Shown here piece by piece: positions 1 to 64,000 of a stretch of 64,000 bases of DNA. Positions within the stretch are counted from its first letter, which is position 1; each line of letters opens with the position of its first letter. The stretch lies in NCBI GenBank assembly GCA_038496445.1, contig JALMLS010000017.1, positions 124,001 through 188,000 of the forward strand, written 5' to 3'. This stretch comes from Trichosphaerium sp. ATCC 40318 (taxonomy: Eukaryota; Protista; Tubulinea). Made by a program: the position numbers and the translations under genes. The notes under the pieces were generated by a model, which saw only the letters and a program-made list of their open reading frames with translations, was not told where the DNA came from and ran no database searches.

Positions 1-840
1 AAGAATGTGTTTGGTGATAGTCCTACACAAAATCCATGTGCATTAAATGATGGCTTGCCCCCTCGTGCGTTCAGAGTTTCGAAGTAGTATGGATCAGCGT
101 TGCACACTAACAACTTATCGTTTGGTTGAGACAAGCTAAATTCTTGAAGCTTTTGAGCGTAGTACACAAGGTACACTTTTCCATCTGTGACATCAACAAA
201 TTGGGGTTGCAACTGACAAAGATTTTAATGTACAATTGTACTTTGTTCAAAATGCGTACTTTCTTCAAAATGCGTACTTTCTTTTGGTTGTCTTGCTCAG
301 GATCTGCGATCGCCACGATGCAGGCCGCGCTGCGGTCTAGAGGAATCTTATACAAAACACTTCGTGAGTTGTAGTAACCAGAGAACACAAAGAGTATCTA
401 TAATTTCAGAATTAGGATCTGATTGTACTAATGAGCCACGTGACTATTTTTTTTTTGGAGGCCTTATTAAATGTTTTAAACTTACCTCGTCAGCGCTGGT
501 TACAGCAAGGCTTCTTATTTTCTTTACAACATCAGTTTTAGTTAAAGGAGTTTGGCCCGCTGTTGGTTCTTTTAGTTACCATTAATGGTGTTTAGTGCGT
601 ACCTGGGGATTCGATTGTTTCTGGTAAAACATCTTGTAGTTGGAAAACATTTAAACGGTCCTTGGGTATTTTAGCTTGTAAAGCTGTTTAATTTACCTTA
701 ATTGGTTGTTTTGTATCAGCGATAGCGCAAAACCACGAACTGACGCGTCTCACTCTTCCTAGAGACAAAATATCTAGAAAATCCACTATTTCATTGACAA
801 CATCTAATGGTAGTGTAGCAAAGGTCAATTGGTGTTGCAT
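1..840 (-). CDS. F-box protein, multi-exon, 3' end uncertain or outside the window
   Basis: ATG at 840 reads MQHQLTFATLPLDVVNEIVDFLDILSLGRVRRVSSWFCAIA (F-box pattern LPxE/D..I..FL..L..V...F); further exons bounded by GT-AG introns, including part of ORF 107..388. Confidence 0.65.
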
Positions 841-917
841 TTAACGTATTTGGTTTTGGTTTGACAATCCGCTCGTTATGGCTTAATTGTTTGGCATTTT
901 TTTTATCTAAAGCCAAC

Positions 918-1971
918 ATGCTCGCCCTCAGATCTTTCAGACGTGTAACCCCTTCATCCACGGTACTACCTTACAGCACGCATCGTGAGTTTATACTGTT
1001 ATAGAGAGTCGCTAGGACTGCACCTGTCCGCAGCTATTGCAAAGGTAGGTATCGCGTAGGAAACAGAGAATAACTAAAAAACACTGTAGCCACGAGAAAA
1101 AAGGTTTTCTTCGACATTGAAATCGCTAGGCAAAACGCTGGTCGCATTACATTTGAAGTACGTTTGATGACCAACAACTAAATGTTAACCCTTTCGCTTA
1201 GTTGGTACGTTTACTTTCGCTCTCTACACGCCACTAAATGACATAATTCAGTACGACGATATCGTACCAAAGACAGCAGAAAACTTTCGCGCTCTTTGCA
1301 CCGGTGAAAAAGGAAAAGCCCAAGGATTTGACTTATCTTACAAGGGCAGCAAGTTCCATCGTATTATTCCTCAATTCGTATCCTTAATCTACAAGTTACT
1401 AACGACACAGTGATTAAATTGATTATTTCTCTTTAATATTATCAAAGATGATCCAAGGAGGTGATTTTACGCGTGGAGATGGTACTGGTGGTCTTTCTGT
1501 ACGTTCTTTGTCATTTTTAATCAAACATTATCATTGTTCTTACTTTCCCTTAGATCTATGGCGCCAAATTCGCAGATGAGAACTTCAAGGCTAAGCACAC
1601 CAAACCAGGTTTGCTCTCTATGGCCAACGCTGGTCCAGGAAGTACGCAGTATTTATATTATGCAGTTTTTCTTTTTTTTCGTATTTTTTGAGATTTCTAT
1701 GAAGCTAATGTTGTTAACTCCTAGCCAACGGTTCTCAATTTTTCATCACCACTGTAAAAACACCATGGCTCGATGGCGCTCATGTAGTCTTCGGACAAGT
1801 AACTGAAGGTACTACTTAGTATTATTTTGGCTCCTTTTAGTTTCCTTCTACTGCAGTTTTTGCTAAACGGAGCTACAAGGAATGGACGTCCTAGAAAAAT
1901 TAGAAGCTCAAGGAACTGGTAGTGGCACCACAAAGACAGAATGCAAAATCAGCGACTGTGGTGAGTTGTAA
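918..1971 (+). CDS. Cyclophilin-type peptidyl-prolyl isomerase with mitochondrial-type presequence (CypD-like)
   Basis: Spliced: [10 protein letters not shown]... [40 protein letters not shown]...[24 protein letters not shown]...[28 protein letters not shown]...[25 protein letters not shown]...DCGEL*. Confidence 0.95.
1378..1447 (+). other. Candidate U12-type GT-AG intron (cyclophilin)
   Basis: Donor GTATCCTT; TCTTTAAT about 10 nt before AG. Confidence 0.6.
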
Positions 1972-2222
1972 GCTCTAGATGTCTATCGCAAAGCGATAAA
2001 AAAACAATAAACGCTTTCTATGCAAAAATAGTAGTAGCCTTGTATTGCTACAGGTTTGCTCATCGCGCTTGCGACCAGAATCACTCTGCTGTAAGCGTGA
2101 TAGCCTACGCAACTACCCATACCTTATGACGCATACCCTTTCTGCACATTTCGTGTCACCTCATAGTTTTGTGTACACAAAACGTACAAACCAAAGAACG
2201 TAACAACGTCTCTTTGCGCAAA

Positions 2223-5200
2223 ATGGCGTCCAAAGACCGCGATCATTGGATCGCTATACAAAAAAGAGTAAGGATTGTTTTCAGACTGATGACCCGTTCA
2301 GTCGTTATTAAAACCACTTTAAATTGTATTTACGTTAAGAATTAGACGTTTACAGCATGGGTAAACGAGCAAATAAAATCACGAGACGTTCAAATATCGG
2401 ACCTATACGAGGACATTCACAATGGCGTCTATTTGATATTCCTGGCTGAGAGTGTCACTAGTGAGTTTTTGAACCAAAACAAAAAAATGGATCAGATCTT
2501 TATTTAACGCCATTAGAAACTGAGTTTAAGCGTCGGTACTCTAAAAACCCGCGAATGAGGTAAGAAAATAATATACACGTGAAAAAGGAGTCTCCTTTCT
2601 CACTCGTTGTTTGACAAAGAGTGCACAAGATGGAAAATGTTAGTATGGCGTTGTCTTTCCTCAAGCTAGACGGTGTTGTGTTCGTCGCAATTGGACCTGA
2701 AGGTACACATTACCTCGTCTACAGCAGTCACTGCACAGTGCTTAAAATGGCTCACTCGCGCGTAGATATCGTAGACAAGCATGAGAAATTGATATTAGGT
2801 CTAATATGGACTCTTATTGCTAAATATCAGGTATCTTCTGGTGTAGGATCAAAAGATGCTCTGATGGAGTGGATACAAAGTAAAATCCCACAAAAAAATG
2901 TAAAGAATTACACATCAAGGTACACAAAGGTTTTCTTGCATTAACTGATTTGGTAAAATAGTTGGCGTGATGGCACTGCTATATGTGATCTTGTTAATGC
3001 GCTTGAACCAGGAACCATAAAAGATTCAGAAATAAAACACGTGCGTCGAAGATTTTATCATGTGACACAAGTTTGTAATATTTTAAATTAGAATGCTCCA
3101 TTAAAAAATGCTGAACTTGGTATTAATGCTGCTGCATCTTTGGGTATACCAAAGATCTTACAACCAGAAGATATGATCGCAGATGACGCTGTACACCTTT
3201 TTTGTTCAAGCAAAGAACTTGACACTTATGATTATCCGTAGGACGAACTAAGCGTTGTCACTTACTTATCGTACTTTCCACAGTACAAACCTATAGATAT
3301 TGACGCGTCAAAATGCGTTGCGAGCGGTCCTGGATTATTGAATGCAGATGTTTCAAAGCCAAACGATTTCACTGTTACTGCTGTGGATAGGTATTATTCT
3401 CTTTGTTTAGCTTTGGTTACTAATCCAAAATAGCCAAGGGAATAAAGTAGACTGTTCTAGTTCTCCTTTCCATGTTAAAATAAGTGGACCTTCACCAGCC
3501 TCGCACAAGGTAGTACCTACCTCGGGTAAGGGTGACTTCAAAGTCTCTTGGGTACCTAAAAAGGCTGGAGTATACGAGGTACCCTTAAAGTTACTACGTA
3601 TTTCTAAATTGAGTAGCTTGATATATCGCTGAGTGATGGAAAACGCGTCGGCTCTAGTCCTTATTCTGTAGAAGCTGTAGGGAGGTAATTATAGTATTTA
3701 ACTTTAATTCATTTACCAATTTGTTTCAAGTGGTAATGCTTCACCTGGATCCCTACGTGTGAGACACTGGAAAACTTTTCGTGTTCACTACATACCTTTC
3801 AGTGATGGAATGTCATTTGGGGACTTTTGGAGTTCACTTAGCAATAGCCCTAATTTCAAGAATGTGCAATCAGTTCATTTTACTAAAGAGGTGATTACTT
3901 GGTTATCTACTTTATTGTGACTAAATCTATAAGGGTAAACGGATGCGTATAAATGATGACACAAATCTAAAAGCTGCATCCGAATCAGGGGGCATCCTTG
4001 AAGCTTCAGATACCGAAAAGGGTACACTGTAAATACTTCACAGCAAACTCATATTTGTGTAGATTTTGGAATATTTACAGAATCACTACCATCTGGCGAG
4101 CCACGTTATCACGTGATTTTTATGCATGGTCTCGAACCACATCGAAGCACATGGGTTTCTCCAGAGGTACTAACGCAATGAGACATCTAAATGATCAAAA
4201 TAACACTGCATAGGGCGTTTTCTGGTCTGGAAAATGGCTTGGTGCTGATTTGAAGAATAGTCATGTTCTGTCGTTCCGTTACAATGCTTCTGCCTATAGA
4301 ACGTTTTGGTCTCTTTTCTACCAACTGAAATTCGCAATGGTAGAGATACAAAGAATGAACCTAAAGAAGCCAATAGTATTTTGTGGTAAGTGCTTTTTCC
4401 GCAACCTAAAATCAAGTTTAACGTACTGTTAAGTTCATGGCCTTGGAGGAATTCTGCTGAAATGGCTCTTGTACAGTTACCCTAGATTACGTGCTCAAAC
4501 TAGAGGCAAGCCACTTCGGATTTAAAACATTGACTAACATTTGCAAAGGTGTTGTATTCTTTTCTTGTCCATGGAGACAAGTTCAATGGAGGAACTTTTA
4601 TAATATTTATGGTATTGAACTACCTAAATATTTTGGAATGCTAGCCAGATTTGTTAACAATAAGTACAATGGATTCGGCATTCCTTCGCTTTGTTTTGGT
4701 GCTCAATACCAATTAAAGGCACGTGTATTGTCAATGTTACCTTGTTTCTATCTAACTAGTACAGGGTTGTGACGTTGTGCCTCTTGAAGCTTCCGGTAAA
4801 GTTACCCCATGGGGCCTAGTACAATGGCACCCTGTTGCTAGAGATCACAGCACAATTGTGCGGCCAACTCGTGAAGATTTTCTTCCTTATAAACGCACTG
4901 TGCAATGGATCAAAGGGTTGTGTACGTACTTTTTTACATAAAGAAAATGATAACAAGCTAAAGTCACTTAGATGAACCTGGACGTATTAATCCATGGTAC
5001 TCTTGTAAAGGCAAGTATAGGTATTCTCATTGATGATCTAACACGTGGGTTATAGGATCTCCAAAAATCGATTTTGTGTTCGTACCTGGCTTGTGTCGTG
5101 ACGTAAACGGCGTATGGGGTATTAGAGGAAATCCAAGTAAAAGTTGGGCATTGGTACTAGAAGCATACACCAGTATTGATTCTGATTACCTTTTTAGTCG

Positions 5201-8200
5201 TGGATGGTACCAGAGTTTAAACGAAGACTCGGAAGCGATTGTGTGAATGTATGGCGCTACGATTGTGACTGGAAACTACTTGAGAATACAGGTGGTATTC
5301 GTGCCATAGCATCAAAGTACATATACAGTTTGTATTATTGTCTTCATACTAATTCTAGTATCAAGCATTGCCAGCGCTTTTGCAGAGAACGGTATTGCCT
5401 CAAAGAGGCCCGTGGTATTATTAGGTCATGGTATTGGCGGCTTACCTTTGAGGCACTTGTTATTGTCGAGTTGGCCTATCCGCAGAAGAACATCCAGGGC
5501 TGTATTCTTTGGATGTCCTCACCGTGCAGGCGGTATTGATTGGGGCGCTGTACTATCAGGATTTGGGGTTAACCCATCTCCAGATGCAGTAAGAGAACTG
5601 GGAGAGTACACTGCATCACTACAAAACTCCTTTGATAGACTCTCGCTCCCTACTCTCAATTTTATTCCTGCTCAAGCAGAATCTGTACGGATGCAAACCT
5701 CATCATGTCATCTCACGCAATTGTAGTTCCCTGTGGGATGTTTCGTCCCTACACGTCGATTTACTGAAGTAATGAAGATACCAGACAGCGACTATAATAC
5801 AGTAGGTCAATTTCCAAGTGAATCGGATAGAGGATACAAGAAATTAATAGGATTCTTGGGATTGGGTAATATTACTATCTTGTCAATGTGTTATTTATTG
5901 TACTGTTAAGGTCCTTGGAACTACTTATACTCAATACAAACCAGAGATGGTCCTTTTGGCGAATATAATTACTTCCCTTGGCACAAGGTAACACTATTTG
6001 CTGAAACTATAATGGAGATTTTGTCACCAAGTCAACTTACTTTAACTTTAAGGTTTTTGACTTTGAGGGAGTGAAATTTAGATTGTTTCCAGCTCCACGC
6101 GGTTATAGATCATCTGCATTTGGCTTAAGTATTATGGATCCTAATGGATCCGGTCACATTCGTCCAGAAGATCTTGATATTGGTGTTGTGAAAGGAAACG
6201 AAATGGATTGCGAATTTTCTCCTTTACCTGGTTTTTCTGTACCATCTTTCGTTGCTACCTTATATCCTAAATCCTCAGGTACTCCTATAAATGAAACATG
6301 TTGGATAAAGTATTTTACTCATGTTATAAAAGGAGAGTATGACGTGAACCTAAGTTACAAGGGTAAACCACTTTTACCTCAACCAATCAAGATTGTGGCA
6401 TACAGTACGTCTTTAGTTAACAATACAATACAACTAATAAAAATTAGCCATCGATCCAGAGAAATGCACGATGAGTGGAAAAGGTTTAGACTATCCATGT
6501 GCTGGAGAACCTTCAAATGTTACTATTGGTTTGAAAGATTCCAATGGATTAAGTGTTGCTGTCGGTGGTGCTACGATTGACACTGACTACGAATCTCCAC
6601 TTGGGTCATTACCAACGCAAGTTACAGATAAGAAAGATGGAGAATACACTGTTTCTTTCACTCCTGAACATGGATACAATAGCCTGGGTGCTAGTATACA
6701 GAATAGTGAGCTTCCAAGCACACCAAAAAAGATTTTTGCAGAGGTAAATAGACAAACTTGTTTGAGGCTTGACTTAATTTTTTTCAGATGAAATCTAATG
6801 TTCCTGATATGCCACACCGACGGAATGTACCAAATAGGTTTACACTACAAAACGCACAAGGCTATGTGGTACCAGGATTACAACCAAAAGACTTCGATGT
6901 TGAGGTTTATGGTCCTATGAACACACCAAAAGCAACTTCATTCAATGGTTCGTAATGTCCACAGTTACAATAATACTCATAAAACGCAGGTACGGTTGAA
7001 CCATGTCCTGAACTTGAGGGTGTATATCAAGGTACGTAACTGTAAGTTATAGCTATCACGTGATTTTAACACGTGCCAAGCCGATTTCTCACCTCAGTAC
7101 CCTGGTGTTTACAAAGTAGTCCCAAAACACAAAGGACATGCAGTGCTATCGTCTCCACTTTATGCTAACGTTTTCGCACGTACGTCTTTACTACGTTTTC
7201 TCTCTATAAGATGACATTCTTTCGCAGTACCTGTTGCAAGTGGTGATGGAGACGCAACGAGTAATCCTTTGGAATGGCAGAAGGGTGTTATGGGCGCATC
7301 TCCTTCAGGTGATGTTGACCTTACAAAGAAGCCAAATATGAAGCTTTGGAGCAGAGGAGATCCTCTACAGTGCGGACGTGTCAAAATGCCTAAATACATA
7401 TCCTGTTCCTGCTCGGATGGTAGTGGTAATCCTATCTCTGGAAATGTATCTCTAGTATCTCAAGAGCCAACACAATCTGAGGGTACCTAATACTTGAACT
7501 TAGCACTCCTAACTTTGGTATTGTAGTTACTGCTGCGGAAGTCTCCCCTGGGCTTTACACCGTGCCATTTATACCTTGTGCTGAGGGTAGTCATCCATTA
7601 TACGCTACTTTCCAAGGTGTACCAGTTAACAGCGAACCAATAACACTAGCTGCATCAGCACGTGCGTATACAACTTAATCTATGATTGGTAACCACGTAT
7701 TTTAGCATCAGAACCTTCTCTTTGTAGTGCTGTACCAAAACATCAGAACAAAATGCAATGCTTCACATTTACACCTGAAGGCGTGCCACAAAGGTTATAT
7801 CTTAGTTTGTAATTTCTAGAAGTGACCTTGAATAGGTTTGGTGGGGAGAATATAGCTGTTTTAGCTACTGATCCAAGAGGAGATGTTGTACCATGTTCTG
7901 TTGAGGTAACTTTTTGTTCACTTATTACTTTACGTAACAATGTCTAGGATAAAGGGGATGGCACTTATGATGTGACGTTCGAACCTACAAGTGCTGAGCC
8001 GCTTACTGCTGATGTTCTCGTTGGAGGAAAACCTCTTTCTGCACCTGTAGAGATTCAAGCATTCCCTACTTCAGAAGGTTTGTACCCACCAAATGATTCA
8101 AGTTAAGAGCTTTTTCTAAACAATATGATTCTAGGAAGCCCAGAAGTATTTGAGAGAAGCAATAACATACCTGATAGTAGAGAAGCTTGTTATGGATCAA

Positions 8201-11200
8201 ATGTCGGAGCACCTGATGTTCCAGAAACAGAAGAGCCACATGGAGCTTTATTTCCTAGTGATAAGCCAGATAATGATCGCAATATTGGTAAACTAAGACG
8301 TAGAAATCCTAAATCAGGGTCTGGTGCTAAGCCACAAAGAACCGTTGGAAAGTTAAAACCAAGGTACTTCCATACATTGAGTACAAAAAAACTAACTGTC
8401 TTTTTTCCGTAGAAAAGCGAAGGCTGGCGTTGAACCATACCACCCTGGACAATTTGCACTTACTGACCCACAAGGTGTACCTTGTGTTGTTGATCCATCT
8501 GAATTGGTTCCTGTAATATCTGGAGTTGATAATCCAAGAGGTAAAAGTGTTTTATCTATCATTCATAATTGTATTCTTATGCGAAGCAAAGGTGAGGTTT
8601 ACGAAGTTGAACCTGATTCTGGTGTATACGGTGTGAAGTTCCATCCTCGAACTGCAGGGGACTATAATATCCAAGTAGAACGAGCTGGAGAACCTATTTT
8701 GCTTAAACCAATCAAAGCAAAAGTGTCATGCTGTAAGTTTTTTGAATTCTTTGACCATTTCCTAACACGTGTCTTTAGTACCTCGAAAGCTCGGTGGTAA
8801 CTCGAGAAGAGTCAAAGATTCTCCGATAGCTATTGTATGGAGTCGTGGTGACGGATTAAATGCTTGTCCTAGTGATAAAGAATACAAAGTTGGCATAACT
8901 CTTGAGAATCCTATTGAGGATGTACCTGAAAATGATGTTAAAGTATTTTTGTTTGGTTCAGGAACAGACGAAGGTACTTGATAGATTTCTTTCTTACTTT
9001 TCATCCAACAATAAAATTGTGTAAGTTAACACGTGGTCATAGTCGACATGTCAAAGTGTCCAGATGGCTCTTTTGCTGGTAAATTCTCTCCAAAACAACC
9101 AGAAGAAGTTAGTATGGATGTCATGGTTGGTGGAGAGCCATTGTTTAGTGATCCGGAGGAGCTTACTTTTACACCACGTACAAACACTCTAAGCAATAGT
9201 GGCGTTATTAACAGGATTTGTAGCTTTAAGCTCTGATAAGTCAGGACTTAAAGGAAGCATACCTGCAGCTTTCGTTGGATCACCTGTTACACTACAAGTA
9301 GCTGCACGTGATGACGCAGGCAAACCTATTCGAAGAGGTGGACATGATATTGTACCAGTGGTGTCTGTTGGTGGCGCAAGAGTTCCAGTTGAAGTAAAGG
9401 TATGTATTAAGACTTGGAAAGCCATCTTTTAACCTAGCAAATACAGGACAATGGTGATGGCACTTATGATTGCACTTTCACGCCTACACGACCTGGTACA
9501 TGTTCTGCTAATGTTGTAAGCAATGGAAAACCACTTAAAGGATTCCCAACGGAGATTCCAGTTACAGGAGAACCAAGCGACTATGCATCAACAGGTATAC
9601 ATTTTTGATTTCTTGGAGCGATTAGATTGTTGACTCATGTTTGTTTAGAGCCTGTCGTGTTCGAAAAGGCAGATGCTCCTTTGGGGAAAACAACAGCACC
9701 TCCTAAAAGGTCTAAGGCAAGAATCATTGCTGACGGTCCAGGAAAACTTCACCCAGGTCAATTCGTCCTGCAAGATGCTGATGGAAATCCACTATCTTTA
9801 CCGAGTTCCATGTTTGATGTAGATGTAAATGGTCCGGGCACTCCTGAAGCTACAGTAAAAGAAACTGAGCCTGGAAGTGGAGTATACAATGTTAACTTTA
9901 ATCCTGACAAACCTGGAGAGTATCTGATAAAGGTTAAAGATAAGGGAGGTAATCCTATACTACCTCAACCAATACTTGTCAATACAGAGCCAAGTACGTC
10001 AATCACTTGCTCAATTTTTCTGCTGTATTTCATTATGTGTGTTAACGGTTTCACTCCCAAGTTGATTCTCCTGAGACGTTCTCTATTAAACCTAAGCTAT
10101 TCACTTGGCGCAAAGGAAGCGATGATCCTTCAGGTCACTTAAATACACCTACAGATGTTGGATTATCTGTACAAGACCCTGTAACAGGAGAAATGATACC
10201 TTGTGATACAATACCTCGTTTAGAAGTTAGAGATGCTGAAGAACCAGGTATCAATCGTTGGATTGTTTTTTTACTTTATCTTATTGGTTCTTTTTTAAGT
10301 CACTGTTTACAACAATCCCGATGGCTCTCGTACTGTATCATTTACACCTCAAACTGAAGCACCACATAATTTATCATTTGAAGATGACAACGGCAAATCA
10401 CCACGTGCACCTCTAAAAATACCAGTTCTTAAAGGTGATAATGAGTGACTTACTGTTCAGCAGAAATATCTTACTAGTATTTAGAAACTGCTCCATCTCA
10501 ATGCGCCGTATCTGGTCCTGGAGTATCTGACGCTAAAGTCGGATCTCCAAACACATTTAAGGTCGTTGCTAAAGACAACAATGGCAATCCGCAAACAGGT
10601 GGTTGTGATCCACTTTCTGTAGCTGTAGTTGATGAAGACGGTAATCTTGTACCAGTATCTATTGATGTACGACGTATTAATTACTCTCCCGTACATGACT
10701 TCAACGTAGGATAATGGTGACGGAACCTACGATGTTTCTTACGTACCTCAAATACCAGGGAATGTGGCTATTCATGCTGGAATCGGTGACAAACCAATAA
10801 GAGGATTCCCTAAAACAGTAAAAGCAGATGGAACACCTGGTGCGTTAGTTGCTGCACCGTATAGTTACTCACATTATTTTTAGTGAGTGGGTCGAAGCCT
10901 ATTGTATCTAGACCAATAGGAAAGCTTACATTGGATCAAATGGCTCCTTTCAGAGCAACTCCAAAAGACAACCCATCAGCTAAAAAGAAGTCCAAGCCAA
11001 AAAATGTCAAAAAACCTGTAGAGTATTCTTCAAAACCAAAACCTCGGCCAAGTGGCGGGTTCAGTACAGGCCCTCAGAGCTCAGGATATGGTAATCCAGA
11101 ACCAAGAAGACGATCTCGTCGTGGTTCCGTATCAGCAGCTTACAAAGATGCGCAACCTCTTAAAAAACAACCTCCAAAGCCAGTTGGTCGTATACTGACA

Positions 11201-14200
11201 ACAAAACCAGATGGTACTTGAAAAAAATACCTCAGTGGTTTTTTTGACTGCTACTAGCTGCCCATCCAGGACAATTCGTTCTTAGAGATAACAAGGGTAA
11301 TCCGTTGACAGATGTACCTTCTGACGCACTAGATGTTCGTATTGCTGGACCAGATGCACCTGAAGGGCGAGTTGAAGAAGTTTCTCCTGGAGTATATGGT
11401 GTTAAGTTCAATCCTGAGGAACCTGGTGAATACACAGTAGATATCAATAAGGATGGTAAACCAATACTGAGTTGTCCAATACTTGCTTCTGTTCGTGTTG
11501 GTACGTATTTAAAGCTCAAAGTTTATTTTCTTTAAATATTCTCATTATTTCGCTTAGCACCAGCTGCACTTGGAGGAAAACCACATGACCCAAAGTCTTC
11601 ACCAAAAGTCTTTGTATGGCGTAGGGGAGATCCACACGCTGAAAACCCAGCTCAGATAGGCGTAAGTCTCGAGGATCCAAAGAGAGGAACTATGCCAGTA
11701 AACAACTTGGCCGCGAACATCCAGCCGAAATTCGCACAAGAAACGCCAAGAGGTACGTTATTAGTTTCTCCATTTGAGGCCCAGTGCTAATCGTTCGTTT
11801 AGCGAATGTTAAAAAGAACGATGATGGCTCTCATTGCATGTCTTTCATTCCTAAAGATGTAGAACCACATGATCTTAATATAATGTGTAATGGTGTACCT
11901 CTTTCAGATCCTGTTGAGATTAAAGTAGTTCCAGGTAAACAAAAAAAATCAGTCAAAAGACTTCTGGAGTTTTTTAGTCTAACATCATTACTTTATAGAG
12001 TCTGATCCTACAAAGTCTTCAGTGGCTGGTCCAGGACTCAATTCTGCTACTACTGGTGTTCCAAATAAGTTTGAGATTAAGACCAAGGATAGCGATGGTT
12101 GGCCACAGATGACAGGAGGTGATCCTCTTTCTGTTAGTGTTAAAACACCAAGTGGGAAATCTCTTCCAGTTTCAGTTCGTGATAATGATGATGGAACATA
12201 CAGTGTTGAATATACACCAACTGAACCTGGTCCTCACGAGATCCAAGCTAAACTAAAAGATAAGGCACTTCCTGGCACACCAGCAACTGTTCATGTCAAT
12301 GGTATGCCAGTAGATAAACCGAACACTGCTCGTATCTCTGAAGAACCATCCAACTTTTCGAAAATGGTAAAACCAAGCAACAACCAAACATCAAGCTATG
12401 GTACTCCACAATCGTCATATGGATCACCTAAGACGAGAGAAGTATCGAATCCAGAGCCAAAAACTTCATCAAAACCTTCTGGACGGTCAATTGGATCTGT
12501 TCTACCTGCGTTAGGATCCAGTATCAAACCCAAGGCTTCCAAGTCTGGCTTCAAAATGCCTGATCCTGTACGTTACGCCAACTTCTTCGATTTTATAGAT
12601 CCTAACATTTTACTCACAGAGCAATCCTCCTAAAGAAGGTGAGATGATAAATATGTTGGCTGACGCCATGGATATCTTAAAGAAGAAGCCAAACACCTCC
12701 GACAAGGCGGAATGTGATGTACGGTTTTTTCTTAAAACAAACAGCCAAGATTTCAATGAGAATAGTGTTAACAATGTTTGATAAGGATATTAATGAGATG
12801 ATGGATAAAGTAAAGGACCTCGCTGAGAATGTATCCAAGTTGACTTCAGTACCATTTAAAGATATCGTACAACTTGATGAAGATGGTCTTCGCAAGTTTA
12901 TCGCAAACCTAATCCTTGCAATCGTATGTAACGACCTTCTTAATTTTTTCTCGATGTCTCAATCTAAATACACTTCTAGATTTTGTTTTTGGAACTCGTT
13001 AAAGACAACATGCCGTTTATCATGGATGACAATATTCGTATAGAGATACGAAATGAGTGTCAGACATTAGTTGGGAAATGTATCTTACTATTGAAGCTCT
13101 TTATGAAACTGAGGTAAAACAGAACTTTCTCAATGCAGTTTAGACTAAAATGAGGTTCTAACACTTCACATAGCCCACTAAGTCCAACTGAGCGTCTGAA
13201 GCATGCAGACGAATTCGATAAAATCCTAATGGGTAACTTTAAAAAAACGTTTTTAGTGTCATCCCTTTGTACTTACTTCAATTAGGTATCAACTACAGTA
13301 TCGTTGTTATTTGTGAGATGATGCAAACATACATTGTGAAACTTATATACTTGTACAAACTCGTTCCAGGATTCAATGCAAATGGAGATCCATACGAACT
13401 TGTTCGTATACTGATACAAAAGATGAAGTCCCAAATGCAATCAAAATCATCCAAAGAGCAGCTAAAGAAATTCTGTGATCCACATCCTCACCCTGTGGAC
13501 TACCAAATAGGTACATAAACCCAACCTCTACGTCCATAAATCTCACGTGAGTTTTTTTTAAATTATAGCTGTTGATACACTTGTCTTTTTGATGAAGAAA
13601 GTCATTATGGTTATTCAAAAACCTGGTAATTTCGACTACATAACATTCCTCAGTGAGTTGGCAGTGTTCTTTAGATACATCAAGGTAGTACTATACACTT
13701 TATTTGTTACAGAAGAGAAGCGAAAGGTTTGTAACTTGTGGTTCCTTTTCATACAAAAGCTAACAGTATTTCATCTTCAGGAGCCTCTAGATATTGCACT
13801 AAGAGCAGTTGATGCTGGTGGAAGCTATGTTCTACATCTTATCCGCAACAACTCAAGTAGTGCACAAAAATCAATCCGACAATTTGCTTCGTACATCCAA
13901 CAGCTTAATAAATTTCTTGGAGAACTCAATGTATCCAAGAGCAAATTATATCTTCAAGGTAACACCACACGTGACCAACCTTCCAATAATTATTAACATT
14001 CACTTATAGCACCACCTTCCATGCGTCTTGGTTCAAGTACATTGATAAGCGTAACAAGTAAAGACTTAGAAGGAAAACCAGTACCTCTTGACATTTCACT
14101 GCTAAAGTGTCGCATCACAGATCCATCGTATGTTTTTCTGGTTTCCTCCTTTCAACGCTTAAGTTATTTTTAGAGGGAATACAGATGTTGTAAAAGCCAA

Positions 14201-14706
14201 AGACGTTGGCAACTCAAAATACAGTTTTGATTTTAATCCAAAGACACATGGTACTTATACTTATAATGTATTCATGCACGATAAGCCAGTGTACAAAGAT
14301 ATCAAACTGAACGTTGGTTTACGTACGTCCAAAATCCACAAACTAAAGTCTGACTCTTTTCTTAGCACCATGTGCCAAGTTTTGCACAGCAACGTACCCT
14401 TCCTCAGTGAGCGTTGGTGGTCTTGTAGAGATAGTTATCCAAGCCAAAGATAAAGACGATAACATCATTAAGAGTGGAGGTGATCCATTCAAGGTACAAA
14501 GAAAAAATAGACTAATCTTCTTCGTGCTGACATTGTTTCAAAAGGTTTCGGGTCGTGGCGCTTTTGAGAACTTGAGGCAACGTGACAACTCCAATGGCAC
14601 TTATACTATAAAGTTTACAGCTCCACAAGCTGGTACATACGAAGTATATATCAAAAAAGACGGAGAAGAAGTAAAAGGATCTCCAGCTATCATTACAGCG
14701 TCATAA
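2223..14706 (+). CDS. Giant filamin/gelation-factor-like protein: 2 CH domains, many filamin Ig repeats, two SERAC1-like alpha/beta-hydrolase domains, helical insert
   Basis: N-terminus MASKDRDHWIAIQKK-TFTAWVNEQI, DIVDKHEKLILGLIWTLI, WRDGTAICDLVNAL, DELSVVTYLSYF (actin-binding CH pair); repeated SGPGL...GGD...D(N/K)GDGTYxVxFTP filamin motifs through the final exon (...KGSPAIITAS*). No internal terminal stop or new ATG seen at exon junctions I checked, but the single-gene interpretation is unconfirmed. Confidence 0.8.
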
Positions 14707-14808
14707 AAATTTGGAAGAGTTTTACCTTCCTTGATAAAGAAAAAAAATAAAGTTTATAAATTTGAGTGAAGTTGGTTTATTGACACGTGGTTGAGATAGT
14801 GACAAGGA

Positions 14809-15290
14809 TCATACGGTGTGCATGGCCCTATGTTTGAGCACAAGTGTAGCAAATTTATCTGTACTGGATAATGGCATGCTTGCCCCGTTGTAGAAACCTC
14901 CAAAGAACTTAAGTGTACAGTCTGAAGGACTGAATTTGGCTTGTTGGGAAACAATTGCGCTGTTTAAAGCGGAAATGCTTAGTGACGTTCCATTTGAGCA
15001 AGTGATATTATTTCCCTTGGATACAATGAGTATACAGTGGACTCGCAAGTAGGAAGTGATTTTCAGTCGTAATTATGTAAAACTAGCGCACGTTAACGTC
15101 AAATACGCCAGCAGCTTGTTCTTGGTTGCCTGCACTGGTTGCTACGCGAACAACAAGCTTTGTTGCTGATTTGGATCCAGATTGGTTAGTTGAGAGGTTT
15201 ATCTTGTACTCCATTATCACTGCAACTGTGTAAATGTATTTGGACTGTACCTTAATGTCGCAATTACATTTGGCATTAAGTTGGCACTTG
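14809..15290 (-). CDS. Possible small hypothetical protein
   Basis: ORF 14809..15048 plus an upstream open exon-like stretch (INLSTNQSGSKSATKLVVRVATSAG) with GT-AG junctions; no start codon or domain identified. Confidence 0.25.
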
Positions 15291-15298
15291 ACAATGGC

Positions 15299-17474
15299 AT
15301 GGCCTACGGAAAGCTACTCGCTCGTACGCTAGTTTAGAAATGAATGTAATGCCAAATAATTGTTACATTAGCCAAAGGAGCGACAAGGTATCCCAGACAT
15401 CACTGGAACAGCTCTGATAACCAACGTGAGTTTTTTGATTCAGTGGTCGCGCCAAAATTGCGCGTTCAAGCATTTGACGATTGGTACGGCGTAAAATGTG
15501 AGCGAGTAAGCGATGTAGGAGGTTCTGGCATCCTTTCAAAGTATGTTGACATAAACTGTAATTTTCCGTCCCTCACTCCAAACAGATACGGCTATTCCGT
15601 TTCAAAGACTCTGAGCGCCTTATATCCAGATCACTCAATTGGTATGTACATTTGACACTTGCAAACCTAATAGAGCCATAGAACCATCTAACTTTAAGTA
15701 CGACACACGTTAACCTGTATACTTTGTTTACATAAATGAAAGCACATCGCCAAGGGGATACTGGTCGAATTTGCAAAATCAGGTCAAAAAACTTGAAGAC
15801 CTGGCTTGTCAATTACGTGTTCTGACATTTGATGGTTGGTACAACATAACTAAAGAACAAACAATTCTGTACGATGCCGGATACGTTATTTCAAAGTAAG
15901 AGAACCACACATTACAAAAAAATTAACTGACAATCATTTTCACCTTAGACATGGAAGTTCTTTGTCTAAGACGCTTATGGAAGTCTACCCTCATTACAAA
16001 TGGATCATATATGAGTTCAAGTAACGTACTATTAAATCCAAACCCATTATTCACGCCGTTCAAGACAATTGCCACGACACTTTTGGAAAGAAGAAAAAAA
16101 TGTTCTTGGATTTATTGAATATCTAGCTGGTTCTTTAAATATTACCCATACCAATGATTGGTAAAATGAGACAGTGTGGTAACACGTGAGTACTAAACAG
16201 AGTATTAGGTATAATGTCACAACTCAAAAAATAAAAGAAAACAAAGGAAGCAGCCTGCTCCCTTTGTGGCCAAAAATCTTATCAAAAGCTTATCCAGATG
16301 TCAAATGGAACTGGAAGCGATTCTCCAACCCAATAAAAGAGGTACATTCGGCAACGCATATAGGTTTGTTACTAAAGAAATAGACTAAGGTACCAACCAG
16401 CAAACAAGCTGTTAAAAGCTATGTTGCGTCTCCAGAGTCAAAGAAGTTTTTGAATAAGGTCGGCAAAACACTAGATGTGAAAGTGCTGTATGACTGGTAT
16501 AATGTATCTGCAGCCAGTATAGAGCGATATGGAGGATGGAACATACTAAAGAGGTAGCTAGCAAATGATCGAAACAGTAGTCATTAAGTTTTTGTCAGTT
16601 ACGACTTTTCTGTTTGTGAAGCGATAAAAACAAACTTTCCAGAGTATCAATGGGTAGATTGGAACTTCAAGTAAGTTAAAAAAAGCACCTGTATGCCATC
16701 ACTCATTTCGAAAAAAAATAGGAAACCCAGTGGATTTTGGAATGATCCTGCAAATCACGAGCAATTTTTAGGATATGTAGGTGAATTACTTGGTATCAAA
16801 GTTAAAGAAGACTGGCACCGCGTATCAGACAAGGAGTTGAGGTTACATGGTGGCGCTAGTACCTTGAGAAAGTAAGACTGGTAATATTTTTAATTTCTAA
16901 CAAAACAAGGTATGGCAGCTTGAAGGGTGCCCTTGAACTTACGTATCCATCTCACGCTTTGCAAACCAAGTACTAAAGCTTTAATGCATGTTAAACTAAA
17001 CTATAGTTTAGCGTCATACCACAAGTCAGACATACAAGGCGAAGACGTAAAAACGAAAGAAAGACAATTGTAAATAAAAAACATCAAGGATACTGGAAAT
17101 CAGAGGAATCTTTTGAGTATGTCAAAAAGCTTCTTCAAATCAAAGAACTAAGTGATTGGTGCGTAAACGAATATTGCGTAACACATAGACAACTGACACG
17201 TAGACCGGCTTTTTAGGCATCGTGTATCTCAAGACCAACTTGTAGAACTTGGTGCAGGTGGTTTAGTAAATTATTGGCCTTCTATCCTTCGTTTATGGTA
17301 TCCCGACGTTAACTGGGACTTTCAAGCTTTCACCAGAAAGGATAAACGCGCACAGCAAAGGTAAAAACTAAAAACATTTCATAACGACCTTCACTCCAAC
17401 AAAGAGTCTTCTAATTATGTCATTAATATAGAGTATTATCAGACAGCACACAGAACTTGTTTCCAGACAAATAG
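15299..17474 (+). CDS. Uncharacterised tandem-repeat protein (~7-8 repeats of ~65-70 aa, 'W..N...F...DWY.V...GG..YP..W' pattern)
   Basis: Repeats such as YPRHHWNSSDNQREFFDSVVAPKLRVQAFDDWYGVKCERVSDVGGSGILSK-YGYSVSKTLSALYP and KPSGFWNDPANHEQFLGYVGELLGIKVKEDWHRVSDKELRLHGGASTLRK-YGSLKGALELTYP; ends RKDKRAQQRVLSDSTQNLFPDK*. Confidence 0.8.
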
Positions 17475-17565
17475 CGGGTATGTAAAATGTAAAATAAAAT
17501 AAACAAGTTTTTGAAAAAGAAATTTAAATTATTATTGTTGTAATTCAAAGTCGCTTTGGTTGGAT

Positions 17566-18212
17566 TCAATCATGGGTAGCTAGTCTTGCAAACGCAACGT
17601 AACCTGCCAAGAATGTAGCTTCAGCCTAGTAGTAACTTAGAATGGGCGTACAAGTGAAGAAATGATAGTTTTTTGTCTTACCTTTGGCTCTTTGTAAAAC
17701 CATGCGACGTTGTCTTTTTTGTTACCTTCTACATCTACGTGATAATAACTTGCGAAACCTTTCCATGGACATGTTGTGTGTTTGGATGAGAGTTTCATGT
17801 ATTCCATTTTAACGTCCTTAGGCGGGAAGTATGCATTACCTACGCGACGTTAGCACGTAGTATTGTTTGCAACGTGTCAGTTACCCTCAACCATCAAACA
17901 TTCGCTACTCTTTGCGATAACAGTGCCTTCCCATTTCGCTTCACAGTTAACTACCGCGCTAACATGCCTATTGAGCGCCTTTTTGGTAACCTTTTTAGGT
18001 TTTTGTTGCTTTACAGTCTTAGTTTCCCCGACAGTCCTTACATCATCCTCGCCGGCATCGTCAGACCCAGAAAACACGCCAGAAAAGTACAAAATGAGGA
18101 AAACCTATCAAAATTAGCTTACAAATTGACAAATTAAATCAAAACGTACCCCAAGTGCAACACCTGCGAACCGCCACACATTTTTGTAGCTCGAGCCACG
18201 TCTACCACGCAT
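17566..18212 (-). CDS. DUF427 domain protein with N-terminal membrane anchor
   Basis: MRGRRGSSYKNVWRFAGVALG-VFLILYFSG...AKWEGTVIAKSSECLMVEG-NAYFPPKDVKMEY...HTTCPWKGFASYY...NVAWFYKEPK...YVAF (DUF427 signature CPWKG.ASYY, AW.Y..P). Confidence 0.85.
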
Positions 18213-18371
18213 TTTTTTGAACAGTCTGACAATTTCTAAATAAGCAAGTACGTTCCTTAACAGAATTACTTTATTACGCTTTGACATTATATATTTACAT
18301 TTGAGTCGTGTCTAGAGACACGCTAACTTCATAGAGGGCAACTATGAAAGATAAAAATACTGAAAGACACA

Positions 18372-19157
18372 TCAGTATTTGGTATAGCCTCTCCCAACTT
18401 GCTGGACATTTGCAACGTTGTTGGGGTTTATAGGTGCAAGGATTCGGCCTGGTTGCTGTTGAATCCATTGGAGGCCATTGGCAACTGTTTGCTGGAAGCA
18501 ATTACTAGTCCCATCCAACTAAACGATAATAAGAACAATTGTACAATAATAATAACCACGTACTTTTACAGAGGTGACTGGTTCCAAATAAACTTCGTCC
18601 GTGAGGCTGGAAAACGTAACAGACCAACCGTGATCGTGACGTATCCAAGCGCCTTTCATTTCTAAAGCACGTATTGACGCACCAGGCTGTAGGGTACCTT
18701 AAAAAGGTAAGTGCACAAAATCCAACCGGTTTTTTTGAGATTTTACCTATTTTTTTGCTCTTTGTGGTTGGTTGCCTTCTGATTAGTAGTTTATTGCATG
18801 TTACGCGCCACAGCTTCATTGGGTAGTCTACGGGGACCATGTATTGGGTTTTCTGGCTACTCATGCGTGACCACCCTTCAGAGTGCTCAATCCACTCACC
18901 ACGCTGGTTTTTTTGAACAATACACACGCCACTATTTGTGCGTTAACAGTTATTTTAAAAATCCCGCCACAAGAATTTTAAACGCCGTCACACGTACTGT
19001 GAGAGAGTGCCAACCTTTGAATTTCCACTTTTCGGCTTTTTCCTGATAGTTGCCCCTTTAAAGTTTATTACTACCCATACTGTCCCTATGAGGTAAATAA
19101 GAACGTATAATACAATTTTAACCAACCTTCAGTTCTTTGTGGTACTGTGGTTGTCAT
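18372..19157 (-). CDS. Protein with two tandem SH3b-like (bacterial-type SH3) domains
   Basis: Spliced: WVVINFKGATIRKKPKSGNSKVGTLSHG...GEWIEHSEGWS and WRVTCNKLLIRRQPTTKSKKIGTLQPG...GAWIRHDHGWS. Confidence 0.65.
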
Positions 19158-20284
19158 TAGCAAGCAAATTTTTTTTTATTTTCTCATTTTCGAAATTCGA
19201 CTAGAAGTGGGTCTTGTTCATAATTTGTGCAATCAAATGGTAACTCCTACTCAAGCCCTAGATCTTGTAACTGAGTAGAACTCGTTTAGAGTGCTATTAT
19301 GAGGCACTGAAATTTGCAAATTGGGACGTTATTTTGCAAACGGTTACCACTTTACACTTCGCTAAATCGTGCTCAATAATCTTTGTATGCGGATGTACTG
19401 GAAAACGGACGCCTTTCTGAATAAAGGATACGAGTCTTACGACAACAAAAAAAACTACTGCTGCATGCAATTATAAAACTCCCGCTGCAGCGTCAAGAAA
19501 AATCCGTTAGCTCTAAATGAAGCATTAACTACAAAGTAAAAAACACAGAACGTTAATTGATGGACTAAAGCGCGTAAAGGAGTGTATTTGCTGTGTATTA
19601 CGAATAACACAGTTGAGACATATCGTTTTAGGTAGTTTGCGTGGCAATATTTTTACGGCTAACACATTCAAACCAAAACAAAACCAAACAGTCGCTTGGG
19701 AACCTCGAAGGTATACAAAAGGCAGTATACAAGACTATACGACAATATTTTATGGGTAGACTATCGAGGAGAGCTCGTTCTGCTCGCGCAAAGCTACGAA
19801 CAAAAAACGGGCGGTTCCAAAAGCACGGTGGGGAGCATTCGTTCTACAACAACGATTTAGGTACCGCAAACCTGCGACGAAAAACGAATTATCCAAAACG
19901 CTCTTTTCAATACGACCACTAGCTCTAGCACTTTGCGAGTTGGTGTTGTGCGTACTTTTTATCGCTACAATTCATATATTCAAACACGACAAAATAATGC
20001 GCTGCTTCATCTCTTAACGCTAGTTAACACGCTGGTAACCAGACGCGACATAAAGTCGTAATGTTACGCATTATTGAGTAAAAACGAACTCACGGACAGC
20101 GCAAGAGGATTTCGTAACAAAAAACAAACGCAAAAACGATTTAAAATAATAATTCTTTTTACGACAAAAAAAAAAATCGCGTTTAACGACAGTCCGTTAA
20201 GTAATGCAAATTTAAGGTACACGGAGCGATCTGGGCACAGAAACGCAGCGCAACAATACTCTTAGCGGATTTAGTGCACCTACA

Positions 20285-22152
<1,868 letters not shown>

Positions 22153-22400
22153 TTTTTGTGAGCTTGTAAATACTCAATTTTCCCTCTTTTTGGAGGCATC
22201 TATCAAACGCGTTATTATTACACGCTTGTCCTGTTGTACATTAAAATACCATCTCTTCTATCTGAAATACTTCGTTTTTGTTCTGTATACTATAATGGAG
22301 ATTAGCTGGCGAACGCTCTATTGTGGAGAATAAAAAAAGCGAAATTTCTGTCGTACTTAGCAAGTATTTTCCCGCCCTTATTTTGATCACTACGCGCGCA

Positions 22401-24641
22401 ATGATTAGCGGAAATAATAGTGTCAAAGACTTATTGACGCACCCAGATATACTACGTTCTCATTTGAGCGCCTATGGGCCAAATGCACCTGAAATTAACG
22501 GTATTTGCCTCGAAGTCATGCAACACCTCATACTGAAACGGGGGATAACGTTCGAGTACCTCAGCGCGATTTCGGCTTATTGCGACAGTGTGACAACCCT
22601 TGATTTCTCTAACACTTCAATCAGCACTGACGCTATTTCAACGCTGTCAGGTACGCTCAAAATGCCGCAAAAGACTCTTAACATCCACAAGGAATAAAAA
22701 CAGTTGAACACCTACGTTTAACGGGCTGTAAATACCTAGAAGATCCTTGCATGGCTAGATTGAAAGGTATGACACTTTTAGATCACTTCTTTAATGTAGT
22801 TTAGAATTTCCATCATTAGAGTCTGTAGCTCTCAATAAATGCTCCAAACTTACACCTGCTGGATTATCTCGCCTATCAGGTATGTAATAGAAGAAAATTA
22901 GTATGTCAATGGCAGAAAAGTTGATTTCGCGTTTTTGTAGAGTCAATCCAACTGCGGTTTATAAATATCTCCGATACGCGTGCAGATGATAGTGTAATAT
23001 CATCTTTTGTAGCCTTAAACGGATTGGAAGGTCTCAAAACTTCTCGGACGTCAGTGTCAGCACAAGGTGTTTCATCATTAAAACAGTGCAAGAAACTATC
23101 AATACTACAACTCACAGGGTGTCGGAACGTTAATGATAAGATAATTGGTCCTCTACGTGATATGCCAGAACTACGTTCAGTTGACTTGGCTGGTACTAGA
23201 ATATCTCATTCAGGATTCCAAAGACTTCACGGTAAGAAACAAAAGTTTCACTTTCTTCAAAGAATTTTTTTTTCTTCGATTTTTTTTGAAGCAAGTTCGT
23301 CTTCTTACTCGATTTTCTTCGTTAGGAGTGTTAAGAAAAAATAAAAATATATCACGTGTCAAAGCTCAGGGACGTAGATTGATTATGGAGTATGCATCAT
23401 CTTCTCAAAGTAGTTGGCCATCACCTAAGGCTGATACAGATTGGGATCCTATTTTGAAACAATTGGTTCAACTTTTATCGAATCCAACGTTTAAAGAGCG
23501 TATGGAAAAACGTGATTCTTCTTCTCGATTATCATTCTCGTCTACAGCATTGACATCTACGCCGATTATATCAAGGTCTCCAAGTGATCGTAGGGTATCT
23601 AGTAGTAGTACTATATTCTCTGCTATTTCGCCTACTTCCTTTGGTGCTGGTCGTCTGTCACTTCCGTTTTCTGTTTGTGATTCTCGTAAATCATCTTTGT
23701 CTCATACTTTTGATATCTTTGATCAAGAAAGTAGAAGCTCTGCTCCTAGTGCTTTTGACTTTCCTAATGATGATGAGGACGTACTTGATGAATCCTTAAT
23801 GGACGTTGAGGAAAAAGACAAGGAAGAAGAAGCAGAGGAGAAGATTTTCGATGAACCTCAAAAAAGTCTTCAATTAAAGAATTCATCGTTTGATGATAAT
23901 ATGCTTGATGATGGTAGTGATGATGAGATTATTCTACTTGAAGAGCTGGCAAAAGCAAAAGGACCAGTGGACATCAATATGAGCGATGTATCAACTGATA
24001 GTTTGGACGTTAAATACGTCCAAGATACAAAACGGATTAGCTCTTTTTCTACGCCGAAAAACACCACTAGACCACCTTCATATACTCAAAAGTATACGTC
24101 ACCTACATTACGACCAGATTGCTCTCCATTCCGTGAGTTACCTGAACCATACACACTAAAGTTTCAAGGATGCAGTGTTGGTAAGTTTTGCTTAAATTCT
24201 GTTTTTTACTTTACAGTTTTCTTACTTTTTTCATAGCTAGTACGGATCCTTTCTTGAGACACTTGGATAGTCCTTTCAGGACAGTTTTAAAACCAAAAGT
24301 ACCAAAACCAAAGAAGCGTACAAAGAAGAAGCGTGAGTCCAAGAAAGGACAGATTACAAAGCTTAAAGGCGTCAGAAAAAGGCGACAACCATTACGTAAG
24401 TTTACCAACAAAGTTGGTTTTTTTATCGTTTTTTTTCTTTGTGTTCTTCTTTGGAGACTTACTCGTTTTGTTTGCAGGTTGTATTGCCTCAAGGATTATT
24501 AAGAAGTCTGTTGTTGAAGGTATTAAGTTGGGTGCAAAGGATTGTGGTGCTTTTGCTGATTATTGTAATGGTGGTGTAACAACTAAAATGTCTAAAGCAA
24601 AGATGCGAGTGTTACCACGGTGGCTTAAGAAATTATTGTAA
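22401..24641 (+). CDS. Leucine-rich-repeat protein with long Ser/acidic disordered C-terminal region and basic NLS-like stretch
   Basis: LRRs (VTTLDFSNTSIST, LSILQLTGCRNVND, LRSVDLAGTRISHSG), then Ser-rich/acidic ORF 23145..24236 and KPKKRTKKKR; introns GT-AG. Confidence 0.75.
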
Positions 24642-25011
24642 ATTACAAAAAAAAAATAAAAGTTGTACTATATCTCCCATCTCCGTCCTTTCGATCACGA
24701 TTTTCCCCGTCTACTGTTGAGTTTAATAGTGCGTTGAAGGTCATGAGGAGAAGAAATAAATAAGAAAACATGAGACTCATGTTGGCGTTAAAGAAATGTA
24801 ATGGATAGTGTACATGACCGCCGTGGGTGTTGATAGTGACAGTTTGACTTTGTCACTGCCTGAGGTCAAAGTCCTAGAGTGCGAACTCCAAGTAGCAATT
24901 CCTAAACCTGTGATGGCAAAAAGCGCCTTTCGAAAGAAACTATACGAGTCAATAACAGTAACGAGTCCACACCTACTAATCACGTGTGATTAACCAGTGG
25001 TAACTGTTAGT

Positions 25012-26066
25012 ATGCTCTCAAAACAAGGTCAGAACGGGCACTTGAAGAGTTTAGACCAGACTCAGCTATTAGACGTACCGAATTTGTGGTCGGTTCTGAT
25101 AGATTTTTCGTTTCTCAAAGCTGTAAACGTTTATCAGACGTCATTCACCATCACGTTGGGTACAATACAATCAAGGTTCAATCCAGCGCTAGTTGTTCTC
25201 GTCTTTCTGGAAGTCCACTTTTAAAAAACACGCATATTTGGTTTTGGGAGTACGGAACAGACAAGGATCTTGCTTTTCTTTCTGGTGTTTACTCGGTCAT
25301 GATTTATGACAACCATAACATCACAGACGAAGGGTTTAAGTATATATGTGGTGTACAACATATGGTTATCCACGATTGCCCGAAAATCACAGACTCAGGA
25401 ATAATAGCAATAGCTAAACACCTCGAATACATTTTTTTTGGATCTTTTCCCCAAATTACAGACAAAGGCTTTTCAGCTTTGGCAGGTGTACCTTCCGTGT
25501 ATTTAGGCTATACATCAGTTACAGACGAATGCATTTCAGCGTTAGCAGGGGTAAGTGCTATAGAACTGAGTGGTTGCAGTGTTACGGACTCAAGTATATC
25601 AAAATTAGGAGGTGTAAAATATATCAACCTCTCATGTTGTCAGAGTATCACTGGATCTTGTATGAAAAGTCTTGCTGGTGTACAAACTATTGACTTATCT
25701 CTGACAGATGCGACAGATGCTTGGATTACTCCGCTTACTGGTAGTCTTCGAAATATCAATCTATCTCAATGCCCTTATATCACTGGATCATGTATGAAGA
25801 GTCTCAGTGGTTTAAATGCTATTCATTTATCATGCACAAACGCAGTTGATGATTGGCTTGTTCATCTTTCTGGTGTCAAAGAAATAAGCCTCACAAAATG
25901 TAAAGATATCACAGACAAAGGCATTGAATCATTGGTTAGCTTACGTACGATATATTTGTTGGAAGATGATAACAACATTACAGATGAATGTAGAGATGCT
26001 TTAAGAAAAAAAGGTGTAGCAATTATATGTGATGAATTCTCCTTTTCTTTTTTTCCGCTCAGTTGA
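25012..26066 (+). CDS. Intronless F-box/LRR protein; apparent frameshift in the F-box (possible pseudogene or assembly error)
   Basis: 326-aa ORF with ITD.G...L.GV..I.LS repeats and the family motif HVG..I.V.S...LSGSPLLKNT shared with 47967 and 50771; ATG at 25012 (MLSKQ...LLDVPNLWSVLIDF) is in a different frame from DRFFVSQSCKRL. Confidence 0.75.
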
Positions 26067-26385
26067 GTTAAGCAGATAAAAGATAATATGCGAAGAAAAC
26101 AGCGGTGCATCCATGCGTGATTCTACAGAAAATTAGTTGCTTATGGAACTGGGATGTAGCTATCAGAAATAAACAACTTTATCAATTCAAGCTTAGCACA
26201 TTTTATTACACCACTTTCAACTCTTTTTTTTTGTCTCCTTATACTTTATTGATCTTAACGCACTAAGCAACTGGTTACGCTATGTTACTTTGTTTTCAAA
26301 TTGTTTGTACAGTAACATATATCCTCACACAAACCAAAGAAGCGAAAAATTCACTAAAGCATGCTTAACTGTCAACTTTTTTTTT

Positions 26386-27972
26386 TTACAACATTGGAAA
26401 ATTTGTGACTTCAACTGTTGTACAGATGGTTAAGTGCATTTTTTTGTTACATGAGGACTTTTCCATCTGCTGAGCAAAACGTTTTAAAGTCAGGCTGTGT
26501 ATACATGTCGAATAATCTCTGAAATGAACGTGGTTTGACGTACTAAGAAAAAAGGAATATCGTAAGAAAGTGACGAAAAATAATGAGAACACGTACATGT
26601 ACTAGTGCAGTATGAGGGTCGCATGCTGCCATGAATCTTGGTTCAACTTGGTCAACACCAAGCTCAGAGAGAAAGAGTCCAGTATTTAAGTCTTCGTAGT
26701 AGTGAAGATCAGGTCTCTTTTTGACAGGCTTAAAAAAATGTCAGATTCTATAGTAAACCGTTTCGAAAATTGCTTCAGTTTTTCTTGTTTTGTGGTGATG
26801 TCACGTGCGATTTTATACATACCAATGCCCAATAGTTATTGTACATAAACAATGCTAGTTCATATGATAGAATATAACCAGCTCCAGCAGCGTAACGTGC
26901 AGGCAATCTTGTTTTTGGTATGCGGCTATCTTCTTTTTTATAATCCATATGTATGCCATAGTAAACGCCTCTTTTTGGAAAATACTTCGCAAGTTCTAAA
27001 AGTCTATCTGGTACTATGAATGTATCATCGTCACCTAGTGGATTATAATTGATTTGTAATTCAAACAACATGAAAAAAAAACTTCCTGTTTTTTTCTTGT
27101 TTTCTTGTTTTTGCTGGCACATTACAGGTGGTATGATTGAAATTGATTTGAAAATAATGTAAAAGAAAGTGTATTTTCGAGTGCACATGTTAAACTAACG
27201 ATAGTAGTGACGTACACTTCAACAAGTAGTCAAAATTATAATTCTCTATTGCAAACTTTATAAACAGCATTGTCTTCATAGATAAATCCTTGTATTTATC
27301 GACCATAGGTACAAATATAATATCTCCATGAGTCTTGTTCTCTTTATGCACGTATCAGTAAAAAAGTAAAACAAGTTCAATAACACTGCAACTCAGGGTC
27401 GTTGCTGTTCGAGAGTTTTATTTCATTACCAAAAAAAAACCCCAGCTTACCAGCTATTATGTCATCAATCTCTTGCTCGCCTACAACAACACTTACTTAC
27501 CACCTTGAAGTACAACTCAACGTGATAGCTTAGGTTTTATTGGATATTTTGATTAAACAAAGTCGTTACACAACGTACGTAACCCCTTTTCTCCAAGTAT
27601 CCAAAAAGCTTCCCAATCGATGCCTTTAGTGTCTTTTGGAAACCTGGAGGTATTCGATTAAGTTTATGGTGTCCACGTGGTTTGTATTTTGTTTTTTAAA
27701 TTAAAACGTGCGTACAATGTCCACCACGTGTTTCTTATAGGTGTACGACGCGAAAGATACTTTGGAGCTGTAAAAACTCCAAAAATCATTCGTAAGTGTG
27801 GTAACGTGTTCTTGTTCTCTTCTCTAGGTAATACTTTGGGTACTACGTCATTATCCTCGTTATTCTCGTCTACAGTCACGTGCTGTGCTGTTAAAGTATT
27901 GTGTAATTGGTATATTAATGCTACATTTAGTAGAGTTATATATACTAGTACAGCCCACGTTTGCCGCTTCAT
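26386..27972 (-). CDS. GT31 beta-1,3-glycosyltransferase (galactosyltransferase family), type II membrane protein
   Basis: N-terminal TM; GVFTAPKYLSRRTPIRNTW; ENKTHGDIIFVPMVDKYKDLSMKT; YLLKCDDDTF (DxD); YAAGAGYILS; EDLNTG. Confidence 0.9.
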
Positions 27973-28335
27973 CTCGGCAATTTACGAAAGTAGAGTCAAA
28001 CTACAGTCAAACCTGGTTATACTGTAACCAGGCGCAATTTTGGTAGAAGCATTATAGCGCTGGCCTTGATTTATTGAGTAATGCGTAGGCATCATTCCTC
28101 TCCAATTTGGACTGTAGTTCCGGAGGGCGAATAAGTTAAGAACTTCAGCATGTTTGCGGAAGTCCGCTGATTCCTGTTTCTACAGGCTAAGAGAAAAAGA
28201 GCTAAGTGTATAGATTAACAAGGAGTAATTTTCGTTGCGAAGTTTTTGTAATTTTCAACCAACCTTTAATTGTGCTGTTGTCTCCAGGCAAAGCCCAGTG
28301 ATCAACGCCATACAGGTACCCTTGAATTTTTATGT

Positions 28336-28829
28336 ATGACAACAGCTATCACTGTGCTGTATCAGAACGTGACCTATCAATCGCATGTCCTAAGTGGTGT
28401 TGATAAGGAACGGTCTAATACTGTTACTCTTACCTTTCGTGTCGAACTTAATTTCAATCACTATAGTAACGGAAAACCAGTTGTATCAATGAAGCAATGG
28501 TATCAATGGTCAAATTCGAACCGATGTTGCTAAGAAGAACAACGCACACCATGGTACTTACAACGTGGTATAGCAATGGTCAAATGAGAGCAACCACTGT
28601 ATTTAATTGTTTTAACGCGGATTTTACTTTTAAGAAGTGGAGTCAGAATGGTACCTTAGTAAAGCATTACATTGCAAAGAATGGTACCACAGTAAAGACA
28701 ATTGTAAATACTGAAGCAAAACTAAATAAACACTTTGATATGTATATCTTCTTTCCTCTGGCACGTTTTTCCAAAAATATCTGCCATCATCCTCCTACAC
28801 CCCACATTGCTCCTTACAACATACACTAG
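28336..28829 (+). pseudogene. Degenerate intronless MORN-variant repeat gene with two frameshifts
   Basis: Joining three frames gives HYSNGKPVVSMKQWY/NGQIRTDVAKKNNAHHGT/TTWYSNGQMRATTVF...FKKWSQNGTLVKHY (W/Y-x-NG repeats); shifts near 28504 and 28560. Confidence 0.6.
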
Positions 28830-29217
28830 CACTGATTAGCAAAAGTTAATGATCTGCAACAAACCTCCCTACTTTACAACACACAGTACAAACTACATCG
28901 TAGGCAATGTCGATTCTTCATGAAAAAAGTTGGTGTCACTAACAAACGAAACGAAATGTATATAAGTTTACGCAAGCTTAATCTAGTAGCAATATGCATT
29001 GGGTTTACAACCCTATGTCGAAAAGGCGCTTAATACCTACTACACTAACGGCGTTGATTCAGCTATCTAAATACAAGTCTACTGACAACTGTAAAACAGT
29101 CTTCTTTTGTCTTATGCATACCCCAAAAAAATCACAACATCCCCAGTCATGCGCCAATACAAACCCTACGATATTTTTTGCACCCATGGTATATGCAACG
29201 ACGTATTTACTCTACGT

Positions 29218-30249
29218 ATGATAGTTGTATTTCAACTTTTTGTTCTTGTTTGGTTATGTTTTAGACCATCTTTGTTGAACCAAAACACTGACCTTGAGCT
29301 CTTCGACAAAGTGCCAAATATATTTTCTTTGGTTCAGTTTAACATACGTAATGGAAATCTCGACGATCCCAATCTCCCTAAGCAGCCTGGAGAAACAGTG
29401 TGGCCAAGAAAAATGGCGTACAAAAACTCGGAAAAAAACACGTGGACATTACGAAGACCTCTCGTTAAGCACATCCTAAACAAATACAAACCGACCATCA
29501 TTGGCACCCAAGAAGGAACAGTCACGCAGTTGGATGATATAGTAAGAGATATTCCTTCGTACTACGGATACGTAAGGACAGGTAGGAGACCTTTGCATCC
29601 ATACGGAGAACAAACAAACTATTGGAATGAATTTATAGCAATTTTCTATGATATGAGGAAGCTCTCTCTTGTTGATTACGGTACTTTCGCTCTATCTAAT
29701 AAGCCTCAAGAATTCCCCTCTTACTTTAAAGGAGAAAAATGGAATAGGATAGCAATGTGGACAGCGTTTGAATCTCCTTTTTCACGTAAAGAGAACAGAC
29801 GACTTGTTTATATTTGTACTCATCTTTCGAGAAACAAGAAACACTTTGACGTTATATTTGACTTTATTGCTTATTATACCGAGCAACAAAAGGGATCTGG
29901 GTATCTTGAGCCGTATTACATTATCAGTGGAGACTTTAACGATGCACAAGGAGTCGGAAAGAAGTTGTATAAATACATGAAAAAAAGAAGAAAAGAAACA
30001 AGAATTGATGATTGCTTACCTTTAGTTGAGAACACGTATTCTTCTCATGGTTTTAACGGTGCTCGCTTTATAGAGTTAAAACCAGAGGAAGAGCACAATG
30101 AAAGAATGTTTCACATGATAGATTGGGTTCTATGCAGTGACAACTTCCGTAGGGATCATCCAAGAAAAAGATTTGAAATGGATACGTATCATGTTGGTGA
30201 TACATACCCATCTGATCACTACCCGCAATATGTTGAATTCGGAGACTAA
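29218..30249 (+). CDS. Endonuclease/exonuclease/phosphatase (EEP) family protein with signal anchor, intronless
   Basis: FNIR, IIGTQE, THLS, ISGDFN, IDWVL, YPSDHYP motifs; hydrophobic N-terminus MIVVFQLFVLVWLCF. Confidence 0.9.
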   Translation: MIVVFQLFVLVWLCFRPSLLNQNTDLELFDKVPNIFSLVQFNIRNGNLDDPNLPKQPGETVWPRKMAYKNSEKNTWTLRRPLVKHILNKYKPTIIGTQEGTVTQLDDIVRDIPSYYGYVRTGRRPLHPYGEQTNYWNEFIAIFYDMRKLSLVDYGTFALSNKPQEFPSYFKGEKWNRIAMWTAFESPFSRKENRRLVYICTHLSRNKKHFDVIFDFIAYYTEQQKGSGYLEPYYIISGDFNDAQGVGKKLYKYMKKRRKETRIDDCLPLVENTYSSHGFNGARFIELKPEEEHNERMFHMIDWVLCSDNFRRDHPRKRFEMDTYHVGDTYPSDHYPQYVEFGD

Positions 30250-30617
30250 CACGTTGTTAAATATTAATAAAATGTAACCACACGTGCCAGAAACTAATTT
30301 AATAAGGTACGATAGAAGACACTACTTTTGTGCGTTGGCGAAACAAATAAACAATTTTCAAAAAAAAACATCTTTTGTTGTCCACAGCTATGACAGACAT
30401 TTAATGAACAAGAGCTTAGACTGCAAACCTGTATCAATATAACTAAATTGTATCCATGAGGTTTTTGATAATCTGATGAGATATGTAAATCTGTTCTCTT
30501 TTTGTAGAAAACCATATCCAATTTTGGCAAAAACTGCCCAAGAAAGGTTGCAACTTTCCTCATTTCTCAATTGACTATTTTTCAAGAAAAACACCTAATA
30601 AGCACCACGTAGGGAAA

Positions 30618-31157
30618 ATGCACTTACTAGCTTTATTGTGTGTCTTATTCTGCACCGGTATTCTCGCTAACGACTGTTACTCCCACGATAAGTCCTGCAC
30701 GGAGTGTACGGCCGATCCAGCTTGCGGTTGGTGCAAATCTACGACGAACTGCTACGGCGGTAACAAATTGGGTCCTACCAACCCCTTTCAGCCTTGTGAC
30801 AAGTCCTCTTGGGCGTATGCGCCCGGAAATTGCGCTATAGACCTGTTCGAGGGTGTGGCGTACAAGGAGACAAAGGTCGCACAAGGAACTTACAATTATT
30901 ATACCTTTGATGTGGAATACCCTGAAGACGACATTCTGCTTAGGTTGATTTCCGGATTTGGCAGAACACAAAGACTATACGCCTCTTTCAAGTACAGGGA
31001 GCCTCGTTCTAACCGACACACATGGAAGGGATCGTGGAAGGGTAGTTTTCTTCAAATACGTGTCAACTCAACGGAGAATGAACACAAACCGCTCTACATT
31101 GGTGTGTTCAACGCCAACTCATACGAGTTTTCTATTGAGGTCATCTCGCCTCCATAA
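30618..31157 (+). CDS. Secreted PSI-domain protein with C-terminal beta-sandwich (PPC-like) domain, intronless
   Basis: Signal peptide; CYSHDKSCTECTADPACGWCKSTTNC...C..W...C; YNYYTFDV...LYIGV...YEFSI. Confidence 0.75.
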   Translation: MHLLALLCVLFCTGILANDCYSHDKSCTECTADPACGWCKSTTNCYGGNKLGPTNPFQPCDKSSWAYAPGNCAIDLFEGVAYKETKVAQGTYNYYTFDVEYPEDDILLRLISGFGRTQRLYASFKYREPRSNRHTWKGSWKGSFLQIRVNSTENEHKPLYIGVFNANSYEFSIEVISPP

Positions 31158-31313
31158 ACAACCAACAATAAATTTCTTGTTAGCATAAAGTTGCTTCAGT
31201 TCTGGTATCCACTATTGACATATGTAATAGAGTGTTTCTTAAACCAAATGAAAACACGTGTGTTTGGAATTCGTTTTCTATTTTTTTTTTATCTAAAAAT
31301 ACATTTTTTGTTT

Positions 31314-34300
31314 TTACGTCTTTGATGGTGCTACAATGATAGAATGCGTCCTAGTTTTTATGTCTCCAACTGCTTTAAGGATATCTGTAAAAGTAGGTCG
31401 CTTAGTCTGATCTGCATGCCAACAATCTTCTATTAACACGTGCAAATCAGGATGCACCTAAAAGAAGAAAACTTAGAACAAATAGGTCTGTGGCATAGAA
31501 GGACGTTACCCAAGTTGGTACTACTGGACGTAATCCCTCATTAACAACCTTAAAGGCAACTTGCATAGGATCAAGATCGCTGTAAGGACCCTGAATATCA
31601 TTTCTTAGTTTAAAAAACCTCAAACGTCTAAAATAAACTAACCTGTCTTGAAATTACTTCCCAAGCTACAATACCAAAAGAAAACACATCAGCTAATGCT
31701 GAATACGCTAAAATAACAGTAAATAAACAGTAAAACATTAACATATTAGCCATAAGCAAAACATACCTGAACCTTTGATAACCTCAGGTGCCATCCTAGT
31801 AAAAGTATAAGAAATCTATCCGATATTTTGAAAAAGAAGAAAAAGAAAGATAAATCAAAGAAATAACAGAGGTAAGAGTTGTACCATTGGTAAGTCCCTT
31901 TTTTAGCTGTCATATACTTTTGATAAGTCTTACTTAATCCAAAGTCTGTTATCTTTATACGATACCCAGCATCAACCTATTAATAAGTGAGATTAAAATC
32001 TTGGGATAAATAGATAAAAAGAAGCTAGCTTGTTGTACCAGTAGGTTCAATGTTTTTAAATCTCGATGGATGATTGGTGGATTTCTACCGTGTAAATATG
32101 CCATTCCTTTAGAAATATCAACCAAGAAACCAAGCATTTGAGTCCAAGAAATCTAGTAAGAAACTATGTATCAGTAACTTGAACAAAAACCACCAAAAGA
32201 ATATTTAGGTTTTATTTTTTGAAATGAGATTTAGCCAAGTGCTAGACGGATCTTCATGACTAAAGAAGACCCACGAAAAAACTTGGCATTAAGGTGCATA
32301 CGCACGCAAAATACTACAAAAACCCAACGTACATAAACATCTCTTCTGTGAAGCATACTAAAAAGAGAACCATAGAGAAGCTCTGTAACAACCCATAATT
32401 CTTGGCCAGGCGCACAAATACCCTAAAAAAGAAAAGAGTTAATTAAAAACCAAAATTAATGTTAAACAAAACGCAAGAAGAAGAAAGCCTATTCATGTTG
32501 TTTGTTAACGTACAAGTAATTGAATAATATTAGGATGATGAAGTTTTTTCATAAGTGATACTTCTCGTCTTATATCCTCTTGTTCGGCCTCTGATACTTG
32601 GCTTAATTTAAGCTTCTTCACTGCTACGTCTATTGAACTTTATTAGAATTACCTTCACATTTTACTTTGTGCGTACCAGTGCCATGCCACGCTGCTTTAT
32701 AAACAGTAGCAAAAGTACCTTTGCCTATTTCTTTTCCAACAACAAGTTCAGATTGATCAATATTCCATTCATTGTAATCACTCGCACTCTCAGCTGCAGT
32801 AGGTGTAGTGGTGCCAGTATTGTGTGTAGGCGTTAAAGGTGTAACACCTATTCTCCTAATTTGTTCCGCAAGTTGAGACATATCTAAACAACAGTTAACT
32901 CAAGTAAATCTCCAAGTATTGTATTGTAGTACCTGGTCGGTAATAAGGAGACTGAACCGGATTTGGGGAGTCAAGGTGGGATAGTAATCCTTGAGAAGAC
33001 TGTGCACTTGTAGGCGTAAGAATTGGTGTAGATTTTGGCGCTACAAATATAGGTGTTGGTACAGCAGCGCGAGATGGTGAGTTTCCATAATTCACAAGTA
33101 CATGAGGTTGAGATGATTGTGCTTCCATTGGTTTAGAGCTATTTGATATATCATGATAAGCTGCCTTGCGCAAGTTAGAACGTTGGCGCTGTCCTTGTTG
33201 ATGCATAGTAGGAGCTGGTTTGTGGCTCGTTGCAGTAGATTGTTGTGGTTGCAAGATTGGCTGTTGTTGAATGGGTTGTGTTCGCAAAGAAGGTGGTTGC
33301 GTATGAAGACGCTGTGGAGGAGCTTGATAATGTGATTGATGGACGTTGCCATCAATTTGGGCTGAGTCCATAGGTTGTTGATAATGTTGTTGGTGTGAAG
33401 GCTGTTGTGGTTGTTGTGGTTGCTGTGGTTGAAGTAGCGAACCTTGGCGAGACTGTTGCAGGTGCTGAGGTTGCTGTGGTTGATGGAGCGGATGTATCGC
33501 TTGTGATTGGATGTGTGTAGGAGACTGGCGATTTGCTTGCTGCGAAGCAAGGAGCGGCGGTTGGTACTGAGATGGGTTGCTCTCTGCCTGCGCAGGACGT
33601 GTCTGATGTATTGGTGGAGTCTGCTGGTAGTGTTGATGTGAGTCATTATGAGATTGAGCAGCGTAAGACATCGTGCGAGGAGGATGCGAATGAGAGTGAG
33701 GCTAGCAATGGTTAGCATTTACAGCTACCTTGTGCGCTTATTACCTGATGCCCGTATGTAGCATAAGAACTCGTCCTTTGCTGTTGGTGTTGTTGTTGAT
33801 GCGTTGTAGCGTTACGCATGTTATTAGAGACTGGCTGCGCTGCGTAGCTATTGCGTATGTCGCCACTATTACTGTTTTAGTCAATAAGTATTGTTTTGTG
33901 GGCGTTACCCGAGAAATGGTACTCCAGCGGGTACGTTCGCATAGGCATTCGCAGGGGATGATTGTGTAAGTCGCGCGTGCTTTGAAGCCTGTTGCGCGTT
34001 TGTTTGTATAGGGATCGGGTCCATCATGTTATCCATCTGTTCTAATGAGTATTTTGAATGCCTCTTTTATAAAAGCGTACAGCAAGGCCATAGATATACC
34101 CAGAATCTCCTCGATTTCCATATTCTTCACGCGGAGCGTATTGTTGCTTATAGAATTAGTTTTGGATCGTTTTTCATCCGCTTACTTGTTGTTGTTGCTG
34201 AGGCTGTTGTTGTGGCTGTCTAGAGTACCCAGATTCATCTATAAGCGGGTACAAAGGGCGAGAACCTCATGAATCTTCTTAAAACTAGTTTACAAAACAA

Positions 34301-34327
34301 ATACGCACCCCCAGGATTTGGTTGCAT
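31314..34327 (-). CDS. TKL-family (Raf/CTR1-like) Ser/Thr protein kinase with long Gln/Pro/His-rich N-terminus
   Basis: EIGKGTFATVY, VAVKKL, HPKYIQ, DISKGMAYLH...IIHRDLKTLNLL, ITDFGLS, GTYQWMAPEV, DVFSFGIVAWE, CWHADQTKRPTF. Confidence 0.92.
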
Positions 34328-34538
34328 ATACCTCAGTGACTAGAGCCCATTTATTGCTTTAATGCAAAAACTACGCAACCTTAACGGAAACCAGTTCAGT
34401 CTCGTGTGGAATTTCAATTGTTTATTGTGTAACAGTGAACCAAAAAGATCTGCTAGCGCTATCGTGTAACACAATCCAAAACAGGAGGTGCTAAATAACA
34501 TGTAGTAATATTTTTACTTTTGAAAAAAACCTCAATTT

Positions 34539-36472
34539 TTACACTATCTCTTCTTCGCATTCTTGCTCTACTTCTGTGCCAAAATACCTGTCTCCAAAAT
34601 TTCCCATACCAGGCATAATATAACCGAGATCATTTAGCTTGTTATCAGCTAAAAGAGATAGAGTGAGTATCAAGTAAGAAGAAAACACCAAATCAAATCT
34701 GGTTTTTGTAACACGTACTTTCACAAGTGACAACACGCACGCGAGGGTACATGTACGACAAATAGTGTAATCCATACATCGACGAAATAAAATTGACAAA
34801 AATGATATTCTCCTAAATTGGAGTAAGGCCATCGAGTCAATAAAATAAAAACTGAAAAAAAAAAAAATATGAAAATGCGTACTTGTAGTACTCCATGATC
34901 AAGTAGTAATCTACAACCAAAGTTAATTTATAATTAATTAACATATCTTACCTGATAGCCATAACAAGGCTAGCTCCTGTGCCGAGCATTGGATCCATCA
35001 ATAAAACAATTCTATCCTTAAGGTTCGCCGCTTTAGGAAAACTGTAGTAAAATAGCTAAAAGTATTAGTATCTTACCAACATTGAATTGTACCTTTGGTG
35101 CTCTTGTCTTATCGGATTGGATGAGAATTTTTAAAATTGGACAATTCCTACAAACTTTACCAAGCGCTGGTAACAGGGCGTCACCAGCACGAACAACACT
35201 AGCTGCACAAATCTGAAAAAACAAAACTTAGGTATAGTTTTCAAATAAGTTCCCACCTTCGAAGTTACTTGTACACCCTTGTACGTTGCTTCGGTAGGAC
35301 TAATAACATCAACATCTTTAAACTCAACCAAGTTAAGAGCCTTAAAATCAATTAAGAACAAGGTGAATGATATAAAGCATACCTCTTCTAAAACTAAGCG
35401 TGAGAGTCTATCTGAATAAAATACAAAGTCATCTCTGGATGTGTCTTTATCTCTCAACATAGTCAACATTGTTTGAACCTATCCACAAGCATTATTAATA
35501 CCTTTGCTTCAACATATAGTGAGTTGTACCTGTGTCTTGCCTTGCAATACATAAACATTCTTTGGCATAGTAGAAGGTACTTCTTCACCTCCGAAATCAG
35601 GTGCCCATCCACGTTGTCGTAATTGATCACGCACGTGAGTTACAATCACAGAAATTGCAACTGAAATAATGAATCAACTTGTAAATGATCATCACAACGA
35701 GCTGTACCTGTGTTTTCAACACCACGAGGGACTACTACATCTGCGTACTTTCTGAGCTAGTATTTGTAAGATATTTATATATACTTCTCCTTTACGCAAC
35801 TGGAGAAATATAATTATCATAAGCTGGCTTTACAAACTTAAGATACTGATTTAGAATCCCCTCCAAAGACCTACCACGGGATGCCATATCACGTCTAACT
35901 ATAACGAAACTTAAGCAAATGATATTAGTCCTCTCAGAGACGTACTCCTGCGGACCAGACAGATATCGGTTTCTGTGTCAACAAAGATTTTGATGTCCAT
36001 TAAATCACGAAGTTTTTGAGACCAGAAGGTCATAATCCCTTCAAATATAATAACATCTGCACCATAGACTCTTGTAGTAGTTTCCAAGCGCTGATGCGTT
36101 ACAAATGAGTATTGAGGCATCTCAACTGCCTGTCCTTGCTTCAAAGAGTAGATTATTTTCGCAGCAAGCTCAAAATCGAAAGCGTCAGGGTGATCAAAGT
36201 TGTATGTAGAACTATCAACGCCTGGTCCCAATCCTTTGTAAAAATTGTCTAAACTGACTGATGACACCCAAGGCACATTGAGCGCTTTAATTATTGCTCT
36301 AGCGCATTAAGGATGTATAATATAAGATAATAAAACAGTTTGGTAGCGGATACGTGCAAACGGATGTTTTACCAGATCCACTCGCGCCAGTTACCCCAAT
36401 GACAAGCGGTCGTTTAATAGAACCCTCAGAATCGTACCATGGAGGTCTTCCGTCAGTGTAGACAGTTTTCAT
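34539..36472 (-). CDS. Uridine-cytidine kinase / uracil phosphoribosyltransferase bifunctional protein (UCKL1-like); start may lie further upstream
   Basis: GRPPWYD, IGVTGASGSGKTSV, LDNFYKGL, NFDHPDAFD, IFEGI, KIFVDT, VVVPRGVENT, RDDFVFYSDRL, LMDPMLGTGAS, GYIMPGMGNFGDRYFGT. Confidence 0.93.
36299..36353 (-). other. Candidate U12-type GT-AG intron (uridine kinase)
   Basis: Donor GTATCCGC; branch TCCTTAAT 5 nt before the terminal AG; phase 2. Confidence 0.55.
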
Positions 36473-36651
36473 CTTATTGGTGGCTAATTTAAAACGCTTT
36501 GGTTGCGTAGGAGGCTTCTGAACGAGAACTACAAAGTGAACACCGCTGACTTTGGACGCTTCGATAATGTCGGCCAGATTCGCTTATTCAGTTTTTACTG
36601 GCAAACTAATCCATAAATAACTGCCACATTTACAGTGGGCAGTACAATATT

Positions 36652-39336
36652 ATGGCTATGGAGCTTGCGGTACCTCCCATACATAAACACGCCTCTGATG
36701 GTCAGTAACGCGCTATCATACACTACTAAGCGTCTACAGGCAATAAAGAGGGATTAATAGAAGAACTCGACAAGGGAGTCGATATAAATAAGCTTGATGA
36801 TCAAGGAAATACAGCACTGCATCAAGCAGCGCTAAACGGTAATAAAAAAAAAATACAAAAATGCGCAATTATTCTAAACACAGCAGGTCATTTGGACATT
36901 TGCAAATACCTTCTAAAGTCGAAAAACATACTTATTCTACCTAACCATCGCGCTTCAACGCCTCTACATTATCTTGGTACCTCCTAATTATCTTCTTTCT
37001 ATTTGCTCTAAATACCAGTAGTACGCAAAAGACCAAAGAACAAGCGCGAAACAGGCAATTTAAAACGTATTATGAAACGCTTGGTCCAACGTGCGCTACT
37101 TACCCAAGCCCCTTCAAATGACCTTAAAATGCACGTATAGGCCTTGATATTAACCACACGAATCGTTCTGGCGAAGCAGCAATGCACGAAGCTGGTTTAG
37201 GTGGAAATTTAGAAGCAATCATACTGCTGTTACAATATGGTGCTGATATTAACATACAAACAAAGTACGTCATTTAACGTTGGTGTGAAGGGCATTACGA
37301 GTTAAACTATCAAATTGTAGGCGAGGAGAAACACCACTACATTATTGTGCTAGATCGAATAGTCTTCAAGCTGCACAAGAGATATTGAGTAAAGTGTCTA
37401 AACCTGATTATGTTGACATTAAGGTACCTACACTCTACAAAACAAAAAAAAATGTCAAAAAGTGTCAAAAAAATGACAGGCGACATTTGTCTCATGTGGT
37501 TTTTTTTGAAATTCATCTCGTTTGTATGGCTTTTCGTAATGTTAATTTTTTTAAGGGCATCAATGGATCTGCTATTGATATTGCACGTACTGCAGGATAT
37601 ACACAACTTTCAAAGTTTTTAGAAGGTGATATTTTATTTGGTTTACTTTCTGTGATGCAGTTATTTAACAAGTTTTAGAATGGAAGGGTGAGCGTCAGGA
37701 AATAAGGCAGTCATTAATATTTCCACGTGAATTGTGGTTAAAATTGTACAACTTAACAGTTTTTTTTCTGGTATTTTTTGTAACACTATGTCATTAGTTT
37801 CTCCTTTCTTGGTCCAGAAGAGCTCGTTGAAGCATGTTTTGTATGTAAAGAATTACAACGCATTGCATCAGATGAAGAACTAGTACGGATATATCTACAG
37901 TAGTGGGTCTTTATAATGAACTTTGTTCTAGTGGCGTAACTTGAGAAATAGATATACATGGGATTTAATTGAGTGTAGTATTCCTCCACCAAATCACTTA
38001 CCACAACGTACATAGTAAATATTCTTGTAACACATTTTAGTTTAACATGAAATGTTTTATTTAGAGTTTAAAGAACCTCCACCAGAGCATAACTTTAAAG
38101 GGTTTTGGTTACAACAACAAAAACAGATTTTTCAAGAAATCAGAGGGCGCATACCTATTTCCCTTGATATGAAATCAGGTGTATGTAATACAGTGTTTTC
38201 TTTTGATATTATAATGTACTATGTTCTAATATTTAAATAGAAACCATCTGAAGTTAACACAATTTCAGGGGGTACTTCGTACGCACAAAAATTTATTGAT
38301 GTTTTGTTCAATGTTTCAATTTACTAATTGGAGATTCGTTGCGTTAGTAAATCAAAGCGTAACTCTACAAGAAAAACAGTTCGTATTCAAGTTCTTGGTT
38401 ATGAAGCTTCTGGTAAAACATCACTAATACAACGGTTTTGCGTAAGACGAAGTAAAAAATGACGTGTCACTAATGAGATAATTTCTTTAGAAAAACAAGT
38501 TTTCTTCAATCGGAAACAATAAGAGGGTAACGCTCAACATTATTAACTTATATATGATTTGACTAATTATTAGGAAACTACAAGGATGGCTTTCATAAAT
38601 GACAGTACTGTACTAAGTCTGCATGTACTGGACTGTCCTAGGGTAACTTTTTTTTTTTTGAGAACATATATAAGTATTTTGTACTTACTTTGGTTAAAGG
38701 ATGCTATTGGTAATCACCGTTATAATTTTAGTTATCGTGTTCAAGGATATATTTTTGCATTTGATAGCACACAGAGAGCGTCTTTTGAGCGCATGAAACG
38801 TTGGATAGAAAATTTGTACAGATATAGGGATGATACTAATTTTTGCATTATTGTAGCAGGTACGCTAATTGTTTTTTGGTTTTGTGAAGATGTATGGTTT
38901 TGAATTAATGAACGGTTTATTTTAGGCACAAAAACAGATATGGTTTCAAAAAGAGAAGTTTTATTTGACGAAGCAAAAGTACTTACCTTTTTTTTTTTTG
39001 AGCATACAACTTTGTTCACATCATTCATGCTGTCGCTTGTATTTTTCTTCTCCTACAATATCAAACGACCATAAATGTCGCCAAGATAAATATCACATTA
39101 TTGTGGTGTGGTAGGTGAAGTAGCAGCAAGTTTGAATGATGTGAACTGTGGCATTGTAACAATCTTTGGATGAACTCTTTTTTTTTTTTTGAATTTCCAC
39201 TAAGTTCATTTTTTAGCATTACTGTGAAACACTTTATATGACTTATATTGAGACTTCAGCGAAAACAGGTCGTAATGTTGAACTTTTATTCAAATTGATG
39301 GCATCATTTGTATTGAATGAGATACTCTATTTATGA
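36652..39336 (+). CDS. Ankyrin-repeat / F-box / Rab-like small GTPase fusion protein
   Basis: ANK (GNTALHQAA, GEAAMHEA, GETPLHYCA); F-box (IFPRELWLKFFSFLGPEELVEACFVCKELQRIASDEEL); GTPase (VLGYEASGKTSLIQRF, ASFERMKRW, GTKTD, YIETSAKTGRNVELLF). Confidence 0.8.
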
Positions 39337-40110
39337 ATTCGTGGAGAGAAAAAGAAAAAAAAAAAAGAAAAAAAAAAGAAAAAGTCTCTTTTTTTTGTTT
39401 AGCTGGTTTTTGTACTTTTATAAACACTTATTTATCACTCCACTGTATCTCCAAAAACGTCTTTGTACTGTTTTTAAACTCATATCCAAAAATAATAGTG
39501 CACTGATATAGCTACAATTCTTTTTTTGTTCAATCAAATCAGAATTCCAGTCGCACGTGAATTCCTCCTTGTCCGCGAATTTTTTTAACATTTACGTGGT
39601 TATAACGTACATATGCTGGCGCATACGTTATGATTGTTTGTTTCGCTTTCTGAGTTTTTTGTCTGGCAATATCAGTATTGCTCGCTGTCTGAACTGTAAG
39701 CAACGGTTTTTACGTACTCAGTTGCTATTTACTGCGAAATTCTAGTATCCGTGTCATGTTAGTTGGAAGTATTGTGTATAAAATTGTCAACAATCAAGGA
39801 GCGTATACTCTTGTAGTATCTTAGCGCGTACAGATTAGATAAAACTCACATCTGTTTTGACATTGGTTTTCCTTCTAATTTTAGTAGAAAACGTCTTTAT
39901 GACCCACAGTGGTTCTATACGAGCGTGTATTCTCAGTTTGTTCAATTTAGGCGGAAAATCCAAGTCATGCGTTTAGTTTAAAAAAAAACTCCGCTTTGAT
40001 CATCAACGATAATGGTGTGTTACTGAATTCACAAATCAACACGAAAACCCAAAACAAGCCTCTAGAAATTTGCCTGAATTTCGCAAAAACATTATTAACG
40101 CATCGACACT

Positions 40111-42182
40111 ATGTCTAAAGTTCTTCTTTATGGTATATACCTTATCCTTACTTGTGTACTAATACTTTGCAGTCCTGCTATGGGCAGTACTATTCACCGC
40201 TCCGGTGTACGGAGGAATACTTTTATTGGGACAAGGAAACGCTACAGAATCGTTTCCTGCTGTTGGATTGGAATTCGGAGACAATGATATCAATTTTGCG
40301 CCTTTTAATGCAACTATTGTCCTTCACGATGCAGAAAACGTAACAGGCAAGTGCTATAGAGTGAAATAAAACGTTATCTAATAATCTAACAATCATTTAG
40401 GTCGTCTGGTAGTTGTAAGGTATCCTAGAGACCGTGACCAGTTCGAAGAGTATGAAAAACGCGGTGCAATTGGTCTAGTAGAGTTCACAAAAGATATACA
40501 AAGTAGCGAACTGGGAAGAGTTATGTACTTTGTTTTCGGTACAATCCTTTCTAAATTACACTTGAGACAAGTATACGTTATGCTATCATCATACTAACAC
40601 CCTTCTTTCTCGTTTTAGCTCGTCATCCAACATTTAAACTCCCTGTTGTTTCTACAAATACATTTTCTGCTGATACATTCGCTAAATACAATGCAACAGA
40701 ATTATTTGTGACAGTTTCACCAGGTAACGAACTTTTTTTCTTTTTTTCATTTTTTCTTAAATAGCCTCTAATGGTGCCTATTAGACGAGAATGACTGGTA
40801 TAAGGTATTTGAGGGAGGTTTATGGCATTTTTACCAGGCTTCGGAGCTTCTTATGGACCTTGCATCTATTATTTTCGGCATTTACAGTTATGTTATGTTT
40901 GTTAGCATTGATAGAGGCCTGAGGTTCTCTATACCTCAAGTAGCTATTTTTTTTGAAATAATTCATTCAATAATCCGTTTTATCGGTCATATTGATCCAT
41001 TAGGAAGGTAAGTCAATAGTCTTTACAACTACGCAAAAGAAAAAAACGATTATTGCGCACATAACCGAATTACACGCGATATTTTAGAAACTCTCGTTAT
41101 TTCCGATTTTCTTGATGACTTCTCTTCTTACGTTTTCTCTTTTTATAGTCGTCGTATCTTTCCTGTATGGTTTGTAGAGATATCCTATACAATCTACTTT
41201 CCTTTTATTCTTGCTGGACAACTATTGATTGCCTTGTATTGGCATGATATTCTAATTCAGACTTCATTGGATGTATCAAACTTTTTGACAAAACTTAAAT
41301 GGCCTTGGTTTATACTTCTTGGTGTCATTTCAATCATTGAGATTGTAACGTCTTCTTTACGTGCATATTTCTTTGTTGTAGACGGTACGTAATTATTTGT
41401 GGTGTCGAGCACGTGGGCTCCCCGACATCAAAAACTTAAGATTTTACTTTACTTATTTCGGGTTTTTCTTTTGTAGGTATCTATCCTTTCTACCTTATTA
41501 TTGCAAATGGTGCATCATGGGTTCTAGTAGCTCTTGGTTTACTTATATACTTTGTTATCATCTCATTCAAGATATGGCTGAAAGTAAGAGAGATGGTATC
41601 TAAACAAAGTAAAGTACTTAAAAAGGTAACGTTTTTCAAAAAAAAACCAAAATATTTTTTGAATCACTTTTCACGTTTTATTTGATGAGTCTGATTTCTT
41701 GTATTTTTGTAGTTGGGACACCGTATTATTGCTGTTGGAGCAATATTGTTCTTGGGAGTAGTTCTAATTTTCTACCGTGCAACTTGTACGTAATCTTTTA
41801 TCGAATAGATTTTCATGTTTTTATGTGAATAACAGTTCATCTGATTACTGTTTTTAGGGGAAGCTATTAACCCAGTACTTGAGAGTGTATATTGGTGGTT
41901 AGGTTCGAACTTACTATGGAATGCACTAGCTATTGTAACTGTATACAGGTATGAAAACAAATAGGATTTTATGATGTTGCCCGTACTAATGATTTTTTTA
42001 GTTTCGATCCAAAGAAATACGCTGTAACAATGTCTTCTGCTGAGTCTCGTAAACAGCTTGGTAGAAAGTCTATCAAATCAAAAGATGAATCAACAGCATT
42101 CGCTTCACCTAGAACCAGCTCAGAAGAAGGAGAGGTAGAGATGGACGAAGTTTGTCCACCGCGAACCATTGAAATCCTCTAA
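40111..42182 (+). CDS. Signal peptide + PA-like domain + ~7 TM helices (GPCR-like membrane protein)
   Basis: NVTGRLVVVRYP...RGAIGLV...LPVVST (PA-like), then hydrophobic helices incl. HIDPLG, LLIALYWHD; Ser/acidic cytoplasmic tail. Confidence 0.7.
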
Positions 42183-42589
42183 AAACCCCAAACAAACCAT
42201 TTTTCTTGTTCAACAAAAAAATCAAAAAATTACCTAAATTGACAAAAATCTCCTACCTCCTACTTTTCAAGAACAAATAATTTGGATAGTAGAAATGGCT
42301 TAATCATGTAGTATTTTTGTACAACCCAAAAATTTGCAACTGTGGAGTTCTCGCTGTACAGTATTAATTTAAATTAAAAAAAATTCAATAAAGTTCAATT
42401 TGGCTAGCACAGTACTACTCTTTATCGTGCTAAGGTACAAAGAAGTAACAATGAAAACTTGGTCAGACTACCCTCCAACTTCTTTAGAGACGAGCTAGTT
42501 GTTTTTTTGCCTTTTGTGAAGAACTACAACGTTTTTGAAGCAGAGAAAACTAAGGAAGACAGTTTTTACGCAAATGGATTGGTTTTTTT

Positions 42590-44378
<1,789 letters not shown>

Positions 44379-44494
44379 TGCGGGTTTGTAAAAACGTTGA
44401 CTTTTTTTTGTTTTTTGCCTTCGACGGTTTACATTTGCAACGTAGTACGTACAGTGTACTTACTGTAATTCCGCAGTCCCATGGGCATACGAAA

Positions 44495-45506
44495 ATGATG
44501 AAAGATGTGCCTTTCGCATCATTTCACTCCTCTGATGATCTAGAGGATGTTAATTTCGACCATGAGGAGCGAACGTCTGGTGAAATTATCACCGTTGTAA
44601 TACTTTCAGTTTCGTTTCGCGAAAGACTCCAAATACGCACAAATACGCACGCAACAATAGCCACACTCATTAAAACAGTATGTAATTTGCATAATCACAT
44701 TTTTTTTGTAACTTTTCTCTGTAGCTACGGACACGCGCGGTACCAACCTTATGATTAAAGCACGCATAGAGTTTCTAACCGTTTATTAGCCAATAGCAAA
44801 AGACAAATCAATACGGCTCATCTATGAGGGCAAGGTTATGCAAGAAACACAGACGTTAGCGTACTATGGGATAAGACAAGATAAATCAGCTCTACACGCA
44901 GCTATTTCAAACGCAAATACAAGAACTGAGCCTCTCAGTGAGGTGACACTTTGGAAAAAAAATAAATCAAAAATATTCATTTTTCTGTTCAGGAAGATGA
45001 CGCAATTCGTGGACTTGACAGATTACGTGACTTTGGTCTAGGACAACAAGAGATTGAGCAAGCGCGCCAGTTATTTTTACAAAGTCCTCAAGTGCAAGGG
45101 CAACTCAGTACGAGCATCAACTTTAACCGATCTTTTTTTGTTGTCAGATTTTATGTCTCATTTTTTTTTGTTCAGATAGAGGAGCCAATACACTCGATTT
45201 GGAGGACTTGTGGTTCCAAAATACGAACCAACAAGGTATAGCCGATGCAAGACAGCATGATCAAATACATCAACTACAAGAAGGTAGTTTTGAGGACTTG
45301 TTCCTTGGCATGCTTGTTGGGTTTTTGCTAGGTTTTGTAATTATTTTTTGGGTTAGTAACTGAAAAACCTTTGTTTTTGTTTTTGTTATTAACGAGGGTT
45401 TCTCTTCTAGTTATGGGATTCTTCCCTGTCTAGACGTACACGTTATGGTATGTTAGCTGGGATTGCATGTAATATAAGCTTTGGCATTATACGTATGACG
45501 AAATAA
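44495..45506 (+). CDS. DSC E3 ligase complex subunit 3-like (ubiquitin-like domain + C-terminal TM; DUF2407)
   Basis: IRLIYEGKVMQETQTLAYYGI...LHAAIS; RGLDRLRDFG..EIEQARQLF; LEDLW; DLFLGMLVGFLLG; RRTRYGMLAGIACN. Confidence 0.8.
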
Positions 45507-45747
45507 ACATTTTATTTTTGCCAACGTGGCTTTTTATTTGAATGATTTCAACAAAACAAGTCGAGAAAGACAGTAACTAGCTTTTTCTCTACCATTTTGC
45601 CCAAAAACATTATTTAAAATATAAGGTGCACTAAGAAAAGAAGAATGTTCTGACGAAAATTTTTGGATTGAGAATGTAATGAGAAAAGGTATTGAAGAAG
45701 GGAAAAACCTTATCTTTATTTTTCAGATTAGTTTTTTCTTTTTACAA

Positions 45748-47026
45748 TCAAATCACAGTAGGCGAATTATCTCCTACAATTGCCAATATGGTAGCGTCTG
45801 GGACTTCTACTGGTGATGACCAATCAAGGGCTAGAAGAGCTGGTGGGATTTCTAGGGTAGCTAGTCTGAAAAAGTCAAAACTGGCTTGAGCATCTGGGTT
45901 GCCTACACCGCTTGTATCTAGCACGTGTTAGCGTCAATATCTTTTCTCTATATTTATACTTACCCAAGTTATTAAATACACGCGCTTGTGGGGCAGCGCA
46001 GCAGTATGTGCCGACATAGTTCCAATCAGTGTATGAGTTGAGGCCAACCTAGCAACAGCATAAGCACAAATTACAATCAATGCTGTTTGTTAGTACCTGA
46101 ATTGGTCCAGTCATATCTGCTCTATGGTAGCGCCTGTGTACTATCCAACTGCCACCTGGTACACCTCTGTACATAACAATAATGTACTCAGCAACTCGGA
46201 ACACTTGTACTTCCATACGAGGTGATCCACCAACTAAACCAGTAGGATCAAGTACTAGGTTACTGTTGCTGTTTGTTGTTGTTTTAGTTTCTACGTTTTG
46301 TGTCTTAGTTTACTGTCAACGAGGTCATCTTCAAATACCTGTAACAGCTCTAACTCCATTATCGGTACCCACATTCATGAACACGTAGTTCTCTTGGAAA
46401 GGAGTCCATACTCTATTCAAAGAACATTGTTAATTTATGTTGTGTTATTTGTAACGTACGGTTCTGTAGGTCTTGGTCTTCTAAACATTATACCTGCCAT
46501 CGAAAACTGAACATTTGGTATTTCGTCGGCAACAGGATCCAATGATCTTAAGTAAACCATACTGTGGGCAACAAAATGTGGTTCATTAACAACTTTGTAT
46601 GCAAACGGTCCACGCAAATTCATGTACTAAAAATCTCGTTTAGTACAATCTTAGATTCACATTCTGCAGGAAAGCGAGCGTAACGTACCCATCCGCTAGT
46701 GTAAGGGCGCATATACATGTTACCTGCTTCTGTGGTATCGATATCGTAAACCTCGAGTTGATCTGGTGCGCGTATGGCTGCTATATCCCACTTTGAAATA
46801 AAAATGAGTTGCGTGGTTGTCTGAGTTTTCTTCGAACGTACATTGTCTGTCATATATGACCGAAGCCACTGGGTGATCGTAGACGCATCATCAAACTCAT
46901 CGCTTAGCCCAACTAGAGGATCTGCGAACACCAGAGCTAGAGCTATTTCAAGTAAGCTTTAGTGACTTGTTATCGAGCGGAAAACAACTTACATATGAAG
47001 CAGAGAAGGATTATGGCTTGTTTCAT
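45748..47026 (-). CDS. Secreted protein, probable concanavalin A-like beta-sandwich of bacterial-like type
   Basis: Signal peptide MKQAIILLCFI; LSDEFDD; PYTSGW-YMNLRGPFAYKVV; FSMAGIMFRRP; ENYVFMNVG; VHRRYHRADM...QVGLNSYTDW; ASFDFFRL. Confidence 0.6.
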
Positions 47027-47966
47027 TGCTGTTGTTGTGTTGTCCAAGTCACTTTGGATAAGTGTCTTTGCCTTTTCTGACAATCAGTTAACGCACGTGA
47101 TTCACATGAATCAAGAGGAAGTTCCACTAAATGAGGTTTGTTATGTAAATGGTTCTCTCTTTGTTTTCTCGGTTTTGCCCGTGTAGTTCTTTGAATATGG
47201 CTATTCAAACGAGCAGAAGGTCTATTTGAAGCGCGTGAAACAGGTGAAGTGTTTTATCAAAAATGTCAAACAATACTGCATCAAAGTTTCTGACTTGTTT
47301 GGCACAATACGTGTTAACTTTTTTTCCGCGAGTTTTAAATGAAACACGACTATTCGGTTTTCTTTCACATTTCCAAGAGCTTGACTGAAAAACCGGTTTA
47401 AGACAGGCAGATTTGGTTCATATTCAGACGTCACGTGCGTGGATTGGGACGGCAAACAAACGAGATGAAAAATGCTGATGAGCGTTTTAAATATTCACGT
47501 GTTTTCACATAAGCCTTTTTTTGCAACTTGCAAGTTTCAACCCACTAACATAATGGTCCTGATCTCTGTATTGTATAGTAAGTCAATAGCAACAATAAAG
47601 GCCAACCCACAAAATCCACACGTGTTTGTTCATCAGTTTTAATTGATTGTTTTTTAAATCCTTTCCGAGATCTGTCCAAGGGTTACTTATTTGCTTGGCA
47701 ATAAAAAAAAGCGCTAAATGAGAGAAGGTATTAATACTAGAATACTAAGACCAGCAACATTGTGAGGAAAGTGAGCTTTGTTGAGCTACCAAAAAAGCAA
47801 AAAAAAAAAAAAGCGATTTTGCAAACAACCTCCAACTCTTGCTCAAGCCCTTTCTTCGCCAGAATGTCACTACGTATCTTTTTGCACTTAAAAAGTCATA
47901 ATCAGTCCCAAACTACTAGACATACAGCCTTAGCTTGTCGTAGTACAAATATATTCGAACAAACAA

Positions 47967-48884
47967 ATGGAATCACTACACGAACAGCAAACAACAGAAA
48001 ATCAAATGTCTCGCCGTAAATTCAATCTCACAGCACTCCCAGTTGAAATAATCGTGTATATTCTCAAACAAGGTGAGTATACACTTAGTTCAGCCCAAAT
48101 ATGCCATTTCATGCGAGATATCGTCCACACCCATATCGGATATGGTGAAATAAAGGTCAATAGCGAAAACGACGTTAAAATACTCTCTGGAAGTCCTCTA
48201 CTACAGAACACGACAATTTCTTTGCTTGGATTTGTAGCAAAGGACAGTTATTTGAAGTTGCTGGCAGGTGTACGTAATATCAATTTAGCGTATACCAGCA
48301 TATCAGACAAAGGTTTGAAGGTGTTGGCAGGTGTGCACAGTATTAACTTGGGCTTTTGTAAAGAAATAACAGATGAGGGCATTAAAGCATTGGCAGGTGT
48401 ACATACTATTACTTTAGAAAACACCAGGGTCACAGATGAAGGCGTCAAGGCTTTGTCTGGTGTACATACCATTGACTTGTCTGTTACATCAATAACAGAT
48501 GAGGGTATCAAGGCACTAGCTGGTGTGCACAAAATTAATCTAAACCAATGTCCATTGATTACAGATGAAGGAATCAAAGCATTGGCTGGTGTGTATGATA
48601 TTAGCTTGACACTTTCAAATGTTACAGATGATGGTTTAAAGGCTTTGGCAGGCGTACATACTATCAATTTGGATTGTTGTTTTCATATCACAGATGAAGG
48701 TGTAAAGGCGTTAGCTGGTGTACATACAATACTACTACCAGCAACTTATATAACAGATGAAAGCTTAAAGTATTTGGTAGGTGTACATACTATCAATTTG
48801 GATGCGTGTGATTATATTACAGAGGAGGGACTTGAGTTTTTGGTTGGGGTTCATGAACTTAGCATAAAATATGCAAATGTTTGA
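47967..48884 (+). CDS. Intronless F-box/LRR protein
   Basis: LTALPVEIIVYIL (F-box); ~10 near-identical ITDEG(I/V/L)KALAGVHTI.L repeats. Confidence 0.9.
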   Translation: MESLHEQQTTENQMSRRKFNLTALPVEIIVYILKQGEYTLSSAQICHFMRDIVHTHIGYGEIKVNSENDVKILSGSPLLQNTTISLLGFVAKDSYLKLLAGVRNINLAYTSISDKGLKVLAGVHSINLGFCKEITDEGIKALAGVHTITLENTRVTDEGVKALSGVHTIDLSVTSITDEGIKALAGVHKINLNQCPLITDEGIKALAGVYDISLTLSNVTDDGLKALAGVHTINLDCCFHITDEGVKALAGVHTILLPATYITDESLKYLVGVHTINLDACDYITEEGLEFLVGVHELSIKYANV

Positions 48885-49336
48885 AACGCTGCTATATTAA
48901 TTCTCTTCTTTGGGTTCTGAGAGCTCCTTTGCATTATCCTCTTGTTTTTTAACAACAAGACATTTCCTTTTATTCTTGTTAACATTGACACTAAACAGAA
49001 ACATGAATGTCAACTTGCTTTTGAATAATACTACAAAGAGATACATACCTCTTCCTGAATTGTTGTAAATTATTGAGATCATTTATCATTGCTATTAAAG
49101 TAGACTTGCCAACACGGTTCTTAGTTATTGCATGAATTCTCGAAAACTGAAAGAAAGGCAATTCTTATTTTTTTCCTTTTACAACATTGTTCAAGTTCTA
49201 AAGTCTGTCCGAAGGCTCTATGATTTAAATCTACCACAAAATTATTTTGTCCGTGCTTTGTGAGACGATTATTAGACATATATTTATTCAGTTAACGAAA
49301 CTAGCATTGTTCATTGTTTTTCGTTGAGAGCGAACC

Positions 49337-50514
49337 ATGGGAAAGTACGCTCAAATTGTAATGGGCCCAGCTGGTAGTGGCAAGACCACATATTGTAAAG
49401 TACGCGTATTTACGCGTATTTATCTCATTTCATGCAGTTTATGGCGAAACATTTGGAAACTCTAAAGAGAAGACCTCATCTTGTTAATTTTGACCCCGCT
49501 GCAGATGGTAAAGACGAGTTTTATGATATTGGTGCGTTTGTAGTTAAATATAATAAACTAAGCTTGTAGATATACGCAACCTTGTTACAATAGACGACAT
49601 TATGGAAGAACTTGAATTTGGGCCTAACGGCGGACTTGTTTACGCAATTGAATTTCTTGCTCAAAACAAAGACTGGTTACAGGACGAATTGGGCGACTAT
49701 GACGACGACTACCTAGTTATTGATTGCCCTGGTACAACTTATTTTTTGCCAACTTTTCCTCATTGTTACAATAGGTCAAATCGAGCTTTACACGCACGTA
49801 CGCGCTATGAAGACTATTGTACAGGAACTACAACGATTAAATTACCACTGTGTTGTTTTGTATCTTCTTGACTCTCAATTCATGGGAGACCCAAGTAAAT
49901 TCATTTCTGGATCACTCATGTCATTGTCGGCAATGGTACGTGCCTTATAAGAAGCAAAAGAACTGACAAGTGTCAAAAATTAAAAAAAACACAAAAAAAT
50001 CATTTGACTTCTTTTTCTCACTCTCTTTGTAGGTTCACTTCGAATTACCACATCTAAATGTCTTGACAAAAATGGATATGGTTGCAAAACAAACAAATCC
50101 TAAAAAGATGGATAAATTTCTTGATGGTGATGTTGAGCTACTAGCAACTGAAATATCACAACAAATGCCAAAGAAATATCAAAAATTAGGTGAAGCAATT
50201 GCTACAGTCGTAAGTATTTTTTTTAATATGAATTCTATTTGTGTTTATGATAGTTTGGTGCACGTGTTGGAGCATTTTAGTACAACTGACACGTGATAAA
50301 AAACTTGCTACACGAGACAAAAATTTTTGTTTGTTTTTTTTTACTGATGATATTCTTTTAGGTTTCTGACTATGGCATGGTACGCTTTCATCCTGTAAAT
50401 TTAATGGAAGAAGATGGTTTGGAAACTTTACTACATCATATTGATATATCTACTCAATACGGTGAAGATGAAGAACCAACAGAACCAAACGATAAAATAG
50501 AATTTGAATACTAA
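49337..50514 (+). CDS. GPN3: GPN-loop GTPase 3
   Basis: MGKYAQIVMGPAGSGKTTYC, NFDPAAD, FGPNGGLVY, DCPGQIELYTH, KFISG, ELPHLNVLTKMD, QYGEDEEP. Confidence 0.93.
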
Positions 50515-50770
50515 GAAGAAAAAAAAAACCCTCAATTTCCACTGATGATCTAACTAACACTGTACTCAATAAAACTGAAATAATGTCACAAATAAAACCA
50601 ATAAGAAGGCGTAAAGTCGCGTTATATTCTGTGTTAGTATACAATAACAAGTCCAACTTTGTTTATTCACTCATCTGTAAGGTATGTCGTAGATATAGGT
50701 TAAAAGAACTATTTATTAAGTAGCCTGACGTAGGCATAACGCGTCAAGGTATCACATGTTCTTGCTATAA

Positions 50771-51688
50771 TCATTCAATACAAGGCCACCCTGTTTGCCT
50801 TTCAATCCATATTAAACCCAAAGACTCGACATCTTTTCTTGTAATCTTGCATTTGCTATCACCACGGACATACTTAAGAGACTTCAGCTGTTTCAAAACT
50901 GAACTAGTAACTTTTGGACACCACTGAAGTTCCAAGTACTTCAAGTTAACCAAGTTCTTCAAACAGTCATTTGTAAGGTTCTCACAATACCCAAGAACAA
51001 GCGCTTCAAGGTTAACCAAGTCTTTTAACCCTATTCCAGTTGTATCATTAAAACACATCCTAAGTTCCTTCACATTTGTCAATGTCTTAATGCCGTCATC
51101 TGTACATGAGTACCCATTGGTGATAACAAGTGTATGCACATTGCAAAGCTCTCTTAACCACGTGTCTTTGGCTTCATGAACTGTAACACAATACGCATCT
51201 TTGAGAGCTTTTATTCCTTCAATAGTAATCGCAGGACATTCAATAATATTAATCGTATGAACATGTCTGAGTGCTTTCAAAGAAACATCAGTAATGAAGG
51301 ACCCTCTCAAGTCAATCTCGTGTATCCTATGCTTTCCTCCTTGTAGCAATGCAAGAATACCTTTATCGGATGCGCCACTGGTTTGTAGGTCTAGTCTATG
51401 AACTCCAGCAAGATTAACAAGCTCGTTCACAGGTAAAGTTATCCAATCGGAACTAATTCTGGTGTTTTTAAGGAGTGGACTGTCTTTGAGATGGCGACAA
51501 TCTGATGGTTTTTTTAATGTTAAGTAATGTATGCCTATATCGTGGCGGATGAGGTTATTAAACAAATGGGAGACTAGGCAGGCGTTTATACGCTCTTTTT
51601 TGTTTAAATTTTGTAGAATCAGTCTTATCATCTCTGGTGGTAGTTCTTCAACGGGTTGCACTTGTTCTATTTCATTTGTTGCGCTCAT
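50771..51688 (-). CDS. Intronless F-box/LRR protein
   Basis: VEELPPEMIRLILQNL...NACLVSHLF (F-box); KDSPLLKNTRI; LRRs with VHTI/VHRL/VKEL. Confidence 0.88.
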   Translation of the reverse strand: MSATNEIEQVQPVEELPPEMIRLILQNLNKKERINACLVSHLFNNLIRHDIGIHYLTLKKPSDCRHLKDSPLLKNTRISSDWITLPVNELVNLAGVHRLDLQTSGASDKGILALLQGGKHRIHEIDLRGSFITDVSLKALRHVHTINIIECPAITIEGIKALKDAYCVTVHEAKDTWLRELCNVHTLVITNGYSCTDDGIKTLTNVKELRMCFNDTTGIGLKDLVNLEALVLGYCENLTNDCLKNLVNLKYLELQWCPKVTSSVLKQLKSLKYVRGDSKCKITRKDVESLGLIWIERQTGWPCIE

Positions 51689-51940
51689 TTTGTTGTTACG
51701 TTTGAGATTAACTGAACTAGAAATTATTGAGTGAAATGACATTGGTTAAGTGACGTTTTTGGTTTTTCTCAAAAATTTCTCTTAGCGTACATAAAAAGGG
51801 TATCTGGTGAACTGGTATTCAAACTACCATTTCAAAGCAACGTAATGATGTCATATGTAGTACGCCAAGTACTATTTGGGGCAAGACAAACAAAGTTAAA
51901 GCCTCACGACAACTCGATGAAGGCTGAAAAAATTTTGTAT

Positions 51941-54043
51941 TTACATGTATGACCTTGCATACTTCATAGCAACAGATACCCACATAGGTACTTGTGTTTT
52001 GTTTGTTTCAAAAGTATCCTCAGAAACTGGTTCTGCACTAGAAACTAGATCATCTAGTTCTTCTTTCATTGCCTTACGCAATGACTCGTTTTTCGTTGTT
52101 ACAAAAATCTTTGGAAGCAATCAGTTGAAGAAAAGGGTTTAAAAAAAAAAAGGTTTGTTCTGTGTACCTGTGCTTCTGTGTCCCTGTGAGCACTTCGTTG
52201 ACCAAAATTAGGGCTTCCAATAGACGACATGAATGTATCATCATTTTCATCTTGTAGCCACAAGCCCTTGCCATGATATGTCATGCCTTCTGATACCCAT
52301 TCGAATAAAGATATTGGTTTTTTAGAATCAACAACTTTTTGAAAAAACTCACTCAACACAGACCTATAAGCAGCAGGTATGTAACCAGACATTCCCTAGT
52401 TAAAACAATAAGTAAACTAAAATTGAAGGTATTTAAAATCTTACCTTAGAACCATTGAATCCGTTCGCAGATGGTGAAGCAACTACTATATCACATGATT
52501 TACAAGAAGACTCCAAAACAGCAGTTTCATATCCAGGTGTAAAGTTAAAGTATGGAGAAGTGATTGTCAGTTTACTCTCACTGTTTCCCTCCTTTAGTAA
52601 TTTCTCAATAAGATAAAGTTCTGCGTACCTTGGTAGAGTCTCTATAAGCTCTGTTAAGATCTCAGTATCTTGTGTAATATTAGACGACCCAATTTGAATT
52701 GAAGGATAAATGGTTGTATCTGTAAAAAAAAGTTAACAATTATTGTTCCAAAACTTGATGAGTTACCTGCTTCATTATCAATCACGTGGTTATCCCGAAA
52801 CTTTGCGACACTATCCAATACACATTCACGAGTTAGCTGTGAAAATTGTCGAGATGCTGAACTCGGATTCGGAACGCCAGCAGGTAGTAACTAAATTGAA
52901 AATTATTTCTGTTCTTTATTGGGTTTTTGCGTACTAACTTGTCATCTACCAATTTATAAGATACACGTGTCAATGCAGAAATGAGATCTACAAAAAACTG
53001 TGCTGTGGAAGCATCCTTTATGCAAGCATATCTATCTATGTAGGTTTAAACAAGCGAAGTTAATGTTATTACTAACCTTGTCTATTTGTAAAATATGATT
53101 CGTTCAGGTTTGCTCTAAGGTTAATAAGTGAGTAAAACTGTGACCACTGTGAGATGGTAAGCGCTACCCAGATATGATTATATCATCATCTACGATATAA
53201 GCCTTTATATGATCTTATTTAAAGTCAGATAAAACGTTACAGATGTGAGGTAGCTTTTGAGCAATGTATTTCGAAAAATGGCTTAATGTTATTTTTTTTG
53301 TTCTTCACTTACGCACGCCTATCACTTCATTCATGCGTTGTGGAACAATAAAATTCCATGGGAATGATAACAATGGTGTTTGAAAAAAGTATGCACCAAC
53401 TCTTTTCGGGTAAGTGCCTGTCAATGGTGATACCATCAACACAGAGCTTTTACCATTACTTTCTCTTCTTGTTCCTCTACAAAAATACTCCAACGTTAGA
53501 CACAAAACTGTTACACGTGATAAATGCAAACCTTAGTTTATCTTGAAGAAATACAACCTCCAGATCTGGTTTTTCAGCGACACGGTCTTCAACTGCTTTT
53601 ATCTTTTTTTGTAATAAGTTGTAAGTTCTTTTACACCTCAAAAACGCGTGCCAGCTTTGTTGCTAAGGTACCGCTGCCAATGTAAAGGGTTGAAAGAACG
53701 ATTCGCCTTTCAGCGAGTTGGATGCGCTTCTATAGATATCTACGTTAATATGTACACGTTGGTAGTTGTAAAACAAGCTAACTAAGTTCGTGCCAGTAAG
53801 GTTTCATAAAAAGTAGTAGGCTTCTTGATAATGCTAATGTTATCACCGCTAACGCCTATCCCAAAGGTGTGTTTGCGTAGTACAGCTGTAACCTGCTCAT
53901 AACTTGTAAATGAACGTTTCTTCATGACAGGCGCTGCAGTTGCTTTATAACGAGCTCGGGTGCCTTCAATGTTGGTGTCAAAAAGAACAAGACAAATTGC
54001 TGTTAGATTTACCAAATGTGTATCGTTGGCACTTCAAAATCAT
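51941..54043 (-). CDS. PGS1: Mitochondrial CDP-diacylglycerol--glycerol-3-phosphate 3-phosphatidyltransferase (PLD superfamily)
   Basis: PTTFYETLL, RIVLSTLYIG, CRGTR, RMNEVIGV-HIKAYIVDDDIIISG-ANLNESYFTNRQDRY, SPYFNFT, ANGF, TYHGKGLW, IGSPNFGQRSAHRDTEAQ. Confidence 0.93.
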
Positions 54044-54259
54044 TAGGTTCGCCTGTAAACATTGAACTTAGCTAGTAGCCGCCTTAGCTACGCTAAGTGA
54101 AAAGGTGTCAAATTGCTGAGACAATCATTAGCTTCTCTTGAACTCGCGAAGGATTTGATAGCGTAAATGCAACGCTAATTACAGTTTTTATTGTATTGAT
54201 CAAATTTAAGTTTGTAGTCTATCTACCTACTGTGTGTAGGTGTTTGGTTAACAACAGGA

Positions 54260-55077
54260 ATGGAGGAGGTGCGTTTTGAAATGTAGCCTTAATATTAGCG
54301 TTTAACGCGTACTAGGAGGTAACCAAGCAGTGAGGAATGTGTTTAGCTTATTTACGTAATAGTTTGAAGACATTAAAGCGTTTGTACTTGAACAGACAGA
54401 TTTGCTCAGATCAGCATACGTTATAGATGACAAATACTTCCACAGTGGATCTGCAATTCCCGCGAAAAAGTTGAAGACTGTCAGGAAAAAATGTACGCAA
54501 AATGATCAAATAGTTGTTGTTTACGCCCAACAGGCAATGATAAGTTATCTAAAGCGTGTAACTCAACCTTTGGTCCAAATGCACGAAAGAGTATGACGTC
54601 CTTACACCTCTTTGCCTTTGACATTGTATAGAGGTATTAGAAGTAGTGCAATCGTTTCTAGAAGACCCTAATCACGGACAACCAACTGAGGCGGAAATAC
54701 TTCATGACGAGGCGACGCGTCTCCAGCAAGCATATCAAACATGCCACAGTACACTAGAACACTTGCAAGAGCTCACTGCAATCACACGAAATACAAACCT
54801 GGATCAACTGACATCAAACGCAGTTAAACTTCAAGACGAATTACAAGAGACAAACAGGCACAAGACTGAATGTAACAATAAGTTGATGATTAACCCTTCT
54901 ACGCCAGGTTAATGAAGCGTACGCACGAGAAAATAGAACAAGGAGGGTTTAGAAGACCACAAAGCAAAAAACGTAAAACAGAGAAAACGCCACACGCAGT
55001 CGTCCTTGATTACTTCACACGCGACTAGAGAGTTCAGAATTGACGTTAAGAGTTGTAAAATAAAAAAAATAGTATAA
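54260..55077 (+). CDS. Hypothetical coiled-coil protein (boundaries uncertain)
   Basis: ORFs 54402..54596 and 54646..54912 separated by GT-AG intron; heptad-like EATRLQQAYQTCHSTLEHLQEL. Confidence 0.4.
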
Positions 55078-55188
55078 AAACAAGTCTTATCTGTAACCAG
55101 TGTATTATAACGCTCCACTAGTTGCGAAAATAATGAATACAGAGCGTGAGAGTTTATAAGAGCCAAAAAAGCATCATAAATAAAATGC

Positions 55189-55965
55189 TTAGAAACCACT
55201 CCAGGTTTGTTTCATGCCAGCATGGCGATCGTAGCCAGCGTAGTGAGAAGTAGCGAAAACATCGAAGAAACCTAAAGGTTGAGATGAGAATAGTACAAAA
55301 AAACAAAACAAAAAAAAATCAGTTTACTCACCTTCGTAAGCGTGAGCAGCAGGGTCCATAAAGGAGATGTGAGGACGGAATACCCACATCATGATGAAAC
55401 TAACAGCGCACAACATATGAACATGTGAGTTGAAGCCGGATTGTCTGACATGTTTGCTAGAGAACCATGTTAATATCTAGTGTATTTGAAAAACGTTTTT
55501 TTTTTGTTTCCTCGCTGTTGATCACGTACTAGAAGTAACGTGTTGAAAGGCCTGACAAGAATTGCCCAGTGGTCAATTTGTTCTAGAATGCGAATTAGCG
55601 CTAAGCAAATCAATATTTTACTACCTTGTACACTGTCTTTTGGAAAATAGGTGTGTTAGCCCACTCGCGAAACGCTGCCATTGCTCTGTTACCTTCAGGG
55701 TGCAAAAGTTGTGTTTGGATTGGCTGAGTTGGGTATTTCTGGGTCTTAGCAAGGCGAAGGAGCTCCTTGTAATTTTTAATGTATTGAGCCCGCATCTCTT
55801 CGCTAAATCTCTTTAGAAAAATCCCGCAGTGATAATATAACGGTATACTAACCTCATTGGTTTTGGGTTGTGAAGACCCCAAGTTTCAGCCATAGCCCCA
55901 TGGCCTTGGGTTGAGACCTGTGGTGGGACCCACTTCAAAGTACCTGCGCCGTTGTTTGTTGCCAT
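55189..55965 (-). CDS. Small single-TM protein, possibly mitochondrial ATP synthase subunit f-like
   Basis: Four exons: MATNNGAGTLKW...KPMRFSEEM...VYK-ILTWFSSKHVRQSGFNSHVHMLCAVSFIMMWVFRPH...GFFDVF...WSGF*; K.V..S....H + TM pattern recalls subunit f (function call weak). Confidence 0.5.
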
Positions 55966-56070
55966 TGGTGTTAGAGGTATAGATAGTCAACTGCGGCTTT
56001 GGGCATTTTTCTCGTACAAAAGCGGTGGGGTGCCAAAACGCATCTTTTGTAGATTAGAAGTGTTTTACAA

Positions 56071-56984
56071 ATGGCTAGCGCCCACGTTTTAACCTTTCTC
56101 GCACTCGTTGCTATTCTATGCTTCACAACGCATGGTTATGAAGTAGAGGGCCGAATCAAGCTTGTTATGCAGCAAAATGGAACATATCAGCGAATGGAGG
56201 TGTCTCGGACGCAACGTAGAAATATATTAACAAATCTCAAGTTTGTCAACCATTTCGCTTGTATTTAATCCTATCTACTCACCCACGCATAGAATCTTTT
56301 TGTACGGTGATGATCGCACTTATTCTACATCTGCTCTCGCAGATGGTACTTGGGAACTGTATCCTATGCCCTACAACGTTTTTACAACTCCTCCATTTGT
56401 ATTTTTTCTTTAACAAGCAAAGTACAGATGTACCACCTGGTGCTTACCTCCTAGAGGTGGCTTCCGCTGACCTCGACTTTCCAAAGGTACACCAGTATGA
56501 TACGACTAATAAAATTGTCTAACACGTGGCCAGTACCGTGTTGATGTTAGTAAAAAGCATAATGGAAAAGTTCGTTCAAAAGTAGCATTTAATGACGCCA
56601 AGCAAAGAGCTTTACCTTATCCGATGGTAATATTCCCTGTACAAGGTCGTGAGTACTTTACACCACGTAAATCTTTTAATATCGTTGGCATGATACTTAA
56701 AAATCCAATGATGATGATGCTCGGTTTAATGGGTGTTATGATGGTTCTAATGCAGTATGTTGATCCTCAAGAAGCTATGAAAGAGTTGCAAAAAGAGCAA
56801 CAAGAACAAAATGAAAATGAGGATGATCCAATCGATGAGTACGTGGCAATACAGGCTTGTTGTTACCTGTGTTTTTTGAAACCTTTTTTTTTTTTGGTTG
56901 TTTCTTATTGTTGTACGTAGGTCACTACGTGAGAAAGAGTCTGATGAGTTGTTGGCTATGTTTTACCCAAAGAAGAGACGATAA
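56071..56984 (+). CDS. EMC7: ER membrane protein complex subunit 7
   Basis: Signal peptide, VEGRI, DGTWELTDVPPGAYLLEV...FPKYRVDVS...GKVR, LPYPM, EYFTPR, KNPMMMM TM, DPQEAMKE. Confidence 0.9.
56359..56422 (+). other. Candidate U12-type GT-AG intron (EMC7)
   Basis: Donor GTATCCTA; branch TTCTTTAAC 6 nt before the terminal AG; phase 2. Confidence 0.6.
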
Positions 56985-57065
56985 ACAATTTTTTTAATGA
57001 ATTCAAAAAAAAAAAGAAAAAAACTTGTAAATAAAAAATGAGTCATGTTCATGACTATATTTTAT

Positions 57066-58346
57066 TCAATCACTGAGTCTTTTACGTAATTCAAAAGCAC
57101 TTCCCTCTGTGCTCATACCTAAGACATGATTAGCGCCTTACTTGCGAAAAAAAAGAGGGCGAAGAAAAGAAATACCTCGTTTTTTGCACTCTTCTCTTAA
57201 TTCCTTGCTATTCATCTCAAGGAAAGTCTTTTTCTTTTCTTGTTTCTTTGTATCTTCTGTTGATGTTGTAGCTTCAGTCTTTTTATCAGCCTTTCCGCCA
57301 ACACTGAAATCCAACAGTTTTTTATAGTCGAAAGTTGTTGGTTGGTCGTTAAATTCTTGTACAAGGCTGTAGCGTTGTTCGTCAAGGTAATTGAGTTGGT
57401 GTAGATTCAATAGAGCTTGAGCTTCAGTGAGTTCAATCTCGCGATTATTTATTTGAGTGCGCATAAGGACGATCTATTTTATCAAGAGATTAGTATGACA
57501 GGTTTTATAAAAATGACATTTTTTTTGACACATTTTGACATGGTCGTTTACTTACGCCTTTGCTTCTCTGTAATTCACAGTAATATATCACTTTAAGTGC
57601 TGGCATAGCGTTATCCTTTGCACGTTGGTACTCGCTTAGTGGAGTAAAAGCCAACATATTGTCTACCCACCTACATACAAAAAACTCTGCATATTCTTGA
57701 CCATCCTTTTTTCTTGGTACTAAAAATGAAATCAAATGTCAACACGTGTTTGCCTTACTACTATAATATTTATACTATCGTACGTGGTATAGTAAATGTA
57801 GGATATGGCTCTACTTTTGCTAGTAATTTATCATAAACATCTGAAGGTAGAACACCACAAAGGCAGAATCTATGTCTCGCATAAGAAATTTTTTTTTTTT
57901 TTTTTTTTTTGTTCTTGGTTTGACGCTAAACGTACTTGTTCTCATGGTACAGTTTCCATATTTGTTCTATTTTCTCTTTAGGTTCTTTTTGTAATAAATC
58001 CAGTTTGACTACTTCTTCTAGACGCCCAGGAACTGTCACTCCAGGTAAATCAGCGAGCTAATACGTTAGCGTTGCGTGGTAATGTCAAAACACTTACTTG
58101 AGAAGCTGGTGGAGGTTCCATATCAATTAATTGCCTCGTGGACACATGGTAATTTCGTACTAGCGTTTTTGGTACAACAGGCTCACTTGGTAGTGTGAGA
58201 GGTATAATTATTGATTTTTGAACTACGTACAAGTTGGTTACTGTTTTTTTCGCTTGTACCTTCGCGTGACGTGTTGTAGTCGATCTTGACACGTTTTGCC
58301 GTACAGGAGCGTTATATTTTGTTAGACGGGTCGTAAAACGTAACAT
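57066..58346 (-). CDS. ATP11: F1-ATPase assembly factor Atp11 (ATPAF1) with C-terminal SAP-like motif
   Basis: Presequence MLRFTTRL; LEEVVKLDLL...IEQIWKLYH; YPTFTIPVPR; FTPLSEYQ; YYCEL..KGIVLMR; EAQALL; FNDQPTTFDY; tail MNSKELREECKKRGMSTEGSAFELRKRLSD*. Confidence 0.88.
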
Positions 58347-58437
58347 ATTGGTCTTGTCGCTGGATGGGTAGTTGCCGTGCTTGTTTGCGACGATTTGTGA
58401 AGACTTTTTGTGAAATTAGTTAAGGGACACTAACAAG

Positions 58438-60215
58438 ATGTCTGCTAGGCAAGAAGTGGATATATGCGTTATAGGGGCGGGCCCACAATCACTGTCTCTT
58501 GTAACTAGGCTTCTTGAACCAAACTCGGATAAGACTGCTTCTTTTATCAACGGATCGTATTCTGGTAAACACTGGGTAAGGTCTATACTGTTTTCTATCT
58601 AATTCAGCAGTCGAAACCAAAAATAAGAGAACATCTGAACAAAAAGTATAATAATGACGCCGTACGCAACAAAATTACTGTCATTGATAACCACGGAGGT
58701 AAGAGAACGATGTAGGCGTACCATTAATATTTGACAGGTTGGATGTCACAATGGAAGCAACAATTTAGCTTATTGGGTACGCTGAGAGCATTACAAGCAA
58801 ATATTGAAAAAAGCCTTTGTAATCTTCGGTTAAAGCTCTATTTCGCATCCACTAACGACAACACAGGTATAGAGTACCTACGATCAAACTCTGGAGTGCA
58901 TCCATGTCCAGTAGATTCGAACTCGTTGTTTGCTTATGCAAACATGAATGATAGAGAGGATGAGCTGTATAACAAAGAAATAGACAAGTCATCAAAAAAG
59001 CAATACGATGGCATGTACCTTGTCCCAAGCTCAAAGTTATTCCAAGATTTTTGTGATAATCTAGTGGATATGTACTCTATTCGTGATATAGTAGTTAAAA
59101 GTACTGTGACAGATATAGTGCCAGTAATAGAGGACACTGTTGAAGGTAGTAACAAAATAATCTTAATTTTTTCTTATTTGTCTTCTTAGAAAACAAAGCA
59201 GCCAATAGCTTTATTGTACACCTGTCAGATGGTAGTACCCTAAAAGCACAACGTGTTGTTGTAGCTATCGGAACGAATATACCAAATATACCATACTGGG
59301 TACGTTGTATCGTGTTTACTATCACCTGATGTTCTTAATACTAGGCAGAAGATAATCCACAACCTGAACGACTCTGTCACTCGAGCAAATTGATTGGTAT
59401 GTCGTTGTTCCAAATGTTAACTCATACATGATTAGGTGCCAATGGTGTTAGTATATGGACTCAGGATCAACTTTCGGATAAGAGGGTGCTTGTTGTGGGA
59501 GGTGGCTTGTCTGCTGGACACTTATGTAATCTGGCATGCGCAGCAGGAGCGAAGACAGTTAGAATGGCATTACGAGGCGCATTATCTGTTAATCATTTTG
59601 ATATTTCATTAAAATGGAGTGGATCACAACGTATACCAATGATTAAGAAGTATAAACAAATGACATTTGAACAAAGGCTAGAAAGAATGAAAGAGGTAAT
59701 GTGCTTTTTTTTTCAAACAGGTTTTTTTGGTAACTTTAAAAATAGGTACGTTCACGTGGAAGTATAAACCCAGAAGTAAAGGGAAAACTCGATAAAAATA
59801 TAGAAAAAGGGAATCTGGAAGTAGTTGAGTACCTAGAGGTTTGGGATATTGAATGGAAAGACAATGAATGGTCTATATCTTTTAGTGATGATTCTATTTG
59901 GTGTTGTGATTTTATATGCTGTGCTACAGGGTTCATTCACGATATTAGAGAAGAGCCTTTACTTAAGAAAGTAATGTCAAGTTTTCCCATAAAAGTACTT
60001 AATGGGATGCCAGCATTACAAGGTAGTCTTAAATGGCATAAAGACTGCCCACTCTATATTTTAGGTAACTTTTTAAGTCTTTATTCTATTCGTATTCTTA
60101 TTTGGATTTAGGACCTTACAGCGCACTTAGTTCTTCACCAGATGCATTGAATTTATCTGGTGCAAGGGTGGGAAGTTGCTTGATAGCTGAGGCATTGCAA
60201 GAAGACGAAAAATAG
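58438..60215 (+). CDS. FAD/NAD(P)-dependent oxidoreductase (lysine/ornithine N-monooxygenase-like fold)
   Basis: ICVIGAGPQSL, WMSQWKQQF, YLRS, PSSKLFQDFC, VVVAIG, VLVVGGGLSAGHL, RGSINP, CATG, LSSSPDALNLSGAR. Confidence 0.85.
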
Positions 60216-60228
60216 GAATCAAACAATT

Positions 60229-63200
60229 CTATATCTTCAATACGTCTTGTACATCTCTAGTGACTGAAACATTCTTGTATTTTTTTTTCAGACAATATAC
60301 CTTTGACATGTTTCCTATACTTGTTTAAAATCTCCTATAGAGTTCATATCAAAGCAAGGTAAAACAAGTACCACAAAAGACCAATATAGGCATTTTTATC
60401 CATCTCTTGTTTGATCTTATTCTTTTGATTAAGTCATGTGCTGCAAACTCATTTCCATCACCTTTACGATAACTATTTGTGATTATACGTAACCTACTGT
60501 TACAGAATCCTATAAACTTTTGAAGCCATGCCAAAACCTCTGTAGACGATGTCATAAGTAATACCTTAATATTAAAAAAATTAGTTTGTTGGTTTAACAA
60601 CCATGTGGGCACCTCTGTTTTCTTTGGTCGTTTTTTAAGCAGTCGCAAAATCTCTTTATTTTCAACGGACATATTATCATCGACCCACAATATAAGACAT
60701 CGTGCATCTCTGTACTTTAACTTGAACTCTCTGTGATTCATATTATTTGTGCACTTATAATAAACAAGATATCGTGGTAGTATCTAGTGGTAAAACATAA
60801 TAAATCAATTGATGAAAGAGAAAAACAAGTAAAGTGAGTACTTGGTTTTTAGAGAAAACTACTATCTCGTCATAGTCAGGCTTTTCATTTTTTGTACAAG
60901 GATAGCAATTTGAAGCACTCGTTGTTTTTTTAACAATGGCATAGTGTGAATCATATCCAGCCTTTACAAATTAGAAACAATAGAAAACAGATGATACCTT
61001 GCATCCTTTTCCATGAAGGCTATTTGAATCATTTGTGCTAGGCTTCTCAGTTGCTGGATATGGCTTTCCCATCATCACCCAGGAAATTAACATGCACGGA
61101 TTCTTTGTAGGACTACTTCCCCATTCGGCATAAACTCTTCCTGCAGTGTTGTTAAAGCAAACTCAAAAAAGAATTAGTTGCTAGTTACCATAGTCAGGGT
61201 ATTGTGTGAAGTAGATACCATTTCCTATAAGAGTTAAATAGTTAGAGCATTAACACTGTGTTGGGTTTTTTGCACCAAAGAATCCTGCATCTTTCTTGTT
61301 TTTAGTTTTGCTTGGTTCCTTAAAATTCGCTGAAGCGATTTGGAAACTGACTTCCTAAATTATGTTACACCATTACACATATACTTTGAGTTTTTGTACC
61401 TCTTTTGTACCATGAAATCCAGCAATTAGATTTATTGCTTCATTTCCAGAAACACGTAAAATGTACTTCTTTAAATGATTCAAAGTACGTTCTTGTGCTT
61501 CTTTTGTCTCTTTATCCACAACAGAATTGCTTTCTATGGAATCTATTGTCATTAAAGTTAAAACTACCACATGAACTAACTAACACACACGACTTACCTG
61601 AGGTTTTAGCCAAAATAACTTTGTTTAGGAGACTTTTGTGTTGTGCTCTAAAGTTTGCTTCTAGTTTTGGATTGTGGAAGAATACAATCTTCTCCACTTC
61701 AAAAAATGAGTCACTATGTGTACCCACAAACTTACAGGTCTAAAAATTACAGTGGTATATACCAGTTTTTTTATGGTATATACCACTTTTTTCAACAAAA
61801 TGGTATATGGACTGGTATATACCATTTTGAAATACCACTTTTTTTAGAAATTAAGTGAATAAAAAAGTGGTATATGGAAGTGGTATATACCACTTTTCAT
61901 TCACATAATGAGACCTTCTAAAAATGGTATATAAAGTGGTATATACCACTTTTTTATGGTATGTGGTATATACCACCTTTTTATTGGTATATACCACTTT
62001 TATGGTATGCTTCAAGAAGGTCATTAAGGAGCTTTTTGGTAATGGGTTTTCTTGTTGAACGATCATAGACGCCATACATTGAACGGTGCGTAGAGACTTT
62101 AGTATATCATAGAATCTAACCAAACCAAGCTCATTCGAACCGCAGGACCTGATTCCAGTACCAACATTAAGGAAACTATATTGCAGGTATTATACAGACG
62201 TTCGTGAGTACCAGACAAAGTTTTATTTTATTTTCGTTTGATATACATTAACCGACCTCCGTAGGCCTTAGTAATTGATGGATTCAGGTGGGACAACTTT
62301 CATTAGGTGCGCAGCATGTTTTTACAGTAGACACAGAAAGCTCATGGAGATGGACGAATTTTACAGACGCCCATAGTAATGTAACTGTAGTGGACATTGT
62401 CCAAAACTTGTAACTCACAAACTGTGTATTAAATAAAGTGTATTTTCTGGAATTGCAGGTGTACCATAAGTAGGCATAAAGTGGTATATAAGAGTGGTAT
62501 ATACCATGAAAAACTGGTATATAAAAGTGGTATATAACTGGTATATACCTAAAAAAAGTGGTATAAAAAAGTGGTATATTTTTTTTTTTCTGGTGAAAAA
62601 AAGTGGTATATTTTCTGTTTTTATACCTGTTTTTTTTGGTATATTGTTGGTATATTTGGTCAATATACCACTTTTTTTGGTATATTTCGGTCAAAATATA
62701 CCACTTTTTTTGGTATATACCATAAAAAACTGGTATAAAAAAGTGGTATAAAAGTGGTATATACCAAAAAAACTGGTATATTTTTTTAGACCTGTATAAA
62801 ACATATTGTAAGCTCTTAAGTACTCAGCTTGACATTCCTGTCCAGAATAAATTAGCTTAGCACTTTTTTTTTTTGAAGTGTACTTGTGTCGTTTCAGTGC
62901 TGACAAGAGAAGTCCATCTCAACCCTTGATACTTTTTTTTATCTTCCTTCCAAATGCCTTGTTTAAGAAATTCTTTTTCATATAAGCTGCTCCAAAAATA
63001 TTGACGCTTAGGCAGTACAGGAAAGCCTTCTTCCAGATGTGATAAAGTTACAACATGTCCTAGTATCTATGTCAAAATAACCTACGCATAGTTTACTTGC
63101 CTGTGCTCTTACATTTGTATGGAGAATCTGTTATCTCTATAAACTGTCCATTTTGAACTTTAACTGGACACAGTTTACGTAGTGTAGCTTTTAATCGCCT

Positions 63201-64000
63201 TGTATATGCATCAAGAGTTTTCTAAAAAATCCAATAAGTTTTGTTGTGGTAGTCAAAAAGCATACTGTCCATAGCCATGGCGCTACTCCTCTTATGACAA
63301 TGTTTATTATGTTATTATGGTATGACAACACAATGGTATTTTCATAAAAATCAGTCAATACAACCAAGTTTGAAAACCATTGAAACTCTTTGTTTCGGAA
63401 TTCTAGATTGCTTGTAAAAACAAAAAAATTGGTACTTTGACATACTTTGTAAGTGTTTCTGCAAATTGTTAAAAACACTTGTTGCAGGAGTGTATAATAA
63501 CCTTATCTTGTATGCCAAGAACTTTAACTTGTGACGCATTATCTCATATTTAGGAGGAAGTACCTTTAACAAAAGTAAACTCAGAATAACTTGGACTAAT
63601 TATTGTCATATGGGTTTTGTTTTTAAAGGTACCACTTTTTGAGAAGTCTTGGCTATTGTATCAACGACAGTTTTTGAAATATTGTTATCCATTGTGTGTA
63701 CATATGACAATAACTTCCAATTTGTTGATGACTTGTACAAACGAAATACTTGTGGCAAATCACCTTGTGCAGCTTGTGTTTGTTTAACTAATGTGATACT
63801 TTTCTTTTGTTGAGTCAACGGTGGAAAGTAAAACATATCAGCCTTAGGTAGTAGTGATATGATTAAATATCCTTCAGAACCATATATTGCCTAACAATAA
63901 AAGTCAACCTCTTGCTTCAAAACGTGTACAATAGTTTTACAAAAATTACAAGATGGATGTGCCTTGAGTACTACATTAAAGCAGCGACCGGATGAAAGGA
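60229..64000 (-). CDS. COR-like + PARP-type ADP-ribosyltransferase + receiver-like domain protein; 5' part outside the window; interrupted by a TIR element at 61735-62794
   Basis: ART: AEYLRAYNMFY[element]KFVG...VEKIVFFHNPKL, GFHGT, DAGFFG-NGIYFT, VMMGKPY, GYDSH, YDEIVVF..Q-ILPRYLVYY; C-terminal ILWVDDN...IITNSYR...PILVFC; upstream LLYTPATSVFNNL...W...INIVIRG...CP...C..GH (COR-like, weaker). Confidence 0.75.
61751..62008. repeat. Left arm array of (AAAAAG)TGGTATATACCA(CTTTTT) palindromic units
   Basis: Repeated TGGTATA/TATACCA motifs with A/T spacers. Confidence 0.92.
62461..62780. repeat. Right arm array of TGGTATA(TACCA) units
   Basis: Repeated AGTGGTATA / TATACCACTTTTTT motifs, outer part inverted relative to the left arm. 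Confidence 0.92.

Follow-up and report, generated by a model that had tools for sequence, protein, structure and literature searches.

Filamins are mechanical linkers, and their rods are thought to consist of Ig repeats only. The alpha/beta-hydrolase fold includes pseudoenzymes that are used for binding, such as the neuroligins, in which the active-site Ser is replaced by Gly, and ABHD5 (CGI-58), in which it is replaced by Asn. Within the same fold, the SERAC1/sesB-like domain is known mainly from conflict systems and from mitochondrial lipid remodelling. In bacteria and fungi, this SERAC1/DUF676/sesB-like lipase domain forms the N-terminal effector of STAND/NLR, TIR and related proteins. Human SERAC1 holds the same lipase domain as the sesB-like effectors (PMC4986451). 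The gene described here lies in a window of 64,000 nucleotides from Trichosphaerium sp. ATCC 40318 (contig JALMLS010000017.1, positions 124,001 to 188,000); positions below are those of the window, and all features are on the + strand. Like the filamins and the ABP-120 gelation factor, the gene encodes an N-terminal CH pair followed by filamin/ABP280 repeats; unlike them, it has a PB1-like domain and two hydrolase-fold domains (H1 and H2) inserted as a cassette between repeats 1 and 2. An earlier note on this DNA knew of no described filamin with this fusion, and no paper describing one was found in the literature; the design is not confined to this genome, as it is also present in two environmental contigs.

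The ATG at 2223 and a first exon of 15 codons, ending at a GTAAGG donor at 2268, were read from the sequence. The actin-binding head, consisting of two CH domains, occupies exons 1-8 (2223..3290), as indicated by Pfam CH and by RNA introns. When searched alone, exon 2346-2459 matched Pfam CH at E 1.3e-5 (25.8 bits compared to a cut-off of 26, the query being an exon fragment) and exon 2768-2917 at E 0.007. Filamin repeat 1 follows at 3296..3684; it was matched by Pfam Filamin in exons 3242-3388 (E 2e-5) and 3435-3578 (E 0.022), and by a local filamin profile at E 7.8e-19. Downstream of the cassette, both the local profile and Pfam Filamin detected a rod of at least 14 filamin-type repeats (6053..12291, with exons modelled to 6687). 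The repeat ends given by the local profile are at approximately 6394, 6734, 7160, 7645, 8055, 8716, 9161, 9557, 9980, 10421, 10820, 11484, 11921 and 12291. Three single exons scored 46.3, 31.7 and 89.3 bits against the Pfam Filamin cut-off of 26.9, and the local profile found at least 15 repeats in the whole gene. Both traits that define the filamin family, an N-terminal actin-binding domain of two CH domains and a rod of filamin/ABP280 Ig repeats, are present.

The exon model was derived from the joints in RNA contigs of a related strain, together with accounting of RNA-contig size and depth. Two dynamic-programming gene finders, the better of which recovered 14 of 24 RNA-supported introns, were judged unreliable and were not used. 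Splicing of positions 2346-6687 according to the RNA contigs yielded a single open frame of 1062 codons, in the order two CH domains, one filamin repeat, PB1-like linker, H1, H2 and then at least 14 filamin repeats, the last of which reaches approximately 12291. The exon joints in the contigs are GT..AG, and one of them supports a 48-base intron immediately 5' of the HGLGG motif of H1. The intron at 4506-4548 is GC..AG (RNA joint 4503>4547, moved by 2), and two putative introns of the same type, 4719-4764 and 5011-5055, were placed by RNA-contig size accounting and the sole open frame. The exon splicing assumed in the earlier note matches these RNA joints.

The stretch between H1 and H2 (4921 to 4972) is bridged by none of the RNA contigs listed, and such contigs cannot prove a single transcript. 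One possible explanation is therefore an artefact of the gene model, in which the hydrolase-fold exons constitute a gene of their own, nested between filamin-like genes on either side. However, record 1 of RNA contig X1 links the CH exons, by way of filamin repeat 1 and the linker, to H1, and record 2 joins H2 to the subsequent filamin-like repeats; neither a stop nor a start signal separates H1 from H2, and a single frame, the only open one, stays open, in agreement with the size and depth accounting of the RNA contigs. In P0001, the closest relative, filamin exons flank a tandem of three hydrolase-fold copies that share one open frame, and the environmental contig L003 is colinear with the window. 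A nested gene is thus highly improbable. The data show a single expressed filamin-type gene with a PB1-like and two alpha/beta-hydrolase-fold domains; the one filamin-type gene with two embedded domains of the SERAC1/DUF676 type, as proposed earlier, is borne out by the spliced RNA frame and by the family profile.

H1 (4063..4921) is encoded by five exons (4063-4166, 4214-4385, 4434-4505, 4549-4718 and 4765-4921) and is supported by the family profile and RNA contig X1 record 1; H2 (5056..5865) is encoded by four (5056-5153, 5198-5316, 5366-5684 and 5727-5865) and is supported by the family profile, the match to P0001 and record 2. The local family profile was constructed from 122 canonical SERAC1/DUF676/sesB-like domains. 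H1 matched it at full length (profile positions 2-228) with 67.3 bits and E 7.5e-23, and H2 with 32.3 bits and E 3.7e-12, in this case over the first 125 positions only; the hydrolase fold, which had been read from the letters alone, is thus supported by profile searches, at a level that chance could not plausibly give. Exon 5367-5684 of H2, searched alone among 1.84 billion proteins of any length, retrieved P0001 at E 1.1e-22. Single hydrolase-domain exons gave sub-threshold Pfam scores (Abhydrolase_6, E 0.027; Abhydro_lipase, E 0.15) because they are too short. Sequence searches of the PDB returned nothing significant, the profile match to the esterase BlEst2 (6wpx, E 5.7e-4) being weak. P0002, a match from the representative-protein search, reflected a low-complexity repeat and was set aside. 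P0001 itself exceeded the Pfam cut-offs for Abhydrolase_6 (57.6/26.3), DUF676 (29.2/20.3) and Abhydrolase_1. An AF2 model of its HGLGG copy (copy 2, a domain of the relative and not H1 or H2) had a pLDDT of 91.9 and at least 500 alpha/beta-hydrolase matches in the PDB, among which monoacylglycerol lipases ranked first. The search for homologues of P0001 covered proteins of 393-1251 residues, and family relatives are annotated at source under names such as 'protein SERAC1', and have Pfam DUF676/Abhydrolase_6. The motifs FVHGLGG, TW, FWP, GG-L-K and TPH are shared with the family, and the core fold motifs are kept. By profile and by these shared motifs, H1 and H2 are assigned to the SERAC1/DUF676/sesB-like alpha/beta-hydrolase fold family.

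The nucleophile elbows were found exactly where the earlier note had placed them, and the peptides it quoted are also exact: HGLGG at 4436..4450 in H1 (cat ggc ctt gga gga; sequence read, RNA in agreement) and HGIGG at 5427..5441 in H2 (cat ggt att ggc ggc; sequence read and column statistics). The RNA contigs are identical to the window in both. In the catalytic columns of the canonical domains, Ser is present in 121 and His (DH-x-x-I-x-KP motif) in 121 of the 122 copies, and Glu (YYET motif) in all 122; in the AF2 model, the invariant Glu directly follows strand 151-155. At these columns H1 has Gly, Ala and His, the latter kept in RDHSTIVRP, and it also keeps the HG oxyanion motif and most family-invariant positions. 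In H2, Gly replaces Ser, Pro replaces the oxyanion His, no Glu is aligned, and the residue at the His position is Tyr (SDYNTV), the C-terminal half of this domain having been aligned only by eye and against L003. As the earlier note had stated, both domains are without the nucleophile Ser; the loss is wider than that of Ser alone, however, since it includes Glu in H1 and, in H2, Glu, the oxyanion His and apparently the catalytic His. With Ser and Glu lost from both domains, and the oxyanion His and apparently the catalytic His from H2, the two are predicted to be catalytically dead, i.e. pseudoenzymes. They differ from SERAC1 and the sesB-like effectors both in these replacements and in their setting, a cytoskeletal rod rather than a STAND NTPase or an ARM-repeat protein. 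Like H1 and H2, the neuroligins and ABHD5 have lost the nucleophile (in the neuroligins likewise to Gly) and kept the fold and sequence constraint, but they belong to an unrelated branch of the fold, and the window domains are intracellular, in tandem and inside an actin cross-linker, with binding putative.

Two contigs from uncultured environmental eukaryotes, L001 and L003, have the same layout as the window gene. L001 encodes CH, filamin, three hydrolase-fold copies and filamin; L003, which is colinear with the window, encodes filamin, linker, two hydrolase-fold copies and filamin, and represents a distinct species, with 45% identity over the elbow exon. Conservation of the Ser to Gly change in relatives, raised earlier as a point to check, was seen in part: L003 also has the Gly elbow of H1, whereas copy 1 of L001 keeps an intact Ser-Glu-His triad, so that the full triad persists in one species of three. 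Since this copy keeps all three residues, the ancestral cassette was probably active. This would favor a scenario of non-canonical catalysis or processing, in which, for example, the His and the oxyanion HG of H1 act with a substrate-borne or water nucleophile, and the retention in H1 of the HG and His motifs and of most family-invariant positions points the same way. Gly, however, is unable to serve as a nucleophile, H1 has Ala for the invariant Glu, and every catalytic residue appears to be gone from H2; we know of no case of such catalysis in the SERAC1/DUF676/sesB-like family, and consider this scenario very unlikely.

A first metagenome scan returned nothing, with no further filamin fusion, and a second returned 20 loci, each of which has the canonical HS(L/M)GG elbow and lacks a filamin repeat. 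In the same genome as the window, a search with profile A1 revealed a separate, Ser-bearing SERAC1-like gene and matched H1 at the exon level (E 0.003); a search with P0001 alone recovered only exon 5397-5600 of the window gene. All five copies that could be placed in the tree, those from the window and from L001, group as a single clade (99/98); the joining of H1 with H2 is weak (80/43) and may be due to long-branch attraction. The branches that lead to the window copies are very long (3.46 and 2.49, compared to 0.44-1.25), which would fit past relaxed constraint. Comparison of the window to the related strain's RNA yielded 26 differences in all, 23 synonymous and 3 replacement, in a comparison that covered 474 sites of the synonymous and 1617 of the replacement class (ratio approximately 0.04). 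Inside H1 and H2, 16 were synonymous and 3 replacement, and the two domains are thus still under purifying selection.

The very long branches, the partial fit of H2 to the family profile and the apparently stepwise loss of catalytic residues (two of three in H1, three and the oxyanion His in H2) are also what would be expected if H1 and H2 were remnants, in decay, of an ancestral lipase tethered to actin (compare copy 1 of L001), and now served only as a folded spacer without binding. The avoidance of replacement changes within the domains, the retention of core fold motifs, and the two-domain layout and H1 Gly elbow held in common with the distinct species L003 argue against such decay, and we consider it unlikely. 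Given that H1 and H2 retain the fold motifs and strongly avoid replacement changes, they are most likely non-catalytic binding modules, and we regard an expressed filamin-type cross-linker with a PB1-like domain and such a pseudoenzyme pair as the probable explanation of the locus. The cassette, inserted between the first and second Ig repeats, would be held beside the actin-binding head. We infer both that H1 and H2 bind without catalysis and what they would bind, namely another protein or a ligand resembling a lipid. Lipid or membrane sensing, suggested in the earlier note, may be one among several putative non-catalytic roles.

An enzyme fold would here have been turned into a scaffold part: the filamin rod holds a conserved, expressed enzyme-fold cassette that is predicted to lack catalysis, and a SERAC1/sesB-like domain would have been recruited to the cytoskeleton. 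Taken together, the three species grade from an intact triad to copies that appear fully dead, a series that might reveal the course of such a conversion. A more speculative scenario, which we put forward tentatively as possible but rather doubtful, is that an amoeboid-protist lineage put a SERAC1/NLR-effector lipase and a PB1-like domain into an actin cross-linker, giving rise to a cortex-tethered lipase and later, in the lineage of this genome, to a pseudoenzyme pair that, beside the actin-binding head, reports or binds either membrane lipid or a protein partner; membrane state would then be linked to actin cross-linking. If lipid or a membrane protein is what H1 and H2 bind, the gene would encode a direct actin-to-membrane coupling device of new build.

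The PB1-like domain that precedes the H1/H2 pair is an addition to the earlier description. Located at 3731..4021 (exons 3731-3890 and 3934-4021), it is colinear with the linker in each of L001 and L003 and may supply a docking or oligomerisation surface. An AF2 model of its L001 counterpart (pLDDT 81.9) has the order beta-beta-alpha-beta-beta-alpha-beta, and a single exon of the L003 linker (L003:290-424) matched Pfam PB1 below the cut-off (E 0.011). When the L001 model was compared to the PDB, the top matches were PB1 domains, although weak (E 6e-3, TM 0.52-0.56).

Spliced contigs from two public RNA runs (X1 and X2) matched the window, which is eukaryotic with a G+C content of ~39% and intron sizes of 38-65 bases, at 95-99% identity; the source of this RNA is therefore a related strain or allele. 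A contig of 1857 bases connects the CH-domain exons (2346 onward), filamin repeat 1, a linker and the first hydrolase-fold domain (H1, 4063-4921) and spans fourteen GT..AG or GC..AG joints, including an intron immediately 5' of the HGLGG elbow codons of H1 (intron 4386-4433, codons 4436-4450) and a GC..AG intron at 4506-4548. Once the RNA joints were applied, the reading frame was open from 2346 to 4718. A second contig, of 1328 bases, links exon 5366-5684 of the second domain (H2, 5056-5865) to downstream Ig repeats at 6050-6276 and 6448-6687; across the H1-H2 junction (4921 to 4972) no bridging contig was found among the RNA contigs listed. The other introns were set from how long the contig pieces are, from the depth per bin and from the sole frame staying open; intron 5154-5197 fitted the depth per bin better than two alternatives. 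The spliced model of 2346-6687 comprises 25 exons and 1062 codons, and upstream of it lies a first exon of 15 codons with its ATG at 2223. The filamin-hydrolase fusion is real and expressed.

Splice signals within 2346-6687 are unusual: most donors read GTAC.. (GTACAC, GTACTA, GTACGT), and the acceptors are TAG (14) or AAG (9), with a single CAG. Three of the 24 introns are of the GC..AG type, those at 4719-4764 and 5011-5055 being putatively so assigned in addition to the one seen in RNA. A low-depth X2 contig with six differences reads through the intron at 4022-4062, reflecting either unspliced RNA or contaminating related-strain DNA. At two AT-rich sites, 3692 and 4610, a very deep contig (depth ~146 in X2) overlaps the window by ~18 bases each and continues into unrelated sequence in both RNA runs, probably because an abundant AT-rich transcript matches there by chance.

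Single-exon Pfam searches confirmed both the CH domains (E 1.3e-5) and the filamin repeats, the latter scoring 46, 32 and 89 bits (cut-off 26.9), and a locally built filamin profile placed one repeat 5' of the insert and at least 14 repeats 3' of it, reaching ~12291. Beyond the final clear filamin repeat and a region rich in Ser and Pro, coding-looking frames persist on the forward strand (12600-14700), with a helical-looking region at 12680-13990 followed by two or three further filamin repeats at 14175-14694. Just upstream of the filamin gene, on the same strand, a spliced cyclophilin-type peptidyl-prolyl isomerase gene was read by eye at 1074-1968, its exon translations carrying the typical FHRIIP, GGDFT and NGSQFFI motifs.

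Individual hydrolase exons lack the length that Pfam needs (best match Abhydrolase_6, E 0.027), so the longest of them (5367-5684, 106 residues) was used as query in a search of 1.84 billion representative proteins. This search returned P0001 (E 1.1e-22), a protein of 715 residues with three tandem copies of the domain, plus a few fragments. P0001 scores above the Pfam cut-offs for Abhydrolase_6, Abhydrolase_1 and DUF676; its relatives, from a word search that reached proteins of up to 1251 residues, are N-terminal domains of bacterial and fungal NB-ARC/NACHT/TPR, TIR, AAA-like and 'ABC-three component' proteins, several with the source name 'protein SERAC1'. The domain is the one that fungal NLRs carry as their sesB-like lipase domain; human SERAC1 contains it too, according to Dyrka et al. 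2014 (PMC4986451). When the joined model was compared with a local profile of 122 canonical domains, H1 scored 67.3 bits over the full length (E 7.5e-23) and H2 32.3 bits over the first 125 positions (E 3.7e-12); with the RNA-spliced frame open, these scores bear out the earlier note's claim of two hydrolase domains within a filamin-like protein. The AlphaFold prediction for copy 2 of P0001 (pLDDT 91.9, pTM 0.91) matched at least 500 alpha/beta hydrolases in Foldseek, the top matches being monoacylglycerol lipases (probability 1.0, TM 0.56-0.62).

P0001 is located on a 7.8-kb environmental ENA contig (L001), on one strand of which CH-domain exons, filamin repeats, a single exon with all three copies, and further filamin repeats follow in this order. 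On a 3.9-kb JGI contig (L003), the location of fragment P0003, a filamin repeat is followed by the same linker as in the window, two hydrolase-fold domains (elbows CHGIGG and GFEVGG, respectively) and filamin repeats. Both contigs align colinearly with the window across the linker, the hydrolase-fold domains and the first downstream Ig repeat. No additional filamin fusion turned up in two metagenome scans. Literature searches on filamin with SERAC1 or DUF676, and on SERAC1 with pseudoenzyme, gave nothing relevant, in agreement with the view that this fusion in a filamin was undescribed. The linker, which spans ~85 residues from filamin repeat 1 to H1, is conserved in all three loci. Its L001 counterpart is predicted to fold as beta-beta-alpha-beta-beta-alpha-beta (pLDDT 81.9), with weak best PDB matches to PB1 domains (p40phox/p67phox, Bem1p and NBR1; E 6e-3, TM 0.52-0.56), and Pfam PB1 matched one L003 exon at E 0.011; the domain is thus described as PB1-like, its membership of the PB1 family being putative.

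In the canonical family the elbow Ser is present in 121 of 122 copies, the YYET-motif Glu in all 122 and the His in 121, the 'VVD' Asp being less conserved (94/122). In the P0001 copy 2 model the invariant Glu immediately follows strand 151-155 and the His follows strand 181-183, where the acid and the base usually sit. H1 has Gly for Ser and Ala for Glu, and retains the His and the oxyanion HG; H2 has Gly for Ser (HGIGG, 5427-5441), Pro for the oxyanion His, no residue aligned with the Glu and, in a C-terminal half aligned by eye and against L003, Tyr for the catalytic His. The earlier reading was thus right that both domains lack the nucleophile, and the catalytic loss extends further than it had stated. 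On L001, copy 1 has an intact Ser/Glu/His triad, and copies 2 and 3 have Gly/Glu/His (for copy 3 the His was identified by eye, in the following ORF, which starts at 6059). The 'VVD' Asp position is Pro in every filamin-embedded copy aligning there.

In a tree that also included 40 canonical domains, the two window copies and the three L001 copies grouped as one clade (support 99/98); branches leading to the window copies are very long, and which duplication came first within the clade is ambiguous. The exonic sequence differs from the related-strain RNA in 26 places, and 23 of these changes are synonymous (sites compared: 474 synonymous, 1617 replacement); the third-position pattern also lends support to the inferred frames. 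Inside H1 and H2 the differences are 16 synonymous and three replacement, which shows that purifying selection acts on the dead domains. H1 and H2 are pseudoenzymes maintained by selection. Neuroligins use an esterase fold with a Ser-to-Gly change for binding; by analogy, the role of H1 and H2 is most likely non-catalytic binding beside the actin-binding head, and candidate ligands would be lipids, membrane proteins and other cytoskeletal proteins. One species (L001) keeps an intact first copy, which suggests an active lipase tethered to actin as the ancestral state of the cassette.

The genome of the window also contains a canonical paralogue (G000:C11, ~537.6-538.7 kb; L005 1157-2270) with an intact Ser in its CHSYGG elbow, Glu and His present, and ARM/HEAT-like repeats, read by eye, preceding it; it looks like a SERAC1-like gene. 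Outside filamins, an HGIGG elbow was found in the N-terminal sesB-like domain of P0005, encoded by an NLR-type gene on a JGI contig (L004 2066-6791) with NPHP3_N/NACHT-like, WHD and ankyrin repeats downstream of this head, and Ser-to-Gly pseudo-lipase heads therefore occur in an NLR context too.

Follow-up and report, generated by a model that had tools for sequence, protein, structure and literature searches.

Positions 61735 to 62794 of the window (the whole 64-kb stretch of DNA analysed here) hold a genuine, recently active copy of a non-autonomous DNA transposon. This copy is a member of a genome-wide group of elements with CAG...CTG ends, an unspecific 2-bp target-site duplication and private motif arrays. 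Read directly, it is a single bounded element of 1,060 bp with a perfect 12-bp terminal inverted repeat, CAGGTCTAAAAA. Its junctions (marked by a slash) read ...aaactTA/CAGGTCTAAAAATTACAGTGGTATATACC on the left and GGTATATTTTTTTAGACCTG/TAtaaaac... on the right, which agrees with the ends and the 2-bp TA duplication placed by the original prediction. The element is laid out as follows.

61733 to 61734, no strand: left 2-bp target-site duplication TA, by direct reading
61735 to 61746, plus strand: left terminal inverted repeat CAGGTCTAAAAA, by direct reading
61747 to 61996, no strand: left arm, with TGGTATA half-sites in either orientation, 17 in total, and 7 complete TGGTATATACCA palindromes among them
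61997 to 62481, no strand: motif-free unique core of 485 bp, with zero half-sites and no coding capacity found
62068 to 62169, no strand: internal module of about 100 bp, 62–75% identical to other CAG...CTG families with different ends and motifs
62482 to 62782, no strand: right arm, with 21 TGGTATA half-sites, mostly AAAAGTGGTATA direct repeats, including 3 full palindromes
62783 to 62794, minus strand: right terminal inverted repeat, plus-strand letters TTTTTAGACCTG, equal to CAGGTCTAAAAA on the minus strand
62795 to 62796, no strand: right 2-bp target-site duplication TA, by direct reading

The exact 12-mer end occurs at two places in the window, both of them termini of the element. The original prediction described the arms as repeats of a 12-bp palindrome, and this palindrome, TGGTATATACCA, is indeed found 10 times in the window, always within the element (the left arm has 7 and the right arm 3), compared to 0.00 expected from shuffles. 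However, the real repeat unit of the arms is the half-site TGGTATA, usually seen as AAAAGTGGTATA, and the full palindromes are pairs of half-sites placed head-to-head. The 38 half-sites of the element lie only at element positions 19–262 and 748–1046, leaving none in the 485-bp core; about 0.2 would be expected by chance, and the remaining 63 kb of the window contains 13. In inverted orientation the arms are 68–71% alike, because the TGGTATA motif is common to both.

These arms, made of short repeats and with an inverted likeness of about 68%, resemble those of foldback (FB) elements, and as a description of repeat-built arms the earlier term "foldback" can stand. As a classification it does not: the true inverted repeat here measures no more than 12 bp, the arms have a motif in common but are not mirror copies of each other, and a unique core occupies 485 of the 1,060 bp (46%). 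Drosophila FB makes a 9-bp duplication, compared with 2 bp here. The companion term "Pack", which implies gene capture, is unsupported, as no host source gene of the core was found in the ~300 kb examined and part of the core is the module common to the sister transposon families. Coding potential is likewise lacking, as the prediction of a non-autonomous element had it, with only short open reading frames, none of note, and no protein match. A tRNA scan of the element found none, and an Rfam scan gave no family above threshold, only palindrome hairpin noise.

We searched the assembly (70.3 Mb in 642 contigs) with the element and, scoring the best 40 candidates, found at least 40 full-length copies at 97–98% identity with differing flanks. 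The exact 14-mer end is present 118 times in the genome, compared to 5 times for a control word, so that the proposed check for other copies with the same termini came out positive; TA flanks are found at 7 of the 18 loci with a perfect duplication. End-to-end pairing recovered 48 copies, of which 22 have a length of exactly 1,060 bp; this is a lower bound, and end counts indicate about 55–59 copies. Shorter members of the family, of 459 and 805 bp, derive from the element by deletion, and copies that are older or broken show 93–96% identity. Across 19 independent copies, the mean distance from the consensus is 0.96% and pairwise identity is 98.3%, the core having diverged by 1.37% versus 0.6% for the arms; the copy in the window carries 13 private substitutions. 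This divergence of about 1% shows a recent burst of the family, and the young multi-copy family that had been predicted is thereby found, with at least 48 paired copies. Copies are also clustered: 4 pairs lie less than 2 kb apart, compared to 0.06 expected, which fits local reinsertion of a cut-and-paste element. One close pair, on contig C354, sits within an inverted duplication. The family ends in combination with the motif had no match in the metagenome or viral collections.

The original prediction took the TA duplication and CAG termini as signs of the Tc1/mariner superfamily, an affiliation that rests on how this one copy is flanked. Among the 19 independent family loci, 18 have a perfect 2-bp duplication and the remaining one is imperfect (TA/TT). 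The 18 perfect duplications are TA in seven cases, AT in four, TT in two, and TG, GT, AA, AG and CT in one case each. In 14 of the 18 neither G nor C is present, whereas base composition would predict this for ~38%; this points to an A/T preference without a fixed target. The Tc1/mariner label is wrong, as 11 of the 18 perfect duplications are dinucleotides other than TA, which characterises this copy but not the family.

Empty sites confirm the 2-bp duplication, for this family at a paralogous site and for two sister families in clean pairs. In our family, a filled site (L005) reads tatTG/element/TGttt, while its empty paralog (L034) reads tatCGttt. The L005 insertion lies inside a copy of another transposon, of which the paralogous copy is empty. 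In the first sister family, a 927-bp element with CAGGGCTGAAAC ends and the duplication AC is present at L045, with L044 and L047 empty; in the second, a 1,033-bp element with CAGTGGTAAAAT ends and the duplication TT is again present at L045, with L044 and L047 empty. In both of these filled/empty pairs the host sequences are 99.8% identical. CAG...CTG ends are common to our family and four sister families, each of which has its own private subterminal motif.

Taken as a whole, the family is best explained as a non-autonomous cut-and-paste (terminal-inverted-repeat) transposon whose best home is the CACTA/EnSpm-Mirage-Chapaev-Transib-Plavaka (CMCT) group, a placement that we favor with some reserve. 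CMCT is the best fit because of the CA...TG ends, the 2-bp duplications and the subterminal repeat arrays. [quoted passage not shown] Duplications are 2 bp in PlavakaA and 2 or 3 bp in PlavakaB (PMC12730594), and animal CACTA elements, including MITEs, also make 2-bp duplications (PMC6004678). Our family is like the CMCT group in its 5'-CA...TG-3' ends (here CAG...CTG), in a short 2-bp duplication of variable sequence, as in Mirage, animal CACTA and Plavaka, and in the moderate copy number of its non-autonomous derivatives. Like CACTA in particular, it has a short terminal repeat followed by an array in which a subterminal motif is repeated both directly and in inverted orientation. Arrays of subterminal repeats are known to characterise CACTA, hAT and P elements; in En/Spm, such arrays beside short terminal repeats form the classic CACTA layout and bind an element-encoded protein. 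The family differs from the group in that its ends are CAG...CTG rather than CAC...GTG (the typical CMC ends), CATCA or TGT, and that it has not been tied to a transposase bearing the C(2)C / H(3-4)H signature.

Given that the family encodes nothing, a transposase made elsewhere would have to act in trans. This enzyme would presumably recognise the 12-bp ends, and the TGGTATA and TGGTATATACCA arrays in both arms may be bound by the transposase itself or by an accessory protein, aiding recognition. It is reasonable to regard the palindrome arrays as putative binding sites of the mobilising protein, as had been suggested for a transposase. The element would then be cut out and joined to its target with a 2-nt stagger, repair of which would produce the 2-bp duplication. 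As for the mobilising enzyme itself, we put its membership of the CMCT group at even chances or slightly better.

The original prediction had proposed looking for a transposase-bearing master with the same terminal repeats. Among the family ends listed genome-wide (all but 18 of the end matches), none led to an element that carries a transposase together with these ends or this motif, and so the superfamily is one that we infer. Eleven unpaired 14-mer ends were inspected: five are chance words without motifs, and the rest are truncated, older or broken copies together with a diverged end fragment, C103. Five further unpaired ends are located at contig starts. A 379-aa transposase-like open reading frame 8 kb from the C103 fragment was considered as a candidate partner and rejected, because it is part of a separate element of ~2 kb flanked by TTAA. 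The Pfam profiles PF02992 (CACTA) and PF18759 (Plavaka) have no match in the genome, which is intron-rich, but their silence is uninformative because the control genomes were silent too. DDE_3 (Tc1/IS630-type) transposase exons were found at 7 loci and DDE_Tnp_4 (Harbinger/ISL2EU-type) exons at 10 loci, so enzymes other than the CMCT type are available in this genome. None of the family ends listed is on a contig with a DDE_3 match, except on C120, where the distance is 150 kb, and none is on a contig with a DDE_Tnp_4 match.

A wider reading, which we consider doubtful, is that a deeply divergent, unnamed DDE lineage of amoeboid protists would lie behind the family and its sisters, which would form its non-autonomous cloud. 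Such a lineage could stand as a new branch next to Mirage/Plavaka/Transib-RAG, or its enzyme could be Tc1-like and have lost TA specificity, and the shared ~100-bp module might then be a cis element needed for mobilisation. Somewhat less probable still is an undescribed cut-and-paste lineage, defined by CAG...CTG ends, an unspecific 2-bp duplication and private arrays, whose enzyme falls outside the named superfamilies. The design is common to several families, its ends are CAG and not CAC, the Pfam CACTA and Plavaka signals are absent (as they are in the controls) and the listed ends yielded no master, all of which would agree with such a lineage. Every structural trait, however, lies inside the published CMCT range (PMC12730594).

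To the same low degree, the family could consist of non-autonomous elements from ISL2EU, a branch of the PIF/Harbinger-ISL2EU-Spy (PHIS) superfamily. An autonomous ISL2EU element carries a THAP-DDE (IS5-like) transposase and a YqaJ gene. When ISL2EU elements insert, the 2 bp duplicated are typically AT, and targets rich in AT are preferred (PMC4122938). Our family shares the duplication length and the preference for A/T-rich targets, with A/T-only duplications at 14 of 18 loci (four of these being AT), and the DDE_Tnp_4 exons would offer an enzyme of the right type. On the other hand, the commonest duplication is TA rather than AT, which accounts for only 4 of the 18, and G- or C-containing duplications are present. 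The listed family ends are off the DDE_Tnp_4 contigs, no link to a THAP-DDE transposase or a YqaJ gene was seen, and CA...TG ends with dense subterminal arrays are the CMCT/CACTA pattern (PMC12730594).

We regard as quite improbable a non-autonomous Tc1/mariner-superfamily element moved by a TA-targeting Tc1-like DDE transposase. A Tc1/mariner transposase is of the DD(34-41)E/D type and is carried between the same terminal repeats. The copy in the window is indeed flanked by a duplicated TA and ends in CAG, no other dinucleotide is duplicated as often in the family (TA accounts for 7 of 18), the sister families have Tc1-like CAGT ends and DDE_3 exons occur at 7 loci; CAG(T)-type ends, a 2-bp duplication and TA as the commonest target are also what the family shares with Stowaway-like MITEs of this superfamily. 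At 1,060 bp and with motif-array arms of ~260–310 bp, though, the element is larger than typical Stowaway MITEs and differently built, and apart from C120 its listed ends are off the DDE_3 contigs. Strict TA targeting is a defining trait of Tc1/mariner (PMC4122938), whereas 11 of the 18 perfect duplications in our family are non-TA, and the non-TA duplications TG, AC and TT are confirmed by empty sites.

Finally, a misassembly or low-complexity artefact at this locus is scarcely credible: read support for the locus is lacking, the sole matching public contig (X1) carries majority bases and several family copies lie at contig ends, but the exact ends and 2-bp duplication are the same as at 18 other loci, this copy has its 13 private substitutions, its flanks are colinear with paralogs, and the element is no artefact because at least 40 full-length copies exist at 97–98% identity in different flanks. 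The public reads comprise three small runs from one sample. Contig X1, which comes from these runs, is 667 bp long and spans the core; at the nine positions listed where it departs from our copy, it has the family majority base. It is a collapsed family sequence, uninformative on this locus, on an empty allele, on expression and on splicing.

The element is inserted in or beside an exon of a gene on the minus strand, for which the window has two conserved exons next to the insertion.

61598 to 61730, minus strand: host-gene exon just downstream of the insertion, reading FVGTHSDSFFEVEKIV..., with paralog matches of 65–79% DNA identity that reach the last query base
62884 to 63059, minus strand: conserved upstream host-gene exon, in a frame that differs from that of the 37-codon open reading frame of the original prediction

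Paralog alignments indicate the limits of the upstream exon: eight of them begin at exactly query base 85, which is position 62881 and lies inside the GTA donor, and four stop at base 266. The flanks match at least 30 paralogs at 65–71% DNA identity. No allelic haplotig of the locus was found in the assembly, the best other flank match being 71%. In at least eight paralogs the two flanks are colinear across the insertion point, with a gap that exceeds the one here by 9–24 bp; a 1-kb insert is absent from all eight, which can be taken as paralogous empty sites of the locus.

The original prediction had fixed the boundaries by noting that deletion of the element and one TA rejoins the minus-strand open reading frame. 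The frame is open on both sides, but the argument is weak: upstream of the junction it extends for 37 codons only, and the conserved upstream exon is read in another frame. An 11-base homopolymer run (62864–62874) also lies between the upstream exon and the insertion site. Two phase-compatible GT...AG intron models can be drawn there. The first has a 46-nt intron (62883–62838) with the acceptor CAG, which places the insertion ~43 nt into the coding sequence of the next exon. The second has a 91-nt intron ending in AAG (61732–61731), which places the insertion 2 nt before the acceptor. We favor the 46-nt model because its size matches the neighbouring introns (55 and 30 nt, the two placed by frame) and because its acceptor is better; the peptide across the junction would also resemble the EY...F start of mono-ART PARP domains. 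Hence the insertion probably interrupts coding sequence, as originally claimed, ~43 nt into an exon, where the PARP-like domain has its N-terminal edge, in a gene that is one of at least 30 in its family; otherwise, it lies within the short 91-nt intron, 2 nt before the acceptor.

Removal of the element by introner-like exact splicing was considered and rejected, as the element plus one duplication could be excised exactly in three ways, for which the terminal dinucleotides are TA/TG, AC/GT and CA/TA, none of them GT...AG. The element's own CAG/GT and TTTTTAG/ splice sites would leave 10 extra nt, causing a frameshift.

The identification of the host gene as an ADP-ribosyltransferase is tentative. 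PARP-like H-Y-E motifs can be read by eye (GFHGT, GIYFT and YDEIVVF). Searches with single exons, on the other hand, gave no match in Pfam (six exons) or by phmmer against PDB (two exons), and the 44-aa exon compared with 1.84 billion representative proteins returned only two repeat-protein artefacts. A peptide search with the 37 codons upstream of the insertion gave a self-match only. Nothing marking a toxin or an injected effector was seen in the host gene.

As a single insertion, the element is of small import, being a young non-autonomous transposon in or beside an exon of one member of a large gene family. It does correct the classification: the TA at this copy misleads, and the family as a whole duplicates 2 bp of any sequence. 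With exact boundaries, empty sites and local clustering, this clean family of ~55 copies is good material for finding the enzyme of the CAG-ended families. The dense array of 12-bp palindromes, if bound as predicted, could serve directly as a probe for the domain with which that enzyme or a helper protein binds DNA.

A paralog of the host gene, at positions 21137-26894 of contig C354, carries its own copy of the 1,060-bp family element. Its position differs from that of the studied copy, being equivalent to about window 63266, and the entire unit of paralog plus element occurs twice, as an inverted duplication. In the studied gene, the stretch from the conserved upstream exon to the insertion site includes an 11-base homopolymer (window 62864-62874). 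The frame would change there if the stretch were coding; the homopolymer may simply be intronic, or its length may be an assembly error.

The core of the 1,060-bp family contains a module of ~70-100 bp that also occurs, at 62-75% identity, in other CAG...CTG families, which differ in their ends and subterminal motifs. TACTAA and GGTTCGAA-like words are invariant across families. In the window and in other genome stretches (L-numbers), the module lies at:

window 62068-62169, copy in the studied element
L045:7655-7745, module copy
L030:1560-1680, module copy
L028:465-555 and 3645-3730, module copies
L009:510-580, module copy

The module is neither a tRNA nor a known RNA family, and its substitutions do not follow a codon-like pattern. 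Either a conserved cis element or a remnant of a common master could account for it.

In one sister family, two 1,033-bp CAGTRGTAAAAT elements form a head-to-tail pair (L047:5222-7285). The junction reads ...CCACTG followed directly by TAGTAAAAT, so the second copy is without its CAG and no duplication lies between the copies; the pair may be the product of aberrant or end-to-end transposition. This family (element at L045:8624-9656) also contains short telomere-like AACCCTAA repeats in its left arm.

CAG-type elements have repeatedly inserted into a separate, TTAA-flanked element of ~2 kb, present at at least eight loci, some 99-100% identical. Its 379-aa protein has [D](2)H-like and NxxES-like motifs and no Pfam match.

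L044:4703-6725, L045, L047 and L027:828-1967 (contigs C596, C153, C501 and C103/C293), TTAA-flanked element

Several 1,060-bp family copies (flanks of L006, L008, L011, L014 and L003) likewise lie inside long retrotransposon ORFs with reverse-transcriptase and integrase-like sequences, and the L005 copy lies inside another CAG-type element; nesting in other repeats is thus common.

Copies of the 1,060-bp family also occur in pairs 845-1,500 bp apart on three contigs:

C39:266794-269759, paired copies with differing flanks
C58:84050-87667, paired copies
C602:7104-10174, paired copies

Such close pairs are far above chance (0.06 expected) and suggest local hopping or hot regions.
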